Shown here piece by piece: positions 1 through 64,000 of a DNA stretch of 64,000 bases. The notes under the pieces are model-generated. The model was not told the DNA's origin. It saw only the letters and a program-made list of their open reading frames with translations, and did not search any database. The number at the start of each line of letters is the position of its first letter. The first letter of the stretch is position 1. The stretch is from contig CDMY01000859.1 in the NCBI GenBank assembly GCA_001179505.1, positions 1 through 64,000 on the forward strand, written 5' to 3'. Source of the DNA: Vitrella brassicaformis CCMP3155 (lineage: Eukaryota > Protista > Chromerida). A program made the position numbers and the translations under genes.

Positions 1-1680
1 GTCGATGAAGAGAGAGAAGAGCAGAGGCCCCAGTACGTCCCCTTGCTTAACCCCAAACACCTCATTGAAGGCAGCTGACAAGCCCTCAAACCCACCATCA
101 ACACATGCCTCGACATTAGCATAGAGTGCCTCAAGCGTACGCACGAGCTGCTCTGAGATGCCCTTCCGGCGAAGCGCATCCCACAGGAGCTCACGATGTA
201 TCGTGTCAAAGGCCTTGCGAAAATCAACAAAACAGACATACAGGGGCTGTCTCGCGCGCCGAGCCTTCTCTATCAGAGTACCCAACACAAAGCATTGACC
301 CACCGTACAATGATCAGGACGAAATCCTGCCTGCTCCGGGCATATGGATGTTTGCGAGAGAATAGCATTCATCAGTAAGTGGCCAAACAACTTCGACCAA
401 ACAGGCAACAAATGGATGCCGCGATAATTATCGGGCACATCCGTAGGCCCCTTCTTGTGCAATGGATGAATAAGAATACGATCATGTTCATACGCCCATG
501 CACCCGTCCGAAAGAAGGCAGTGAAGACCTGGCTGAGATCAGACAGAGCGGGATGGCCAACACGCTTGACGACAGCATAAGTGATGCCATCCATACCAGG
601 AGAGCTAGTCGAAGTGCAATGAGACAGGATCGCTTCAAGAGCAGGAGGAGCGAAAGAGGAAGTACTCGACCAGTCTACTGGCACATGACGCTGCCTGGCT
701 TGAGCATTACGATCAGCGGCTGAGACTGGTGCAGCCGGATCGAAATAGGGGACATCACGGCCCGCAAAAAGATGGGCGAAAAAGTCTGTCTGCTGCTGCA
801 ATGTGGGTGTGTGCAGGGGGAGGGGAGGGAGCGCCCGACGTGACGAGTCGAAAATACGCCAAAAATCTCTTGCCTTCACACGGCGAGACAACACAAGCTC
901 AGACAACTTTGCACGCACAGCATGCCGGCGATACGCCCTGCAGAGAGACTTACGATGCGCCCGCGCCCCGCGGAATGCGTCGTAAGCAGCTGCCCGTGCA
1001 TTAGCATCGCCCCCAAGACATACAGAACGCCAGTACGCATGCGCACGCCGTGCATCACGAATAGCACAGTGAAGAGCAGGTGGGAGGGCAAGGGCAGACA
1101 GAGTGGTGCGAGGGCCATGGCCAGCCAGGCCTCGCAAAATCCCATCAGCGGCTCGCTGACGGCAGTCGACACGTGAAGAGTGCATATGGAATATGTGGGT
1201 CAGCGAGTCTAGTAGACGGCCAGCAGCCACCTGACTACGTACCGCGTCGTGCGCTTGCATGGCATGCAGCAGCTCAGTACGCAAGGACGTGTGCAGTGGG
1301 TCAGTCGCCAAATCACTAGCAATGGCATGAATATCACAGTCCGCCCACCGGTATAAAAGACGGCTGGGATTGTTACACGCTGCTTGAATACGAGCACGAA
1401 GGTCAGTCACTGCCTGCGGTTCGGTATCCGCCTGCAGGCCAAAGAACAGAGCAAGGTGCTGTGTGTTCAGGCTGGTAAGCGTCGGTCGGAAATGCGTGGC
1501 CACCGGGTACAGACATGGCGATGCCAGCACATAGTCAATCACAGTGCCCCGCCCCTGCACATATGTAGCAGCTGAGGTGACAGACTGAGGAGACTGGCCG
1601 ACAGACCGCCCATTGAAAATCAGCAGCCCATTCGACCGGCACATATCCAATAGAGAGCTGCCCTTAAGGTCAGGTGCAGA
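1..1680 (-). CDS. LINE ORF2 segment (end of APE endonuclease, linker, N-terminal half of reverse transcriptase); partial
   Basis: 560 consecutive codons from 1680 to 1 translated by hand with no stop codon. Absent from the ORF track because it has no stop inside the window. Confidence 0.92.
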
Positions 1681-1704
1681 GAGAGGCGGGGGGGGGGGGG
1701 GGGC

Positions 1705-2004
1705 NNNNNNNNNNNNNNNNNNNNNNNNNNNNNNNNNNNNNNNNNNNNNNNNNNNNNNNNNNNNNNNNNNNNNNNNNNNNNNNNNNNNNNNNNNNNNNNN
1801 NNNNNNNNNNNNNNNNNNNNNNNNNNNNNNNNNNNNNNNNNNNNNNNNNNNNNNNNNNNNNNNNNNNNNNNNNNNNNNNNNNNNNNNNNNNNNNNNNNNN
1901 NNNNNNNNNNNNNNNNNNNNNNNNNNNNNNNNNNNNNNNNNNNNNNNNNNNNNNNNNNNNNNNNNNNNNNNNNNNNNNNNNNNNNNNNNNNNNNNNNNNN
2001 NNNN
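1705..2004. other. Assembly gap (300 N)
   Basis: N run flanked by G runs. Confidence 1.
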
Positions 2005-2318
2005 GGGGGGGCGAGCAGCAGGGGGTGGAGCGCATGGATGTCCACCCCCACATCCTCATAATCATCGACGCTGAGCGTGTCGGGCAAAGTGGACGTGTGC
2101 GCATTGAAATCCCCAGCCAGAAGTAGACGCCGAGCTCGCCTTTCGGAACAAAGAAAAAAAAAATAGCAAACCACACGTGAATCGGCCCAGCGCAGCGTGC
2201 CAGCAGCAGAAATCGAGTTTCCGTCCTCCTTCAGCCGTCCTCCTTCCCTCCCGTCTCACCCCCACCAGTTCGTCTCGGCACCACCGTCAGTCCCTCGTTC
2301 TACCCCGATCAGGACTGC

Positions 2319-3158
2319 ATGGGCAACACGGAGTCCTGCCAGACCTCTTGCTCGCTCTCCGTTGTCTTTGATGAGAACGGATTCCTTATCGGGCCGCCTC
2401 GGCCGCCATCATCGCTCGGCCCCAAGAGGCAAAAGACGACACACGACAAGGCCGCTGCATGCGCTCAAAAGCAGTACGAGTGGGGCCACGCAACAGGCGC
2501 TGCTGCAGCCCCACGAATTCATTTCCTATGACTGTCTTCTTGCTGCAGGGAAGAGCTTGGGTCGAGCGATATTTTTGCCTCCCGTCCGACAAGCCATCCC
2601 CCCAACGTTCCCTCTGCCACCCTGCTCGGCAACCCACATGCCACCCTGCCTACGTCGGAGCTGTTCGAGAAGGTCGTCTCCGCCGTGGCTTCGCGTCTGG
2701 CGCCTCTTCTCTATGAGATCGACAGCCCCGACAAATCAATTTGGTCGCTGAGGAGCACCTGCCGCAGCGTGTGCGGCGAACTGACGGCACAAGTGGGCTT
2801 CATCAGTCGGGGCGTGGACAATCACATGGAGGATGGAAGTGAATGGGCGTTTCTCCCTGGGAACCCAGAGGGAAAGGCGGATTTCTGGATGCGTGATTGG
2901 GGAGACAAACGATTTACTGAGGACCCTCTTGTGGTGCCGGTGCCGCCCCCAGACTATGACGAGTGCAAGCGGATGTTCTGCCCGTCGGCAAGAATCGATA
3001 GATTTTTCTCTCATCTAGTGGATGGCGTCAAGCGGGCTATTCGACAAGCGGGGGTGGGCGCAACTGTGGTGTGGCAGAAGAGCGGGCTCGCTGAGGCATC
3101 TGCGCATGTACAGGCAGCGCATGTTTTGTTGCTCAATGGGGTTTGGCTCCCTTTTTGA
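2319..3158 (+). CDS. Hypothetical protein, 2 exons, N-terminal MG..C acylation-like motif
   Basis: Exon 1 MGNTESCQTSCSL... ends CA|gtacga (~2473). Acceptor ctgcag|G at ~2549 restores the frame into EELGSS...RLAPLLYEID...GVWLPF* (ORF 2685-3158). Confidence 0.55.
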
Positions 3159-3562
3159 ATTGTCGTCAAGTGATATCTCGACGTGTTCTTGGTGCTGTGG
3201 AATGTGCGGCAATGTGATGTGCGGCACGCGTAGAGTAGGTTTGGATTTCTTACTTAGGGTGTCTTTGTGGGTTGAGCAGGTGACCGACTCTTTGATTGAC
3301 AGCGTTGGCGTGTCCCTGTACGAGTCATCTATCCATCAAGTTCTGCTACACAAACATCTATACATTGCCCAACACACGTGTCCCATTCACACTCACAGCC
3401 AGAGAAAAAAGTCGATTGTCGTTACGTATCCATGCAGCTATCCACATCGCGGGGCGTGCATCGCATGAGGTTCTTCGCACCTCAACAAAAAGACACGACG
3501 CAACTCCCCCCGTCCGTTCATCTCGCATCCACCCATCTACCCACCCATTCACTCTCATCTCT

Positions 3563-4224
3563 TCACCACATGCCAAGCCCCCTCCACTCATCGCTGTGGT
3601 TGCCTTCCATCAGCATGCACAGCAGCGCCCTCGTCTCCTCAGGCCGCACAAACTGCGGCTCGTATCGCACCATATATAGGCACACGGAAGGGGAGGACGG
3701 CTGGCCCATCCACGAGGAGTGGGGAGAGGGGTAGGCCTGGGGCAGCAGCGGGGTGCGAGGGGGGCCGCTGCAGGGGGGCGTGAAGCCTTCGCTGTCGTCA
3801 AAGCTGGGCTGGCTGTGGAGGGGGGACTGTGACGTCACGTGATAGAGCTCATTTCGCCACCCTGACACAACAATCCAGTCGCCCTCCTGGGGGAGGAGGA
3901 CCAAGAGAAAGAAACAGCATCCGACAGTCGTCACCTATATATAGGGCTTTCTTTCTTCCCGCTCACGTCAGCAGCGAAGAAGCGTCCACTCACAAAGGCA
4001 CTGTGGATGTCGCTCATCACCCTGACACAGACAAAAGACGTACACAACGACAGTGGTAACATTTGCTGTGCAGGACAGTCCCCTCACACCGTCCTTGTGT
4101 GGTCTGACCCGTTGTCCAGTTTCTCTGCTTCAGCGTCGGATCTGACGAAGAGGAAGACCTTGGAGCCGTCCGACAAGAAAGCCACAGGCTCCACCACTAA
4201 GCAAGGCGCCCTCCTCGTGTCCAT
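3563..4224 (-). CDS. Hypothetical protein, 3 exons
   Basis: MDTRRAPCLVVEPVAFLSDGSKVFLFVRSD... joins in phase via GT-AG introns to VMSDIHSAFVSGRFFAAD and then EGDWIVVSGW...RYEPQFVRPEETRALLCMLMEGNHSDEW (ORF 3563-3934). No family recognised. Confidence 0.45.
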
Positions 4225-4434
4225 TCACTGAGGGAGACTGAAAGTTCTTGACAAGCGGCTCAGCTTCCACGTTGAGTCTGGCATTCTTCACTGTGGTGTT
4301 TCCCCCTCCCCCTCTCTCGCCTCTCTGCTGCAAGCTCGCAATATGAGCTCGCAGACGATTCGGAGCTTCCTGGGCGCTGCCGCATTGGGAGAAGAAGGGG
4401 CGGAGGAGGCCGCGTATTGATGGTCTCATGAACG

Positions 4435-5476
4435 ATGTCGACTGACAGGGCGCCGCTCTTTCTGCCTCCCGGAGCCTTCACCTTTGTCGCTGGCGGCGGC
4501 GCTGGGGTGGCCCAAGTGGCGGCGGAGTACCCATTCGACACGGGTAGGTTGCTATCAACGATAGATGACGACAGTGACAAGTGCACCTGGTCGCTCTTCT
4601 GTGTGTCGGTGTGATTGTGTGTGCAGTGAAGACTCGTGTGCAGTCGACAGCGTTGTCTTATCGCGGCCCGGTGGACTGCATCGTGCGCACCTTCCAGCGA
4701 GAGGGCGTTCGAGCTTTCTATCAGGGAGTCACGCCCCGTCTACTGACGTACGGTGTGGTCAAGTCGACTCTGTTCTCCATCTATGAGAGGGCGCATGGCG
4801 TGTGCGGGTCAACAGCTCTTGCTGGAGCGATGGCTGGGGCCGTCAACACGCTTGTCAGCTGCCCTGTTGAGATCATCAAGAGCAAACTGCAGGTCAGCAA
4901 AGGAAGACAACAAAAAGCATGATATTCATGGTAGAATGCACCTGTCTGTCCCTCAGATCTATCAGAGGTTGCCGGGCAAGGTGTATGACGGCCCGCTGCA
5001 GCGTGCACAGGCCCTCATCGCAGCACACGTACGAGCACACAACAATAGCAACGTGTTTTCGTCTCGTCTGACGATTGTTGGACGACTGCTGTGTGTGTGG
5101 TGAGGGGTGGGGCGTGTGGTATAGAGGCCTGTCAGCCCAGCTCGCCCGCGACACTCTCGGCTATGCCATACTCTTCACCGTCTACCACACCGCCAAGCAG
5201 CTGAACGTCCTCCCGGTGCCTGTATGTGGCGGAATGGCTGGGGTGGCCTTCTACCTCTCAACGCTATGGATCGACCGAGCCAAGACCATTCTGCAGACGC
5301 AAGACTTCGCCGCGCCACAGTATGCTTCGATGCGAGCATGTCTGTTGGACGTGGCCAAGCGGGAGGGGATGGTCGGGCTCTATCGTGGCTGTGTGCCGAC
5401 CCTCATGAAGACCTTCGTGGGTCAGGCGGCTGGGCTGGTCGCTTACGATGTCATCAGTCAGGGCGTGGGCAAGTGA
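4435..5476 (+). CDS. Mitochondrial carrier family (SLC25) protein, resembling the carnitine/ornithine/basic amino-acid carriers; 4 exons
   Basis: Three repeats with signatures YPFDT|VKTRVQ, CPVEIIKSKLQ, WIDRAKTILQ and the segments EGVRAFYQG, GVWYRG, EGMVGLYRG. Splice phases are consistent (ACG G|gtagg...gtgcag|TG AAG). Confidence 0.92.
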
Positions 5477-6272
5477 GTGTGTGCGGCGTGAAGCAGCTGA
5501 CGGTTGACGGGCGTCTTCTGCATTGAGGGTGAGGCCGATGTGGTGCAGGAGTCTGCACCACCTCATCCTAGTCCTCGAGGCCCAGACGCCCATCGGCGTC
5601 GCTCTTCTCCGCTTCAACACCGACGACGTCTCGGCCAGCCTTTGTGGGTGGCAGCGGCTCGGTTGTGTCATGTTGGCGTTGATGTGAGTAGGCCTGGAGA
5701 CCTAGATCTGGGTTGGTTCCTCTTCTGATCCAGATCTAGATCTCCAGCGCGACTTCGACGTGAACCTCAACGTGAACATCCGGCCAGAGCGGTGTGTCTT
5801 GTGCATTGCGAATGAGGAGGCTTTTTCCTCCCGTCTCTGTTGGGATGGCTCTCTTCCGTCTGACTGGCTGTGCAAATGTAGTGCAGCGACACGTGTACAT
5901 AGACCTACTTACGAGGACATGTGTCTATCTGCGAGCGCATGATCCCCGAGCCCCGGCACGTGGGACAGTGGTGACCTGGTGAAAATGATCATTTTCGTTG
6001 CGATGATCTTCCACCTGGGGCAATTGAGTCGCCCAGACAGATGGACTTGATGTACATGAAAGGGATCCCACTGCAAACTGCAAAGCTGCTTCAGCGTCCT
6101 TCCTCTCCCTCTCTCCCCTTCCCTCGCCTGCGAGCTTTTCAATTTGGCATTGTCTTATCATCGACGTTCTTTTCGACAAACAGCATCACTGTCAGCTTGC
6201 TGGTGCTATACTGAAGCATTCTGCTCACCCACATACGCTCACGTGGACATTTCAGCAATCTTTGTCTTCGAA

Positions 6273-7817
6273 ATGGAGCCGCCAGAGCCCAGTGCGCCTC
6301 GTGGAGGCCACACAGAAGCCCCACCACGCACCTCGCCACCATCAGACGCCAACGAGGCGACTACTGCCAGGCACCGGTCGCGAACAGCTCGTCCATCGAA
6401 CACGCCAGCTGCAGCATCATCCAGAAGACGGCACGACACGAGAGGGTCACAACAGTCCGGACGGAGCAGCCACGTGAGCCAGGGGAAGGGATTTGTGGTC
6501 AACAACTTCACTCAGCAGCGGCTGAAGGCGTGGCAGCCGATCCTCACGCCATGCTGGATGATATGCACCTTCTATGTGGTCGGCCTGACGCTGCTCGTCA
6601 TCGGTGCGGTGCTGCTCAGTGCGTCGAGCGACATATACGAGTGCGTGCAGCGGTACGACCAGAAGGGCAAGCTCGAGACCACCATCCAGATGACCTTCAG
6701 CGCCGATGAGTGTGTGGGGCCGAAGCGGCACATCGACACGATCCCCGGGCCTGTGTACGTCTACTACGAGCTGAGCAACTTCCACCAGAACTATCGCACG
6801 TACGTCAACAGCAGGAGCTTCGCCCAGCTGCGCGGCGGGGTCATCACCGACACAGACCGGCTGCTGACCTGCAAGCCATGGGTTTCTTATAAAAAAAAGG
6901 AAGACAATGAAGAAAAGGAGATTATCTACTCGCCATGTGGCCTCATCGCCCGCAGCGTCTTCAACGACACCTACTCGTTCTACCAGACCAACCCCACTAC
7001 TGGCCTGCGGGAGAGCGTCACCGTGGATGATTCCCTGGAGACCCTCGTCTTCGCAATGGACAGGAGGAGCCGCTATCAGCGGCAAGAGCAGTACTTCGAG
7101 TCACCCTTCGGGGGTGACGAGAGGCGGTACCAGAATCCGCGGACCAACCACACCAATGTGGCTCAGTGGCTGCTGGTGCCGGGGACCTATGGGGCCCCGC
7201 AGGTGTTCAACGAGAGCGGCCAGCCGCTGTTCCCTGGGGGCGTGGCCGACCCGCATTTCATCGTGTGGATGAGGACGGCGCCGCTGCCAAACTTCAGGTG
7301 GGCAAGGGATTCCGGAGGATGCATGGACGCCGGCCGGTAAGGCGCTGATGTGTGTCTGCGTGTGTGTCCGTGTATGTCTGTTCAGGAAGATGTGGGGCAA
7401 GCTGGTGCTGCCCGGTGACGAGCTGGTGCTGCCAATCGACGTCGAGATCGACAACCGTAAGCCAAACAACGTGGCAGCCAGGGATATCAGGCCAGCTCAT
7501 CTCTCTCTCTCTCCCTCTCTGTTGTGTGATCGTCCAGGGTATCCTGTAGGGGGTTTCGGCGGAGCTAAGAAGCTGGTGCTGTCGACGGCCAACTGGCAGG
7601 GGGGGCGGGACTTCTTCCTCGCCGGGGCATACTTCGCATTCGGGGCGCTGCTCTTCCTGCTGGGGCTCGTCTTCTCCTGCAAATACCTCAGGAAACCAAG
7701 GTCGGTGACGCAGGACGCGCAGACCCACCACAGATGGCCATGTGTCTGACTGTCTTGGGCGTTCCTTCCTTCAGGCCTTTGGGGGATGTGAACTATCTGC
7801 ATTGGGTCCGCAAGTGA
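6273..7817 (+). CDS. CDC50: CDC50/LEM3 family P4-ATPase (flippase) beta subunit; 4 exons
   Basis: FTQQRLKAWQPILTP plus TM1; VYVYYELSNFHQNYRTYVNSRS; PCGLIARSVFNDTY; HFIVWMRTAPLPNFR|KMWG; KKLVLSTANWQGGRDFFL plus TM2; ends RPLGDVNYLHWVRK*. Confidence 0.96.
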
Positions 7818-9153
7818 TGGATGCCCCGATGCTTCCTTCAAGGAGGGAGGGAGGGAGGGAGGGAGGCAGAGGTCCTGTCTTTGGCTCTTTTTCTGTGTTT
7901 ATTGCGGGTTCGGGAGATCAGAGGAGTGTTTGTCAGTCAGGGAAAGGGATCATGATGCGCGTCAGTTTGTACAGTCCAGATTACAGCACGGCGCAGTGTG
8001 GTGACTGTGTGACGCATTTATGTGTATGTGCGTGAATCCCTCTTTGTCTGCCGCGTGTGATGTGGACACACTGTCCAGCTCGGGAAAGCCTACTGTTCGC
8101 CTCAGCGTGCCGTCACAGCATAAGCATAGCCACACACACACATGGAAGGAGGCATCCATCCATCCATCCATCGACTGTCGTCACGACACCCATCAGACAG
8201 ACACACCCACATGTGTTCATCCTCACCTCACCCACAGCACACACAAACGGCAACGGCACGGACACACAAAGACTTAACCAGGGACGTATACAGCAACATC
8301 ACATAAGTGGAGAGGACAGTTTAGCCAGACAGACAGGCAGACAGGCAGACAGACAGACAGACAAGGCGGCCCCGTAAGGGATAAATAGGACAATGTGAGA
8401 CACATTTAGATAGTGTACACACGCACGCGAACCACGACACCGTCAGGTACAAGTAGGCACAGTCACACTCAACACAGGTACCGTACGTGAAATGTATGCA
8501 GCTAGCTACCCTACCGTCCACTTCTTGCGGGAATACACGTACAAATAGGTGCTCCCCATGCATAGCATACCCCGTACCACTCCACCGTCTCAGAGAAAAG
8601 ATGACTGACACGCATAGCACACCATCCAATATCTATATATAGACCAGAGACCACTCAGTTGAAGAACAGACCCACTTGCCGTCTCTATCTGCCCATCTGT
8701 CCATCCATGAATCCATCCATGAATCCATCCATGTGTGTAAAATACAAAACGCAAACGAATTGGGAGTGATGTCGTCAGTCAGTCAGTCAACAATTAAGGC
8801 CAAAAGAAATCATGGTCAAGCACCTCAGGCAGACAGCAACAATGCAATCAATGAATGCATTCACGGCAGCATCAGCATCAGCATCGCCTGCCTTTCGTTC
8901 CCTCAGCTACCTAAATGGTGCCCCTCCCTCCCGCCCCTCTAACATGGACGCGTGCATGTGCGGCGTGCGTGCGCGTCGATCTCACCATGGGCCTGGACGG
9001 CACGGACACGGTGAGCAATGATGCATTGACGCCATGGATGGATGTGTAGGTGGGTGGGTGTAAGAGAGATGCATTGGACAAATATAGAATCAATCAAGGA
9101 AGAGAGAGAGAGGGGGGGGAGGGAGGGAGGGAGGGAGGGAGGGGGGAAACCGG

Positions 9154-10959
9154 CTACAGGGGAGGGGAGGGGGTCTTCTTGTAGTAGCAGGCAATGATGC
9201 CACTGAACACACACCAACCACACACACGGAAGGGACCGGTATGCATGTCTATGTCTTCGTTGTGTCTGTGTCTCTTGGCCTACTGTGGCGCATCTTGGTC
9301 GTAGCAACAGCCGCGGTCCTCACACTGAATCAAGGACCCAGCACAAAGACAGGGACAAGGAGAGATCACTCCACACACGTGCCGTCACGCCAGTCAGTGT
9401 CTCACTCAGCGCTCACGCACCACTTGTGGGTCGATGCCCATCCATCCGCAGTCGGCTCTCTGCTCCCACCCGACGCCACAGACCTCTTCGCCCCCATTCT
9501 CCTGCTCCTGGCTCGGCTCAGGTGGCGCACCCCCTGTCCCGCTTGATGGGTTGTCGCCCCCATACACCTGCTCTGCCTGCGCTGAGTCCTCCACGTAGTC
9601 GCCGTCGACAACCAGGTGGTCCGTCTGCTCCTCACCTGTCGCTGAGGGCCCGTTGGTGGCCTCTTCTGCAGCAGTGGAGCCGCCGTCCTCAGAGGGCAGC
9701 CCGGTGGCCTGCTCGTAATCGTAGTCGTATTCATACTCGTACTCGGACTTCTTGGCACCACCCGCACCCTACAGAAATGGGCGGCATGGTCTCTCGGCAT
9801 ATTGTGTGTGTGTGTGAGGCGGGGTGGGGTGGGGTACATACCATGTTCTTTCTTGGGTACTGGCCTTTTCCCTTGCCACGTGCTTGGTGACCCTGCTGCT
9901 GCTGCTGCCTCTGCCTGCTGCCCGCCGGCCGTCTGTTGGATGTGGTCTGTGGCTGCCCCTGATTGCCGTTGCCGTGCCTCATCTGCTGCTGCTGCTGGTG
10001 AACACCCTGGTTGCCCGCTCCCTGCGGCGGCGGCGGCGGCGGCTGTTGTTCGTTCCATGCCTCTGTTGTTCCTTCGCTGGACGATTGGGGGTTGTTGATG
10101 TGTGGCTGTGGGTTGGGGATGAGGCCGCCGCCGGCATTGGAGAACTCAGCATCGGGCGGATTGATGACTGGCCTGGGTACGGGTGTGTGGGCGTTGTCCT
10201 GGTACAGCTGCTCCTCCTGGTTGATCTTGTGTGAGTTCTCGAGCTCGTTCCAGATGCCGTCGTGGTCGTAGTTGGGCCGCAGGTTGTGCTGCTCGCCGCA
10301 CCACTTGGGCCCGAAAGTGCTGCAGCAGAAGGGCTCGTTGCCGGTGTTGTTGACCCGCCTGGCGTCCTTGCCATTGAGCCAGCAGTTCTGCTCCTCCATG
10401 ATGGGCTTGTGCACCCAGTAGAGACAGCCCTCGGTCTCCTGGCAGATCTGCTGACACCGCCGGGCTGACGGCACGTAGTCGCGGGCAGGGTTGGTGCTCA
10501 GCTCGCCCCCAAGCATGTCCATCCCGTATGTGTAACACTTGTTAGCTGCGGAGGAGACCAACACACGGACACAGAGAGAGAGGGAGGGAACAAGTGTGTC
10601 CTTCCCTGTGTGTGTTGCCCTCTGCTGTGCGTCCGTCACGTTCTCTGCTCACTCTTGTCGTGTTTGTCATCAGGTATGGTGGGCACGACTGTGGCGTTGC
10701 GGTAGTGGACGTTGAGGGCGAGGTAGTGTCCGCCGACCACCTGGATGCGCTCGGGGATGAACTCGACGAGGTTGATGAGGTCGGAGCCCTCGTTGGGCCC
10801 GTAGATGTTCCACGAGAAGCCGCGGAAGTCGTCGAACCACTGGGGCTCGAACTTGCGGGACTCCTCGTCCCATGCCGAGAACTTGATGAAGTCCACGTAG
10901 GTGGTGATGGGCAGAAGATGCTCCTCCTTGTAGATACCCGCCCAGTACTGGGCCCACCT

Positions 10960-10992
<33 letters not shown>

Positions 10993-12033
10993 CGAAGTGC
11001 GGAGTGGTGAGCGCAAGGTGGGTGGAGAGGGAGGGGTAGTACCATTCTCTGGGGTCGATGATCCATGCGTTGAAGTAGAGCCTCATGGGTTCCGTCATGA
11101 GGTTAACCTGTGGATTGCAGCCCTTGTTCTCATCCTCCTCATTCACACCAGGCGGACACGCATTGTCCTGCACACGCACACATACAAATGCAGCGAGGTG
11201 ACAACCCTCCTCCCATGTCCAGGTTGCTTTCTCGTCTCCCGGACTCGACTCACCCAGCGGATGACCTTGCCGTCATAGAACCACGCTATGTGTCCAGGTG
11301 TCCACTCGAGAGTGTACGTGTGCCACCTCTTCTTGACCTCCCAGGTCTGCGCCTCGTGGTTGGCGGCCACCCCAGGGGCGGCGTAGAACTCCTCCTTGAT
11401 CTTGCGGCCGCTCTCCCAGCCCCACCCCGTAATGATGTTGGTCTGTATGGGGGTGTCCTTGAACCAGCCCTTGCCGTGCACTTCGAAATCCACCTCCTGC
11501 CAGCTGTTCGTTCCGGCCTTGTTGGTCTGGTTGACGTACAGAAAGAAGGCCGGCACCAAGCCGTCCATGTCGAAATTGGTCAGCCACCGGATCTCGAAGC
11601 GGCCGTAGTGGAAGAACTCGTGAGTGACCATACTCGCCCCCGTGATGTATCGGTGCCGACAGACCTTCGGGTTGGGGTCCCACGCACACGTGCCGTCAGG
11701 CCTCCAGCCCCCGGGATACACGCCGTCAGGAGGCGTTTCCGTTTCCAGAGCGACGGTGCCCTCCCCTTCTCTCGCTCCCTGCGGCTTCACTTGCCCACCT
11801 TTGTTGTGGCCACCTTGATTGCCTCCAGCTGCGTGTTGTTGTGGCTGCTGACCGTGCTTGCCCGGCACTTGAAGGCCGCTCGCTACAGGGGCGCTCTTGT
11901 GGATGCCGAGAGTGTCATAGTCGACAAGTGGCATCAGGTCTGGGTCGACGGGCGTCCTTCCCCAGCCATTTGCGAAGGGCGCCATGGCGGCAGACAGGGG
12001 CAGCGCCGCGGCGAGGGCGAGAAAGCGCTTCAT
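9154..12033 (-). CDS. Secreted modular glycoside hydrolase: signal peptide, circularly permuted GH16 (lichenase-type ExDxE), PAN/apple, Q/P-rich linker, trefoil (P-type) domain
   Basis: MKRFLALAAALPLSAA signal. GH16 motifs YGRFEIR, WQEVDFEV (11482-11496), WHTYTLEWTP..IAWFYDG, EPMRLYFNAW. PAN CYTYGMDMLG...CQQICQETEGC..W...CWL...GPKWC. Trefoil CGVGWEQRADCGWMGIDPQV|CEDRGCCYDQDAPH|GIIACYYKK. Introns were checked for phase. Confidence 0.9.
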
Positions 12034-12312
12034 ATGCCCTTTCCGAATGACCCCTCTTCTGGGGGATAAGGAGGGCTTTGTTCCCCTGCTGGCCTGCGAC
12101 TGGAAGCGGTACGGGCCGCGAGGTACTATTATTTTGCCGTACTTGTATTTCGGCGGCCGCTTGCAGCCGCCAACGGTCCAAAGGCGTTTCAGCCTGACAG
12201 AACTTTTTGGCTTTCGTTTCGTTTTCGCTTTTCTCTCTGTGGTTGTCTTCCCTTCTTCTCCTTTTCTCTCGTTCGCGCGATTCCTTCCCCTTCCAGCAGT
12301 CCTCCCAGCGAG

Positions 12313-13243
12313 ATGGTGACCCTCGTGAAGACGTGTGCCCTCCTCCTCATTGCGGCCTCCGTCGCCCTTGCGTCACACTCAGAGCTCGCCCGCCCCTGCG
12401 CCGCTGGAAACATCCAGGGCTGCCCACAGGAAGATGTCGCGCCGCCCGACGCTGCGAGAATGGCCGTTCAGCAGCCGACTGTTGGGGAGGGTGGTGAGAC
12501 ACCGCTCCAGCGGCAGCTGACCGCCCCTGAGACAGGCGACGCCAGCGCGTCGGCCGCCGAGGTGCCTGAGAAGGTGGAGTTGCGACAGCTGACGGACGCC
12601 GAGGCGGCGGCCGTTGTGGAGGGTCTCCGGAAGCTGGACCCTCGTCAGGCGCAGCACATCATCCGGTCGGGGTTCCTTGCGCGGACCTGCCCGTTGAACG
12701 GTGGCCCATCCTGCCCTGTGGCCTACTTCTCCGCCGAGGCTGGCATCCGCCGGATGCCCACCAACCAGAACGGCGTCACCCTACAGGGCCCCGAGGAGGC
12801 CTTCATCCAGTAGTAAGCAACCCACCACACCGCAACACACACACAACGCATCCCATGTACGTCTGCTGGTGGTGGGGTGTGTGTGTGTGTGTGCGTGCAG
12901 CCGTGACTGGGTTAACGACGGTGGTCAGTATCAGATCAAGGTGCCCAACATGAGCGGAAACGAGAACAGACCCGTCAGGGCGTCGCCCGAGAACGCCGCA
13001 GCGGCCGGCAGGGCCATCGGCATGGCGGCCATGAAGGCCAAGGGCAACCCCTTTGTCAGGACCCAGCCCGCCCAGGAGCAGCCGCCGGCCGCTGGCGCTG
13101 GCGGCGTTGGCGGCTCCTCGTCCTCGCCCGAGACGAGGCTGAACCCGCAGAAGAAGGCCTACTTGCCGGGTGAGATCCGAGGCACGAGCCGCAGCACCCG
13201 CCCCAACACCCTGAGGCGGTTGAGGGAGGAGAGGGACCAGTGA
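12313..13243 (+). CDS. Hypothetical secreted protein; 2 exons
   Basis: Signal-like MVTLVKTCALLLIAASVALA. Exon 1 ends CAG TA|gtaagc and exon 2 starts gcag|C CGT GAC TGG, in frame with ORF 12701-13243. Two Cys pairs (C-x7-C, C-x6-C). Confidence 0.75.
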
Positions 13244-14402
13244 GGACACTCACGAACAGACCGACTTACTACTTCCTGTAGCTAACTGCCTACTGCTGCT
13301 TCCTGCATGTTGTGTATGGTGTTGTGTGGTGTGGTGTTGTGTGGTGTGTGTACACTGGCTGACGATGGTGTGGTGTGTGCAGATGTGGGTGTGTAGATGT
13401 GTGTGTACTGTGTGTGGATGGATGGAGTGATGGCCACTGCGTGTGTCGGGTCGCTCTTTACGTACGGTGTACGGGTGGGTGGCGAGGGGCGCAAACATAC
13501 CAACCATGCCTAAAAACGGGCTGTTTTCTACCAGGGCGTCCAATTGGGCACCTCTTGATGGATGCGCGGCCGGCCACTCGACCCGACCGATGGACGAATG
13601 GCTTATGTAGATACGACACAACACAGGCAGGCAGAGAGAGGGGAGAGGGGGCGCGTGTGTGCATGGGGTGTGGCGTCTTGGTTGGACTGTCTGGCGCGAG
13701 GCCATCCCATCATCTCTTTCACACGCTACTCTGGCTTGTATGGTGTATTCATACGTTCCCTCTGAAATGTTTGATGCATTAATGTCTCTCCCACTGGACC
13801 CCCGCCGCATTTCTTTCTCGCCGTCTCTCTCGCTCTCCCTCTCTCTCTCTCGCATGCTCTTGTCACGTCTCATCACACACTGGTTTGTGTGTGGAGAAGG
13901 GGATGGATGGATGGATGGTAGTAGGGTACGCGCTGCAGAGGACACTCTCACTACTCACTCTCTCGCTGGTCGGTGGCTCTCTGTCTCGTTAGTACGTTGG
14001 CTCACTGATGGATGGCCGTGTGGCCGATGGGGGCGTGGCTGTGTGCATGGCATGGATGGGGCGGGGTGGTGGAGTGGGGCAAGAGAAGCCGCTGAATGGA
14101 ATGGCTGTGTTGCTGGGTCAACAGGCAGGTGGGATGAGCGGACGATGCAATGCGATGAATGAGGTCGTGTCACGAAAGACTCGTCCACGTGTGCATGGCA
14201 TGGCTGTCTGTCGTGCGTGTGGGTGGGGCGGGGGTGAGCCCTAAAGCGGCCCTTCGGCTCACTTACTGCGCGGGCAGATGGATGTGTGTTGTACGTCCGT
14301 ATCCGTCAACCAACACATGGCACGAACGAATCATTACATGAACCGCAGAAGAGTCGAGTCCTCAGTCCTCTCCCCTCCCCCAATATGCACACCCACCAGC
14401 CC

Positions 14403-14702
14403 NNNNNNNNNNNNNNNNNNNNNNNNNNNNNNNNNNNNNNNNNNNNNNNNNNNNNNNNNNNNNNNNNNNNNNNNNNNNNNNNNNNNNNNNNNNNNNNNNN
14501 NNNNNNNNNNNNNNNNNNNNNNNNNNNNNNNNNNNNNNNNNNNNNNNNNNNNNNNNNNNNNNNNNNNNNNNNNNNNNNNNNNNNNNNNNNNNNNNNNNNN
14601 NNNNNNNNNNNNNNNNNNNNNNNNNNNNNNNNNNNNNNNNNNNNNNNNNNNNNNNNNNNNNNNNNNNNNNNNNNNNNNNNNNNNNNNNNNNNNNNNNNNN
14701 NN
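14403..14702. other. Assembly gap (300 N)
   Basis: N run. Confidence 1.
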
Positions 14703-14897
14703 CCCCCCCCGTTCACTCGATCAGCAACCATATGTGGGGCAATGGGTGTCAGTGTTGGCTACAGCTACGGCTACGGCTAACAGGGGCGGAGAGGCTGCAC
14801 AAAGGGCCCCGAGATGGAGCGATCCATCTGCAGGAAAGGGCAAAGGACCAAACGGACAGTGAGAACCACCACCCGATCCATCACACCCCCTACCCAC

Positions 14898-17857
14898 CTA
14901 GGTGGGGAAGCCGCCAGCCCGCACGGCCAGTTGGGAGTCCACGCCGTCACCGAAGATCATCCGGAGCGTCTCGAGCCCCACGACGTCATCCCTGCGGATG
15001 AATCGGGCGGTCCTCGGGTACCTCTCGCCAGGGAACCCTTCATCGGCTTGTCGCTCGCTGGTGCGGATCATGATGTTGGCGTTCTCGGCATCACCGGTGC
15101 CGCTCTTCTGCACTATCATCACGACGCCGAACGGGCCACCTGCCGCCCCGCAGCTGAGGAATACGATTGTCGTGCTGGTGCCGAGGGTGTTGGTGTGGGT
15201 GTTGGTGATGGGCACGTCCTTGGCCACCCGCTGGAATGTGGATGGTGTCTCGAGGAGATGGGTCATGTACGCCCAGGCTGCGGGGTTCTGCATATGGCGG
15301 CGGCCATGTGTCCGCCGGGAGATGCTGACCTCGAGCACCAGCTTCCACTGGTTCTGGTGGAACTCGAAGCCGAGCCGCTCCTTCACCACACGCCTGCACG
15401 CACAGCAACAAAACAATGACAGCACAGCCTACAGTCAGATCATGTACGTGTCGTGCTGCTAGGTGGGTGGGTGGATGGGTGGGTGGATGGGTGGATTTGT
15501 ACCCCATGACGACGGCATCCGTGAAGGTGGGATACACATGACTGCCCACTGCACACAGGAAGACACACACATGAGGACGGGCATTTGGATCTTTGGCCAG
15601 TGCGTTCTCTCTCACCCTGACACACGGGGTCCTTGCGGTTGAACGTCGCGGCGAATGGGTGGTTCAACGCGAGTGAGCCAGATCGCTTCACCTGAAGGCC
15701 TTGCCCGCCCAGACGGCCATGTCCGTGCTCGTTGATCGGCCCCACCGCAAACTCCAGCAGATGACCAAACACCTGCACACATCCACAGACACACGGAGAG
15801 GAAAAGAAACCGCCTTTTTCGTCGTGTGAGTGGATGGATGGATGGATGGACGTGTTGACAGGGATGCGTACCATGTACTGCCGTATGGTCTCCGGCTGCT
15901 TGAGGAAGATGCGCATCGACGTCACCTTCTGCACCTCTCGCCACCCGAGTTTGATGGGCAGGAAGAAGGGCCGCAGCGGCGGGTGCCGCTCGAGGCCGCC
16001 ATGGGCAGCGCATCTCAGCGGCCCGCCCCACCCCGCCCAGTCGCCCCCCTTCTCGAGTATCCACGACAGGCCCAGCAGGTACTTGGGCAGATTGGCCGGC
16101 GACACATCTGCCGCATCCTCCATGCGCACGACGTCCGTGAGGCCTCGCGTGCTGATGAAGGTCTCGATCCGGTTGGTCAGGAAGTTGGTGTTGACGATCG
16201 CGCGGAAGGCTCTGCACACGAGCCGGACGCGGCACATGTCGGTGCCGAAGGGCATGTAGTTGGCTATGTTGCTGATGCAGTCGTGTGGCAGGTCGCCGAG
16301 GGACCGGATGGAGGTGAAGCCCGTGAAGGGTGGAGGTGGTGTGGACTCCTTGTACCAGAACCCAGAACTCACCTAATGAGACCAGCACACACGCAATATG
16401 GATGCCAAATGCACAAACCATGCCTCCCCCCTGTTTGCCTACGGCTTTTGGCGGGAGCTTCTTGAACGGCGTGTAGACGTTGGGCACATCCACGACGAAC
16501 ATCTCNNNNNNNNNNNNNNNNNNNNNNNNNNNNNNNNNNNNNNNNNNNNNNNNNNNNNNNNNNNNNNNNNNNNNNNNNNNNNNNNNNNNNNNNNNNNNNN
16601 NNNNNNNNNNNNNNNNNNNNNNNNNNNNNNNNNNNNNNNNNNNNNNNNNNNNNNNNNNNNNNNNNNNNNNNNNNNNNNNNNNNNNNNNNNNNNNNNNNNN
16701 NNNNNNNNNNNNNNNNNNNNNNNNNNNNNNNNNNNNNNNNNNNNNNNNNNNNNNNNNNNNNNNNNNNNNNNNNNNNNNNNNNNNNNNNNNNNNNNNNNNN
16801 NNNNNGCACACATCCACAGACACACGGAGAGGAAAAGAAACCGCCTTTTTCGTCGTGTGAGTGGATGGATGGATGGATGGATGGATGGATGGACGTGTTG
16901 ACAGGGATGCGTACCATGTACTGCCGTATGGCCTCCGGCTGCTTGAGGGAGATGCGCATCGACGTCACCTTCTGCACCTCTCGCCACCCGAGTTTGATGG
17001 GCAGGAAGAAGGGCCGCAGCGGCGGGTGCCGCTCGAGGCCGCCATGGGCAGCGCATCTCAGCGGCCCGCCCCACCCCGCCCAGTCGCCCCCCTTCTCGAG
17101 TATCCACGACAGGCCCAGCAGGTACTTGGGCAGATTGGCCGGCGACACATCTGCCGCATCCTCCATGCGCACGACGTCCGTGAGGCCTCGCGTGCTGATG
17201 AAGGTCTCGATCCGGTTGGTCAGGAAGTTGGTGTTGACGATCGCGCGGAAGGCTCTGCACACGAGCCGGACGCGGCACATGTCGGTGCCGAAGGGCATGT
17301 AGTTGGCTATGTTGCTGATGCAGTCGTGTGGCAGGTCGCCGAGGGACCGGATGGAGGTGAAGCCCGTGAAGGGTGGAGGTGGTGTGGACTCCTTGTACCA
17401 GAACCCAGAACTCACCTAATGAGACCAGCACACACGCAATATGGATGCCAAATGCACAAACCATGCCTCCCCCCTGTTTGCCTACGGCTTTTGGCGGGAG
17501 CTTCTTGAACGGCGTGTAGACGTTGGGCACATCCACGACGAACATCTCAGTGCTGTGGATGGCCCTCATGTGCACGCGGGTCTTGCCGGCGCCCGATGGT
17601 GCCGTGGCGTACACGGCCGCCTCCACCCAGTCGTATCTGTCGTTGACCTTGACGTCGGACACCAGCAGCACTCTAACCCCCTCCTTGTACCGACACGCAC
17701 GCAACGCCTGATGGATGGACGGGGTGGGATGATACAGAGAGCAACAAAGAAGGAATGCACGAAGGCGAGGCGAGATTTGTGCTGTGCTGTGGAGTGCTCT
17801 GCCCTCTCATCCGTCGCCCCTCACCTGCCCATGACGAAAAGAAGACGGCCGCATCAT
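14898..17857 (-). CDS. Lineage-specific expanded-family protein with an F-box-like segment; model confounded by a duplicated block around the gap
   Basis: Start MMRPSSFRHGQ|. F-box-like SLGDLPHDCISNIANYM..TDMCRVRLVCRAFR. Then LSWILEKGGDWAGW, RQYM|VFGHLL, and C-terminal IMIRTSE...FPGERYPRTAR...GGFPT*. Resembles, from memory, Vitrella-specific families. Confidence 0.7.
15775..17548. repeat. Near-identical direct duplication flanking a gap: 15775-16505 vs 16806-17548
   Basis: The copies differ by 12 nt of (GGAT)n and two substitutions that I found (IFLKQPETIR vs ISLKQPEAIR). Confidence 0.95.
16506..16805. other. Assembly gap (300 N)
   Basis: N run. Confidence 1.
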
Positions 17858-17995
17858 GGCACCGGCTCAAGAGTAGAGGTGCTCAATGCGGCAATGCCAT
17901 CAGCTAACGGCGGAAAGGCTCGGATCTCGGCCGTCCGTTCCGTTTACTTTAGGGTTTGCGGGGTTTGACTGCATCCTTCTCGGCTCCTCAGTATA

Positions 17996-19381
17996 ATGGA
18001 CGAGAGCACGCCAGGGCAGCCCCGGGCCCGAGCGCGTCCTCTGAGGCGGCTGTTCAAGCCAGCTGCAACAGAGAAGAGGACAGAGCCCCGCGTCACAGAT
18101 CCCGCGCAGGACCGGGCTGACGACAAGAGGGCAAGGAGATGCCAAATCCGCTGCCCTCGCTCGCCTGATCTGGTGTGCCCTTGCCACGAGCGTCTGACGG
18201 AGCCCGAGCGGCGGGCGTTGGAGAGAATTAGGGCCGCGGGCGGTGTCGTGTTTGATGAGGGCAACGAGGTCCACGAGGTCCGCTTGGCCAGGCTGTGGAC
18301 GCTTCTCCGCCCAGGTGAGATTTGACGAGGGGGGAAGGAATGGTCTGGATGGTCTCTGTTGTCGTGTACAGATGAGGGTGTTTGCCCGAAGTCGTCACTG
18401 CAGTGGAAGGGGCTAGGCTTCCAGGGCGAGAACCCGCGGACAGACTTCCGCGGCGCTGGGCTGCTGGCCCTCCAGTGCCTCGTGTACATGGCGGAACAAT
18501 ATACTCAGGTGCGCAGGGGCGATAATGTTACAAACAGGTTGATGGGCCCGTTGCTGCCATTCCCTCTTTATGTGTTGTTCAGGATTTGTTGCTGTTGGTA
18601 GAGGAGTCGGCTTCGCTGCACCACTATCCTGTGGCCGCGGCACTCATCAATGTCACGGTGAGGGATATGCATAGCCCGCCATCAATGTGGTGGTCCATGG
18701 GGCCTCCGTCTTCCTTGTGTGTTGCAATGCAGCACTTCTTGGTGGTATTCTTGCGGCTGACGGAGCCGTCGATTCGGCACCTGAGTCCAGCCAAGCCCAG
18801 CAGACCGGCGAATAAACGGTACAAAGATATCAGTCAGTCCGGAGAGACATTCCACACAAACACACGCCTCGCCTTGCTATGTGTGTGTTCGTGGGCAGGT
18901 GTATCAAGGCCTTCGCGCGGCTGGCCGTCGACCCCACGAAATTGAGCTCGACGAAACAGGGCACCCACTGTTCTTTCTCCCTGTCCCCCTTGTCTGTCTG
19001 TGTCAGTGTGCCTTTGAGGAGCTGTTTTGCGCGTCGGCTCTGTTCCTGCACCGCTCGTGGAAGCAAAAAATGTCAGCGGGGGCCTCTGGGGGGTTGAGGA
19101 CACTCCGACATGGATGGTATGTGGATGGATGGTTTCAGGCAGGCCGGGTCGGGCAGCATCACCCTGCTGGCCTTCAACTCCACCTTCTACACACTGCAGG
19201 TGAGGCGGCTGACCCACACCATCCGTCCATGCAGACCACGGCTGACGTGTGTGTGTTGTCTGGATGTGCCTGCTGCCTGCAGGAGGGTGTTCGTTGGATG
19301 CTGTCTCAGCGTCCGTCGGGTGTGGGTGACTTCCACCGAATGCTCAGCCAACACCACACGAAGAAGGACAAATGGGTGTGA
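17996..19381 (+). CDS. ELMOD: ELMO domain-containing protein (ELMOD, ARL/ARF GAP family); multi-exon
   Basis: LARLWTLLRP|...QWKGLGFQGENPRTDFRGAGLLALQCLVYMAE...YPVAAALINVT...FEELFCASALFLHRSW. The GAP arginine motif TDFRG is intact. Confidence 0.9.
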
Positions 19382-19980
19382 AGCCCAGGTAGCTGCCAGC
19401 GACAGTGTGGATTCGACGTGTGCGTCGAAGGATGGACGACAAACTGTACATATTTGCGTGTGTGGATGGACCGACATGTTGTGGTCGACTGACTTAACAC
19501 CAAAGCACGCAGTGAGCGTTCGAATTGATGGCAAGCAAGCCTTCCATTCCACGGAAAGCCGAGCTCGCAGTGCTCAGCCGACACGAAACACGCACACGTG
19601 GACGCACAGCGCACATGCATGGATGGATGGACGGATGGATGTGACTTGAGAGGGAAGGAGAGAGGAAGGGCCTCTGCCGTGCAGGCAGAGGAATGGATGA
19701 GACAGGTGTCTGGCTCGCTGGATGGCTGGATGGCTGGCTGTACGCGCCGAATGAAGAAAAAAACCCACAAGGCACACATCCAGACACCGCACGCACACAC
19801 GGATGGATGGATGGACGGTTTATTAGCAGCGACGTGTGTACACAAGCAGCACGAAAAAACCCTATCGTTGCGCGTGAGTGTGTGAGCGGTCACTAAACGA
19901 CACGGACGAAAACACGTATGCACTTGACAGCAAAAAGTGACGCCAAAACATGCAGACAGACAGGCCAATCTCATCTCATC

Positions 19981-22900
19981 TCATCTCAGCAAAATGCCGG
20001 CAAAGTGCGTGCCGACCTTCTCCACCGGCTCTGCAAGGGCGTTCTTGAGGTAGCAGCATGTGCCGGTGCCGGTTCCTTCGCAATTTCTGATGTACTGGTA
20101 GGCCAGGCAGTCGTCCGTCTCGACGCACTTGTTGGCACACTGGCCCTCCTGCAGGTTGCGAAAGGGGTCGCCCTCGTTGATGTTGTTGCCCTCGCCGTAA
20201 TCCATGTTGGGCTTGACCGCAAAGCAGTGATCCACATCGCCGAGGACCACCTTCCGACCAGAGAAGACCTGACATGACCACACACAGAGAGAGGCGGAAA
20301 CCCCCATCTGTGTTGGACTGCTTGTGTGTGGCTGGTATGCTCTCCCTCACCATTTCTGCGCCCCTTTCGACCGCCTTGAGTGACTTGAGGTAGCAGCAGT
20401 TGGCCTGGTTGCCGGTGCACTGAGGCAGGAAGGTGTACCCCCCACACATGGTGTCAGCGAGACACGCCTCGGCGCACTCGCCCTCGCTGTAGTCGGGAAA
20501 GGGCTCCTTAACGAGGTCTTCGCCGAACGGCAGGTCGTTCAACGGCAGAAACTGGAAGCACTCCACATTCTCTGGTCAATCAATCAGATGGAGACATCGC
20601 CGTGTGTGGGGGTCGATCGTGTCTATGTGGCTGTGGCGTACGTGAGCATCCGATGTCGAGCTCGAGGAGGCCGGATGAGCCGCCCAACCCACCCGCGACA
20701 ATGTAATAGGTACCCGCACCGAGGGTCCTCTTGATAGCTGGCCGACACACACACACACACGCTCGCACCCCAATGCACAGCGATGCGATGCCTGCCGTCT
20801 CTTTGGCTTTCTGCGTGTCGCTCACAGGCGCACTCGTAGTTCCCACATGCGGCGGGCGAGATCGCGGCACCTTGGCTCTCGTCACTTGTGGCAATGCACG
20901 ACGACGCCCCGTCCCCCGAACAATCGCTCACCAGGGCGACCATGGCGTTTGGGACGGAGGTCTGTTCTCGCGGCACCGTCAGTGCGGCGGCGACTGTCTG
21001 TTTGGAGGGGATGGTGGATGGGGGTATTCTGAACTTGAATATGCGGGTGTGGGTGCTGGCGTTGAAGGACCCGCAGTTGCTTAGGAAACCTGTGCCGGCA
21101 TCTGCAGCCGAAGACACACGGATGGCACATGCTATGCATTCAGAATGAGGGCGCGGCGATCTCGCTTTGCCTGTTTCTGAGGGTATGTGGGTCAGGATGG
21201 TATCGCCACAGCCGTACTCCTTCTCCTCGACCACCCCATCCGCAACCAGCGATGCATCACACTCTGCATTGCAACCAACCACACACAAAGCCAATGAATG
21301 CGCGCCATGCCAAAGGTCTCCCACAGCCCGTCGGCGCTCACCAGCGAAAGTGCTGTTGGGTGCCTGCGGTAGCATTTCGCCGTTCATGAGGGCAAATGTC
21401 GCCGTAAAGGCTCCTTCCAGGTGCTCGACACCATCGTAGGTGAGGGGGATGGCCGTCACGGACACCTGACGCTCCTGCTCTTCCATCAGGCTGGCGACAT
21501 CCTCGTCAAAGCACGACAGCACCTTCTTGCCACTGCCACCGCCACACAGAAAAAAGGGCTCCATAGCTGAACGAAAACACACCACAGCAAAAGGCAGACA
21601 GGTGTGTGTGTGGATTTGCGTGTCTGTGTGTGTGATCCCCGGTCCGCTCACTGTCTAGTCTGGTGGTCCATCTGGTATGATCGCCAAGGGTCATCCGGAG
21701 GTCCTGTGTGGCGAACCGGACGGCCTTCGTGGATGCCGTCGTCTCGGCCCGCACGTTGAACAGCGGAAACCGTGGCAGGTTGAGATTCACGACATCGTTC
21801 TGCATGTACGTGTGGCGCAGCAGAGACTCCGACTCAGAGGGAAGGTGCGTGTCGCTGGTCACGGTGATTGACAGCACTTTCGGCTCCGCGTCTAACACAC
21901 ACACAAACATACAGATATTCTCTCCTTTCCTCTCGGCGTAAGTGTAATCAATCGCCTGGCTTACGTGGGTCGAGGTTCTTGATTCGGACGGGAATACAAG
22001 GAGGGGGCCGTCGCACTCCGTTCTCGAAACACAGGTTGTTCGCCTTGAGGATCGCATCATCACAGCACTCTTCGGACCCTCCCGCCAGCATGTCGCATCC
22101 GGTCTTTCCGCATGACCCACACGTCGTTGGGCAACACACCGTCCGCTCAGCGTTGAGAAGCCCGGGGGCCGCCTCGCACGACGAGTAGGTGGGCGAATAG
22201 TCTGCAGACACAATAATGAAAATTGTTGGGGAGCTGTGGCTGCAGAAGGGTGAGGTACAGAAACACCCATACTGTCTGCTATGCAGGGTGCTTCGCCCTC
22301 ATGGCAGGAGCGGCCCGCTTCGGCTATCTTCTCGGGACAGCAGCCATCCTCTTCTTCCGCCCGGGTGCCGCAGCTGGACGCGTCGCACTTGCTGCACCCC
22401 GGGGCACAACATGCGAACCTGCGGCCCACCACAAGATGTCACATTGTCACGTGCGCACCGATGGATGTGGTGCTCTTCCACTGACCAGGTGGGGTCCAAT
22501 GTGCCCCCCAGCTCATTGCAAACAGTCGTTGAGAAGAGCAGGTGATTCTCACCGTTCCCATCAGCCGCTATTGGATAGCGCTGCACCTGCTGCACCTCTG
22601 CCCGCAGAGCCGCCCTTGCAGCCTTCCCTTCATCACACAGCGGCAGTGTGCCCTTCTGACGCCACTGCTCAGCGACGGCTGGAGAGGCGCTCTGCAGCAG
22701 CTTTTCGGGCAGCTCCTCGGCTCCACCTTCTCGGCACAGTCGGCAGCAGGAAAGGCCGAGGGCGCCGCAGCCATGCGGCCGTTGACTGCCTTCTGAGTCC
22801 CGGCAGTCGGGGTCGTACAACAATTCGTGCTTCTCGCAGGTGGCTCGCCGGCATACCTCGGCACCTGATCAAACAAAGGGGTGAAGAAGAAAGAGGGGTC

Positions 22901-23033
22901 CGATCAGCAGGCTCCATTCAGCTGCGTTGTCTTCCTCACCTCTCGTCTGCCGACTATCAGGGGCCGTTTGGCCGTGACCCACGACCAGAAGGCTCACGGC
23001 CAGCCTAGCGGCAAAGTGCCAGGTCATCTCCAT
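19981..23033 (-). CDS. Secreted mosaic protein: signal peptide, Cys-rich repeats, beta-sandwich/PPC-like modules, 2 PAN/apple domains
   Basis: Start MEMTWHFAARLAVSLLVVGHG (exon 1, phase-1 junction into GAEVCRRATCEKHELLYDPDC). Two CC..C..C...C......CC...I......C....PCI repeats (~21990-22400). AGTYYIVAGGLGGSSGLLELDIGC. PANs CFQFLPLNDL...CAEACLADTMCGGYTF...CCYLK and CFAVKPNMDY...CANKCVETDDCLAYQY...CCYLK. Confidence 0.8.
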
Positions 23034-23189
23034 CGCCACCAGCGGCAAAGTGTTTTCTGTACTGTACTTTTATTTTGTCCGCCGGCGCACACCCTGGCGT
23101 TTGTGATCTGAAAATTCCGGTGTCTTCCGCCGCCTCCCCCAACGGTCAAGCAACGTTCTAGAGTCCTGGCTGCTGCCGTGCTTCCCGTG

Positions 23190-25314
23190 ATGGCCGACAC
23201 GGGTGGTCACGAACGGTCCCCGCCACCTCAGCTGTGCCTTCCCAAGCCCGAGGAGGATGCCTCACCATCTTCGACCCTCGCATCGACGCCTCCTGCGAGC
23301 CCATCCCCATACCTGAAGGCTGAGGCGCCGCTGTGGGGTGCTGACGCCCGAGAATCACAGCTTTTGGACGCACAGGCGAGGGCAAAGGTCAAGGTCAGTG
23401 GGGGAGAAAGAAATGGGGTGTGAAATGTCCCAGTTCGGCCGTCTGTGTGGTGTGTGGGTCACCCAGATACTGCAGCGCAGCCCTGATGACGGCATTGACG
23501 ACCCCGAGCGCCACCTCGTCCGTCAGATAGTCGAGTCGGAGGACCTGGACGACCCCTTCGTCCTTGTCGACCTCCAGAAGGTGAGAGTGGAAGGGCTGGC
23601 GCCGGGAAACAATGGTCGGCAGACACGTGATCATATGTGCGGCTCGTTGCTGTCAGGTCATTGAGCAGTTCAAGCGTTGGCGCAGGCTTTTGCCTCGCGT
23701 CACGCCCTTCTACGCCGTAAGCCTTTCGTCGCGACAATGACGCTCGCTGACTCTTTGGTGTCTCCAGGTCAAGTGCAACCCTGATCCTGTCATCATTCAG
23801 CTGATCGCCTCACTCGGAGGCTGCTTTGACTGCGCTTCGAAGGGAGAGATCAAACAGGTCGGCAGACGGACGAATTCCTTGGCCTTGTGGTCTGCGAGTA
23901 TCCTCATTTGTGTGTTGTGCAGGTTTTGGATCTCGGCGTCCCCCCCACGCAGATCGTCTACTCGAATCCATGCAAGCAGGTTTCCCACCTCAAGTTTGCC
24001 CGCGACCAGGGAGTGGCACTCACGGTCTTCGACAACAAAGACGAGCTCCACAAGATCAAGGTCCATGCGTCCCTTGAAAACGAATACCTCCACAGCACAC
24101 ACATGTCCCTCCCTGCCTTGGCCGCGCAGGCGCACCATCCTGACGCCGAGCTGATGCTGCGCATCTGGACAGATGACAGCATGCTGTCGGAGACGGGTGC
24201 ATTGTCAGTCAAGTTCGGTGCCCTGCCCGACACGTGGGGTGCACTGCTGGACATTGCCAAAGGCCTCCAGCTCAGTGTGGTACACACGACAGCTCAGCTA
24301 ACACATCAATCTGCCTGCCGCAGCCCTCTTTTTTCTGCCTTTTGGAGTCTTGCAGGTGGGTGTGCACTTCCACGTGGGTTCTGGGTGTCGTCATGCGGGC
24401 GCCTTCACCGAGGCCCTCAACAATGCTCACCGTGTATTCGACTTGGCTGAGAAGCGGGGTTTCACCTTCAAGTACCTCGACATCGGTGGGGGCTTCCCGG
24501 GGGAGATGCCCGGCAGCACGAGGCATGAGGGAATGCCGCAGTTTGAGGACCTCGCGGCAGAGATCACACCTTTGTTGACCGATCTCTTCCCCAAAGAGGT
24601 GAATACACGCTGTCCATAGATGTGACACAAGCCATGTCTCCCTGTCTGCCGTGTGTGTTCTGCGCAGATTGCCGTATTGGGCGAGCCGGGTCGTTACTTC
24701 GCCACTGCGTGTCAGACGCTGGCCGTCAAGGTGTTCGCCAAGCGGGCGCCGGTGCGGCGAAAGAGTCTCAGCGCCGTCATCCGTCTGAGCGAGACACAGA
24801 ATGACCAGGATGCGACGCGGTTCATCTACTACCTGAATGAGGGCTTCTACGGGGCCTTCAACTGCATCAAAAACGACAACCATGAAGCCACGCCCGAGCT
24901 GCTCAAGTGGGGCAAGAGACACGGCCAGAATCCATCTCTCTGTGTGTCTTCGTCTGTCTGTCTGTCTGTTTGTGTGTGCAGTCCGCGTGACGAGGAGACG
25001 ACGACCAAGTACGATTCCCTGGTGTTTGGCCCGACGTGTGATGGCATCGACATCATCCTCAAGGAATACCCACTGCCCGAATTAAAGGTACTTCCAACCA
25101 ACATGACGTTCCTCTCAGCTGTCGCCACACAAAGGCGTGTCTTTCTGTGTTTTGCCTGCAGGTCGGTGAGTGGCTGTTGTTTCGTGACATGGGGGCGTAC
25201 ACGACGTCTAGCTCATGCAACTTCAACGGGTTCGCCAAGGCCCTCTCGCGCTACTGCCGCATCATACCGCCCCCCTCGCCACACAGAAGACACACGCCCT
25301 CAAGAGTCGTCTGA
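23190..25314 (+). CDS. ODC: Ornithine decarboxylase (PLP-dependent, fold III); multi-exon
   Basis: PFYA|VKCN (PLP lysine), [55 protein letters not shown] (catalytic Cys), [17 protein letters not shown]. Confidence 0.97.
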
Positions 25315-25839
25315 CATGATCCGCCATTTCACTATGTGTGTCTGTCTGTGCATGTATCACCTGGTTTCTGCAGTGACGTGATGTGCTAGATGTGTGTTGG
25401 ATGGGAGTGAGTATCTGTCTGTCTCTGATGGATCGATCACGGGACTTTGCTGTGGGATTCTGCATGTGGGATCATTTGGTGTGTGGGAACCCCCCTGTTT
25501 CCCTTTCTTTTCTGGTTGTACTTCGGTGTACATAGCTTAATCTCAAGGCACGGCGCACGGTCGCGCAGCTAGGTCTCATCTCATCTCACCAGCGAGAAAT
25601 TGCATGCACCTGTCGTGGCTATCCGTCTGCAGGGTGTCCCATACCCGTCAGCTGATCATCATTTCCACCAGCAGCGTGCGACGAAGCCACATGTTGCTGC
25701 AGCGCCAGAACAGGCGGCGGCGTCGCCCGCGGTCGGCGGAATGATCACCAGCAAACAGAGCACACCAGCTCACACTCATGCTGTCCCTTCCGATCGAACT
25801 AACAAATAAGGGACTACACCGGATGCATCGCGCCAGCCA

Positions 25840-27475
25840 TCACACAAGACACGGCAACATTTCATTGGTGAACAAATCAGCAGCAGGAGGCAGCTGTGCG
25901 GCAGGGATGGCCTCGCCCGCCCTGTCAGTCACGATCTCGTGTTCAGCCAGGAACTGCAAGAGCTCCTGCCACCTCTCCTCCTCCATGCGGCCCCACCCAC
26001 CGTCGGCTGTCAGGTAGCTGCCCGTGATGGCGTCCTGGGAGGCCGCTACGAATGCAGTGTCGGCCAGTGAGGCGTGCCGGGCCGTCTCGCACAAAAGCTT
26101 GGCCGCCTCTTGCCTGCATCATGGGGGGGAGGCAGAGAAACGACCCGTGTATCCACCCGATGCATCGATGGGTTGTGTACCTGTTGGTTTCTGCGAACGC
26201 ATATCCCCGTGCAGTGGCCTTGAGGAAGCTCTTGACTGATGCGGCAAATGCAGCATCCTTCAGCTTGTCGCCCCGACACAGCAGCACTGAACAAACCACA
26301 GCCAAAAATCTTGGAAACCAGGTGTGTGTGTGTCCGTCATGTGTACCTGGGCTGTAGCCGTAGGGGACGGCATAGTCCTCAAGCTTGAAGTACGTCAGCT
26401 CACTGCCAAGCCTGACGGATGAACACCAGACAGACATGCCACGCAAGTACATGTGCGTATTGCTTGTGTGCAGCTGCCTTGCTAGGGTGAGCAGTCCATA
26501 CCTTTCTGCGAGCACGCCCTCCCAGTGGGTGAAGATCCAGGTAGCGTCAGCCTTGGAGGCGCGAAGCATCGACTCGACCACAGAGGAGGCCTTCATCGTC
26601 TGACACACAGGCCAAACAGACACATGGATGGGTGGAGGGATGGGGGAAGGGATGGATGAAGCGAGTCACCTCTTGGTCTTGGTAGCCGTGGAAGTTGAGC
26701 AGCTTCTCTTCAACATCGCCCCTCCCACCATCATTCCTCACCATCTGACCCACAAGGCAGACCAACAACACTCACTCACTCACTCACTTATGTGTGCATC
26801 TCTTTCCCTCCCTCCCTCCCTCCCTCCCTCCCTCCCTCACCTGTTTGACGATGCCCATCTCGAAGCGGCCCTCGTAGGATGCGTATGCCTTGCCATCAAG
26901 GTCGCGGGGCCTCGATATGCCACTGGCCTTCATCGTCACGATGGCTGACGTCGACTTCTGCAGGAGCGCTGCAACCGCCACCAGCCTGGGCTTTGACGGT
27001 TCGGTCGTGTGGAAGCTGCATACATACACATGTGCATTGCACACGTGGTCGTGCCAGGCAGGGTCCTTGTGATGCATGTTTCCCTCTGACCTGATGGCGC
27101 TTTCGCTCGGCGTCACTGCAAAGTCCGCCTCGCCTGCCGCCACCTGGGAATGCGCACACACACTACACTCATGAACAGGCGCACACAGGGGCTGACAACC
27201 AAAGGGAGATCTTGACCTTTCGTGCTGGGGTGAGCTTCGCCTGACTGGGCTCCGATGGCGCCTCACTGCCTTGTGTGGAGGGCTCATCGGGCGAGATGCA
27301 CACGACATCCAGGCCCTCCTCCTTGTACCTGTGAGGTGTACACACAGATCTTCGTGTATGCAATGCTGAACGGTACTATCCTCCTTACACACCAGCTTTT
27401 CGCGATGGCAACGTAGATGCCCGTGTGGTTGGTGTTTGGCGTCCAGTCAAGGGCAATACGCAGCTGTTGCATCAC
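25840..27475 (-). CDS. NMT1/THI5-fold protein, ThiY/SsuA-type substrate-binding-like; multi-exon
   Basis: LRIALDWTPNTNHTGIYVAIAK|SWYKEEGLDV, ADFAVTPSES, VAVAALLQKSTSAI, RPRDLDGKAYASY, DATWIFTHWEGV, YGYSP, DLFTNEMLP. Confidence 0.88.
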
Positions 27476-27768
27476 GACGGGCAGTCCTAGACCCCAGCGA
27501 GGTCTTAGTTTGGTCTAGGGCAGAGCGTGAAACGCATTAACGGAGAAGCGCCAACACCCTCCAGATTCGTTTTCACCTTCTGGAGCCCATCTTTCGTCCC
27601 AGTGCTTCGATTTCAGCCAAGATCTAGCCACTCGGATTTCGATCGGCTCCGCCTGGTATTCTCCTACCTCTCCACGCCTGCCTGCATCATCCTTCGGCAC
27701 GGCAGTGCGCCGCCCGCATCTCATCTGTCGCAGCTGGACAAGAGCGTGGTGAATCTGAGTTGCCAGAG

Positions 27769-30700
27769 ATGGCGTCCGCGGGCGATGTCCATATGCAGGA
27801 TGCTGACCAGCCGATGGCCAACGGGACGCTGCCCAATGGACCTGCCATCAAGCGCGAAAGGGTGAGCCAAAGGCGATGGGTCACATACAAGGAAGGCCAG
27901 CTCGCTACACGACCAGCCACACGCGAGGACACTGGTCACGTTGTCGTTGGCTGCGATGTGCATCAGGATGAGGACGATGACGACATGCCTCTGGGTCAGG
28001 CGCTGAGGCAGCCCGCGCCCAAGAAGGCCAAGGTGTCCGCCTCGCCCTCGAAAGACGATGACGATGATGACGACGACATGCCCATCTCCTCCTCACGGCC
28101 CAAGGAGAAGCCCAAGGCCGCCGCCAAGAGGACCGACAACAAGGGCGACAAGAGGAAGGACCTCAAGCCCGACAAGGCCAACGGCGCCAGGCGGTCTCCC
28201 TCCCCCTCCCCAGCCTCCAGCGTCAAGGCCAACGGGGCGGCCAGGGCCGCGCCAAAAGGTGGGTGGAGATTCACGCACCACGCAGACCGCGCAACTCACG
28301 GTTGGTTGGAGTCCATGTTGTTGTGTGTGGTTTTGCAGCCAGGGCCACAGCCAAGCCGAAGCGTGTGATAGTCAAGACGGAGGCTGACTTCGAGCCGCTC
28401 AACTGCTGGTGGGAGAAGGAGAACTTGGGGGCCAGCAAGGGGGTCAAGGACACCACCAAGCAGGTACATACCGACAGACAGGAGAGAGAGGGCGGCCAGT
28501 GGATTGGATGGATGTGCACCTAGCGTGTCTCTCCGTGTGTGTGTGGTGCAGTGGGACTATCTGGAGCATCACGGTGTCATCTTCACTCCTCAGTACGAGC
28601 CACACGGTGTCAAAATACGATACGACGGTGAGCACCCCACACATCCGAAACACAAGTATCGCATCTCACCCATCGATGGATGCATACAAAAATGGATTGA
28701 TGGATGTTGACCGCCGTGCACTCCTTGTTCAGGGGAGCCCATGGCGTTACCGCCAGATGCAGAGGAAGTGGCCAACTTCTGGTGGGTGACCGAATGAATG
28801 GGAAAGCGTGTCGGTGCATGACATGGCAGGCACGTTGGTTCTTTCCTGCCTGCAGGGCGCAGCAGCTGGATGGCGATCGTGTTGGCAAGGAGAAGTTCAG
28901 AACCAACTTCTGGAAGGCGTTCAAATCAAAGCTGCCCAAGGTGAGGGAGAGAGGATACACGTGACAACACACACGTAGCGCACTGTCATGCACTCGTCAC
29001 GCTCCCTTGGTGTGTGCAGGACCACCCCATCAAGAGCATCGACAAGTGCGACTTTCGGCCGATCAAACAGGTCGGTCAGTCAGGCCGGAGTGCGTGCCAT
29101 GTGTGGTGTCAGTCACATGGTGTGGTGTGCTGGTCGGTGTGTGGTGTGTGTGTGCAGCATTTGGATGCCGACAAGGAGCGGAAGAAGAACAGGTCCAAGG
29201 AGGAGAAGGAAGAGGAGAAGAAACAAAAGGCCGCATACGACGCGCCATACCAATTCGCCCTCGTCGACCACATACGAGAGAAGGTCCGTCCGCAACATGG
29301 CCCCACACCGTTCGTGTGTGCGGGCATGCATGTATATGCACGTGTACGATCTGTGTCTGTCTGCGTGTCACCCACCCTTTCAGATTGGCAACTTTCGTGT
29401 GGAGCCCCCCGGTCTGTTCATGGGTCGCGGCGAGCACCCCAAGCAGGGGCAGCTCAAGGGCCGCATTTTTCCAGAGCAGGTCACCCTCAACCTCGCCAAA
29501 GACGCACCAGTGCCACGCATTCCCAACGACGGACCCCCGGGCCATGCGTGGGGGGATGTCCATCACAACAACACCTCGACATGGTACATACAGTACACAT
29601 GTGGGTGGGGTGCGTGTGGGGGGAGAGGGGGAGATGAAAGGAGGGAGGGATACGATTGGATTGATGCTCTGACTGACCTGTCTACTCTGTGTGGTTGTAG
29701 GTTGGCCTGGTACAAGGACACGATCAACGGTGCGGTCAAGTACGTCTTCCTGGGCGCTGCCTCGGGGTTCAAGGGCATGAGCGACTTCCTCAAATACGAA
29801 AAAGCCAGGAAACTCAAAGTCAGTTACTTAACCAGCACACCCATGCATGGCACCCAGCACAGTGTAGTATATATGGGTGCATCGCCCTCGCTCTTCTCCT
29901 TCTGTCAGGACTACATCGGTGCCATCCGTGATGACTACGCCAGGAAGATGAAGTGTACGCAGCGCGACACTGCGCAGGTCCATCAAGCTTGATGGGCTCA
30001 TGCTGTTTGTTGTGCCTGAGTGTGTGCAGCGAAGGACCAGGAGGACCGTGAGCTGGGCACAGCGGTGTATCTGATCGACTTCCTGGCGCTGCGTGTGGGC
30101 GGCGAGAAGGACACCGAGGAGGAGGCCGACACCGTGGGCTGCTGCTCACTGCGGAAGGAGCACATCACATTCGAGGTGCGTGCACACACACGCGCAGACA
30201 CACACCCACGAGATGTACGCTTGTCTATGTGTGTGTCGATCCCTCAGGATGGCTACAAGATCACTCTTGACTTCCTGGGCAAGGATTCCATCCGATACCA
30301 TCAGACCAGCAAGGTCAGGCCTACGGCACACACACGACACATCCATCCTGTGCGTGTGGCTGGCATGAATGCATGTGTGTTCATCGTGTGTGTGTGTGTG
30401 TCTGTCTGTGTGTGTAGATCGAGGAGATAGCGTACCACAACCTCAAGTCCTTCTGCAAGGGCAAGAAGGACGACGAGGACATATTCGACATCGATGTGCG
30501 CGGGGAGGACGGATGACACAACACGCACACACACCTGCTGACGCCGACTGACGTGTGGTTTGTGTCATGTCAGCCGGCTCGTCTGAACAAGTATCTGAAG
30601 GAGCTGATGCCCGACCTCTCGGCCAAGGTCTTCCGGACATACAACGCATCCGTCACACTACAGCAACGTACAAACACAGCCAACAAAGGCACACACACTC

Positions 30701-31846
30701 ATCCAAATGTCCACGTGTCTGTTGGTGCATCCTGTCCTGCGTGTGTGTCAGAGCTGGACAAAATAGGCGAGAAGGGCGTCGACGTGAGCAAGCCCGACGA
30801 GCTGCTCAGCTTCTACAACGACTGCAATAGGTGCATCACACAGACACACGCCGCTGCCACTGCTCGTGTCGAATGGGCTGCATCCTCCTACTGTGTGTGC
30901 CTTCTGTGTGTGGGTGTGCAGGGAGGTGGCCATCCTGTGTAACCATCAGCGGAGTGTGCCCAAGGGACATGCAGCATCAATGGAGAAGGCACAGAAGAAG
31001 GTGTGTGCGCGCACACGTCCATGCAGCCGACACATCCACCACCACCCCATCTGGCTCTGTGTGTGTCGCGCGTGTCGTCATGTGCAAATGCAACCAATAC
31101 AGTTGGATGAGTTGAACGAGGACATCCAGGAAGTGGAGGACTACCTCGAGTACCTCCGGACCGGCAAAAAGAAGAAGACACCCAAAGTCGAAAAGAAAGA
31201 GGTCAGCCAGCCAGCCAGCCAGCCGGGCAGGCGGGCGGGCGGCACGCTACACCAGCCAGTGTCATGCGTATGTATGTTTGTCCGTCCTCGCTCGCTGTCC
31301 TGCAGGAGGGTGAGAAGGAGCGCAAGCCGGTGGTCAAGGACGGCATGAAGGAAGATGCCGCCAAGAAGAAACTGGACACACTCAAGTGAGCCTTCGACGG
31401 GAAGTGAGCAGAGATGGGGCATGGCATGGATGGGCTGTGCATTCATTGGGTGGGTGTGCAGGAGCCAGAGGTCCAAGCACGAGTTGACCATGAAGATGAA
31501 GGACGACAACAAGGCCGTCGCCCTCAGCACCTCCAAAATCAACTACATGGACCCCAGGTACCTACACATAACACACCCCCACACCCACCCACACCCACGC
31601 ACCCGCACCCCAACCGACCAACCATCGTCTGTGTGCGGTCACTCAGGATCACGGTAGCCTTCTGCAAGAAGTATGAGATGACCATCGAGAAGGTCTTCAA
31701 CAAGGTGGGTGTGCAAGTGGTGGATAGATAGCATGGGTGGGTGGCCACACTATCTTCACTTGTCGGTTTGTTTCACCGTGTGTGTGCAGGGTCTGCGCAC
31801 CAAGTTCCCCTGGGCCATGTACAGCAAGTCTGACTTCGTGTTTTGA
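27769..31846 (+). CDS. TOP1: DNA topoisomerase I (type IB); many exons
   Basis: [90 protein letters not shown] (catalytic Tyr), KFPWAM. Confidence 0.98.
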
Positions 31847-32237
31847 GTAGCCGGCCACCATGTTAGCCAGCCAGCCAGCCAGGCGATTGTGGCGCCTTCT
31901 TACGTTCGCTTCTGGTGTGTCTATGCATGCAAACCTCCAGTTGCAGCTCACGGACCCAATTCGACCGCCGTGTGTGTGAATGATCTGATTGTACCTCACC
32001 TCATCGGAAACACACAACATTGATCGATGCCATGCGATGCGATGCGATGCGATCGATGCACTCAACCATCCATCCATCCATCCACATACGCAATGATCAA
32101 TGATACGCAATGATCGTCCTTCGGTCGGTCGGTCGGTCGGTCGGCCATCTGTTTGTATGTCGGGGGATCGGTAAGCCATCTATTGGTCTGTCTGTGTGCC
32201 CATCCATCCGTCCGTCCGTCCGTCCGTCCATCGATCT

Positions 32238-34028
32238 TCATGTGTAGGGGAAGTCGTCGAGTGGGCTGAGCTTGTCCACCTGCATGGGCACAACACCGCC
32301 TGACGCCCCGCCGGCGCCACTGGGTGACACCCCTCCCCTGTAGAAGGCACTGTGCCGCTGCTGGTAGTGATGCGCAGATGAGAACAGCGGTGGGGGTGAT
32401 GGGGACGGGTGGGCCTTACGTTTGCTGACCACGCACACGCACAAAAACCAAGTGTCAATCAGTCAGAGACACCGCACATTCTGCCCAGCTCTTTGACTCT
32501 GTGTACTGTACCGTGCAGCAGCTGCTTTCGGCCGTGGTCTGGTGGGTGCGTTGGCTGCAGGCGGCAGTGAGGGAGGGCGTGGCGCATACATCGACGGTGG
32601 GGGCCGCAGCTGATTGGGAGGCGCTGGACGCAGTTAAAAGGCACACAAACACAATGAGCACCGACCACTCTACTCGGCTTGGCTTGTGTGTGTTCTACGT
32701 ACGTTGGTGTGGCATTAGGAATGCAGATGCAGGTTTGAATCGCGAGAAGGACGTGGGCTGCTGCACACGCTCCTGCGCGCTGATCTTCTTGAGCAACAAC
32801 GCCCTGACAGCACACAGTCAATGAGACATGGCGAAGGCAGTGTGACTGACCCTTTCCCAATCTGTTACTTCTTCTTTTGGTGTTCGATGATTTGTTTCTC
32901 AGTGGTGTCGAGTGCAGCCTTCATGTCGAGCATCTCACCGCCCAGCTGATGCATCTTATCACGGTGCTCCTGCAGCGCACAACACACGACACACATACAC
33001 ACACGCCACCTGTAAGGTGCGGCCGACGTGTCTCCCTCCTTCCGCCGCTGCATACCTTCATGTAGATGTCGAGTGCCTGTTTCTCAGCCGCCAGCGTGCG
33101 ATTCAGCGACTCAATCTGACAAACATGTTACGCACATAAGAATGAAGCCCAAATGAATGGATGGCTGCCCGGAGCTCACCTCGGCAGCGGCAGCTTTGTG
33201 GTAGTCTTGTGCCATGTGCAGCTCCTCCTGCAGCGACTCGTTCATCTTGCAGTTCTCCTGGTGGACACACAACACCACATCATCATACCACAGCATACCA
33301 TACCAAATCTGCACTGCAAGCAAACGCCCCCTCCTCCAACGCTTACCGCCTCCCCCTCCTGCAGTTCGGCCAGTGAGGGCAGAGACTCGCCTGCATCGAC
33401 ACACACACACGAACACTCACCGTGTCTGGTGGATTGGGGTCCCCGCCCGCCCACACACACACACGTACACAGCTGACGCTCCTTCTCGACCGCACGCCTG
33501 AATGAAATGAATGTCGACAGAAAGTGTGGTGGAGCTGTTTGTTCCACGAATGTGATGCATACTTGAGCTGTCGGACGGTCTCGTGTAGCGATGAGGCGAC
33601 GAAATGCTCGTCAATGCGCTCAGCAGCCTTGGTGTACTTGACCATCGCCGCACTCGCCACCGCCTTCAACTGCACACACACGAAGAGCCATCCATCCATC
33701 CATGCAGGCAGATCCACCGCCCCACCTGATGGAAGTTGCTGATCTTGGTGTACTGCTGTCGCTTGTCCTCGAGTGACAGACGCGCATCCTCCTGCCGGCA
33801 CTTGTGGACAGGGACGGCCCGTGCAAGCTCCTCAGCCCGTGTGGTGACGGGCAGGACACGGTTGAGGCGTCCGCTGCTCTCCTTCTCTTCGAGTTTGAGG
33901 TTGGTCTGCACGGCATAGCGGAGCCGCTGCAGAAGAGCGGCGTTCTCGTCCTTGAGCGCCGCCACCTCCTTCCGCTTCAGCGACACCACATCCTCCAACA
34001 CTGAAAGACGCTCTGCGATGCAATCCAT
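32238..34028 (-). CDS. Hypothetical coiled-coil protein; multi-exon
   Basis: MDCIAERLSVLEDVVSLKRKEVAALKDENAALLQRL... plus downstream heptad-rich exons (ENCKMNESLQEELHMAQ; EHRDKMHQLGGEMLDMKAALD). Likely last exon ends ...LSPLDDFPYT*. Confidence 0.65.
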
Positions 34029-35070
34029 GGCGCTTTTCTTTGGGCGACGCGATGCGATGTAAACGCGGCGAGGAGTGGTTTTCGCAAAGGTTCGGTCTTT
34101 TGTTCAGACGCGTGTATCAGGGAGAATAGGGAGTTAAGTAGAAATGACGACATCATATAACATCCACCGTATGTCTGTCTGTGTGCCCGTCGGGTCGTGT
34201 GTCCTTCGATCTTTCTGCATATATAATTATATGAGTGCCCTCATCCATCCATCCACCACGCACCGCACGGATCATACCAGCACTCACTCCACACACCCAC
34301 CACGCCGTCACCCATCCGTCATTTTTCGCTTATGTGGACGCTGAGGTCACCCGCACATGCATCTCAACCGCCACCCCCCACTACACACACAGCCGGCCGG
34401 CGTACACGCGTACATGATGTATCAATCAATCAGTCAACCAATCGAGCCGTAGGCAAGTATCCAGGCAGGCAGGCAGGCAGGCAGGCCAGGCAGGCCAGGC
34501 AGGCAGGCAGGCCAGGCAATCTTTCTGTCGGTCATCTCGTGACACATACAAACCAACCCATACCAATGCAATCCACCTCTCATAACAACACAATAAGTAA
34601 GGAGGCGCAGGCGATGGATGTGTGGTTGTCCTTCCCATTGAAAGACAAGCGTGTGTGCGTGTGTGCGTGCGTCCGCGTGATACGGCAGCAAATACATAGC
34701 CAGGCAGCCAGCTGGATAACAGGTAGGTTGATACGTACAGGCAGGCTGGGAGACCAAGGTAGGTTAGGGAAGCTCGGGCGACACCAAACAGAACCCAAGA
34801 AAAATAGAAAGGAAAACACACAAGCCAAGGGAGCCAAGGCAAGGGGAAGCAGGTTGTAGTGAGGCAACGCCCGATCGATCCCTCAAGGGCCCTAGGCGAC
34901 ACCTATCCGTCATTTCATATATGTCATCACTGATTCAGGGACTAGGGAGAAAGCAACCAAGGCCAGGCAGGCAGTGAGGCAGACCCGCACGGACGCACGC
35001 ACTATCGAAGAGAAACACGCTTTGGCTACCTAGGCTTAGGTTGGTGGGTAGGTGGGTGGGTGGGTGGGTG

Positions 35071-35370
35071 NNNNNNNNNNNNNNNNNNNNNNNNNNNNNN
35101 NNNNNNNNNNNNNNNNNNNNNNNNNNNNNNNNNNNNNNNNNNNNNNNNNNNNNNNNNNNNNNNNNNNNNNNNNNNNNNNNNNNNNNNNNNNNNNNNNNNN
35201 NNNNNNNNNNNNNNNNNNNNNNNNNNNNNNNNNNNNNNNNNNNNNNNNNNNNNNNNNNNNNNNNNNNNNNNNNNNNNNNNNNNNNNNNNNNNNNNNNNNN
35301 NNNNNNNNNNNNNNNNNNNNNNNNNNNNNNNNNNNNNNNNNNNNNNNNNNNNNNNNNNNNNNNNNNNNNN
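35071..35370. other. Assembly gap (300 N); the same 36 nt occur on both flanks (35035-35070 = 35371-35406)
   Basis: N run; identical flanks cttaggttggtgggtaggtgggtgggtgggtgggtg. Confidence 1.
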
Positions 35371-36182
35371 CTTAGGTTGGTGGGTAGGTGGGTGGGTGGG
35401 TGGGTGGAGTGATATGTATGCATCACAGGCAGCGTCCAGGCAGGCAGGCAGGCAGGCAGGCAGGAAGGCAGGACGTGTGTGTGCATCGACCAGTGAGGCA
35501 TGTCTCTCTCTGACGAATTGAATCGGCTGGCCCGGTGGCAAAACGGTAAATGGGTGGGGTGGGAGGGCGGTGGGTGGGTCCATGGCAAAAACAGCTCTGA
35601 TGCCGAGCAACTGAGCGAGTGTTCGAGTGCGCATTGCATCGCAACGCAGCGCATCCACCCAAAGAGAGACGACAAGACAGACGAGGCAAGAAAGAGGTAG
35701 GTAGTTTGACAAAGAAGAGATAGATGGCACGTGTGTGTGCTAGCCGGCGAGTCAGACCAAAAAGTGATAACAGCCAAGCGTAGACAAAATCGTAAAGGAT
35801 ATACGATAGATACGTACGGATGGATGGATGGATGGACTCTTCCCACCCCCCCTCGGCCAGTGAGTGCATCCATCGGCCATGCATGGGCAAAAAGAACGAA
35901 AAGAGAGACCGTTAGCGCAAAAGCAGAGCCACCAACCACCATAAGTAAAGCGTGTGTCACCAGGCAGGCCAGGCAAGAAGCATGAGCAATATGACATGTA
36001 TGAGGGCGGGCGCGGCGTGTGAGTGCATCAGTTAGGCATACGGCATGGCGGGCAGGCTGAGCGTGGAGATGACGACGGCCAGACGGCAGACAAGAAAGAG
36101 AGATCCAAAATCGACGTATCCAACTGTGTGCATCAGGCGGCAGACAGCCCGACTGGACTGACATAGAGCACCAGTCCGTTGC

Positions 36183-36215
<33 letters not shown>

Positions 36216-37566
36216 CGCCCCCTGAATGAGTGAGTGCACCATGAATCTTTCTCTCGTGTGACGGGCGTACAACTCTTGTCTCACATACAGGACGCACACG
36301 AGAGCCAACAGCCCTGTCCCTCCCGGTCAACCAACCACTTACACGCGTACATACATACGTACATACATGCTGTAAATGATAAGTCATTGATGCGATCCAA
36401 CTCCATCGGGTGAATCAATCAATGGGCTCACTGCTGACTCGTACTCACTCCCCTGCTTTCCCCACCCCCACCCACACGCCGCACCACACAGACACAGAGA
36501 GATGCAACGAAACACCGCGACGGATAAAAAGAACTGACTGGCTGCCACGCAAGAGAGAGAGAGAGAGAGCGAGCGAGCGAGAGAGACGAGAGAGCCGTAA
36601 GCCACAACGGAGTTCGTACGTACGTGGGGCACGCCTTCCATGAGCTGTCCATTCGGACGGCAGCAGAGGGAAAAACACGAAAGACGCGCCGTAAGTAAGG
36701 CAACCAGCCAGCCAGCCAGCCAGACAGCATACATCGACAAGACAGAGGTAGAGAGCGAACGATGACATGAGATGGGTTTGGTGCCTGAGAGTGGCCACGA
36801 GACAGATGCATGAAGAGCAACACAGATAGATACACGACATGAGCATGCACCAAGTAGCACGATGTCAGTGAAAAGACTCTCTCTCACCCGCGCCCCTCCT
36901 GTATGCAGTCGTACTGTGTAAAAGGATTCCCCTCGCCTGTCCGCCCATCCCCCGCCCGCCAAAATCGCATTTATTTATCAGTCAGGGAAGCCAGCCAGCC
37001 ATTCAGTCAGTCAGTCAGTCAACCAACCAGCCAACCGATCAACAGCATCCATCGTCGTCATTGCCTTAATGTCCTCCTAATCGTCTCGCCTATGTGTCAC
37101 AGATTGTAACTGGCTGTACCAACACAGTGAGTGTAGCATAGCGTAGCGCAATATGCAAGCACAGCAACAGCAAGGACGGCATACATAGGAGAGCCAGCGT
37201 CGTCCTAGTTAGGCCTAGCAGTCTGGCAGGCAGGCAGGCAGGCAGGCAGTCAGGTAGCAATCAATAAGAGACGGGTGGGTGGGCTGACTGGCGTGTAGAC
37301 AAAACTGACACACGAGTCGGCATGCAGCGATGGTGCGATAAGATGCGATGCGATGCGATGCATTCTTGCATGCCATAGCTAGGACAAAAACGGACGCACA
37401 CGGGCAGGCAGACAGGTAGACAGGGTGGATGTAGAGCGATACGTCACGTCACGCGCACCCAAGCGCAGAGCAGACATGTAAAAAACAGGCAGGCAGGCAG
37501 GCAGGCAGACCACACTCATGGATAAAGCAATGCATCGCATTAACTGATACATCTCCGTCGCTCGGC

Positions 37567-37866
37567 NNNNNNNNNNNNNNNNNNNNNNNNNNNNNNNNNN
37601 NNNNNNNNNNNNNNNNNNNNNNNNNNNNNNNNNNNNNNNNNNNNNNNNNNNNNNNNNNNNNNNNNNNNNNNNNNNNNNNNNNNNNNNNNNNNNNNNNNNN
37701 NNNNNNNNNNNNNNNNNNNNNNNNNNNNNNNNNNNNNNNNNNNNNNNNNNNNNNNNNNNNNNNNNNNNNNNNNNNNNNNNNNNNNNNNNNNNNNNNNNNN
37801 NNNNNNNNNNNNNNNNNNNNNNNNNNNNNNNNNNNNNNNNNNNNNNNNNNNNNNNNNNNNNNNNNN
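37567..37866. other. Assembly gap (300 N)
   Basis: N run. Confidence 1.
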
Positions 37867-39738
37867 TCCCCCCCCCCCCTCTCTCTCCCTGATGCACGGG
37901 GGGCGGGTAGAAGGCCAGGGGAGGGAGGGAGTGTGACGGAGGGTCAGGGGGACAGAAAAAGCCCGCTCTACCTATCACCTGCCTCTGTTGTCTGCCTGAG
38001 TGTCTGTCGGTGTGTGTGCGCATGGCAGGTGGTGGCTGTACAAACAACACGATGTCCACTTGATGGCCGAATGGTGTATGTGATGCACGCCACGACATTC
38101 TTTCTCTTCTCTGCATGGAGGAATGATGGATGGATGTGTTGCCCCCGCCCCCACCCCTCTCACACACACAGACAGGCACAGCCAGACGGTGGATGGCTCT
38201 ATAAGCCATGAAAAGCAAAGCCAGACAGACAGACGTCTAGACGGCAGGGACCGTCAAGCACACACCATCGTACATTCCCACACGCATGACTTTCTCCCTC
38301 TCCCCGGCCCCCTCTCATTTCAGTGTCTGTGGTATATATAAGAAAGAGCCGTAGTCTACAGGGAAAGTGCTGTCTGTCTCTCCGCCTGCGCGTGCTCTCA
38401 ATAAGTCGTCCTCCCCCTCTGCTCCCCTCCGCTCGCCTCTCAGTCAGCTCACACGCACGCAGCAAGGGAAATGGGAACATATGTATGTCGATCAGCAGCA
38501 CCAGCCAGCACACACTCACACACAACACCTCCGCAGCAAAAAAAACCACAAAATGCGGGCGGCTTCACGTGCATACGAGGCAGGCAGGCAGGCAGGCAAG
38601 GGACGTGTGGCAGATATACATGTATCGGGTCGGGTACGCCATGCATAAGCCACAACACACACTGAATGCTTCACCTAGCTAGGGAGGGATCTACCTATCT
38701 TGCGCAAACGCAACTGTGCAATGCAAGTGTCAAAACGGACGGCAAGTAAGGCAAACAAGTAGGTGGGGTGGGTCGATCGTGCAGACAGACAGACAGACAG
38801 ACGGACAGACGGACAGACAAGACAAACATCCTCTCGACCGCCCGTTCGCCCGCCCCACGCAAAGTAAACAAGCTACCTACAAACGATACAACACAACACA
38901 ACACAACACAAGACACTACACAAAGGTCGGCAGGCTGGCTGGCTCAGATTCTTCCTGTTGGTCGCGCCGCTGTCCGGCTGTCAGATCTCTAGTGGCAATC
39001 CACTCCATCATGAGACAGAAAAAACCCTGTGTATCTCTCCGCCGGTCAACTCTTTCTTCTCTTCTTCTCGTCTCATCTCGTCCCCAGACAGCACTTTCCC
39101 GCTCATGTCAGTCAGCCCCTTTCTCGGTCAAAATCCAGCACGGCACATACGCAGCCACTGAGACAGTCAGGCACAGAGACAGGCAGGCAGGCAGGCAGGC
39201 AGGCAAGAGAGTGAGTGTGTCCAGTTAGTCAGCCAGGTCAGCACAGCACACCGAATCGCTACTGTTCGGTAGATCGGTCGGTCGGCCGACCGTCCGTCAG
39301 CAGGCAGAGAGGGGAAAGCCAAAACCATACCAGCAAGCTGCCTGCCTTGTGTCTGGGTATGTCTGTGTGTATGCAATGCAACGTACACGCCACTGTTGCT
39401 GTCCGTCCAAACCCATCCAGCTGGCACCGCTGTCCGCAGTGATCAGTCGCAGCGGCCTCGCGTCTGAACCACTCAATCGGCACATCCATACACATCCATC
39501 CATCCATGTGACTACCTACCCACCATCCTGCCTGCCTGCCTGCCTCATGCCAAGAAAAAGAAGGTGAGAAGCATTGAGAGATACGCACAGGTACGCACAG
39601 CGCCCCTCCCTCCATCCCTCCCTCCATCCCCGCCCTCTCTCTCTTTCTGTAAGCCCTCCCCAACCAGCTAGCGCATGTGTCCCGATGGACACCTGACACA
39701 GCAACACGTCAAGCCATCCATCCATCCATGGGTGTGTG

Positions 39739-42019
39739 TCAGGATGGCCCGACGCTGGCCACAGGGGCGTCTGTACACAGGTCCATGAAGTGGCGCTTCA
39801 ACCGCTCCTCTATCCGCTGCTTCGACTCGTCATGCGATGAGGGTGGCGCCGCCGGCACCAACGACAAGTGGTCGCCCTCTGCCCTGCCGAGGTCGTCGTG
39901 ACCTTCTCCACTCCTCTCCGCCGATGGTGGTTCTTCGGGCAGCGGGAAGAGGTTCGGCAGCGACACGATGGTCTTAAGACGCGACCCCAGCTGATGGCCG
40001 ACCGCAGGATCGCTGCTGCTGTGCACGCCCACCTTCGCCTCCGGCTCGCCCTCTGGCGGTGTGATCGTGACGGGCGCCACAGGTACCGACGGTGCCGCAG
40101 GCCTCTTGTCAATGGAGGCAACAAACCTGACAGAAAAAAGGAAACCATGAGCTGAGCTGACCATTCGCGATCGTGAGTGACCCTTTGGTGACGAACGAAC
40201 CTGTTGTTACTGGTCGCCGGCTGTGCTGGGCGTTGTGTGGTGGCGTGGGGTGATGCCCTTGGTAGGGGGGAGCATGAGGGTCCGTTGTCGCTGGTGCGGC
40301 TGGGGTCGTGGCTGTGTGTGGGGGTGGCTGACGAGAACGACTGGCCGAACTCCGAGAAAAGGGTGCATGTCGTCAGCTCCGACTGGGCGTCGTGGGCGTT
40401 CCGCGCCGAGCCATGGGACAAGGGCAGACTGCCCAGGCTGCTCAGCCGCAGGAAGGACTTCTCGTCAAAGGCCACACTGCTCCTGCCCGTCCCCGACGCG
40501 TTGGTGCTGCCCTCGGACACCGACTTCTTCGGCGGCTGGCCAGCCTTGTCACCACCACCCTCCTGCGACCCCGCTGCCGCCCCCTGCTGCCCCTCCCTCT
40601 GCTGCCACCACAGCATGCACAGCTGTGGCGCGTCGGCAGAAGAAGTCTCCGACCCAGGCGACGGCGGAGAGAGCGGGGGCTCACACGGCGAGTAGTAAGC
40701 CCCCGACCGCTGCTGCATCTGCATCTGCTGGGCGGTGGGCTGCTGTCCGTATGGCGAAGGGGCGGCCATGGGCGATGCGTGTGTGAGGGGCAGGAGGGCT
40801 GACTGGGGCATGGATTGCGAGTGGGGTAGAGGGGGGTATCTGTGGTTGTATCGTACGGGTCTGTCGCCGATGGGTATGAGGGGTGCCGGTGGGGGGAGGG
40901 CGATGCCGAAGATCTGCTTGAGCTTCTTGGATATCTGGTCCTGCTTCATCTCCAACCACACCTCGCTCACGCGAAGATTGTAACGCATACGCGCCTGCAT
41001 TGCATTAACGACAGTCAAAGAAACGCACACACACAGACAAATCAAATCAACCTCGCTGCCTTTCATTCGCTGTGCGGTCGGTATTCACGTGTGCTTACCA
41101 AGCACGACAGCACGGATGCGTTGAAGAGTTCCACCATCCTCCTGAATGACCCCGAGAACCGCCGCCTCCGCAGTCCGACCTTGCCCGCCGCCGCCCCGGC
41201 AGTCATGACACCGGCCGACGCAGGCACCGCATTGGGGGATGCCTCAGACGTGCGGGACGACCGACAGCTCGTCACGGTGTCGATGGCCGTCGACTCGGAC
41301 CGCGCCTCCTCCCTGCTGCCGCCATTGGAGTCATTCGTCCTCCTCGGCCGTGGTGATGCCTCGGCGCTGGAGGTGTTTGCCTCTTGGGTGCCGGCTCTGT
41401 TGATGTCGTCGACATAGACGAGGTGGAGGCTGGAGAGGAATGGCCTCAGGGAGATCTCGCGGTCCTCGTTGTACGAGAAGGCCAAGTACAGCAGCGACAG
41501 CAGCTCCATCGCCTTCTGGAAATGGGAATCCGCCGGTGAGGAGGTCGCCACAGGGACAGGCAGGGAGAGGGGAAGGTCAGACGCCTCGCCCTCGTCGTCT
41601 TCGTCGGGCTCCTCGTGCAGCCGCTCGATGAGGGCCATGAGGCACATGAGGATGGTCTTGAGCGAGCCATGGTCCAGATCCCGCTTCATGACCGCCTTGA
41701 GGGCCGTCATGAAGGGCACGGTGCAGACGGTCTCCGCCTCCCCTTGCGGCAGCGACGCGTCGTCACTAATGTCGTGCAGGAAGCCCAGCTTGGCGTCGCC
41801 AGCCCTCCTGCCCTTGTTGGCGCGCGCATCTGGCACCCGCAGGCCGAACTTGGCTAATATGTCGAGGCAGATCTGCTGGATCTCCTTGTGCAGCGAAAGC
41901 CACACGTCTGCCGCCACCTTCTCTGCCCGCGCCTTGAGGGGTGTGAGGATGTTCTGTGTCGGGTGGGGTGCGGCAGGCTCCGTTGCTGGCACCGGGATAG
42001 AGAGAAGGTTTGCCGCCAT
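39739..42019 (-). CDS. Hypothetical protein with a possible CDK5-activator (p35)-like cyclin-fold core and a long low-complexity C-terminus; 3 exons
   Basis: Exon 1 is ORF 41063-42019, spliced TTG|gtaagc to atgcag|GCG CGT ATG. Motifs LLYLAFSYNEDREISLRPFL and SFRRMVELFNASVLSCLARMRYNLRVSEVWLEMK. The gene is well supported; the family call is tentative. Confidence 0.7.
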
Positions 42020-42470
42020 CGATAGATGGTCCTCCGCTAATCCGGGCCTACAACCACCGATGACACGTGCACGTCAGGAGACTAGGGGTGATGGCAAACA
42101 TTCGACGGCCTCGGAAGGACGCAAGCTCGACTTCGCGACGGAACGAAACCCTTCCCTGCGGCGAGAATTAAACGGCTACCTTCACCACTGTCCACCCCAG
42201 AGTCGAGTGCCTTCTGCCTGATAGAGTGGCTCGCGCGACTCTGCCTCTGTCTTCCGTCTGCCGTCCTCTCCCGTAGTGAGGCCTCCCTCCTCGAGATCTA
42301 CCTCTCCCTCTCTTCTCCCTCCCACGGTGTCCCTACAAAAGCACACTGCAAGCAGCTCTTAGACAGCGGTGACTCTCCAAAAGGCGTTGTGATCTAGAAG
42401 ATGAGCCCAGCGGGCGCTTCAGCGCCATCTGTGGAGGAGCCGCAGGCGTCTCCCATGACGTGACACGAGG

Positions 42471-43027
42471 ATGAGTGGCACGGTTTCCTCTGCCAGCCTC
42501 CAGACGCATATTTCTGCGTCTGTCGGCACCCCCATCGGCCTGTGCAATCAACACGTAAGTGCGTTTGCAGTGAGTGGGTTGGGGGATATGTGGCCATGGG
42601 ATGTGCCTTTCGCTTTCTTCTGTCGTTCTCAGCACCGTCTGAGCTTGGCAGCATCAGAGGCAGACAGCGAGCTGGCAGCACGACGGCCGACACTGGCTGA
42701 CATGAGGCATGACGCTGAGAGAATGGGCCAGCGGCTGTCTGCCCACTTCATGGAGGTCAAGGACAGCTTGCAGGGACTCCTAGAGGTCAGAAGAAAGTCA
42801 AACACTCACTCACACATCACACAATGGAAGGACGCTCTCTGTGGTATCCCTGCTCGTCCGTCCAGCAATGCTCTGACTCGTACGTTCGGTGCGCGCTGGA
42901 GCAGAAGGGCGTGCACGACAAGCTGCAGCGGGACATCACTGCTCTCAAGGCGGAGAAGGTCTCACTGGCAAGGCAGCTCCAGGATATGGACCAGAGGACG
43001 AGACGGATCGAGGAAGACATCGGATAG
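42471..43027 (+). CDS. Small hypothetical coiled-coil protein; 3 exons
   Basis: MSGTVSSASLQ...|HRLSLAASEADSELAARR...EVKDSLQGLLE|...EQKGVHDKLQRDITALKAEKVSLARQLQDMDQRTRRIEEDIG*. Confidence 0.6.
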
Positions 43028-43621
43028 ATGACACTTGGAAAACTAGAGGGAAGGAATGTAGGCAGGTAGACATCTCCTGCAGACAAGCAGGTCGAAGTGC
43101 ATTGCAGAGACACTGTGTTGCCGACTGAAGCACCAGTCGTTTTCTGATTAGTCTGGTCTTCGTTCTTGATGCACACGTCGGCACGTGTGTGTCATGTCAG
43201 TGGGGGAATTGGCTGCGTGTGGCTGATCTGTACCTGTGTGCGGCTGTGAATGGGTGCGTGCATACAGGTAGGGATCGATGCATGACAGTGTGTGCGGCTG
43301 TCGATGGAAGGGAGGGAAGGACATACACCTGGGGGTGCGAATGAATGGTGTTTTGGTGTAATTTGCATCAAGAAGAGCCAAGACGTCGATCGTGTCGCAT
43401 CACTTTTCGTGTCGCATCACACGCACTTACAGGAGCTACACACGGCGCGGTTTGTCCACCTGCCCGCACCACCTCTATCCATCCATCCATCCAAAACCTA
43501 TAGACCCACATGATGACCATCTCTCTAGCTCGTAGGAGGAAACCCCCGCCCCTCTATACACATACACACTCCCTGCCTCCCTCCCTCGCTCGTATATACA
43601 CACACCTACACAACCGATCCG

Positions 43622-46316
43622 TCAGCTCGTGATTGGGGGCTCTGCGGCTGTCGGCTGCTGCTGGTGCCCCTGTATCAGGTTGGCCTGCAGGTGGTAGGCC
43701 AGGTTGGTGTCGTCTGATGCTGCCGGCTGAAACTGTGGCGCCGCATTGTCGGGATTCAGCTTCTTGAACTTGACCTGAATGCGACACCGCATTGCAATGG
43801 ACACGACACACGCACAGATACACAATGGACGCGGTGATATGCTCTTGTTGCTGTGTGTATCTGTGGCGCTGACCACTTGTTTGAAGATGTACTCTAGAAT
43901 GTGTCGCGCGCTGCGCTTCTCGCCCAGGTGCTGAACCAACACATGAGTCTCAGAAGGAATCGCTTGTCTGGGGTGCGTCCACTGCCCCGTTTCGTTCATT
44001 ACCTGGTTGATGGCGAGCACTTCTCCGGCCTGCCGGACGTAGTACTCGATGTCGTCGTCGCTGCACTTGTTGGTCAACTGAGCCAACTGGATCCTGAACA
44101 AACACACGGCGCAGGGAAGCCGCTGAGCCAAACGGCCCAGAGGTTGCCTTCCCGTGTACCTCTCAGATGCGAATTGTTCATCGAGGTCGAACAGGTCGAG
44201 GGCCGGAGGGGGCGGGTCACGGTAGATTGGCGGGAACACTGAGGCGGACAGACACACAGCCACACAACGGATGCATGCCATGCATCGAAAACAAGAGTAC
44301 TTATACCTGCTGGCTGCAGTGGCGGCAGTGGTGTCTCGAAGCTTGGCGGGATCAGCGACAGCGGCTCGTGCTTGATGCCCATCTCTACAACACACCACAC
44401 CAAACCACAAACCACACACAAAACGTCGGGCTGCCAGTGTGTGCCTGGGTGCCTGCACGTGACATGGCTGACTGACCTTGATAGAGTTTGATAGCGCTGG
44501 GAATGAGTGAGGTGTCGAATCGGAACAGCGAGTCGTCGAACAGCTGAGTGAAGTCACGAGGGAGCGGCTCGGGCTCCTGCAGACACACACACGGCAGCAC
44601 AGGCACCACATTCACATCCTCACTCGGCTCAGTTGGCTACCTGCAGGCATGGCTTGAGTTGTTCAGCGATGCTGGCCGTCTGGGGGGCGTAGTGGTACTC
44701 GTTGATCTCGGGCTCTGAACACACACACGGAGCGGGATGGATGCACGGGCACGCTATGCGATGCTATGCGTGCTGTGTGTGTGTGATGTCTCTCTCTCAC
44801 CTTCTCCATATGGGTAGGACAGCTCGCAGTCGTTGCGGTGCAGCAGCCACTGAAACAACACATCCTGCATAGACCACACAGGCAGTGCCACACAGGTAGG
44901 TGGACAGCCATACGGCCGGCAATGGGCGGATTGATGCCGAGGCTGACCTGCAGCCTCGCATTTCGTTCCTTGTCGAAGTATTCATCGTCGAATATCTTGA
45001 CGCTGCTCACCACCAGCAGCCGACCCGTCGGACCACGCACACCCTCACTGCTGTAGGCCGCCGCCACCGGCCTGCACGCAACATACATGGCATAGAAACA
45101 GGATGAGATGAGATGGAGAGCTGGCTGTTGGTGTGTTGGGTCAGAGACTGACTGGTTGAGTTGACCTGTTGCATGGGTATGACACGTGGCTGCTGCTGAG
45201 GATCGGCACCGCTGGCTTCTGCACATTCAGCGTCGCACCTGATGCCCCATCAATGTCAGTCACACTCAGCTTATACGCAAGATCCATCCATCGTATGTCC
45301 GTCCGTTCTCACCGCACCGTATGGGAAGACGAAGTCAAGCCCGGATCGTGCGCTCTGGCCCATCTGTGCCCCGGCATCCGGCGCATCCCTCAGCACGTTC
45401 AGCTGCGACACGAATCCTGCATCCTGCATACACCATTGCGCCGGAGGTGAATGTACCCGCTGCCGTCATTGCGCATGTGTGTGGCATGTAGGTGTCGGTG
45501 TGGGTACTTTTGCCTTCCTCTTCTCGCCCTTTGCGCATCTGAGGATGTCGCGGCAGAGAATCCCCTGAGAGATGAAACACTCCTGACATAGACAGGTAAA
45601 GGACTAGAATGAGTGGTTTGAGGGGTTGTGTCTGTGTGTCAATGTGGCGAGAAGGTGTTGTGTGTGTATGGGTGTGTGAGTGTGTTGCCTTAGGGTGTGG
45701 GTATTTGTAGAATGCGGTGCGGAGGACGGCGTCCGAGTTGACGAAGATGCCGTACTGCTCCAGCAGGTAGTTCACATTCGTCGGGTACCTAACACACACA
45801 CACACACACAGAGTGGTACACACGTGCGTATCTCCCTCCTTCTGGTATGGTTTTCCTCTCTCTGCCCACCTTGCCTCCCCTCCCTGGCCAATCATGATCA
45901 GGATGCTCCCACCTACGCGCACTCGTGCACAAACCGACCGATGCCCTCATTGCTGCACTCTGGGCGCCTGTGTTTGACCCACCAGCGTCGATGTATTCCT
46001 TCATGGCTTCGAACTCCTCCCCACTGAATGGCTCACGGGGGCCGGCAAACACCACCAACTTGGCCTCGCGCAGCCGCTCCGCCGTCAGCGGCTCCTTGTT
46101 GATCCCACACTGACCCAACACACAAGAAAGACCCGTGTGGCCCTCCATGCGGCCGCCGTGCATTCTCACCTGCACTTCTGTCCTGAGTTTGCGGATCATC
46201 TTTTTGAAGTTGGTTTGCGGCACGGCGGCCTCCTTCTTGGACACGTCAAAGAGCACCAGATCCCCCTCGCCAGGCTCCGCGCCGTTGCGCTCCGCCACGT
46301 GATTCATCGTATGCAT
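43622..46316 (-). CDS. IFT52: Intraflagellar transport protein 52; many exons
   Basis: VLFDVSKKE, FKKMIRKLR, LVVFAGPREPFSGEEFEAMKEYIDAGG, TNVNYLLEQYGIFVNSDAVLRT.FYKY.HPK, EPEPLPRDFTQLFD, IKHEPLSLIPPSFETPLPPLQPA|VFPP, LDLFDLDEQFASE, LAQLTNKC.DDDIEYYVRQAG. Confidence 0.97.
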
Positions 46317-46601
46317 CTTTTGAGAACAGGATGTGATGATCACAGCTTGAGAGCCCCTCACACGGACGCAGCGCACAGATCCACGGCGGCGTTTTTCCCG
46401 AGATCTACAGTTGCGAGCTCAGAGAGAAAGGGGAGTGGAAGAGAGAAATGAGAAAGGAAAGTGAGCATTCCACAGCTCTCCTTATCACTTTAACATCACC
46501 TTTTGAAGCAACATCACGTTGATCTTCGTCTGTCGATGAATGCACGCTGATCACTGACCGCCCTGCCCTCAGCGCTTGTCGGGCAACAGGGAGGCTCCGG
46601 C

Positions 46602-48538
46602 ATGAGTCGCGGCAGCCTGTTCCAGCGTGCGCCTATCCCCGAGGCCAAGTTCCAGAAAACGGAGGATGTGACCAAGGAGAGAGATGCAGACGGCAAGAAG
46701 CGAATCAACCAATACGTCGTAGGGGAGCTGCTGGGGCAAGGTAGTGGGGAAGGGGCCTGCATGGTGTGATTCATGGGACGAAGAAATGCAACAACTCCTT
46801 CCATGTTTGCTTCTCCTCTCTGTGTGTGGTGTGGTCAGGTACGTTTGGGCGAGTGAAGCTCTGCCACGACACAGTCACGGGGAATCGATACGTAAGTGGG
46901 CTCACAAGACCGACATGTGCTTGACCCGACGACCCAGGGCCGTCCGCCACGTGTGTCTTGTTGGCATGCGTCCATCCATCAGGCGATGAAGGTCTTCAGG
47001 AAGCAGCAGCTGATGCGCAAAAAGGACTTCCAGAACGAGGGACCGGGCCGCGGCATGAGTGTAACCACACGCAGCAATCGATATGTACAGATTGGATCGT
47101 GCACGGACCCGTGGGTGTGTTTGGTGTGTGCAGGTGACGACGGCCTTGTCCAAGGTGTACAATGAGATTGAGATGATGGAGAGCTACAGCTGCCACCCGA
47201 GATGCGTCAACCTGGTGGAGGTGCTCGAGCACCAGGACTCACAGAAGATATACGTCGGTAAGTGCGTACGCAACACAGACGGACCCACAAATGGATGGAT
47301 AATGAATTCATCCACGATCTCTCTCCCCCTCTCTCTCTCTCTCTTGCCTGTCTTTCTGGCCCTTTTTAGTCATGACGTTAGGTGAGGTCGGCAGCCTGCT
47401 GACTTATGACGAGTGTGAGGGCACCTACACCGCCCCAGTGCCTGGCGAGTGGATCCCTGCCTCATCCCAGTCCACCCAGTGCTCCTCCCGCTCATCCACC
47501 AGCAGAGGCAGATCCCTGGCCATTCCCGAGCCCATCGCCAAATGCTTCATCAAGGACGCACTCGAGGGGATCGCACACTGTGAGTGAGGGGAGGACACAT
47601 GGGGGGTGCCTTGGGTGGCAGACCACACCCCTGTATGGTCTCTGTTTTGGGTGTGGTGTGGATGTGGTCAGTGCACGAGCACGGTATCGTGCATCGGGAT
47701 ATCAAGCCCGACAACTTCTTCATCACCACTCAGGGCAGGGTGCTGCTCGGTGAGGAAAATGATGGGCAGCAAGACGTCATCTCATCCATGTGCCCTCCCT
47801 CCCTCTGGCTGCTCAGGTGACTTCACTGTTGCGTCCAAGGTGGACGAGCACGGCCGCGTGAGGGGGACAGAGGGCACCTACTCGTTCATGCCGCCCGAAT
47901 GCTGCACACCGACCGACGGTATGCGAAAAGGGGACACCTAAACTGTTTGTAGGCTCTCCCCTGCGTTGTGTGTTCGCTTCAGAGAGTCAGGAGTACTCGG
48001 GTCACGACGGCAGGGCGGCAGACATGTGGGCTCTGGGCGTCACGGTCTGGGTAAGAAAGGATCCCAAACAACACTCACGGACATGCACACACACAGAGCC
48101 GTGAATGTCCGGCTTGTCTTATTCGTGTGCAGGTGGTGTTGTTTGGCAGTTTGCCCTTCCAGAAGGCCAACCTGAAGGAGCTGTTCGAGAGCATCGCCGA
48201 GTGCCAGTACCGCATCCCCCCAGACGCACCCGTCAGCCCTGAGGGTCTTCACTTCATCCAGGCCGTTCTCGTCAAGGACGCCACCAACAGACTCACCGCC
48301 AAAGACGCACTGGTCAGCTGAACAGTCTGGGTCACAAGACAGACGAACGCGAAACTATCTTCACGCGTGTTACTTGTATGTGTGTCAGGCTCATCCGTGG
48401 GTCAGCACGGCGGACTTTTCGCAGCTGCCGGCCTACATCGAGGCGGCGCTGAAGGTGAAGGAGGAGCGGGCCAAGAAGGCGGCCGAGGACGCCTCGGTGT
48501 CGGGTAGCTCCTCATTCACCGGCATCCTCAGGCCATGA
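46602..48538 (+). CDS. Ser/Thr protein kinase, CAMKK-like; many exons
   Basis: KKRINQYVVGELLGQ|GTFGRVKLC, AMKVFRKQQLMRKK, VYNEIEMM, HPRCVNLVEVL, IVHRDIKPDN, GDFTVAS, GTEGTYSFMPPEC, AADMWALGVT, LPFQKANLKELFESI, NRLTAKDAL|AHPW. Confidence 0.92.
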
Positions 48539-49186
48539 CCACAGCGTGCCGACGTGCACGCGGCTGTGCGTATGTCATTTGCTTATTCGGTGCATGCCCT
48601 CGATCGGCGGACGGTATTTGTTGTGTATCTGTGTATCTGTGTGTGTATGAGTGCGAGCATTGGTGGCGAGCGGGCAGGGCGGGCATCCGATATTGGTGCG
48701 ATGCTAAGTGGGTGGCTGGGTGGGTGGCTAAGCGGGCGGGTGGTGGCAAAGTGAGTGTGTACAGATATTAGTAAGGGCGGGAGGGCGGGAGATTCAGAAA
48801 GATATACAGACGGACGGACAATTGGTTTGTGTCAAATCGATGGCGGCGTCTTCCGTCTCGCGGCCAGGATTCCGCCCCCAACGTCGAGGAACCAAAATCG
48901 CAGCAATAGCGTTGAATGAGCAAGCGGCATGGCCGCTGTTGACGTGCACGGCTGCCTCATATGGTGGCTGGCACCCAAGACCAGCCGGAAGGTACGAATG
49001 ACGCATTGCTGGCACGCAATGCACTGCTCCTTCCATCCCGCAGGCGCTGGTGACGAATTAGCGGATTTTGCGGCTTGCAATTGACAGATCTGCTGATAGG
49101 AAGGTGCGAGTGACACGGGAGCGATGGGCAGATGGTGCATTCTCCTCTCCTCTCCGCTGCAGGTAGATAGATAACGTCTGGTGACG

Positions 49187-52100
49187 ATGGAGGAGGCAGC
49201 TAGCAGTGCGGCCAGCAACGGAGCCTCTGACCCTGACAGCGCGGCCAACGCCGATAGCGCAGCCACGGAGGCCGCCTTCCAGGTGATCACAGCATCCACA
49301 TCGCACGTGAATGCCATTAGTCGGTGATTTGTGTGTCTTTGCTGTGTGTGTGGGTGCTGACTGACAGGCCATTCGGAGTGCAAGTGATGGCCATGATGAT
49401 GAGGCCGAGCCGTCATCCGGTGGCGGCGACGATGACACCACCAAATATTCTGACGTAGTCGAGGCCACCTTCCGGGTATGTGATGACGGGCACACATCAC
49501 ACACATTGTCAATTGTGTGCTTCTGTCGTGTGGCTGTACGGCATGACAGGCCCTTCGCTTGCACGGACTGACGACCGACCTCCCAGCGGTAGCGAAGCAA
49601 CGACGAAGGAAGGGCCACACCACACACACGGTGACACATCCCGCTTTGTGTGTCTGTGTGCAGCCTCGCGAACTTCACATCCCAGTGTATGCGTTGGCCA
49701 ATGCTGTGTGGGACCTCCCCCCTCCCCTCCCCTCACCACTCACCGGCGCCGTCCTCGCGCACCACCCTCACGTCATCATCGACTGCATCAACCCCGAGCA
49801 GCGCAGGTTTTGGGAGCAGCTCACCCCACAGACGGCACGGGACCTCGGCAGACAGATGATCAACCTCCAAACCATCACACACTGAATCCCGCGGACAGCC
49901 GATGGTGTGGAGGGTCTGGCGGCCGACCACTTCTTCGCTGGCTGGAGCTGGTGCCGGGGGTCACTTGTCGCACTGGAGGAGGGGCACGCCTTGGGGCGGC
50001 AGGAGGCTCGCGAGAGGCAGGGGCCGGCCACCACAATGAGCGAGGGCTCGCTCAAGTCGCTCACATTTGAGCCCGCGGTGCTGCCGGGAGTCGGAATACA
50101 GGAGATAACGGAGATCAGCTACATCAACTCACGGCCCCCCCAGACCGCCCCTTCCCAATCTATCCCCCTCCCAGCACTCACCGAGGTCAACTGCGTCATA
50201 CCGGGCCACTCGCTCATCGACGGGCGGGGATGGGCAACACCAGCGGTCGAGGTCGTGTCTGCACCATACGACACTGCCCAGGTGGCCGACATCCGACCAT
50301 TCGTCGCCACATCAAGGTCCCTCGTCGAGCTGGAGACGCCTCTGCTGCTGCCGCCGTCGGACCTGGCGCAGCTCATGGAGAGCATTCCTCTGGGGCAGCG
50401 GGGGAGTCCAGGGCCTCTCGCGCGCCTTCGGACGATTCCCTCCATCAAACTCTACGGGATGGAGTCGGATGTCGTCAGGGAGGGGCTAGAAAGACTCAAG
50501 GTGACACAGAACGAGAGAAGGGGCACAGAATGGAGGGCAGGGAAGGGGAAAGGGAAGCCATGACATCAATGCGTTCTGCTTCGCATGATGCTCTTCTTTC
50601 AGAGGTGTTTGTGTGATCGCGGCTGCTCGAAGTCTCTGAAGGAGCTGGGCATCGTGGTCCACCGCAGTGACTGCCACTCGGTGTTTCTCAAGGCAGACAC
50701 CCACGGGACATTCAAGGCCCTGGGCAACCTCATCGACAGAGTGTGCCTGCCATCGGGCTACCGGGGCCCGTCGTATGGCAGGGTGAATTGCCACATTCGC
50801 ACAGACGGACAGCAGGGAGAGGATGTCCCCATGGACCATCGGCTCGGCTACCTCCGGTGGGACCTCACCCAGTCCCCCCGCTGCCATTATCGGCTCCTGT
50901 GGGCGTTGCTGCGCGCATACCACATGGAGTATGATGATGCCGACTGTGACGAGCAGGACTGCCCATCATTCTGGACGTCTCCAAGGCCACCGTGCCAGCT
51001 CGTGTGGAGGATCACGCCAGCAGACCTCGACCCATTGGAGCAAGAGGAGGGGGACAGACGGGCGGGGCCCCATGCCTGCCGGATGATGTTCTCGTGGCGC
51101 AGGACCTGCAGCGTGTCCATCCAGTGTGCGGACGGCTGGACGCCACCAGCCAACGCTGTCCTGCCGTCGCATCCCGAGCTACGGATCTTCCGCCCGGGAC
51201 AGATGGGGATTCTGCACAACCTGACGGTCAAGAGCCGCATTGGGCTGGGGGCAGCTCGCGTCCTGATCTCCAGGGGGGTGGAGCTCCAGAGCCTGCAGGT
51301 GATGGACATGGACGACACCGACGTGATGGGCTTCCTCACCTGCCTGACTGCATGGAAGATGCCGAGTCAGCTGGTGCTCGGCTCGGTGCAGCCAGGGGCT
51401 GGGATGCCTGTGCCGTTCTACCACGGCAGCCTGCGCAAAGCCAAGATGCTGACGGCCAGCGGAGACGGAGCCATGGGCGTGGCGGCAGCCCTGCGCCAGC
51501 AGATGGCATCGCTGGATATGCTTGCCATGTCTGGCGGCGAGGCGGGCGTGCGCCAGGTGCTGACCAATGGGGGCCGTGAGGGGATCGGGCAGCTGCGTCT
51601 CGGCTTCATGGCTGAGGGTGACCCCGAGCTCATCGAGGCTGAGGACGAGAGGGAGGGCATCAGATTGGGGACCACAAGGACGAGATGCCACCCATCGACA
51701 CCGTAGAAATCCACCTGCACGGTACGTGGCAAAAGGATGAACCCCGGAGAATGCGCCCACTTGCTGCACCTCCGTGTCATCCACTGGTTTCAGTGCCCTC
51801 TGATGATATCGTCGAGCCAGGCGCCTTCATTCTGTCGAGCATCTGGTCAGTTCTCGAGATCGAGTCCATCTCGGAGCTGACGGTGGTGCTGCCCCAGCCC
51901 AGCCATCTCGACGCTCTCAAGGCGGCCATGGAGCGGCGGTTCGGGCCTGGTCGTGTGTTTGGCAACATGGTAGAGGAGGACAGTAGACTGGTCATGAATA
52001 GCAATCACATCCCACACGTAAGCGGATTGAAAAGGGTGAGATCTGCATTGACATATGCAGAATGCAATATGCTCTTCCTTTGGATTATGTGTCTGTTCAT

Positions 52101-53123
52101 CAGTTCCGTGGGGCGGCGTTTGCCCAGTTGTCGACCGACGACGTGCTCGAGGCCGCATTACGGACAGCACGTCTGCTCTTGCCAGAGGCTCTGGTGGAGG
52201 ACGGCATTCCATACGCGAGGGAGCAGCTGTCGTCGATGCTCAAGAGGTACCTCCCCTCCCTCCCTGTCGACGTCTCAGCCGAGGCGCTCGCCAGCGACTT
52301 CCACAAGCGCGTACGTGCTGCTACGCCCATGAGTGTCGTCGACCCCCCGTATGCCCCACAGCGCCTCAAGGCACCACTCGCGGCCGCGATGGAGCGACGC
52401 GGGATGGCCATGCAGCCCATGCTGCCGCTGCGAGGCGGATCGCCCTGCCGCCCAAGCCCCTCCACGATTGCCTCTGCACAGCAGCTGATGGCCATACTGC
52501 ACAAGACGGGCAAGCACATCACAGGCATCGAGCTGCTCTACAAGTAAGAGAAAACACATGGAGGGAAGTCTGTCACCTGCTGCTGCATATGCCCCTCCTC
52601 TTTCTCCTTTTTCTGGGCGGCTGGCTGCAGGGCTACCATGCACGGCTTCGACTTCACCGACATGCTCACCCGCGTGGCCGATGCGAGCTGCCTGCTGTTC
52701 CTCACCCGGAGCAATGGAAACATGCACGGCTGCTTCATCGACGATAGCATCCGCCCGCCCCCACCGCCCCACCAAATAGCCCTCAACACCCTCTACTCCT
52801 ACTACAACCACTATGATGCCGACGCCCTCATCTTCTACGCACCCGGCCCGTCGCCTCCAATCTTCGACCCGGAGGAGGTCACGCAGCAGTGTGTGAGCGT
52901 CTCACGCCCAGACATCGGCGTGCGCGGCAGCCTCACGATCGGCAGGTCCGCCTCGCACAACTTGAGCAGGGAGGAATGGCTGGGGCTGTGGGTGCCCGAC
53001 GCCGTGTGGATGGACAGTGGGTTGCCTGGCTGTGTGGTGCGACTGGGTTGGGGGGATGTGAATGAGGTGGAAGAGGTTGCAGCGGATGAGGTAGAGGTAT
53101 TCACACTGCAGACAGAAGGCTGA
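49187..53123 (+). CDS. Large lineage-specific (Vitrella-type) family protein with a degenerate C-terminal TLDc-like domain
   Basis: In-phase exons from MEEAASSAASNG... through WDLPPPLP, FWEQLTPQTARDLGRQMINL, WCRGSLVALEEGH, RSLVEL, DRGCSKSL. C-terminus ITGIELLYK|ATMHGFDFTDMLTRVADASCLLFL...GCFID...ADEVEVF. The start codon is tentative. Confidence 0.7.
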
Positions 53124-54134
53124 GTGAAGGGGGCGGGAGGGAGGGGGCCTGGACCATTTTTTGAAAGTATGTGGCGCCCAAGAGAGCACACCACAGAAAG
53201 CAGACTCTGAGAGAGACGTATGACACACTTAGCAGCAGCAGCGGTCTCTGGAGGACGATTGCCTGGAGCAAGAGACTTTGCCCATCGAGGGAGAGGGGTA
53301 GACAGACAGACAGGCACCCATACACACATACACTGGCTGGCCGACTGAGTCTGACATGACCATACAATCATCGCGCGTCCATGTGCGTTTTTGCTAGGGG
53401 GAGGGGACTCATGGATGATAATGCCGAGTGATAGCCAGCCGATGCACCAACTGATTGGAATGCGTCATGCCTCTTTCTCGCCGTGACTGTTTTGCACTAA
53501 GACAGGCCGAGAGAGACGCATGACTCACTAAGCAGCCGCAGCGGTAGGGAGCAACTGACAGCATCTGTCACAGACAGGCGCACACAGCGTCATGCTGCAG
53601 GGCAGTGTCTCGGTCGTCTGCTGGTTGGTTGGTGCATCGCTACTCCAATTCAGACGTGTTCATGGCTGCGTGGTGACTTACTTTGCGTGGATGGATGTGC
53701 ACTCGTGGATGCTACATGTCAAGATTTTTTGGTACCTCCCTTCGTGAGGCGCTGACGTCCATTCACTGAAGCTCACTGTACGGCGTCTGCAGTCCCAACA
53801 TGCACACACCTACGACACCCATCTCAGCTTCAGTCACCCACCCGCATGTATGTGTACTTACACTATACCGCCAAAAATGGCAGTTGTGTCGAAGTCACCA
53901 ATGAGTTGCCCAGAGAGAAAAAACTCTGTCGGCAGGTGTATGCGTGTGTGTGTGCGTGTGTGTGTGTGTGTTCCCCTTCCAGCCTCCCCGCCCCTGCCTC
54001 CTACCCTATACATCAGCAGGCGGCCAGACAGATGGACACAACACACGGCACAGACAGCCAAAACCATTGCCATGGATTGGATGCACGCAGAAAAGAGAAA
54101 AGGAGAAGCGGAGCAATCTAGCCAGCTATGTGTG

Positions 54135-55240
54135 TTACGCAGCAGTGGCCATGAGCGACACGACCTGTCTCCTTCTCTGTGCCCAGAAGTTGACGAATCG
54201 CTCCACAGACAGGTTCCAGCCCATGTCATGCATACAGAAGAGCAGCACCTCCTCGAACCGCTCGTAGATGGCGAAGCAGTTGGAGTCAAAGATCGCCAGC
54301 AGCAGCGTCGACCTGACACACACCGCACAGGCACCCGAAATGGGATGAATGAGTCTTTCTGTCGGCGTGGTTCGTTTTGCGCCTACCACTCCCACACCCA
54401 GCAGCACTCCCACAGACCCACCCACGGCCACAAATACACCAACACACGCTCCAGCAGGTCCCAACTGCCGTACCACAAGATGCCGTGACAGAGGACGCGG
54501 AAGCCCAGCAGGCAGAAGCACGCGCTCAATGGGTCGTGGGGGACGAAAAACCGCCAGCACGCCACAGAGAAGCGGACAGCCGGGTGCTTCTGCCATGGTG
54601 CGGGGTTGCCCGTCTTATCCTTGCCCTTGCCCTCATCGGCCGCAACAGCAGGGGTGTGTAGTGCCGCTCCGAGGACTTGTATGCGTCCGCCGTGCTCATG
54701 GTCCACGTGCGGCTGCTCCTCATCGTTGTGTTGCCTTAGGTGGCGCCTCAGGGGCTGCCGATCCAGATATTGGTTGATGTGGAACTGGTCGCCGCGCAGA
54801 CCCATCCGCACAATCCACACCATCTGCATCCATGGCAGAACCATACACGCATGGATCGATGGCACGAGTGATGTCAGCCATCGTGTGTCGGACTGACCTC
54901 AGCAGCGATGAGGAGGGCGACGGGGTAAAACTCAAACAAGGCATGCAGCAGGCAGTCGTCCTGCCGGTGCTTCGGGTCTGACGGGGTGCTCAGCTGCGGC
55001 AATGTCGGCGCAAATGTGGGAGGGATCAGACACACGTCCACTACGGAGGGAAAGAGACAATCACACGTACATGAGGGTTGCACGACGACCTCAGTGCTGT
55101 GTCCATCTTACAGTCGGGTATAGGCCAGTCCAGGAAGCGTTGCAGCACGTGATTTCTCGCCATTGTCAACAGCCGTGGAAACATCCTGAACACACAAGAA
55201 CAAGGAACAAGAAGTCCCTGCGGTCGACAAGAAGCCAGCA
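54135..55240 (-). CDS. Hypothetical protein; exon structure uncertain
   Basis: Coding-like exon fragments (DDCLLHALFEFYPVALLIAAE; WMQMVWIVRMGLRGDQFHINQYL; LLAIFDSNCFAIYERFEEVLLFCMHDMGWNLSVERFVNFW) separated by intron-like sequence. Confidence 0.4.
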
Positions 55241-55672
55241 AGGTACCGTGGGATGGACAGCAGGCAGAGCAAAAGCTCCCGAAGCAGAAACCCGATCATG
55301 ACGGTGGGTGGAAGCCTGCGACGAATCACGCAAACACGGGGTTGTCATCCTTTTGGTCTTTCTTTCATTTCTTTCGTCACCTACCTTTCTGGACGACGTA
55401 ACAGTCGACGTTGAAGGCAGCCCACGGCGTGGCAATGAGCTGAAAGGAGCTTCCACCAATCGGCCTCCGCAGAGCAATGATCAATGAGCGGAAAGCATGA
55501 GAACACAACACGCAATGTGTCAAGACTCAGGTGATGAGCAGTACGCCTCTTATCTTGGCTTTGGCGTTCACTCCTCCCTTCAGTGCGCGCTTGAAGGCGA
55601 GCTTCGGTGTAAACCGCTTTTTCCCATCCCAGGACTGACGCCGCGCTCTCCCAGTGTGGAGCAGCTTGGAAG

Positions 55673-57752
55673 ATGTCGGGCAGCAGCATCTGGATTAGCA
55701 GCAGCAGTAGAGCTGGAGGGGATGCCGCCATCGTCGGCACGGATCAGGCGCAGCCGTCCCCTGGCCAGCCGTGCCCATCGCAAGACCGTCGCCAGCAGCA
55801 CCACAGCAACAACATGGCGACCAGCAGCAGCATCCTGATTAGCAGCGGCAGCAGCAGCATCGTGTTTGAGGGAGGGGAAGCCGCCATCGTCGGCAAAGGG
55901 GTGACGGGCGTCGTCAAGAGGGGGCGCCTACAGCAGGGAGGGCATGAGGAGATGGCCGTCAAGATGGCGTTTGTGGGCGACCCGTCAGACCCGGCCTGGG
56001 TCAAGAAGGAGGCGGGGATGAAGGTCGAGGAGGACAGCATGCGGCAAGCGGCCGGCCGCCCTCCCTTCATCGACCTCCTCGCTTCCAACACCGACTCGGA
56101 GAGCCCAGCCATTGTCACCGACACCGACGGCACCACCCGGCCCGCCCTGTGCATAGCGAGTCCACTGCTTAGCGGTGAGTGGGTGGGTGGGCTGCACTGC
56201 ACGGCACACAGACAGTGTCGGTCCTTCTGACTATGACCATACCTCTGCTCTCGTGTGTGTATTGTGTGTGCAGGGGACAAGTGGGTAGAGTTGAGTGAGT
56301 TTTTTGGCTGGGAGGAGGCCAGCCCTGGGAGCGAGGGCAAGACCAAGCACAACCTGGTCGAGGCCTGCGATGCATTTGACAAGGAGGGCAACACCCCGAG
56401 GGCGAGAGAGGAGCTGTGGCGTGAGACCATCATCATCACACGCGCCCTTCTCCTCGTCCTGGAGGCCCACGAGGCGGCATACTCCCTGGGCATGCTCCAC
56501 CTTGACGGGTTCTACAACAACATCATGCTCCCCCGAGCCGCCCTAGAGTCCCCAACACCCTCAGCATCAGCAGCATCGGCAGCGGCGGCAGCAGATGACG
56601 GCGACAAGCAGCGCGCCAAGGCCATCGACTTGGTCAATGTCATCGTCGCCAAGGCCAGGAGCGAGCACCCCACCCCACCCCCGGAGCATTCCTGCCCATT
56701 CGCCGCCCTCGTGCCCACCGATCCTCAGCAGCAGCGGCAGCAGAGGCAGCTGCCGGCCGGCACCACAACCTTCACCCCGCCGGAGGTGCAGGCTCTCCTC
56801 TCGGGGCCGCCGTCAGTGGAGGGAGCTGTGTGGCTGGGCGAGCCGAGCCTCGCCTGGTCGTTCTGCATGCTCATCTACGCCGCGGCGCTCGGCCGGCCCA
56901 TGGGCGACGTGCTGCTGTTTCTCATGGATCAGAGGCTCTGGAGGACGGACGAGAAACTGAGCATCGCGGCGGCCCGGGAAGTGGCGGAGGAGGAGATGCT
57001 CAGTGAGTGGGAGCGCTTCACGCAGAGTGGCAAGCTGGTCAACACCAGCCTCCCCACATTCGCCCCGCAGATCGACGGCCTCCACCCGAACCGCTACGGT
57101 TATGACACTGATGAGCGGCTCTTCAACCTGGGAGAGGAGCAGGGGGTGGAGTGGCTGGCTGAGTGGAGGAAGATGCTCACTGCCATCGCATACATGAGGC
57201 GGGAGGACGAGCCCGGCCAGACGGGGGAGGAGCGGGGCGGCCTGGTGGCGGACCAGTCAAGGAGGAGCACTCTCAAGGAGATCCGGGAGCCGCTGGAGGC
57301 CGTACTGGCATTCCTGAAGTCTCCAGAGGTGCTCGACGCCGTCCAGACAGGCACCCCCTTCGAGCTGCCCGAGGGAGAGGAGGGAGAGGAGGGAGTCGAC
57401 GAGAGGGCCACGATGCCGCAAGGCCCTGTCGAAGGAGCCATTGAAGATGGTAAGTTGGCGGGCATCTCATTTCTATATCTCTCTCGGTATATGTGTGTCT
57501 GTTTCAGCATCTGTGGTCGATACTGTAGTTGAGAAGGAGGAGCCGCCCACGCCCAAATCACCAACGGACACCAACGTGCAGATGCAGCACGGCGCCGCAC
57601 CCCACCCCCGGCAGCCAGCTGCAGTGCATCACACACAGCAGCCAACCCCCCCATACCCTCGATTGCCACATCAGACGGGGGCCAGGCTGTTGGGCCGAGT
57701 GGTGGTATCCGAGCAGGAGCGGTCGCGGCCTGGGGGAGAGAGAAAGGAATAG
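55673..57752 (+). CDS. Divergent protein kinase-like protein; 3 exons
   Basis: G-loop IVGKGVTGVV, MAVKM, catalytic-loop-like MLHLDGFYNNIM, AIDLV at the DFG position, GTTTFTPPE, AWSFCML. An alternative start is at ~55814. Confidence 0.8.
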
Positions 57753-58064
57753 TGTCTGAGGGAGAATGGGGGAAATCATGTGTTCGTTAAACGCTATATT
57801 TCGTCCAGACGAATGTGTGTGCTGCAGGTGTGCTGTAGCTCGTGTGTGCCACAGACACAGACCGTGGAGGGTGGTGGGGGCGTGGGGGTACAAAGTTGCG
57901 ATGCTTTGCTGCACTCTTTGCTTTCATTGGCTCAGCCCCTGGCTCGCATCATCACAGAGCCCGTCTGATGAATGCAATCCCTTCGGGCGAGCCTGCGAGC
58001 TCAATTTGCGAGCTTAGCTCAAGCCCGAAGATCTGGCATCAGTTCTGCGGACTGCGTTGTCGTG

Positions 58065-61000
58065 ATGGCGATGGATCCCCGGTTTGATCCGTCCAGCAAC
58101 CCGCGCTTCAAGAAGGCGCCGCTCAAGACCAGGAAGACCCTCATCGATGAAAGATTCCAGAGGTACAGAGCGCCACAAACACGCACCAATCCATCAGTCC
58201 ATCAGTCCATCCATCGCCCATTGATCCCGCCTGTGTCTGTGTGGCTGTCAGGATGTTCGATGACAAGGCCTTCCAGACGCACACGGTGGTTGATCCCTAC
58301 GGCAGACGCAACAGGGACGTCAAGGCCGACGACATGCGGCGCTTCTACCGAATGGAACAAGACGATGAAGAACCGACAAAGGACGAGCAACACGATGCCC
58401 CTGTCAAGCGCAAGAAGGAGAAGGCTCTCAAGCGCAAGCATCAGGAGCAAGATGCCGATGACAAGATCGATGACAAGATGGCAGATGATGATGATCCTCA
58501 GGCGAACGGCAGCCGGGGCACCGTTCCCTTCGAGTGGAGTGAGGAATCCTCCTCAGATGTGAGAAGAGCAGACAGCAGTGTGCCGCCCATGTGAAAAGGC
58601 ACTCCCTGTGTGTGGTTTCTTGCGTACGACAGGAGGAAGAGGAGGACGAGGCGATCGGTAAGGATGACTCCGTGTGGAACCGGCTCGACCAAGACGTCCC
58701 CACGGTGCGCAGACAGTATTCACCAGACAGAGGCGGACCATGGCTGCATTCTTGCGCACGGGTGTGTGTTCAGGGTGACGTGACTTGTCGCGTGGCGGTG
58801 ATGGGATGCGATTGGGATGTCCTCACGGCAACCGACATCCTCGTGCTGGCACAGTCGTTCCTGCATGACTCCACGCCTGCCGGAGGCACCGACGCCAAGA
58901 AAGGCAGGACTACACAGACCGTCATCAGCGCTGGCCCAGGTCAGAGAGTGATACAAGGGGGGATGGGCCACAGAGTTGCTTCATTCACACATCCTGTCCT
59001 TCCGGCTGTTGGTTCCTGCAGTCCGCGGCATCCGGCGTGTAGCCATCTATCCATCTGACTTCGGCCTCGAGCAGATGGCCAAGGAGGCGGTGGAGGGTCC
59101 TGACATCGACCTGCCCAAGACAGCAACAGCCGCCCCCACAACTGAGACCTCACCACATGGCGAAAACACAACGGCGGAAGCGATTGATGGCCCTGGGGAG
59201 GTCGTGGACGGTGATGAAGAGCAGGGCGGAGAGGAGGAGGGAGAAGGAGAGGGGGAAGGTGACGAGTCTGCTGAGGTTGGTGACACTGAAGACGACGAAT
59301 CGACACAGGCGGCACTGAGGAAATACCAGAGACAGCGCAGCAAGTTAGTGAGCAACAAAAATCAGTCACCTGGTCATCTACTGTGGTTTGTGTGCCTGTG
59401 TTGCATCAGGTATTACTACGGGGTGATAGAGTGTGAGAGCGAGGACATCGCCGCCAAACTCTACGAAGAGCTGGACGGGCTTGATGTGGTAAGGACAGAC
59501 CTGCAATGCCAGCAGGCTGCTGCGGGAAACGCCTCGCTTTCTCTCCGTCGTGTGTGTCTCCTCTGCAGACGTTTGCTGTGGACGGGCTCGACCTCCGGTT
59601 CATTCCCGACTCCCTGGCCTTCCCCCATGCACCATCATCAGATGCGGCCGTCATCCCTCCCGGCTACAGAGCGCCCAACGCATACACATCGGCCTTGCGA
59701 CACTCCAAGGTCCGGCTCACCTGGGACGAGACCCCCGCCACACGCACCAAAGACCTCAGACGCAAGTGAGCACCCACAGCAGCACGAGAGGGGGAGAGCA
59801 GGCAGCTGGAAAATCGCATTCGTATGGTGTGTCCAGGTTCACTGATGAGGAGCTGAAGGACCACGACCTGCAGGCCTACCTCGCGTCGTCGTCAGATGAG
59901 TCGGATGAGGGGGAGGACGTGTGGCCGCATCAGTCCATCTACGATGAGAGCAAGGGTGGCGAGGGTGGCGATGACAAGAGGTTCGATCACATCGATGAGG
60001 ACAACCTGGAGGAGTACCGGCAGCTGCTTCTGGGCGACGTGGAGAATGAGGACGAGGAAGAGGACGATGGCGAGGGTGAGGGTGAGGGCGTCACGAGGAA
60101 GGCAAAGAAGGCCAACAGCAAAAGCAAGAAGAACAAAAAGGTACAGAGAGGGTGGGAGGCCACGGAGGTGAGGGCCAATCATGGTACGCATGCGTGTGAT
60201 TCTACAGGGCGGTGACGTGATAGAGATCACCTTCAAGCCTGACCTGGAGGCCCTCGCCATGAACGTCAAGGAGCGAGCCAAAGACAAAAAGAACATCACA
60301 GTCGACCATCAAGGGTGAGCAGCGCACAGCAACTCCCACGCCACCAATGGTGCATGACACGACAATGGCGTGGGGGTGTGTGCAGTCGTGAGGTGCTAGA
60401 GAAGGAGTCCAAGAGCCCCTGGCAGGCCTATCTGGAGAAGCGCAAGCAGAAGCGCAAGGAGAAGAAACAGGAGAGACGACAACAGATAGAGCGACAGAAG
60501 AAACTGGTACCCAAGACGCGTCAGAAAGCGACCATTGGCTGGCTGACAGGGTGTTCTTGTTCAGGCCCGTGGGGAGCCTGTCGACGAGGACGAAGGAGAG
60601 GGAAGCGACGACATCATCGGAGGCAAACCGACGAAGCCAAAAGCGCCCAGAGTACGCAAGAATGGTGCGTGCTCACCTTGGTGGACCTCCCTGTCTGCGT
60701 GTGGTGTGTGTGGTGCAGTTTCCCACTGTTGGAGCTCTGGACGAGACGGACGTGCCAGACTTCGAGACCGCTGAGGCAAATCCTAAAGACGACGAATACG
60801 ACGAGGAGGTGCGAAGGATCTTAACCCAAAAAGAGCGACGGGGTCCCCCTCACACTCTCCGTGGGCTTGTCATGCAATGCAGGAGGGTCGTCACTTCAAT
60901 TTGCGTGGCCGCATCAGCCGCCTGCGCGACAAAGGAGGCGTCGAGGCCTCGACCAAGGCGCAGAAGAAGGCCAAGAAGAAGACGGCCGAGTCAGAAATCC

Positions 61001-61472
61001 AACTGCAGACGGACTTCAAGGTAAGTCAGACGCAGGAAACGCGCACGCATTCACAGGTGCTCGATCTGTGTTGGTCGTCTGAATGCATGCAGATGGATCT
61101 GTTGGACCCCCGCATCGCTCGCGTGTTTGAGAATCCTGACTTCGCCATCGATCCGACAAACCCGAGATTCAGAGTAAGGCAGCACCCAACGCATAGAGCT
61201 ACCGTCATACCCCTCTCTCCTCATCTATCTATCGTCTCTTGTGTACACAGAACACGGAAGTCGATCGCCAGCTGCTGGCGCTGCGAAGAGTGCGCAAGAG
61301 GAAGATGGCCAGCAAGGCACAGCAAGAGAAGGGTCTGCCAACAACCAAGCCCCCGCCGCCCCGCAAGGCCCAGAAGAGACCACGTGCAGCTGATGACAAG
61401 CCCCCTGCTGCTGGCGTGGAGGAAGAAGGCTTCGTGCTCGTCAAGAAGCGAAAGAAGAGCAGGCAGGGTTAG
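58065..61472 (+). CDS. ESF1: Pre-rRNA-processing protein ESF1 (NUC153-containing); many exons
   Basis: DPRF...RFKK, IDERFQ|MF, VDPYGR, TCRVAVMGCDWD, IRRVAIYPSDFGLEQMAKEAVEGP, LRKYQ..R.|YYYGVIEC, DGLDLRFIPD, ALRHSKVRLTWDET, DLQAYLASSSDE, EITFKPDL, DPRIARVFENPDFAIDPTNPRF. Confidence 0.94.
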
Positions 61473-61686
61473 TTGGTGTGCGTGCGTAGGTTGCTGAGTT
61501 GACTGATACGCACCAAGACATTCATTCAGTCAATCATGCAGGCAATGCCAGGCATTTGCGAGTCCAGAAAGTCACATGAACATACCACCTTCAAGTTGCC
61601 AGCTCATCCCCCCAACCCCCCCACCAGCAACGTGCAACCACCGACAATCAATCAGCAAGAAAGCAAACATCGACGACACTTCATCA

Positions 61687-63950
61687 TCAGAAATGGCTAC
61701 CCTGCGGTGGTCTCTGTGCTGGTGGGCGGGCACCCTGGGGCTGCACAGGGGCAAACGCCACATGATGCATTGCAGGCGGCCTTGCACCAGCACCATGACC
61801 CACTGGAGGCCCTGCCTGTAATGGGGAGGCGGGGAAGGGTGGGGACGCCACGGGTGGGGCGGAGGAGGCTGGTTGTCTCGTGGGGGTGGACTGCTGCGAC
61901 CTGCTCGCTCGTATCCTGTCGCACACGCTGCGCACCCGCTCAACGACCTTCTCGCACTCCTCCTGCTCTCCCTCGTCAACCGTCTCCGGGTTTTGTGTGT
62001 CGAAGTTGGCAATGTCAGGCAACACCTGCACACAAGAACATCGATTGTGTCTCGATTGTCGTGTCTCCCTTGGGGCTACTTCTTTGAGCAGCTTGGCCCA
62101 AGTGAAGTCAAATCCCATGGCCCTCATGCCGCCCGGGGCGATGTATGTGGTGGCAGTCTGCTGGTTGAGGTCGTCTATCGTGTTGCACATGTCGTCAAAG
62201 TTCGCCTTGATCGGCCCCAGCATGTACTTGGGGATCAGCACCTTCCTGAGACACACAGAACAGGAAGGGCACGGATGTGGGCAATTGGGTAAGCTGTAGG
62301 TAGGGAGTGGGCGTCGCTTCTTGCCTGATGGTGGTCATGTATAGTTCCCAGAAGGCGACGATGTACTCTGCGGCCTTCTCCTGTGACAGCATGTAGGTCT
62401 TGCAGGTGCGGTGGAACATTTTCTTGTCCTTCGTGTAAGGAACCTGACAGGCACCACAGCAGTGAGATGTTTTATGAATGGCTGGCGGCTCCAATGACCC
62501 CCTACGCTTTTGGCGGTGGCTGCGATGAGGTTGGCCCACCCGTCTGTGGGCATCTCCAAAGCGGTTGGCCGCTCAAGGTGCAGCTCATTCACCCTGCAGC
62601 CATGGCAGACCTCATTTCCGTGTCTCGTGTGTCTCCATGTGTCCATGCATGTGTCCATGGATCGATCTCACTTTGAGAGTATTTTGTGCCTCGTGACGGC
62701 GTTGGCCCCCTGCTGCTTGAGGTAGTGGTCCACTGACCGCACCCACTTCTGGTTGGTCCGCGTCAGACGACCCTGAAGACCAACCACAACAGACATGACC
62801 AGCGAAGCGTCGGACCAGGCATGGATCCACCTGTGCGGCGTTCATGAAGTCGAGATAGCGCTTTGTCCATGCCTCGTTGGCGTCCTTCGATGACAACTAC
62901 AACCACACCCAGAAGAGACACATTTGTTAGCTGACTATCTACGGCAGGCGCCAGTCCTCACCTTAAGAAACTCCTGCAGCTCTCGCATCCCCTCCCCTGG
63001 ATTCTCCTCACGAATCTCCTTGACCCCACCTACAGATCCAGGACAGTCTTATAATTCAGGGCGGCTGTTTGTTCACACCTTCGAGTTTTAGGAGGTTGGT
63101 TGCTTCGTCCCTCGTGGGCAGTCCCATTGCCACCTCGTCGATCTTATGCCCGCAGTCCTCATAGTACGCCGCGAAGACGCTTCTCAACTGATCCAGATTG
63201 ACGCCCTCGGCACCTCCCGACGGACCATGTTCAAAGGAATCCAGCTCCTGCAGGAAGACAGGAACAAGCTTACTCAACACGTATCTATGACAGGATCCAC
63301 GTGCATACTTGAATGAAGTTCTCGAGCTGCTCCTTGAGACTCCCCATGAACTTTACCACCGACCGGGGGAGCATCTTCACATAGGGCTGCAGCAGACAAG
63401 AAAGAGCGCTTGGAGGAAGGCGGAATCAGTGCGTCTCTGTGATGTCCTTCACCAGACCTGTTTCAAGACAGAGCTTGCGAGGGCATCGCTGATCTGGCCC
63501 ATCAACCTACACCACCACCGACATGAGTGATCCGCGTAAGTATGTGTCTCCGGTGGCCCTACTGGCATTCCTTCATGGCCTCGTTCCACTTCCTCGGTGT
63601 CATCATTTTAACGGCCCGAGTCCAGTGGATGCCATACAGAAACGCGCATATCTGACCTGTGCACATGCACACGTGAGCAAATATGAAGAGCCAGCAGCTA
63701 AGTGTCTCTGTGCCTTCGTCTTACCGAACCACGGTTTCTTGGAATATTCCTTGAACAGGTTCTTCTGCACCTTTTGCCCGCAGTATTGGCCGTACACACC
63801 CTGCACACATGAATGAACCCAGTTCAGGAAAGAAGCATCAACTTATCGCTGCACTTGGCGTACCAGCAGCGAGATGGATGCAGCCGTCGGGATGACGTGG
63901 TCGGGGCCCACAATGATTTCCCTGAATGACCCAGAACGGCCAAGGTCCCT
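61687..63950 (-). CDS. Hypothetical multi-exon protein, probably 5'-partial (may begin at or beyond the window end)
   Basis: Chain of GT-AG-bounded exons (GVYGQYCGQKVQKNLFKEY; PYVKMLPRSVVKFMGSLKEQLENFIQ; ELDSFEHG...; LSSKDANEAWTKRYLDFMNAAQ; VPYTKDKKMFHRTCKTY; KVLIPKYMLGPIKANFDD; VLPDIANF...GSHF*). No family recognised. Confidence 0.6.
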
Positions 63951-64000
63951 CTTCTTCCCAACGACCCGTATGTTGCTTTGCTCACTTGAAGAAATCGAAC

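What the first reader, a model, noticed from the sequence alone, without database searches (positions are those of the whole stretch)
10660..11660. Circularly permuted, Fibrobacter-type GH16 beta-glucanase in a eukaryote
Seen in sequence: the domain runs ITGASMVTHEFFHYGRFEIR - GLVPAFFLY - WQEVDFEVHGK - IQTNIITG - WHTYTLEWTP..IAWFYDG - MRLYFNAW - WAGIY...TYVDFIKF. Only after that comes FEPQWFDDFRGFSW...LVEFIPERIQVVGGHYLALNV. Established: in canonical Bacillus lichenases the 'F.D.F...W...N....G.L.L' segment is N-terminal, while the Fibrobacter succinogenes 1,3-1,4-beta-glucanase is a natural circular permutant with it at the C-terminus. As I recall that enzyme (FSGAELYT..YGKFEARM, WVEVDIEVLGK, FQSNIITG, FHTYGLEWTP, LRFNLW, WTDNFD...GMLILAL), the match is block-for-block. 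ExDxE without a beta-bulge is the lichenase/XTH-type active site. Inference: bacterial origin by HGT, followed by intron gain.
Basis: partly seen in the sequence, partly recalled or inferred. Interest (0 to 1): 0.85.

Follow-up and report, generated by a model that had tools for sequence, protein, structure and literature searches.

The report
Permuted bacterial-type glucanase in Vitrella alga
The alga Vitrella brassicaformis, a photosynthetic cousin of malaria-type parasites, has a spliced, expressed gene for a secreted beta-glucanase whose chain order is the rare "circularly permuted" one known from Fibrobacter; it is an old bacterial gift that multiplied into a gene family, and its substrate is untested.

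Summary
Observation confirmed; interpretation supported. Window 9154-12033 (minus strand) holds a 7-exon gene for a 783-aa protein, Vitrella brassicaformis CEM35548.1. All six GT..AG introns are joined in a spliced public contig.

The protein has a signal peptide, a linker, a GH16 domain (aa 129-385), PAN/apple, a Q/P-rich linker and a trefoil domain.

The GH16 domain is circularly permuted:
- It is colinear with the Fibrobacter succinogenes 1,3-1,4-beta-glucanase (phmmer E 7.5e-16).
- An AlphaFold model (pLDDT 91.5) matches that enzyme at Z 32.5, 1.6 A, 233 of 234 residues.
- Native-order Bacillus lichenases align over only 161 residues (Z about 16).
- The catalytic E180-x-D182-x-E184 motif is intact.

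At least 11 Vitrella paralogues exist. Nine form one clade (bootstrap 97) nested inside a wide bacterial permuted clade (Fibrobacterota, Bacteroidota, Cellvibrio, Polyangiaceae and others). The donor lineage is unresolved, so "Fibrobacter-type" names the topology, not the donor. No other eukaryote appeared in the searches, and I found no paper describing this.

Activity and substrate are inferred. The Trp203 stacking platform of the bacterial enzyme is Gly here.

The scan had already found paralogues of this family on other DNA of the same genome (for example s1-218430), with the same reading.

The parts
9154..12033 (-). Whole coding region of the gene: 7 exons, 783 aa, equal to protein P0001 / CEM35548.1 of Vitrella brassicaformis. 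Start ATG at 12033-12031, stop TAG at 9156-9154.
   Evidence: My splice model equals the database protein found at 100% identity. A spliced 2347-nt contig in run X4 covers 9152-12026 with all joints.
11254..12033 (-). Exon 1 (aa 1-260): signal peptide (about aa 1-17, window 11983-12033), G/Q-rich linker, and the first 132 residues of the GH16 core.
   Evidence: ORF and translation. Pfam GH16 at aa 130-259/261. The signal peptide is judged by eye from the hydrophobic N-terminus and was not tested with a predictor.
11482..11496 (-). Catalytic motif E180-V-D182-F-E184: ExDxE without a beta-bulge.
   Evidence: Read from the sequence. It aligns with E56-D58-E60 of the F. succinogenes enzyme. These columns are invariant or nearly invariant in alignments A1 and A2.
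11168..11253 (-). Intron 1 (GT..AG, phase 0, after W260), inside the GH16 domain.
   Evidence: Joint 11166/11253 (cut +1) in the spliced contig of X4. Splice sites.
11043..11167 (-). Exon 2 (aa 261-302, partial): a Vitrella-specific loop with a Cys pair (C264, C277), then the ..MRLYFNAW.. strand.
   Evidence: The insertion relative to bacterial homologues is visible in alignment A1.
10958..11042 (-). Intron 2 (GT..AG, phase 2, inside codon W302), holding a (CTGT)n repeat.
   Evidence: The pieces of the X4 contig (records 1444/1448) fit a joint at 10957|11043. The reads tool skipped the repeat at 10953-10999. Splice sites.
10653..10957 (-). Exon 3 (aa 302-404, partial): the end of the GH16 core plus the transposed segment.
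10708..10854 (-). Transposed segment (aa 337-385, KFEPQWFDDF...HYLALNV). These strands are N-terminal in Bacillus-type lichenases and C-terminal here.
   Evidence: Segment HMM hit at aa 337-385, downstream of the core. It aligns with FTLDWTDNFDTF... of 3axd. Model strands there have pLDDT 86-98. Model residues 16-289 align with chain 4-244 of 3axe.
10376..10519 (-). PAN/apple-like domain (aa 413-460) in exon 4 (9842-10545). A Q/P-rich low-complexity linker follows.
   Evidence: Pfam PAN_4 scores 24.9-26.7 bits, just under the 27-bit cutoff. Paralogues P0016 and P0086 carry PAN domains above cutoff.
9178..9480 (-). Trefoil (P-type) domain, aa 735-776, split over exons 5 (9421-9768), 6 (9284-9324) and 7 (9154-9202).
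   Evidence: Pfam PF00088 at 38.9 bits (cutoff 21), covering profile 1-43 of 43. Joints 9202|9284 and 9324|9421 are in the spliced contig.

Best explanation
SHOWN: This is a nuclear, intron-bearing, transcribed gene of Vitrella brassicaformis. It encodes a multidomain protein whose hydrophobic N-terminus looks like a signal peptide (judged by eye, no predictor run). Its GH16 beta-jelly-roll has the same circularly permuted chain order as the Fibrobacter succinogenes 1,3-1,4-beta-glucanase. The strands that open a Bacillus lichenase lie at the C-terminal end of the domain. The catalytic E-x-D-x-E triad and the family's conserved core residues are intact. The gene belongs to a Vitrella family of at least 11 paralogues. 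The nine tested form one clade nested inside a broad bacterial radiation of permuted GH16 enzymes.

INFERRED (strong): One ancestral gene came from a Gram-negative bacterium by horizontal transfer; the donor phylum is unresolved. It then acquired spliceosomal introns, three lineage-specific loops (one with a Cys pair) and an upstream conserved Cys. It was fused to PAN/apple modules and duplicated. In this copy a trefoil domain was added.

INFERRED (weaker): The protein is secreted. It acts as a retaining endo-beta-glucanase, or transglycosylase, on a mixed-linkage or related beta-glucan. The PAN and trefoil modules hold it on a glycan or protein surface. The most likely target is the alga's own multilayered wall or sporangium, for remodelling or release of daughter cells. 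Extracellular glucans of neighbours are the second choice.
For: - Gene model and expression: six GT..AG introns are all joined in a 2347-nt contig of run X4, and two of them again in X5. The model equals database protein P0001.
- Organism.
- GH16 membership.
- Permutation by sequence: the match is colinear with 3axd/1mve (query 31-269 to chain 7-212, E 7.5e-16), while Bacillus-type chains match only query 36-159 at E about 1e-6.
- Permutation by structure: model pLDDT 91.5, pTM 0.89. Foldseek's top nine are F. succinogenes structures (TM 0.86-0.92). Next come the engineered permuted Bacillus proteins 1cpm/1cpn (about 0.8). Native Bacillus enzymes score about 0.5. VIA-align gives Z 32.5, rmsd 1.6 A and 233/234 residues for 3axe. 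Native Bacillus gets Z about 16 and 161 residues, model 14-220 against chain 54-214 only.
- Bacterial relatives: 223 of 268 fetched homologues and 78 of 78 GTDB loci have the permuted order. They come from Fibrobacterota, Bacteroidota, Cellvibrionaceae, Polyangiaceae, Verrucomicrobiota and Spirochaetota.
- Tree: nine Vitrella paralogues form one clade (97/83), seven of them 100/99, below two 100/98 nodes of bacterial permuted sequences.
- No other eukaryote: exhaustive and Vitrella-profile searches found none. Scores drop from 295 bits (Vitrella) to 199 bits (bacteria).
- Shared Vitrella-only loops and an invariant upstream Cys.
- Intron positions differ between paralogues.
- Possible substrate: mixed-linkage glucan has been reported in the wall of the dinoflagellate Peridinium, another alveolate (PMC7997180).
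Against: - No enzymatic, localisation or wall-composition data exist for Vitrella, so activity, substrate and site of action are inference only.
- The residue matching Trp203 of the bacterial enzyme is Gly in this protein and His in most paralogues. PDB entry titles name Trp203 as a carbohydrate-stacking aromatic residue. Together with the three extra loops near the cleft, this could change specificity.
- This copy is the most divergent of the core paralogues: 33% identity to the nearest and a long branch of 1.2.
- The sister lineage changed between trees, so no donor can be named.
- The PAN match is just below Pfam's cutoff.
- The language-model atlas listed one 'Chlorophyta' GH16 cluster as similar. 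I could not test it, so 'Vitrella only' is provisional.
Confidence: 0.75

Rival explanations
1. The domain keeps the fold but works mainly as a glycan-binding (lectin-like) module. The protein would be an adhesin or sensor made of three binding modules (GH16, PAN, trefoil) rather than an enzyme.
For: Two paralogues have lost the acid/base Glu (P0008 E-I-D-Y-Q, P0086 E-I-D-I-T) and are membrane-anchored, so the family does yield non-catalytic members. The Trp203 platform is lost in this copy. PAN and trefoil are binding modules.
Against: This copy keeps E180, D182 and E184. It also keeps every invariant and nearly invariant residue of the 94-sequence family alignment. Nine of eleven paralogues keep the triad.
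Confidence: 0.12
2. The enzyme is a feeding or foraging hydrolase. It would be secreted to digest beta-glucans of other organisms on the coral surface (bacterial exopolysaccharides, algal or fungal walls), not to act on Vitrella's own wall.
For: The bacterial relatives are secreted polysaccharide degraders, many with T9SS tails or CBMs. An earlier scan note reports other bacterial-type secreted glycosidases in this genome (s1-226978; untested here).
Against: The family has membrane-anchored and catalytically dead members and PAN fusions. That pattern resembles wall or surface biology more than bulk digestion. There is no direct evidence either way.
Confidence: 0.2
3. The permuted order arose independently in a vertically inherited eukaryotic GH16 (convergence), so no bacterial transfer took place.
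For: Circular permutation of this fold is tolerated at this site, as engineered permuted Bacillus proteins fold natively (1cpm/1cpn). Tandem duplication, which can create permutants, is seen in P0007.
Against: The whole domain is colinear with bacterial permuted enzymes at about 30% identity. The Vitrella clade is nested below two 100/98 nodes inside them. No native-order eukaryotic relative is closer, and no other eukaryote carries the family.
Confidence: 0.03
4. The sequence is bacterial contamination or an assembly chimera in the Vitrella assembly.
For: None beyond the bacterial affinity of the domain.
Against: There are six spliceosomal introns, removed in RNA-derived contigs. The reading frame continues into PAN and trefoil domains. 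The gene lies on a 244-kb contig of about 58% GC with neighbouring multi-exon genes. Ten further paralogues lie on other contigs.
Confidence: 0.01

Closest known systems
Fibrobacter succinogenes 1,3-1,4-beta-D-glucanase (PDB 1MVE, 1ZM1, 2R49, 3AXD/3AXE, 3H0O, 3HR9), the natural circularly permuted jelly-roll
   Same: It has the same chain order and the same fold (Z 32.5, rmsd 1.6 A, 233 of 234 residues). It shares the ExDxE triad and the Phe40/Tyr42 equivalents. The sequence is colinear over the whole domain.
   Different: Identity is only about 30%. The Vitrella gene is eukaryotic and has two introns inside the domain. It has three inserted loops, one with a Cys pair, and a conserved upstream Cys. 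The Trp203 equivalent is Gly. The partner domains are PAN and trefoil, not bacterial tails. F. succinogenes itself lies in a different subclade of the tree.
Bacillus/Paenibacillus lichenases (GH16_21; 1GBG, 1MAC, 3O5S) and their engineered permutants (1CPM, 1CPN)
   Same: They share the GH16 jelly-roll and the ExDxE motif without a beta-bulge. The engineered permutants share the chain order and align over their full length (Z about 26).
   Different: Native enzymes align only over chain 54-214 (Z about 16, 161 residues), because their first roughly 53 residues correspond to the C-terminal segment here. Sequence E-values are about 1e-6, against 1e-15 for the permuted enzyme.
Lichenases of anaerobic gut fungi (Neocallimastigomycota), the eukaryotic GH16_21 members known so far
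   Same: They are bacterial lichenase-type GH16 genes acquired by a eukaryote (PMC8711696 and PMC6827312).
   Different: PMC8711696 places them inside the Firmicutes licheninase clade; the Firmicutes-type lichenases examined here have the native chain order, though the fungal sequences themselves were not checked. The Vitrella family is permuted and groups with Gram-negative lineages. PMC8711696 describes eukaryotic GH16_21 as confined to those fungi.
Plant XTH/EG16 and fungal Crh transglycosylases (GH16_20, GH16_18/19)
   Same: They are ExDxE GH16 enzymes proposed to descend from bacterial GH16_21-like genes, expanded into families that remodel the organism's own wall (PMC8711696). They are structurally related at Z about 15-16.
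   Different: They have the native chain order and a different proposed donor (Alphaproteobacteria ExoK). A wall-remodelling role for the Vitrella family is only a hypothesis.
Vitrella paralogues (P0002, P0003/P0151, P0004, P0006, P0008, P0016, P0086, P0284, P0285, fragment P0025)
   Same: They share the permuted order, the lineage-specific loops and the conserved upstream Cys, and PAN fusions are frequent. They form one clade in the tree.
   Different: This copy is the only one seen with a trefoil domain. It is the most divergent core member at 33% identity. Intron positions differ between copies. P0008 and P0086 lack the acid/base Glu.

Membership tests
Glycoside hydrolase family 16 (Pfam PF00722) | Significant match to the family profile | tested here: met
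   E 1.7e-14, 54 bits against a cutoff of 22. The match covers profile positions 29-135 of 175, so the first 28 profile positions are missing at the N-terminus, as expected for a permutant.
Glycoside hydrolase family 16 | Beta-jelly-roll fold | tested here: met
   The AlphaFold model has pLDDT 91.5 and pTM 0.89. All top structural matches are GH16. This is a predicted model, not a solved structure.
Lichenase/XTH-type GH16 (GH16_18 to _21 group) | Active-site strand ExDxE without the beta-bulge (not ExDxxE) | tested here: met
   The motif is W-Q-E180-V-D182-F-E184. The criterion is as stated in PMC6827312.
Naturally circularly permuted GH16 (F. succinogenes type) | The 'N-terminal' strands of native lichenases lie C-terminal to the catalytic core, once only | tested here: met
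   The core HMM hits aa 129-331 and the segment HMM hits aa 337-385, with no upstream copy. The alignment with 3axd is colinear.
Naturally circularly permuted GH16 (F. succinogenes type) | Sequence-order-dependent structural alignment covers the whole permuted enzyme but only part of a native-order enzyme | tested here: met
   3axe: 233 of 234 residues, Z 32.5. 1gbg, 1mac and 3o5s: 161 residues, chain 54-214 only, Z about 16.
Licheninase, EC 3.2.1.73 | Cleaves beta-1,4 bonds next to beta-1,3 bonds in mixed-linkage glucan, and not pure beta-1,3 or beta-1,4 glucans | not testable with these tools
   This needs an enzyme assay.
Licheninase, F. succinogenes enzyme | Aromatic carbohydrate-stacking residues Phe40, Tyr42 and Trp203 | tested here: not met
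   The Phe40 and Tyr42 equivalents are kept (..AFFLY..). The Trp203 equivalent is Gly in this protein and His in most paralogues. The role of these residues is taken from PDB entry titles and my memory of the papers.
CAZy subfamily GH16_21 | Assignment by the CAZy/dbCAN subfamily models | not testable with these tools
   No subfamily models are on hand. The roadmap paper's main text mentions neither Fibrobacter nor permutation.
Bacterium-to-eukaryote horizontal transfer | The eukaryotic clade is nested within bacterial sequences, other eukaryotes lack it, and the gene is integrated in the nuclear genome | tested here: met
   Nesting lies below two 100/98 nodes and Vitrella monophyly scores 97/83. 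No other eukaryote appears among the hits. The introns are spliced. The donor is unresolved, and eukaryote sampling is limited to what the databases hold.
PAN/apple domain | Pfam match above the gathering score | tested here: inconclusive
   PAN_4 scores 24.9-26.7 bits against a cutoff of 27. The Cys pattern is present.
Trefoil (P-type) domain PF00088 | Pfam match above the gathering score, with the six-Cys pattern | tested here: met
   38.9 bits against a cutoff of 21, covering the full profile 1-43 at aa 735-776.

The most novel reading that the evidence does not exclude
Vitrella may build a wall or sporangium that contains a mixed-linkage-type beta-glucan. Its expanded family of permuted GH16 proteins includes secreted, membrane-anchored and catalytically dead forms, mostly fused to PAN modules. 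That family could be a wall-remodelling and wall-sensing system. It would be a third, independent recruitment of a bacterial lichenase-like GH16 for eukaryotic wall dynamics, after plant XTH/EG16 and fungal Crh, and this time marked unmistakably by the permuted chain order.
Probability: 0.2. Interest if true: 0.75.

Novelty: new variant of a known kind. Interest (0 to 1): 0.5.

Why it matters
The permuted chain order is a rare structural marker, so it makes bacterial ancestry unusually clear for a eukaryotic gene family. I found no paper that describes a permuted GH16 in any eukaryote or any GH16 in Vitrella. The literature I read states that eukaryotic lichenase-type GH16_21 members are confined to anaerobic gut fungi.

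The family shows how one transferred bacterial enzyme became eukaryotic. It gained introns at different places in different copies, disulfide-bearing loops, and fusion to PAN/apple modules, the adhesion module typical of the apicomplexan lineage. It expanded to at least 11 copies, and two copies lost catalysis.

Vitrella is among the closest photosynthetic relatives of Apicomplexa. The family therefore offers a concrete way into the unknown chemistry of chromerid walls and sporangia. HGT of carbohydrate enzymes into protists is common, so this is a clean and instructive case rather than a surprise.

Tried and rejected
- Word-based homologue search with exon 1 alone found nothing. The length window excluded the 783-aa protein, and the bacterial relatives share too few exact words. 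The exhaustive representative search solved this.
- The C-terminal exon alone against PDB gave only a chance P450 hit. The segment is too short, but the full-domain query aligned it correctly.
- A first tree on core columns only placed paralogues P0016 and P0086 apart from the other Vitrella sequences on long branches, hinting at a second acquisition. With the whole domain and a careful search, all nine unite at 97/83, so I dropped that idea.
- I tried to name a donor. The sister group was P0074+P0143 in two trees. P0074 is from a metagenome and lies next to type VI secretion genes. The sister was P0043+P0032 in the later trees. Support was always weak, so no donor is claimed.
- Cluster look-ups of neighbouring sequences mostly returned unnamed metagenome proteins.
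- No run was on record as RNA. Transcription rests on spliced contigs, which show presence and joints but not expression level, strand or transcript ends.
- The atlas 'Chlorophyta' cluster could not be retrieved or tested.
Full report
1. WHAT IS THERE

The finding lies on the minus strand. Reading 9300-12300 and the ORF list gave a seven-exon model:
- 12033-11254
- 11167-11043
- 10957-10653
- 10545-9842
- 9768-9421
- 9324-9284
- 9202-9154 (stop TAG at 9156-9154)

All introns are GT..AG. The exhaustive representative search with aa 100-260 returned a 783-aa protein, P0001, at 100% identity. Its sequence equals this model. It is CEM35548.1 / A0A0G4GWY2, annotated 'GH16 domain-containing protein', from Vitrella brassicaformis CCMP3155, on a 244-kb contig.

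Contigs of public runs were laid on window 9100-12100. One contig of run X4 (2347 nt) covers 9152-12026 and skips every one of the six introns at the predicted bases. The joint at 10957|11043 is partly hidden by a (CTGT)n repeat, but the record coordinates fit it. A contig of X5 repeats two of the joints. The gene is therefore transcribed and spliced as modelled. These are contigs, so they say nothing about expression level or transcript ends.

2. THE OBSERVATION

- Pfam finds GH16 at aa 130-261, covering profile positions 29-135 of 175. The profile's N-terminal part is missing upstream.
- Against PDB sequences, the six best chains are all the F. succinogenes 1,3-1,4-beta-glucanase. The match starts at chain residue 4-7, and E is 6.5e-14 for exon 1 alone, against about 1e-6 for Bacillus-type chains.
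- With aa 100-400 as query, the alignment runs colinearly to chain 204-212. It pairs FEPQWFDDFRGF.. with FTLDWTDNFDTF.., while Bacillus-type chains still match only query 36-159.

3. TOPOLOGY TEST

I aligned 94 homologues with aa 112-400 as first row and predicted the structure. Mean pLDDT is 91.5 and pTM is 0.89. The C-terminal segment (model 221-289) scores 86-98 and forms five strands.

Foldseek against the PDB:
- Ranks 1-9 are F. succinogenes structures (TM by target 0.86-0.92).
- Ranks 10-11 are the engineered circularly permuted Bacillus jelly-rolls 1CPM and 1CPN (0.81 and 0.79).
- Native-order lichenases score about 0.5.

VIA-align makes the reason explicit:
- 3AXE aligns over 233 of 234 residues (Z 32.5, rmsd 1.6 A; model 16-289 to chain 4-244).
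- 1CPN aligns over 206 of 208 residues (Z 26.2).
- Native Bacillus enzymes align over only 161 residues: model 14-220 to chain 54-214, Z about 16.

The first roughly 53 residues of the native enzyme therefore correspond to the C-terminal piece here. The permutation is confirmed as far as a predicted model can confirm it.

4. RELATIVES

The exhaustive search gave 314 hits at E below 1e-3. I built HMMs for the core and for the transposed segment.
- 223 of 268 fetched proteins have core followed by segment, the permuted order.
- All 78 loci found in GTDB species genomes are permuted as well.
- These loci come from Fibrobacter and other Fibrobacterota, Bacteroidales, Cytophagales, Aquimarina, Cellvibrio and Cellvibrionaceae, Marinimicrobium, Alteromonadaceae, Polyangiaceae and Sorangium, Pelagicoccus and Spirochaetales.

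The 'Fibrobacter type' is thus a widespread Gram-negative form. Native-order multi-domain proteins of Firmicutes, such as P0005, served as outgroup.

5. A VITRELLA FAMILY

Cluster look-ups and a Vitrella-only profile search identified these paralogues: P0001, P0002, P0003/P0151, P0004, P0006, P0008, P0016 (=P0272/P0274), P0086, P0284, P0285 and the fragment P0025. All those that carry a source name are from V. brassicaformis; P0285 is an unnamed JGI sequence and is counted as Vitrella only by similarity.

In that profile search, scores fall from 295 bits for the weakest Vitrella member to 199 bits for the best bacterium. No other eukaryote lies in between.

The paralogues share features absent from bacteria:
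- a conserved Cys just before the domain;
- a short insert before PIQTN;
- a roughly 14-residue ..APG..Q.. insert;
- in the seven core members, a loop with two Cys.

A careful IQ-TREE analysis was run on 76 rows and 229 columns (LG+C20 PMSF; the bootstrap had not fully settled). It unites all nine tested paralogues at 97/83 and the seven core ones at 100/99. The clade lies below two 100/98 nodes inside the bacterial permuted clade.

The sister group is weakly supported and changed between analyses. The transfer is well supported; the donor is not identified.

Exact exon mapping shows that the copies do not share this gene's intron positions.
- P0001 (this gene) has domain introns after W260 (phase 0) and inside codon 302 (phase 2).
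- P0002 has a single intron at the core/segment boundary.
- P0004 has one at nearly that same place and another within the ..AYIA|WF.. stretch.

This heterogeneity, and the lack of introns in bacteria, fit intron gain after transfer, partly after duplication.

6. ARCHITECTURE

- P0001 has GH16, PAN_4 (24.9 bits, just below the cutoff) and a full trefoil domain (38.9 bits).
- P0016 and P0086 have clear PAN domains.
- P0006, P0008, P0016 and P0086 have a hydrophobic, probably membrane-spanning stretch near the C-terminus.
- P0008 (E-I-D-Y-Q) and P0086 (E-I-D-I-T) have lost the acid/base Glu. The window's protein keeps E180, D182 and E184.

7. HOW IT PROBABLY WORKS

Established knowledge of GH16 is that it uses a retaining double-displacement mechanism with the first Glu as nucleophile and the last as acid/base. 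Those residues and all conserved family positions are kept. The N-terminus also looks like a signal peptide. I therefore infer an extracellular, active endo-beta-glucanase or transglycosylase.

The substrate is uncertain.
- The closest characterised enzyme is a strict mixed-linkage glucanase.
- The Trp203 equivalent is Gly here, and three loops are added.
- A review records mixed-linkage glucan in the wall of the dinoflagellate Peridinium, another alveolate (PMC7997180). An endogenous wall substrate is therefore conceivable.
- Nothing in the papers I searched covers Vitrella wall chemistry.

I favour wall or sporangium remodelling, with PAN and trefoil as tethers, at roughly 40%. Foraging on foreign glucans comes next at roughly 20%, then a mainly binding role at roughly 12%.

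8. WHAT IS KNOWN

The F. succinogenes enzyme is the textbook natural permutant (PDB 1MVE title). The GH16 subfamily roadmap and the XTH-origin paper list eukaryotic lichenase-type members only in anaerobic gut fungi, nested in Firmicutes. Full-text searches found no paper linking Vitrella with GH16, and none describing a permuted GH16 in a eukaryote. Public databases label the protein only as 'GH16 domain-containing'.

Within this scan, the same family was already noted several times on other pieces of this genome. One note was followed up with the same conclusion (s1-218430). This very stretch was also noted for its architecture (s1-248705).

9. VERDICT

The gene is a eukaryotic, intron-bearing, domain-fused variant of a known bacterial enzyme type, with a well-supported HGT origin and a lineage-specific expansion. 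Its function is still to be tested.

Noticed in passing
P0008 and P0086 (Vitrella paralogues on other contigs): Two membrane-anchored paralogues have lost the general acid/base Glu of the ExDxE motif (E-I-D-Y-Q and E-I-D-I-T). They are likely non-catalytic glucan-binding surface proteins. The other nine paralogues keep the triad.
   Followed up: partly
P0007 (Chitinispirillales / Cellulosispirillum, Fibrobacterota), aa 23-438: This bacterial protein carries core-segment-core in tandem, so it contains both the permuted and the native reading order. That is the arrangement expected for permutation by duplication and truncation. P0048 and P0130 have native order but sit inside the permuted clade in the first tree.
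   Followed up: partly
window 9178-9480 (-): A complete trefoil (P-type) domain lies in an alveolate protein, split over three exons with two short introns. Of the nine paralogues scanned with Pfam, only this one has it.
   Followed up: partly
window 6144-7340 (+): The neighbouring long ORF carries a ..FTQQRLKAWQPILTP.. motif and hydrophobic stretches that look like a CDC50/LEM3 flippase subunit. This is judged by eye only.
   Followed up: no
window 9888-10000 and 10953-10999: The CAG/Gln-rich coding repeat in exon 4 attracts pieces of many unrelated contigs, giving false joints and loose ends in the reads table. Intron 2 holds a (CTGT)n repeat that the reads tool skipped.
   Followed up: no
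Atlas search with P0001:120-395: The language-model search listed a 54-member GH16 fragment cluster labelled Eukaryota/Chlorophyta as second-nearest (score 0.94). Its chain order and true origin could not be checked. If it is permuted, the family would not be Vitrella-only.
   Followed up: no
L079/L080 (metagenome contigs encoding P0074): P0074 was one of the weakly supported nearest bacterial neighbours of the Vitrella clade in two trees. It lies beside type VI secretion genes (IcmF/TssM, DotU, VasE), so it comes from a Gram-negative bacterium.
   Followed up: partly
L081 and L082 (Vitrella loci of P0002 and P0004): P0002 and P0004 each have a phase-1 intron at the boundary between the catalytic core and the transposed segment, one codon apart in the alignment. 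The window's gene has none there. A CBM20-bearing gene lies next to P0004.
   Followed up: partly

What the first reader, a model, noticed from the sequence alone, without database searches (positions are those of the whole stretch)
9154..12033. Unusual GH16 + PAN/apple + trefoil architecture: a candidate secreted glycan-binding, wall-degrading 'enzyme-adhesin'
Seen in sequence: one phase-consistent spliced ORF joins a signal peptide, GH16, a six-Cys PAN/apple module, a Q/P/G-rich spacer and a complete trefoil (C..R.DCGW.GI...CE.RGCCY...CYY). The trefoil is split by two introns and is invisible in the ORF track. Established: PAN/apple domains mediate adhesion in apicomplexan microneme proteins such as MIC4 and AMA1, and trefoil domains bind glycans/mucins and occur in GH31 enzymes. 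I do not recall this three-domain combination being described. Inference: it could anchor a glucanase to a wall or mucus surface, for example in sporangium opening or in contact with a host or alga.
Basis: partly seen in the sequence, partly recalled or inferred. Interest (0 to 1): 0.8.

Follow-up and report, generated by a model that had tools for sequence, protein, structure and literature searches.

The report
Secreted glucanase carrying PAN and trefoil
An expressed seven-exon gene of the alga Vitrella brassicaformis, a free-living relative of malaria parasites, joins a bacterial-style beta-glucan-cutting enzyme to two small sugar-binding-type modules (PAN/apple and trefoil); the three-part combination appears unique but is built from known parts.

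Summary
A minus-strand gene (12033-9154, 7 exons, 6 GT-AG introns, 783 aa) is covered by one 2347-nt spliced transcript contig. Its length and joints equal the model, and a second study repeats three joints. A database protein (P0001, Vitrella brassicaformis, uncharacterised) is identical to the model.

The domains are:
- a signal-peptide-like N-terminus;
- a complete GH16 of the circularly permuted Fibrobacter lichenase type, with the catalytic E-x-D-x-E intact;
- one PAN/apple module, borderline in Pfam, whose fold is closest to the galactose lectin SML-2 of Sarcocystis;
- a long disordered spacer;
- a full trefoil (38.9 bits) cut by two introns.

The best reading is a secreted beta-glucanase steered by two lectin-type modules, probably onto the alga's own wall. 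That function is inferred, not shown.

The triple architecture is a singleton. It is the only trefoil carrier among the 150 nearest GH16 representatives and is absent from 20 paralog loci. It is still not exotic here: the genome holds at least 20 GH16 loci, over 100 PAN and at least 18 trefoil matches, and five other loci with PAN directly downstream of a GH16. This scan had already noted GH16+PAN genes elsewhere in this genome. I rate it a new variant of a known kind, of moderate interest.

The parts
11254..12033 (-). Exon 1 (residues 1-260): start codon, signal-peptide-like N-terminus, disordered G/P/Q-rich stretch (26-128), first half of GH16
   Evidence: The spliced contig covers 11253-12026. 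Pfam GH16 scores 52.8 bits.
11980..12033 (-). Signal-peptide-like segment (residues 1-18: basic MKR, hydrophobic core, small residues A-M-A)
   Evidence: The maximum Kyte-Doolittle mean over 10 residues is 2.36, at residue 4. There is no other TM-like window and no hydrophobic C-terminus. No dedicated predictor was available.
10653..11649 (-). GH16 catalytic domain (residues about 129-403), spread over exons 1-3 with introns 1 and 2 inside
   Evidence: Pfam. The best PDB sequence match is Fibrobacter succinogenes 1,3-1,4-beta-glucanase, E 6.5e-14. The AF2 model of residues 105-405 has pLDDT 90.1. Foldseek gives 3axe/1mve with TM 0.88-0.92 by target, rmsd 2.2 A, E 1e-23.
11482..11496 (-). Catalytic motif E180-V-D182-F-E184
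   Evidence: Motif scan. W178, E180 and D182 are invariant and E184 is 97% conserved in the 60-sequence alignment.
11043..11167 (-). Exon 2 (residues 261-302): loop with C264 and C277, and further jelly-roll strands
   Evidence: pLDDT is high across this part.
10653..10957 (-). Exon 3 (residues 302-404): last part of the GH16 jelly roll
   Evidence: It has no Pfam or PDB sequence match on its own, but it is part of the confident model that superposes on Fibrobacter lichenase.
9842..10545 (-). Exon 4 (residues 404-638): PAN/apple module plus Q/P/N/G-rich spacer
10289..10537 (-). PAN/apple module (residues about 407-489; Cys 407, 434, 438, 444, 458, 486 plus an extra pair at 477/478)
   Evidence: PAN_4 scores 26.7, 24.9 and 29.6 bits against a cut-off of 27. 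The cysteine columns are invariant in the alignment with 19 PAN modules of the same genome. The AF2 model has pLDDT 82.6. Foldseek top matches are SML-2 2yio (TM 0.69, rmsd 2.0 A), then FXI/prekallikrein apple domains, EtMIC5 and TgMIC4.
9481..10288 (-). Disordered spacer (residues about 490-734): a Q/P/N/G-rich part (pI 8.3), then an acidic Tyr/Glu/Asp-rich part (pI 4.1); intron 4 lies inside
   Evidence: Composition and pI. No Pfam domain.
9421..9768 (-). Exon 5 (residues 639-754): acidic spacer and the first third of the trefoil
9178..9480 (-). Trefoil (P-type) domain, residues 735-776, on exons 5, 6 and 7 with introns 5 (9325-9420) and 6 (9203-9283) inside
   Evidence: Pfam Trefoil scores 38.9 bits over profile positions 1-43 of 43 on P0001. 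Taken exon by exon, the three pieces map in order to positions 1-19, 21-32 and 35-41 of a profile built from nine trefoils of the same genome. Both joints are in the RNA contig.
9284..9324 (-). Exon 6 (41 nt): trefoil core C-x4-C-C
   Evidence: It scores 18.8 bits alone, above all 500 shuffles.
9154..9202 (-). Exon 7: last trefoil cysteine, short tail and stop codon (9156-9154)

Best explanation
This is an intact, expressed nuclear gene of Vitrella brassicaformis for a secreted, soluble, modular beta-glucanase.

Shown here:
- One spliced mRNA encodes 783 residues.
- Residues about 129-403 form a complete GH16 jelly roll of the circularly permuted Fibrobacter lichenase type, with the nucleophile / helper / acid-base triad E180, D182, E184 in place.
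- Residues about 407-489 fold as a PAN/apple module.
- Residues 735-776 are a full trefoil.
- About 245 disordered residues separate the PAN from the trefoil.
- There is an N-terminal signal-like peptide and no membrane anchor.

Inferred: after secretion the GH16 cleaves (or transfers) beta-1,3-1,4- or related beta-glucan chains by the retaining double-displacement mechanism of its family. The PAN and trefoil modules take the place that CBM6, CBM35, malectin or dockerin modules occupy in the bacterial relatives. They would bind glycans and hold the enzyme on a polysaccharide or glycoprotein surface, and the long flexible spacer would let one anchored molecule sweep an area. The most likely surface is the alga's own laminated cell or sporangium wall, for remodelling or release of daughter cells.

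Also inferred: the enzyme core is of bacterial descent and expanded in Vitrella, and this copy picked up PAN and trefoil by domain shuffling independently of the other GH16+PAN genes.
For: Gene and transcript. The X4 contig of 2347 nt equals the spliced model from 9152 to 12026, and X5 from a second study repeats three joints. P0001 is identical to the model and is named Vitrella brassicaformis CCMP3155.

GH16 type and integrity. The TM-score by target is 0.88-0.92 to the naturally permuted Fibrobacter enzyme, against about 0.55 to Bacillus lichenases. Conserved positions are kept.

PAN. Trefoil. Secretion features.

PAN and trefoil stand where CBMs stand. Among the 110 nearest GH16 representatives, 17 carry a T9SS sorting tail, 11 CBM6, 10 CBM35_2 and 3 dockerin. 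Only Vitrella proteins carry PAN. The nearest PDB fold to the PAN is a galactose-binding lectin.

Wall role: there are at least 20 GH16 loci, and the paralogs examined also start with signal-like peptides. Chromerids form walled sporangia with vesicle traffic to the wall (Woo 2015).

Independent fusion: the window gene is sister to eight Vitrella paralogs with no PAN downstream on the same strand within the fetched flanks (clade support 99/99). PAN-bearing paralogs fall outside that clade. The window's PAN is closest to PANs of non-GH16 loci.

Bacterial affinity: the named nearest non-Vitrella relatives are Chitinispirillales (Fibrobacterota) and Oscillospiraceae, and the Atlas neighbours are Fibrobacterota.
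Against: No activity, binding, localisation or stage-specific expression was tested, and the wall polysaccharides of Vitrella are not known to me. PAN_4 is under Pfam's cut-off in two of three scorings. The protein has S134 where 98% of relatives have Glu (Fibrobacter E11), and three other conserved aromatic positions differ, so the substrate may not be classical lichenan. The trefoil has I-I-A-C where the paralogs that keep the classical motif have V-P-W-C, so its sugar-binding cleft may be altered. The signal peptide was judged by simple rules only. Contigs cannot give expression levels or rule out shorter isoforms. Bacterial origin rests on unlabelled representatives and a midpoint-rooted tree with many open forks.
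Confidence: 0.6

Rival explanations
1. Outward-facing enzyme-adhesin. PAN and trefoil would bind foreign glycans such as coral mucus, other algae or bacterial exopolysaccharide. The protein would then attach the alga to a host or substrate surface, or digest external beta-glucans for food, rather than act on its own wall.
For: The nearest PDB fold to the PAN is an apicomplexan microneme galactose lectin. From my own knowledge, trefoil factors in animals bind mucin glycans. Woo 2015 links chromerid sugar-binding secreted proteins to a presumed association with corals. The protein is soluble, with no anchor.
Against: There is no evidence of host contact for this protein. The RNA contigs show it is transcribed in two studies, but the conditions of those runs are not on record. 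A family of at least 20 GH16 loci in a walled, sporangium-forming alga fits endogenous wall work as well or better.
Confidence: 0.2
2. Wall-building transglycosylase. The GH16 core would mainly transfer glucan segments onto other wall polymers, as plant XTH and fungal Crh enzymes do, with PAN and trefoil selecting the acceptor polymer.
For: The motif is the bulge-free E-x-D-x-E form shared by lichenases, XTH and Crh. Crh5 and XTH/EG16 structures appear among the fold matches. Substitutions occur at otherwise conserved cleft positions (S134, W331, Y354, D361).
Against: The closest structures by a wide margin are hydrolytic Fibrobacter lichenases (E 1e-23, against 1e-8 for Crh and XTH). Nothing specific to transglycosylases was identified.
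Confidence: 0.15
3. Artefact or non-enzyme: either a fused gene model of neighbouring genes, or a catalytically dead GH16 acting only as a lectin.
For: Pfam covers only profile positions 29-135 of 175 of GH16, and exon 3 alone has no sequence match.
Against: One spliced contig spans all seven exons, with an uninterrupted frame. The full jelly roll is modelled at pLDDT 90 and superposes on an active enzyme over 271 columns. The catalytic triad and nearly all conserved positions are present.
Confidence: 0.03

Closest known systems
Fibrobacter succinogenes 1,3-1,4-beta-D-glucanase (PDB 1mve, 1zm1, 3axd/3axe), the natural circularly permuted GH16 lichenase
   Same: Same fold and same permuted strand order, with the catalytic segment first. 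Identity is 28% over 271 aligned columns, rmsd 2.2 A and TM 0.88-0.92 by target. The W-x-E-x-D-x-E catalytic segment is the same.
   Different: This is a eukaryotic gene with six spliceosomal introns. It has a 100-residue disordered N-terminal extension and an extra disulfide loop in exon 2. Ser replaces Fibrobacter E11. PAN and trefoil modules follow the catalytic domain; the nearest bacterial relatives instead carry CBM, dockerin or T9SS modules.
Apicomplexan PAN/apple lectins: Sarcocystis muris SML-2 (2yio/2yil), Toxoplasma MIC4 apple domains (4a5v, 2ll3), Eimeria EtMIC5 (1hky)
   Same: Same small alpha/beta apple fold with the same cysteine framework. SML-2 is the best structural match in the PDB (TM 0.69, rmsd 2.0 A). 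Vitrella is a sister lineage of the apicomplexans.
   Different: Sequence identity is only 12-22%. This is a single module attached to an enzyme, not tandem arrays in a microneme adhesin. An extra vicinal Cys pair is present (477/478). Conservation of the galactose-binding residues was not assessed.
Trefoil (P-type) domains of animal TFF peptides and of GH31 alpha-glucosidases
   Same: Full-length Pfam Trefoil match with the six-cysteine spacing. As in GH31 enzymes, a trefoil sits on a glycoside hydrolase (the GH31 point is from my own knowledge).
   Different: The trefoil is C-terminal and linked by a long disordered spacer to a GH16, not N-terminal on a GH31. I-I-A-C replaces the V-P-W-C seen in the paralogs that keep the classical motif. 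It is cut by two introns, whereas the other trefoils of this genome were found uninterrupted in six-frame translation.
Other GH16+PAN proteins of Vitrella (P0103 = CEM00815.1, P0021; loci C347, C270, C295; earlier scan notes s1-218449 and s1-221696)
   Same: Same genome, same permuted GH16 family, and PAN modules downstream of the enzyme.
   Different: They lie in other branches of the GH16 tree and carry one to many PAN modules. By the earlier notes they have membrane anchors. None has a trefoil motif within 5 kb. The window protein is soluble and adds a trefoil.
Eukaryotic GH16 enzymes with cysteine-rich binding modules (GH16+WSC and GH16+CBM1 clusters of the ESM Atlas); Phytophthora CBEL (CBM1 + PAN/apple wall protein, from my own knowledge)
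   Same: The same design logic: a wall-active or glucan-binding part combined with small disulfide-rich modules. GH16+WSC is the nearest cluster by language-model features (score 0.80, a lead only).
   Different: The binding modules and GH16 subfamilies differ, and no sequence relationship was shown. CBEL has no catalytic domain.

Membership tests
Glycoside hydrolase family 16 (Pfam PF00722) | Profile match above the curated cut-off (22 bits) | tested here: met
   52.8 bits on exon 1, 54.1 bits on P0001 and 56 bits in six-frame search.
Glycoside hydrolase family 16 (Pfam PF00722) | Catalytic E-x-D-x(x)-E motif with nucleophile and acid/base glutamates | tested here: met
   E180-V-D182-F-E184. 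These columns are invariant or 97% conserved among 59 relatives.
Glycoside hydrolase family 16 (Pfam PF00722) | Complete beta-jelly-roll fold | tested here: met
   The AF2 model of residues 105-405 has pLDDT 90.1 and pTM 0.88. 212 PDB matches have E <= 0.001, and all those listed are GH16.
Circularly permuted (Fibrobacter-type) lichenase subgroup of GH16 | The catalytic-motif segment precedes the segment that is N-terminal in Bacillus lichenases | tested here: met
   Query 130-259 aligns to residues 7-120 of the Fibrobacter enzyme but to 66-167 of Bacillus enzymes. TM by target is 0.88-0.92 for Fibrobacter, 0.76-0.79 for engineered permutants and about 0.55 for native Bacillus enzymes.
Circularly permuted (Fibrobacter-type) lichenase subgroup of GH16 | Hydrolysis of beta-1,4 bonds next to 3-O-substituted glucose in mixed-linkage glucan | not testable with these tools
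   This needs an enzyme assay. Ser at the position of Fibrobacter E11 and three other changes leave the specificity open.
PAN/apple domain (Pfam PF14295 PAN_4, PF00024 PAN_1) | Profile match above the curated cut-off (27 bits for PAN_4, 21.4 bits for PAN_1) | tested here: inconclusive
   PAN_4 scores 26.7 bits, 24.9 bits and 29.6 bits in six-frame search. PAN_1 scores 17 bits.
PAN/apple domain (Pfam PF14295 PAN_4, PF00024 PAN_1) | Conserved cysteine framework (core C-x3-C-x5-C ... C, plus outer first and last Cys) | tested here: met
   C434, C438, C444, C458 and C486 fall in invariant columns of a 20-sequence alignment with PAN modules of the same genome. Of the nine of those modules or their frames that I scanned, eight pass Pfam's PAN cut-off. 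C407 aligns with the outer Cys of 10 of them.
PAN/apple domain (Pfam PF14295 PAN_4, PF00024 PAN_1) | Apple fold (a helix packed on a curved antiparallel sheet) | tested here: met
   The AF2 model has pLDDT 82.6. Nearly all of the top 25 Foldseek PDB matches are PAN/apple modules: SML-2, FXI, prekallikrein, EtMIC5, plasminogen N-terminal domain and TgMIC4.
Trefoil / P-type domain (Pfam PF00088) | Profile match above the curated cut-off (21 bits) over the whole domain | tested here: met
   38.9 bits, E 7.8e-10, profile positions 1-43 of 43 at residues 735-776 of P0001.
Trefoil / P-type domain (Pfam PF00088) | Six cysteines with trefoil spacing, including the adjacent CC pair | tested here: met
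   Cys 735, 745, 755, 760, 761 and 773. The three exon pieces align in order to a profile of nine trefoils of the same genome.
Trefoil / P-type domain (Pfam PF00088) | Glycan (lectin) binding through the cleft that holds the conserved Pro-Trp | not testable with these tools
   The motif reads I-I-A-C instead of V-P-W-C. Binding must be measured.
Classical secreted protein | Cleavable N-terminal signal peptide, no membrane anchor | tested here: inconclusive
   There are basic n-, hydrophobic h- and small-residue c-regions, no TM-like window and no hydrophobic C-terminus. No dedicated predictor or experiment was available.

The most novel reading that the evidence does not exclude
In the free-living sister lineage of the apicomplexans, PAN/apple and trefoil modules would serve as true carbohydrate-binding modules that target bacterial-derived wall glucanases. 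The original job of the microneme-type apple lectin fold would then have been enzyme targeting on the cell's own glycan wall, later re-used for host-cell adhesion. This protein, with both modules on one soluble enzyme, would be the simplest system in which to show it.
Probability: 0.25. Interest if true: 0.6.

Novelty: new variant of a known kind. Interest (0 to 1): 0.4.

Why it matters
If PAN and trefoil here bind glycans and steer a glucanase, two module types known mainly from animal and parasite adhesion or mucosal proteins would join the list of carbohydrate-binding modules of CAZymes. It would also give a concrete example of how the ancestor of the apicomplexans used apple-type lectin modules before parasitism, a point that Woo et al. 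2015 made only in general terms. It further documents a bacterial-type, circularly permuted lichenase that became a multi-intron, domain-shuffled gene family in a eukaryote. The protein is small, soluble and modular, so each part can be expressed and tested.

Tried and rejected
- **Separate genes or a fused model.** Rejected by the spliced contig and by identity with P0001.
- **Bacterial contamination.** Woo 2015 reports heavy contamination of the reads. Rejected because the gene has six GT-AG introns that are removed in RNA.
- **Dead enzyme.** Rejected.
- **Trefoils on paralogous GH16 genes, including intron-split ones.** A motif scan of 20 loci, about 5 kb either side, found none. This is regex level only, so a very divergent trefoil could be missed.
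- **Trefoil or PAN on non-Vitrella relatives.** PAN was found only in Vitrella proteins among the 110 nearest representatives. No second trefoil appeared, by Pfam in those 110 and by cysteine pattern in 150.
- **Exon 3 alone against PDB and Pfam.** Nothing found.
- **phmmer with the window PAN against the 150 representatives.** It matched only itself.
- **An enzyme domain upstream of the second PAN-trefoil cassette at C414.** None found within about 4 kb.
- **Literature.** No paper holds Vitrella together with the P-type trefoil, or GH16 together with 'PAN domain'. A search for Vitrella wall glucans gave nothing usable.
- **Plastid targeting through a bipartite leader.** Considered and thought unlikely: there are acidic residues just after the signal peptide and disulfide-rich extracellular-type modules. 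This was not tested with a predictor.
- **Joined model.** No exon model joined by me was sent to any search tool. Exons were searched one by one by reference. Full-length scans used the stored database protein P0001. Exons were concatenated only inside a local script, to check phase and identity with P0001.
Full report
**Where and what**

The finding's coordinates, 9154-12033, are exactly the stop and start of a gene on the minus strand. Reading the three minus-strand frames and the splice sites gives seven exons:
- E1 12033-11254
- E2 11167-11043
- E3 10957-10653
- E4 10545-9842
- E5 9768-9421
- E6 9324-9284
- E7 9202-9154

The six introns are 73-107 nt long and all are GT..AG. The coding sequence is 2352 nt, in phase throughout, with one terminal stop, and encodes 783 residues. 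The ATG at 12033 is the first start codon of its open frame.

**Transcript evidence**

No run is on record as RNA. Laying contigs of four runs nevertheless shows that two of them are RNA-derived.

Run X4 holds one 2347-nt contig laid as seven pieces: 9152-9202, 9284-9324, 9421-9767, 9841-10545, 10653-10952, 11041-11166 and 11253-12026. Five joints are listed with CT..AC ends on the plus strand, which is GT..AG on the gene's strand. The sixth joint (intron 2) is not listed. There, three contig letters are unplaced and two letters fit both sides. The sum of the pieces (2347) equals the spliced model from 9152 to 12026, which settles it.

Run X5, from a different study, has a 1396-nt contig with the E3/E4 and E4/E5 joints. 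Run X2 is collinear with the genome, introns included, so it is DNA.

Contigs cannot exclude minor shorter isoforms or give expression levels.

**Organism**

The window's genome has 72,700,666 bases in 1064 contigs. That is the exact figure given for Vitrella brassicaformis CCMP3155 by Woo et al. 2015 (PMC4501334). The database copy of the protein is named for that organism. The six spliced introns rule out the bacterial contamination that the paper reports for the raw reads.

**How the spliced model was searched**

The trefoil pieces were scored apart against a local profile. No model joined by me was sent to any search tool.

The exhaustive representative search with the GH16 core of exon 1 returned a stored protein, P0001, of 783 aa. 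A local comparison showed it identical to the seven-exon translation. That script was the only place where the exons were concatenated. All full-length scans used P0001.

**Domains**

1. N-terminus. It reads MKR, then a ten-residue hydrophobic core (Kyte-Doolittle mean 2.36), then small residues A-M-A. There is no other membrane-like segment and no hydrophobic C-terminus. This points to a secreted, soluble protein. It was judged by simple rules only.

2. Residues 26-128. This stretch is rich in G, P and Q and modelled at low confidence.

3. GH16.
   - Pfam gives 52.8-56 bits against a cut-off of 22.
   - The best solved relatives by sequence are the Fibrobacter succinogenes 1,3-1,4-beta-glucanase entries (E 6.5e-14). 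Residues 130-259 align to residues 7-120 of that enzyme, but to 66-167 of Bacillus lichenases.
   - An AlphaFold2 model of residues 105-405, built with a 60-sequence alignment, has pLDDT 90.1 and pTM 0.88.
   - The model superposes on the 'natural circularly-permutated jellyroll' of Fibrobacter over 271 columns (rmsd 2.2 A, TM 0.88-0.92 by target, E about 1e-23). Engineered permutants give 0.76-0.79 and native Bacillus enzymes about 0.55.
   - Exons 2 and 3 have no sequence match alone. The model shows them to be the second half of the permuted fold.
   - W178, E180 and D182 are invariant and E184 is 97% conserved among the relatives. Almost all other conserved positions are kept. The exceptions are S134 (Glu in 98% of relatives; E11 of the Fibrobacter enzyme), W331, Y354 and D361.

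4. PAN/apple.
   - Pfam is borderline: PAN_4 scores 26.7, 24.9 and 29.6 bits in three scorings against a cut-off of 27, and PAN_1 scores 17 bits.
   - A profile search collected PAN modules of the same genome. In a 20-sequence alignment with them, C434, C438, C444, C458 and C486 fall in invariant columns and C407 aligns with the outer cysteine.
   - The AlphaFold2 model (pLDDT 82.6) finds almost only apple domains in the PDB. The best is the galactose-binding microneme lectin SML-2 of Sarcocystis muris (TM 0.69, rmsd 2.0 A). Next come factor XI and prekallikrein apple domains, Eimeria EtMIC5 and Toxoplasma MIC4.
   - I accept the module as PAN/apple.

5. Spacer. It has a Q/P/N/G-rich part (pI 8.3) and an acidic part rich in Tyr, Glu and Asp (pI 4.1), together about 245 residues without any domain match.

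6. Trefoil.
   - On P0001, Pfam Trefoil scores 38.9 bits (cut-off 21) over the whole profile, positions 1-43 of 43, at residues 735-776.
   - Taken exon by exon, the three pieces map in order to positions 1-19, 21-32 and 35-41 of a profile built from nine trefoils of the same genome. The middle piece alone beats all 500 shuffles.
   - Introns 5 and 6 cut the domain. This is why the six-frame Trefoil scan of the genome missed it.
   - The last loop reads I-I-A-C where the paralogs that keep the classical motif have V-P-W-C.

**Context in the genome**

This genome is rich in all three parts:
- at least 20 GH16 loci, eleven of them 42-49% identical to this core;
- at least 118 PAN_4 and 144 PAN_1 matches, both lists capped;
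- at least 18 trefoil matches.

PAN modules lie directly downstream of a GH16, on the same strand, at five other loci: C491, C299, C347, C270 and C295. Pfam on their open frames confirms this. The annotated proteins P0021 and P0103 (CEM00815.1) show GH16+PAN within one protein. A PAN followed by a trefoil occurs once more, at C414, with no recognisable enzyme upstream.

Two earlier notes of this scan describe membrane-anchored GH16+PAN genes elsewhere in this genome (s1-218449 and s1-221696). GH16+PAN had therefore been found before on other DNA of this genome.

The new element here is the trefoil, together with the soluble, anchorless form. None of the 20 paralog loci shows a trefoil motif within about 5 kb.

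A maximum-likelihood tree of GH16 cores places the window gene as sister to eight Vitrella paralogs that show no PAN downstream on the same strand within the fetched flanks (clade support 99/99). The PAN-bearing paralogs lie outside this clade. The window's PAN is closest to PANs of non-GH16 loci. An independent fusion is therefore the simpler history. One loss on the sister stem is not excluded.

**Wider databases**

Among 1.84 billion representatives, only 299 match the core at E <= 0.001 and 18 at E <= 1e-10. The top matches are Vitrella paralogs. The next are bacterial or metagenomic, and the named ones are Chitinispirillales (Fibrobacterota) and Oscillospiraceae.

Of the 110 nearest representatives, 17 carry a type IX secretion sorting tail, 11 carry CBM6, 10 carry CBM35_2 and 3 carry dockerin. 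PAN occurs in three, all from Vitrella. No second trefoil turned up, by Pfam in those 110 and by a cysteine-pattern scan of all 150 listed.

The whole-length word search returns only P0001 itself. It is a cluster of one, listed as an 'unnamed protein product' / 'GH16 domain-containing protein', with PF00088, PF00722 and PF14295 precomputed. No Atlas cluster of 50 or more members shows the combination. The nearest clusters by features are GH16+WSC and Fibrobacterota GH16, as leads only.

Woo et al. list TREFOIL and PAN-APPLE among chromerid extracellular domains, but no GH16 fusion. No held paper combines GH16 with 'PAN domain'. The architecture is therefore not common, which defeats the second refuter. 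Equally, it is not unseen: it sits unannotated in public databases.

I could not run an architecture query over all GH16 subfamilies.

**Mechanism**

Shown: an expressed gene for a signal-peptide-bearing protein with an intact permuted lichenase-type GH16, one apple module, a long disordered tether and one trefoil.

Inferred: a retaining endo-beta-glucanase, or possibly a transglycosylase, that is held on a glycan surface by two lectin-type modules. These occupy the place of the CBMs in the bacterial relatives. The tether would give reach.

The target I think most likely is the alga's own cell or sporangium wall. The reasons are the size of the secreted GH16 family and the walled, sporangial life cycle. 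An external target, such as coral mucus or other organisms, is the main rival.

The Ser at the E11 position and the altered trefoil loop warn that neither substrate nor ligand can be read off from relatives.

**Verdict**

I class it as a new variant of a known kind, a modular GH16 whose binding modules are PAN and trefoil instead of CBMs, in a lineage where these modules are shuffled freely. Interest is moderate.

Noticed in passing
window 20044-20524 (-): Two further PAN_4 matches (29.5 and 26.9 bits) about 8 kb from the finding, on the same strand. This is another PAN-domain gene in the window.
   Followed up: no
L001:1402-2242 (-) = G000:C414 about 60330-61170: A second PAN-then-trefoil cassette in the genome (PAN_4 38.1 bits, Trefoil 52.4 bits, in different frames). 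No enzyme domain was found within about 4 kb upstream.
   Followed up: partly
window 9203-9283 and 9325-9420: The trefoil here is cut by two short introns. The 18 other trefoil matches of the genome were found uninterrupted in six-frame translation. This suggests intron gain in this copy, or a different source copy.
   Followed up: no
window 9730-9762 (-), start of exon 5: An alternating acidic and tyrosine run (E-Y-E-Y-E-Y-D-Y-D-Y-E) at the start of the acidic half of the spacer. Its function is unknown.
   Followed up: no
window 11632-11634 (-), residue S134: Ser where 98% of 59 relatives, including four of six Vitrella paralogs (the fifth shown has Gly), have Glu (E11 of the Fibrobacter enzyme). 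This is a possible change of subsite specificity.
   Followed up: partly
window 12313-12813 (+): A divergently oriented neighbour gene, 280 bp from the start codon, also begins with a signal-like hydrophobic N-terminus. It is covered by separate RNA contigs in X4 and X5.
   Followed up: no
window 9033-9151: A G-rich GGGA-type low-complexity stretch lies directly after the stop codon. The transcript contig breaks there, so the 3' UTR is not defined.
   Followed up: no
L036 / L011 = G000:C275 511516-521043 (+): A close GH16 paralog lies about 8.5 kb upstream of two PAN modules that are among the nearest relatives of the window's PAN. Whether they form one gene or two was not resolved.
   Followed up: no
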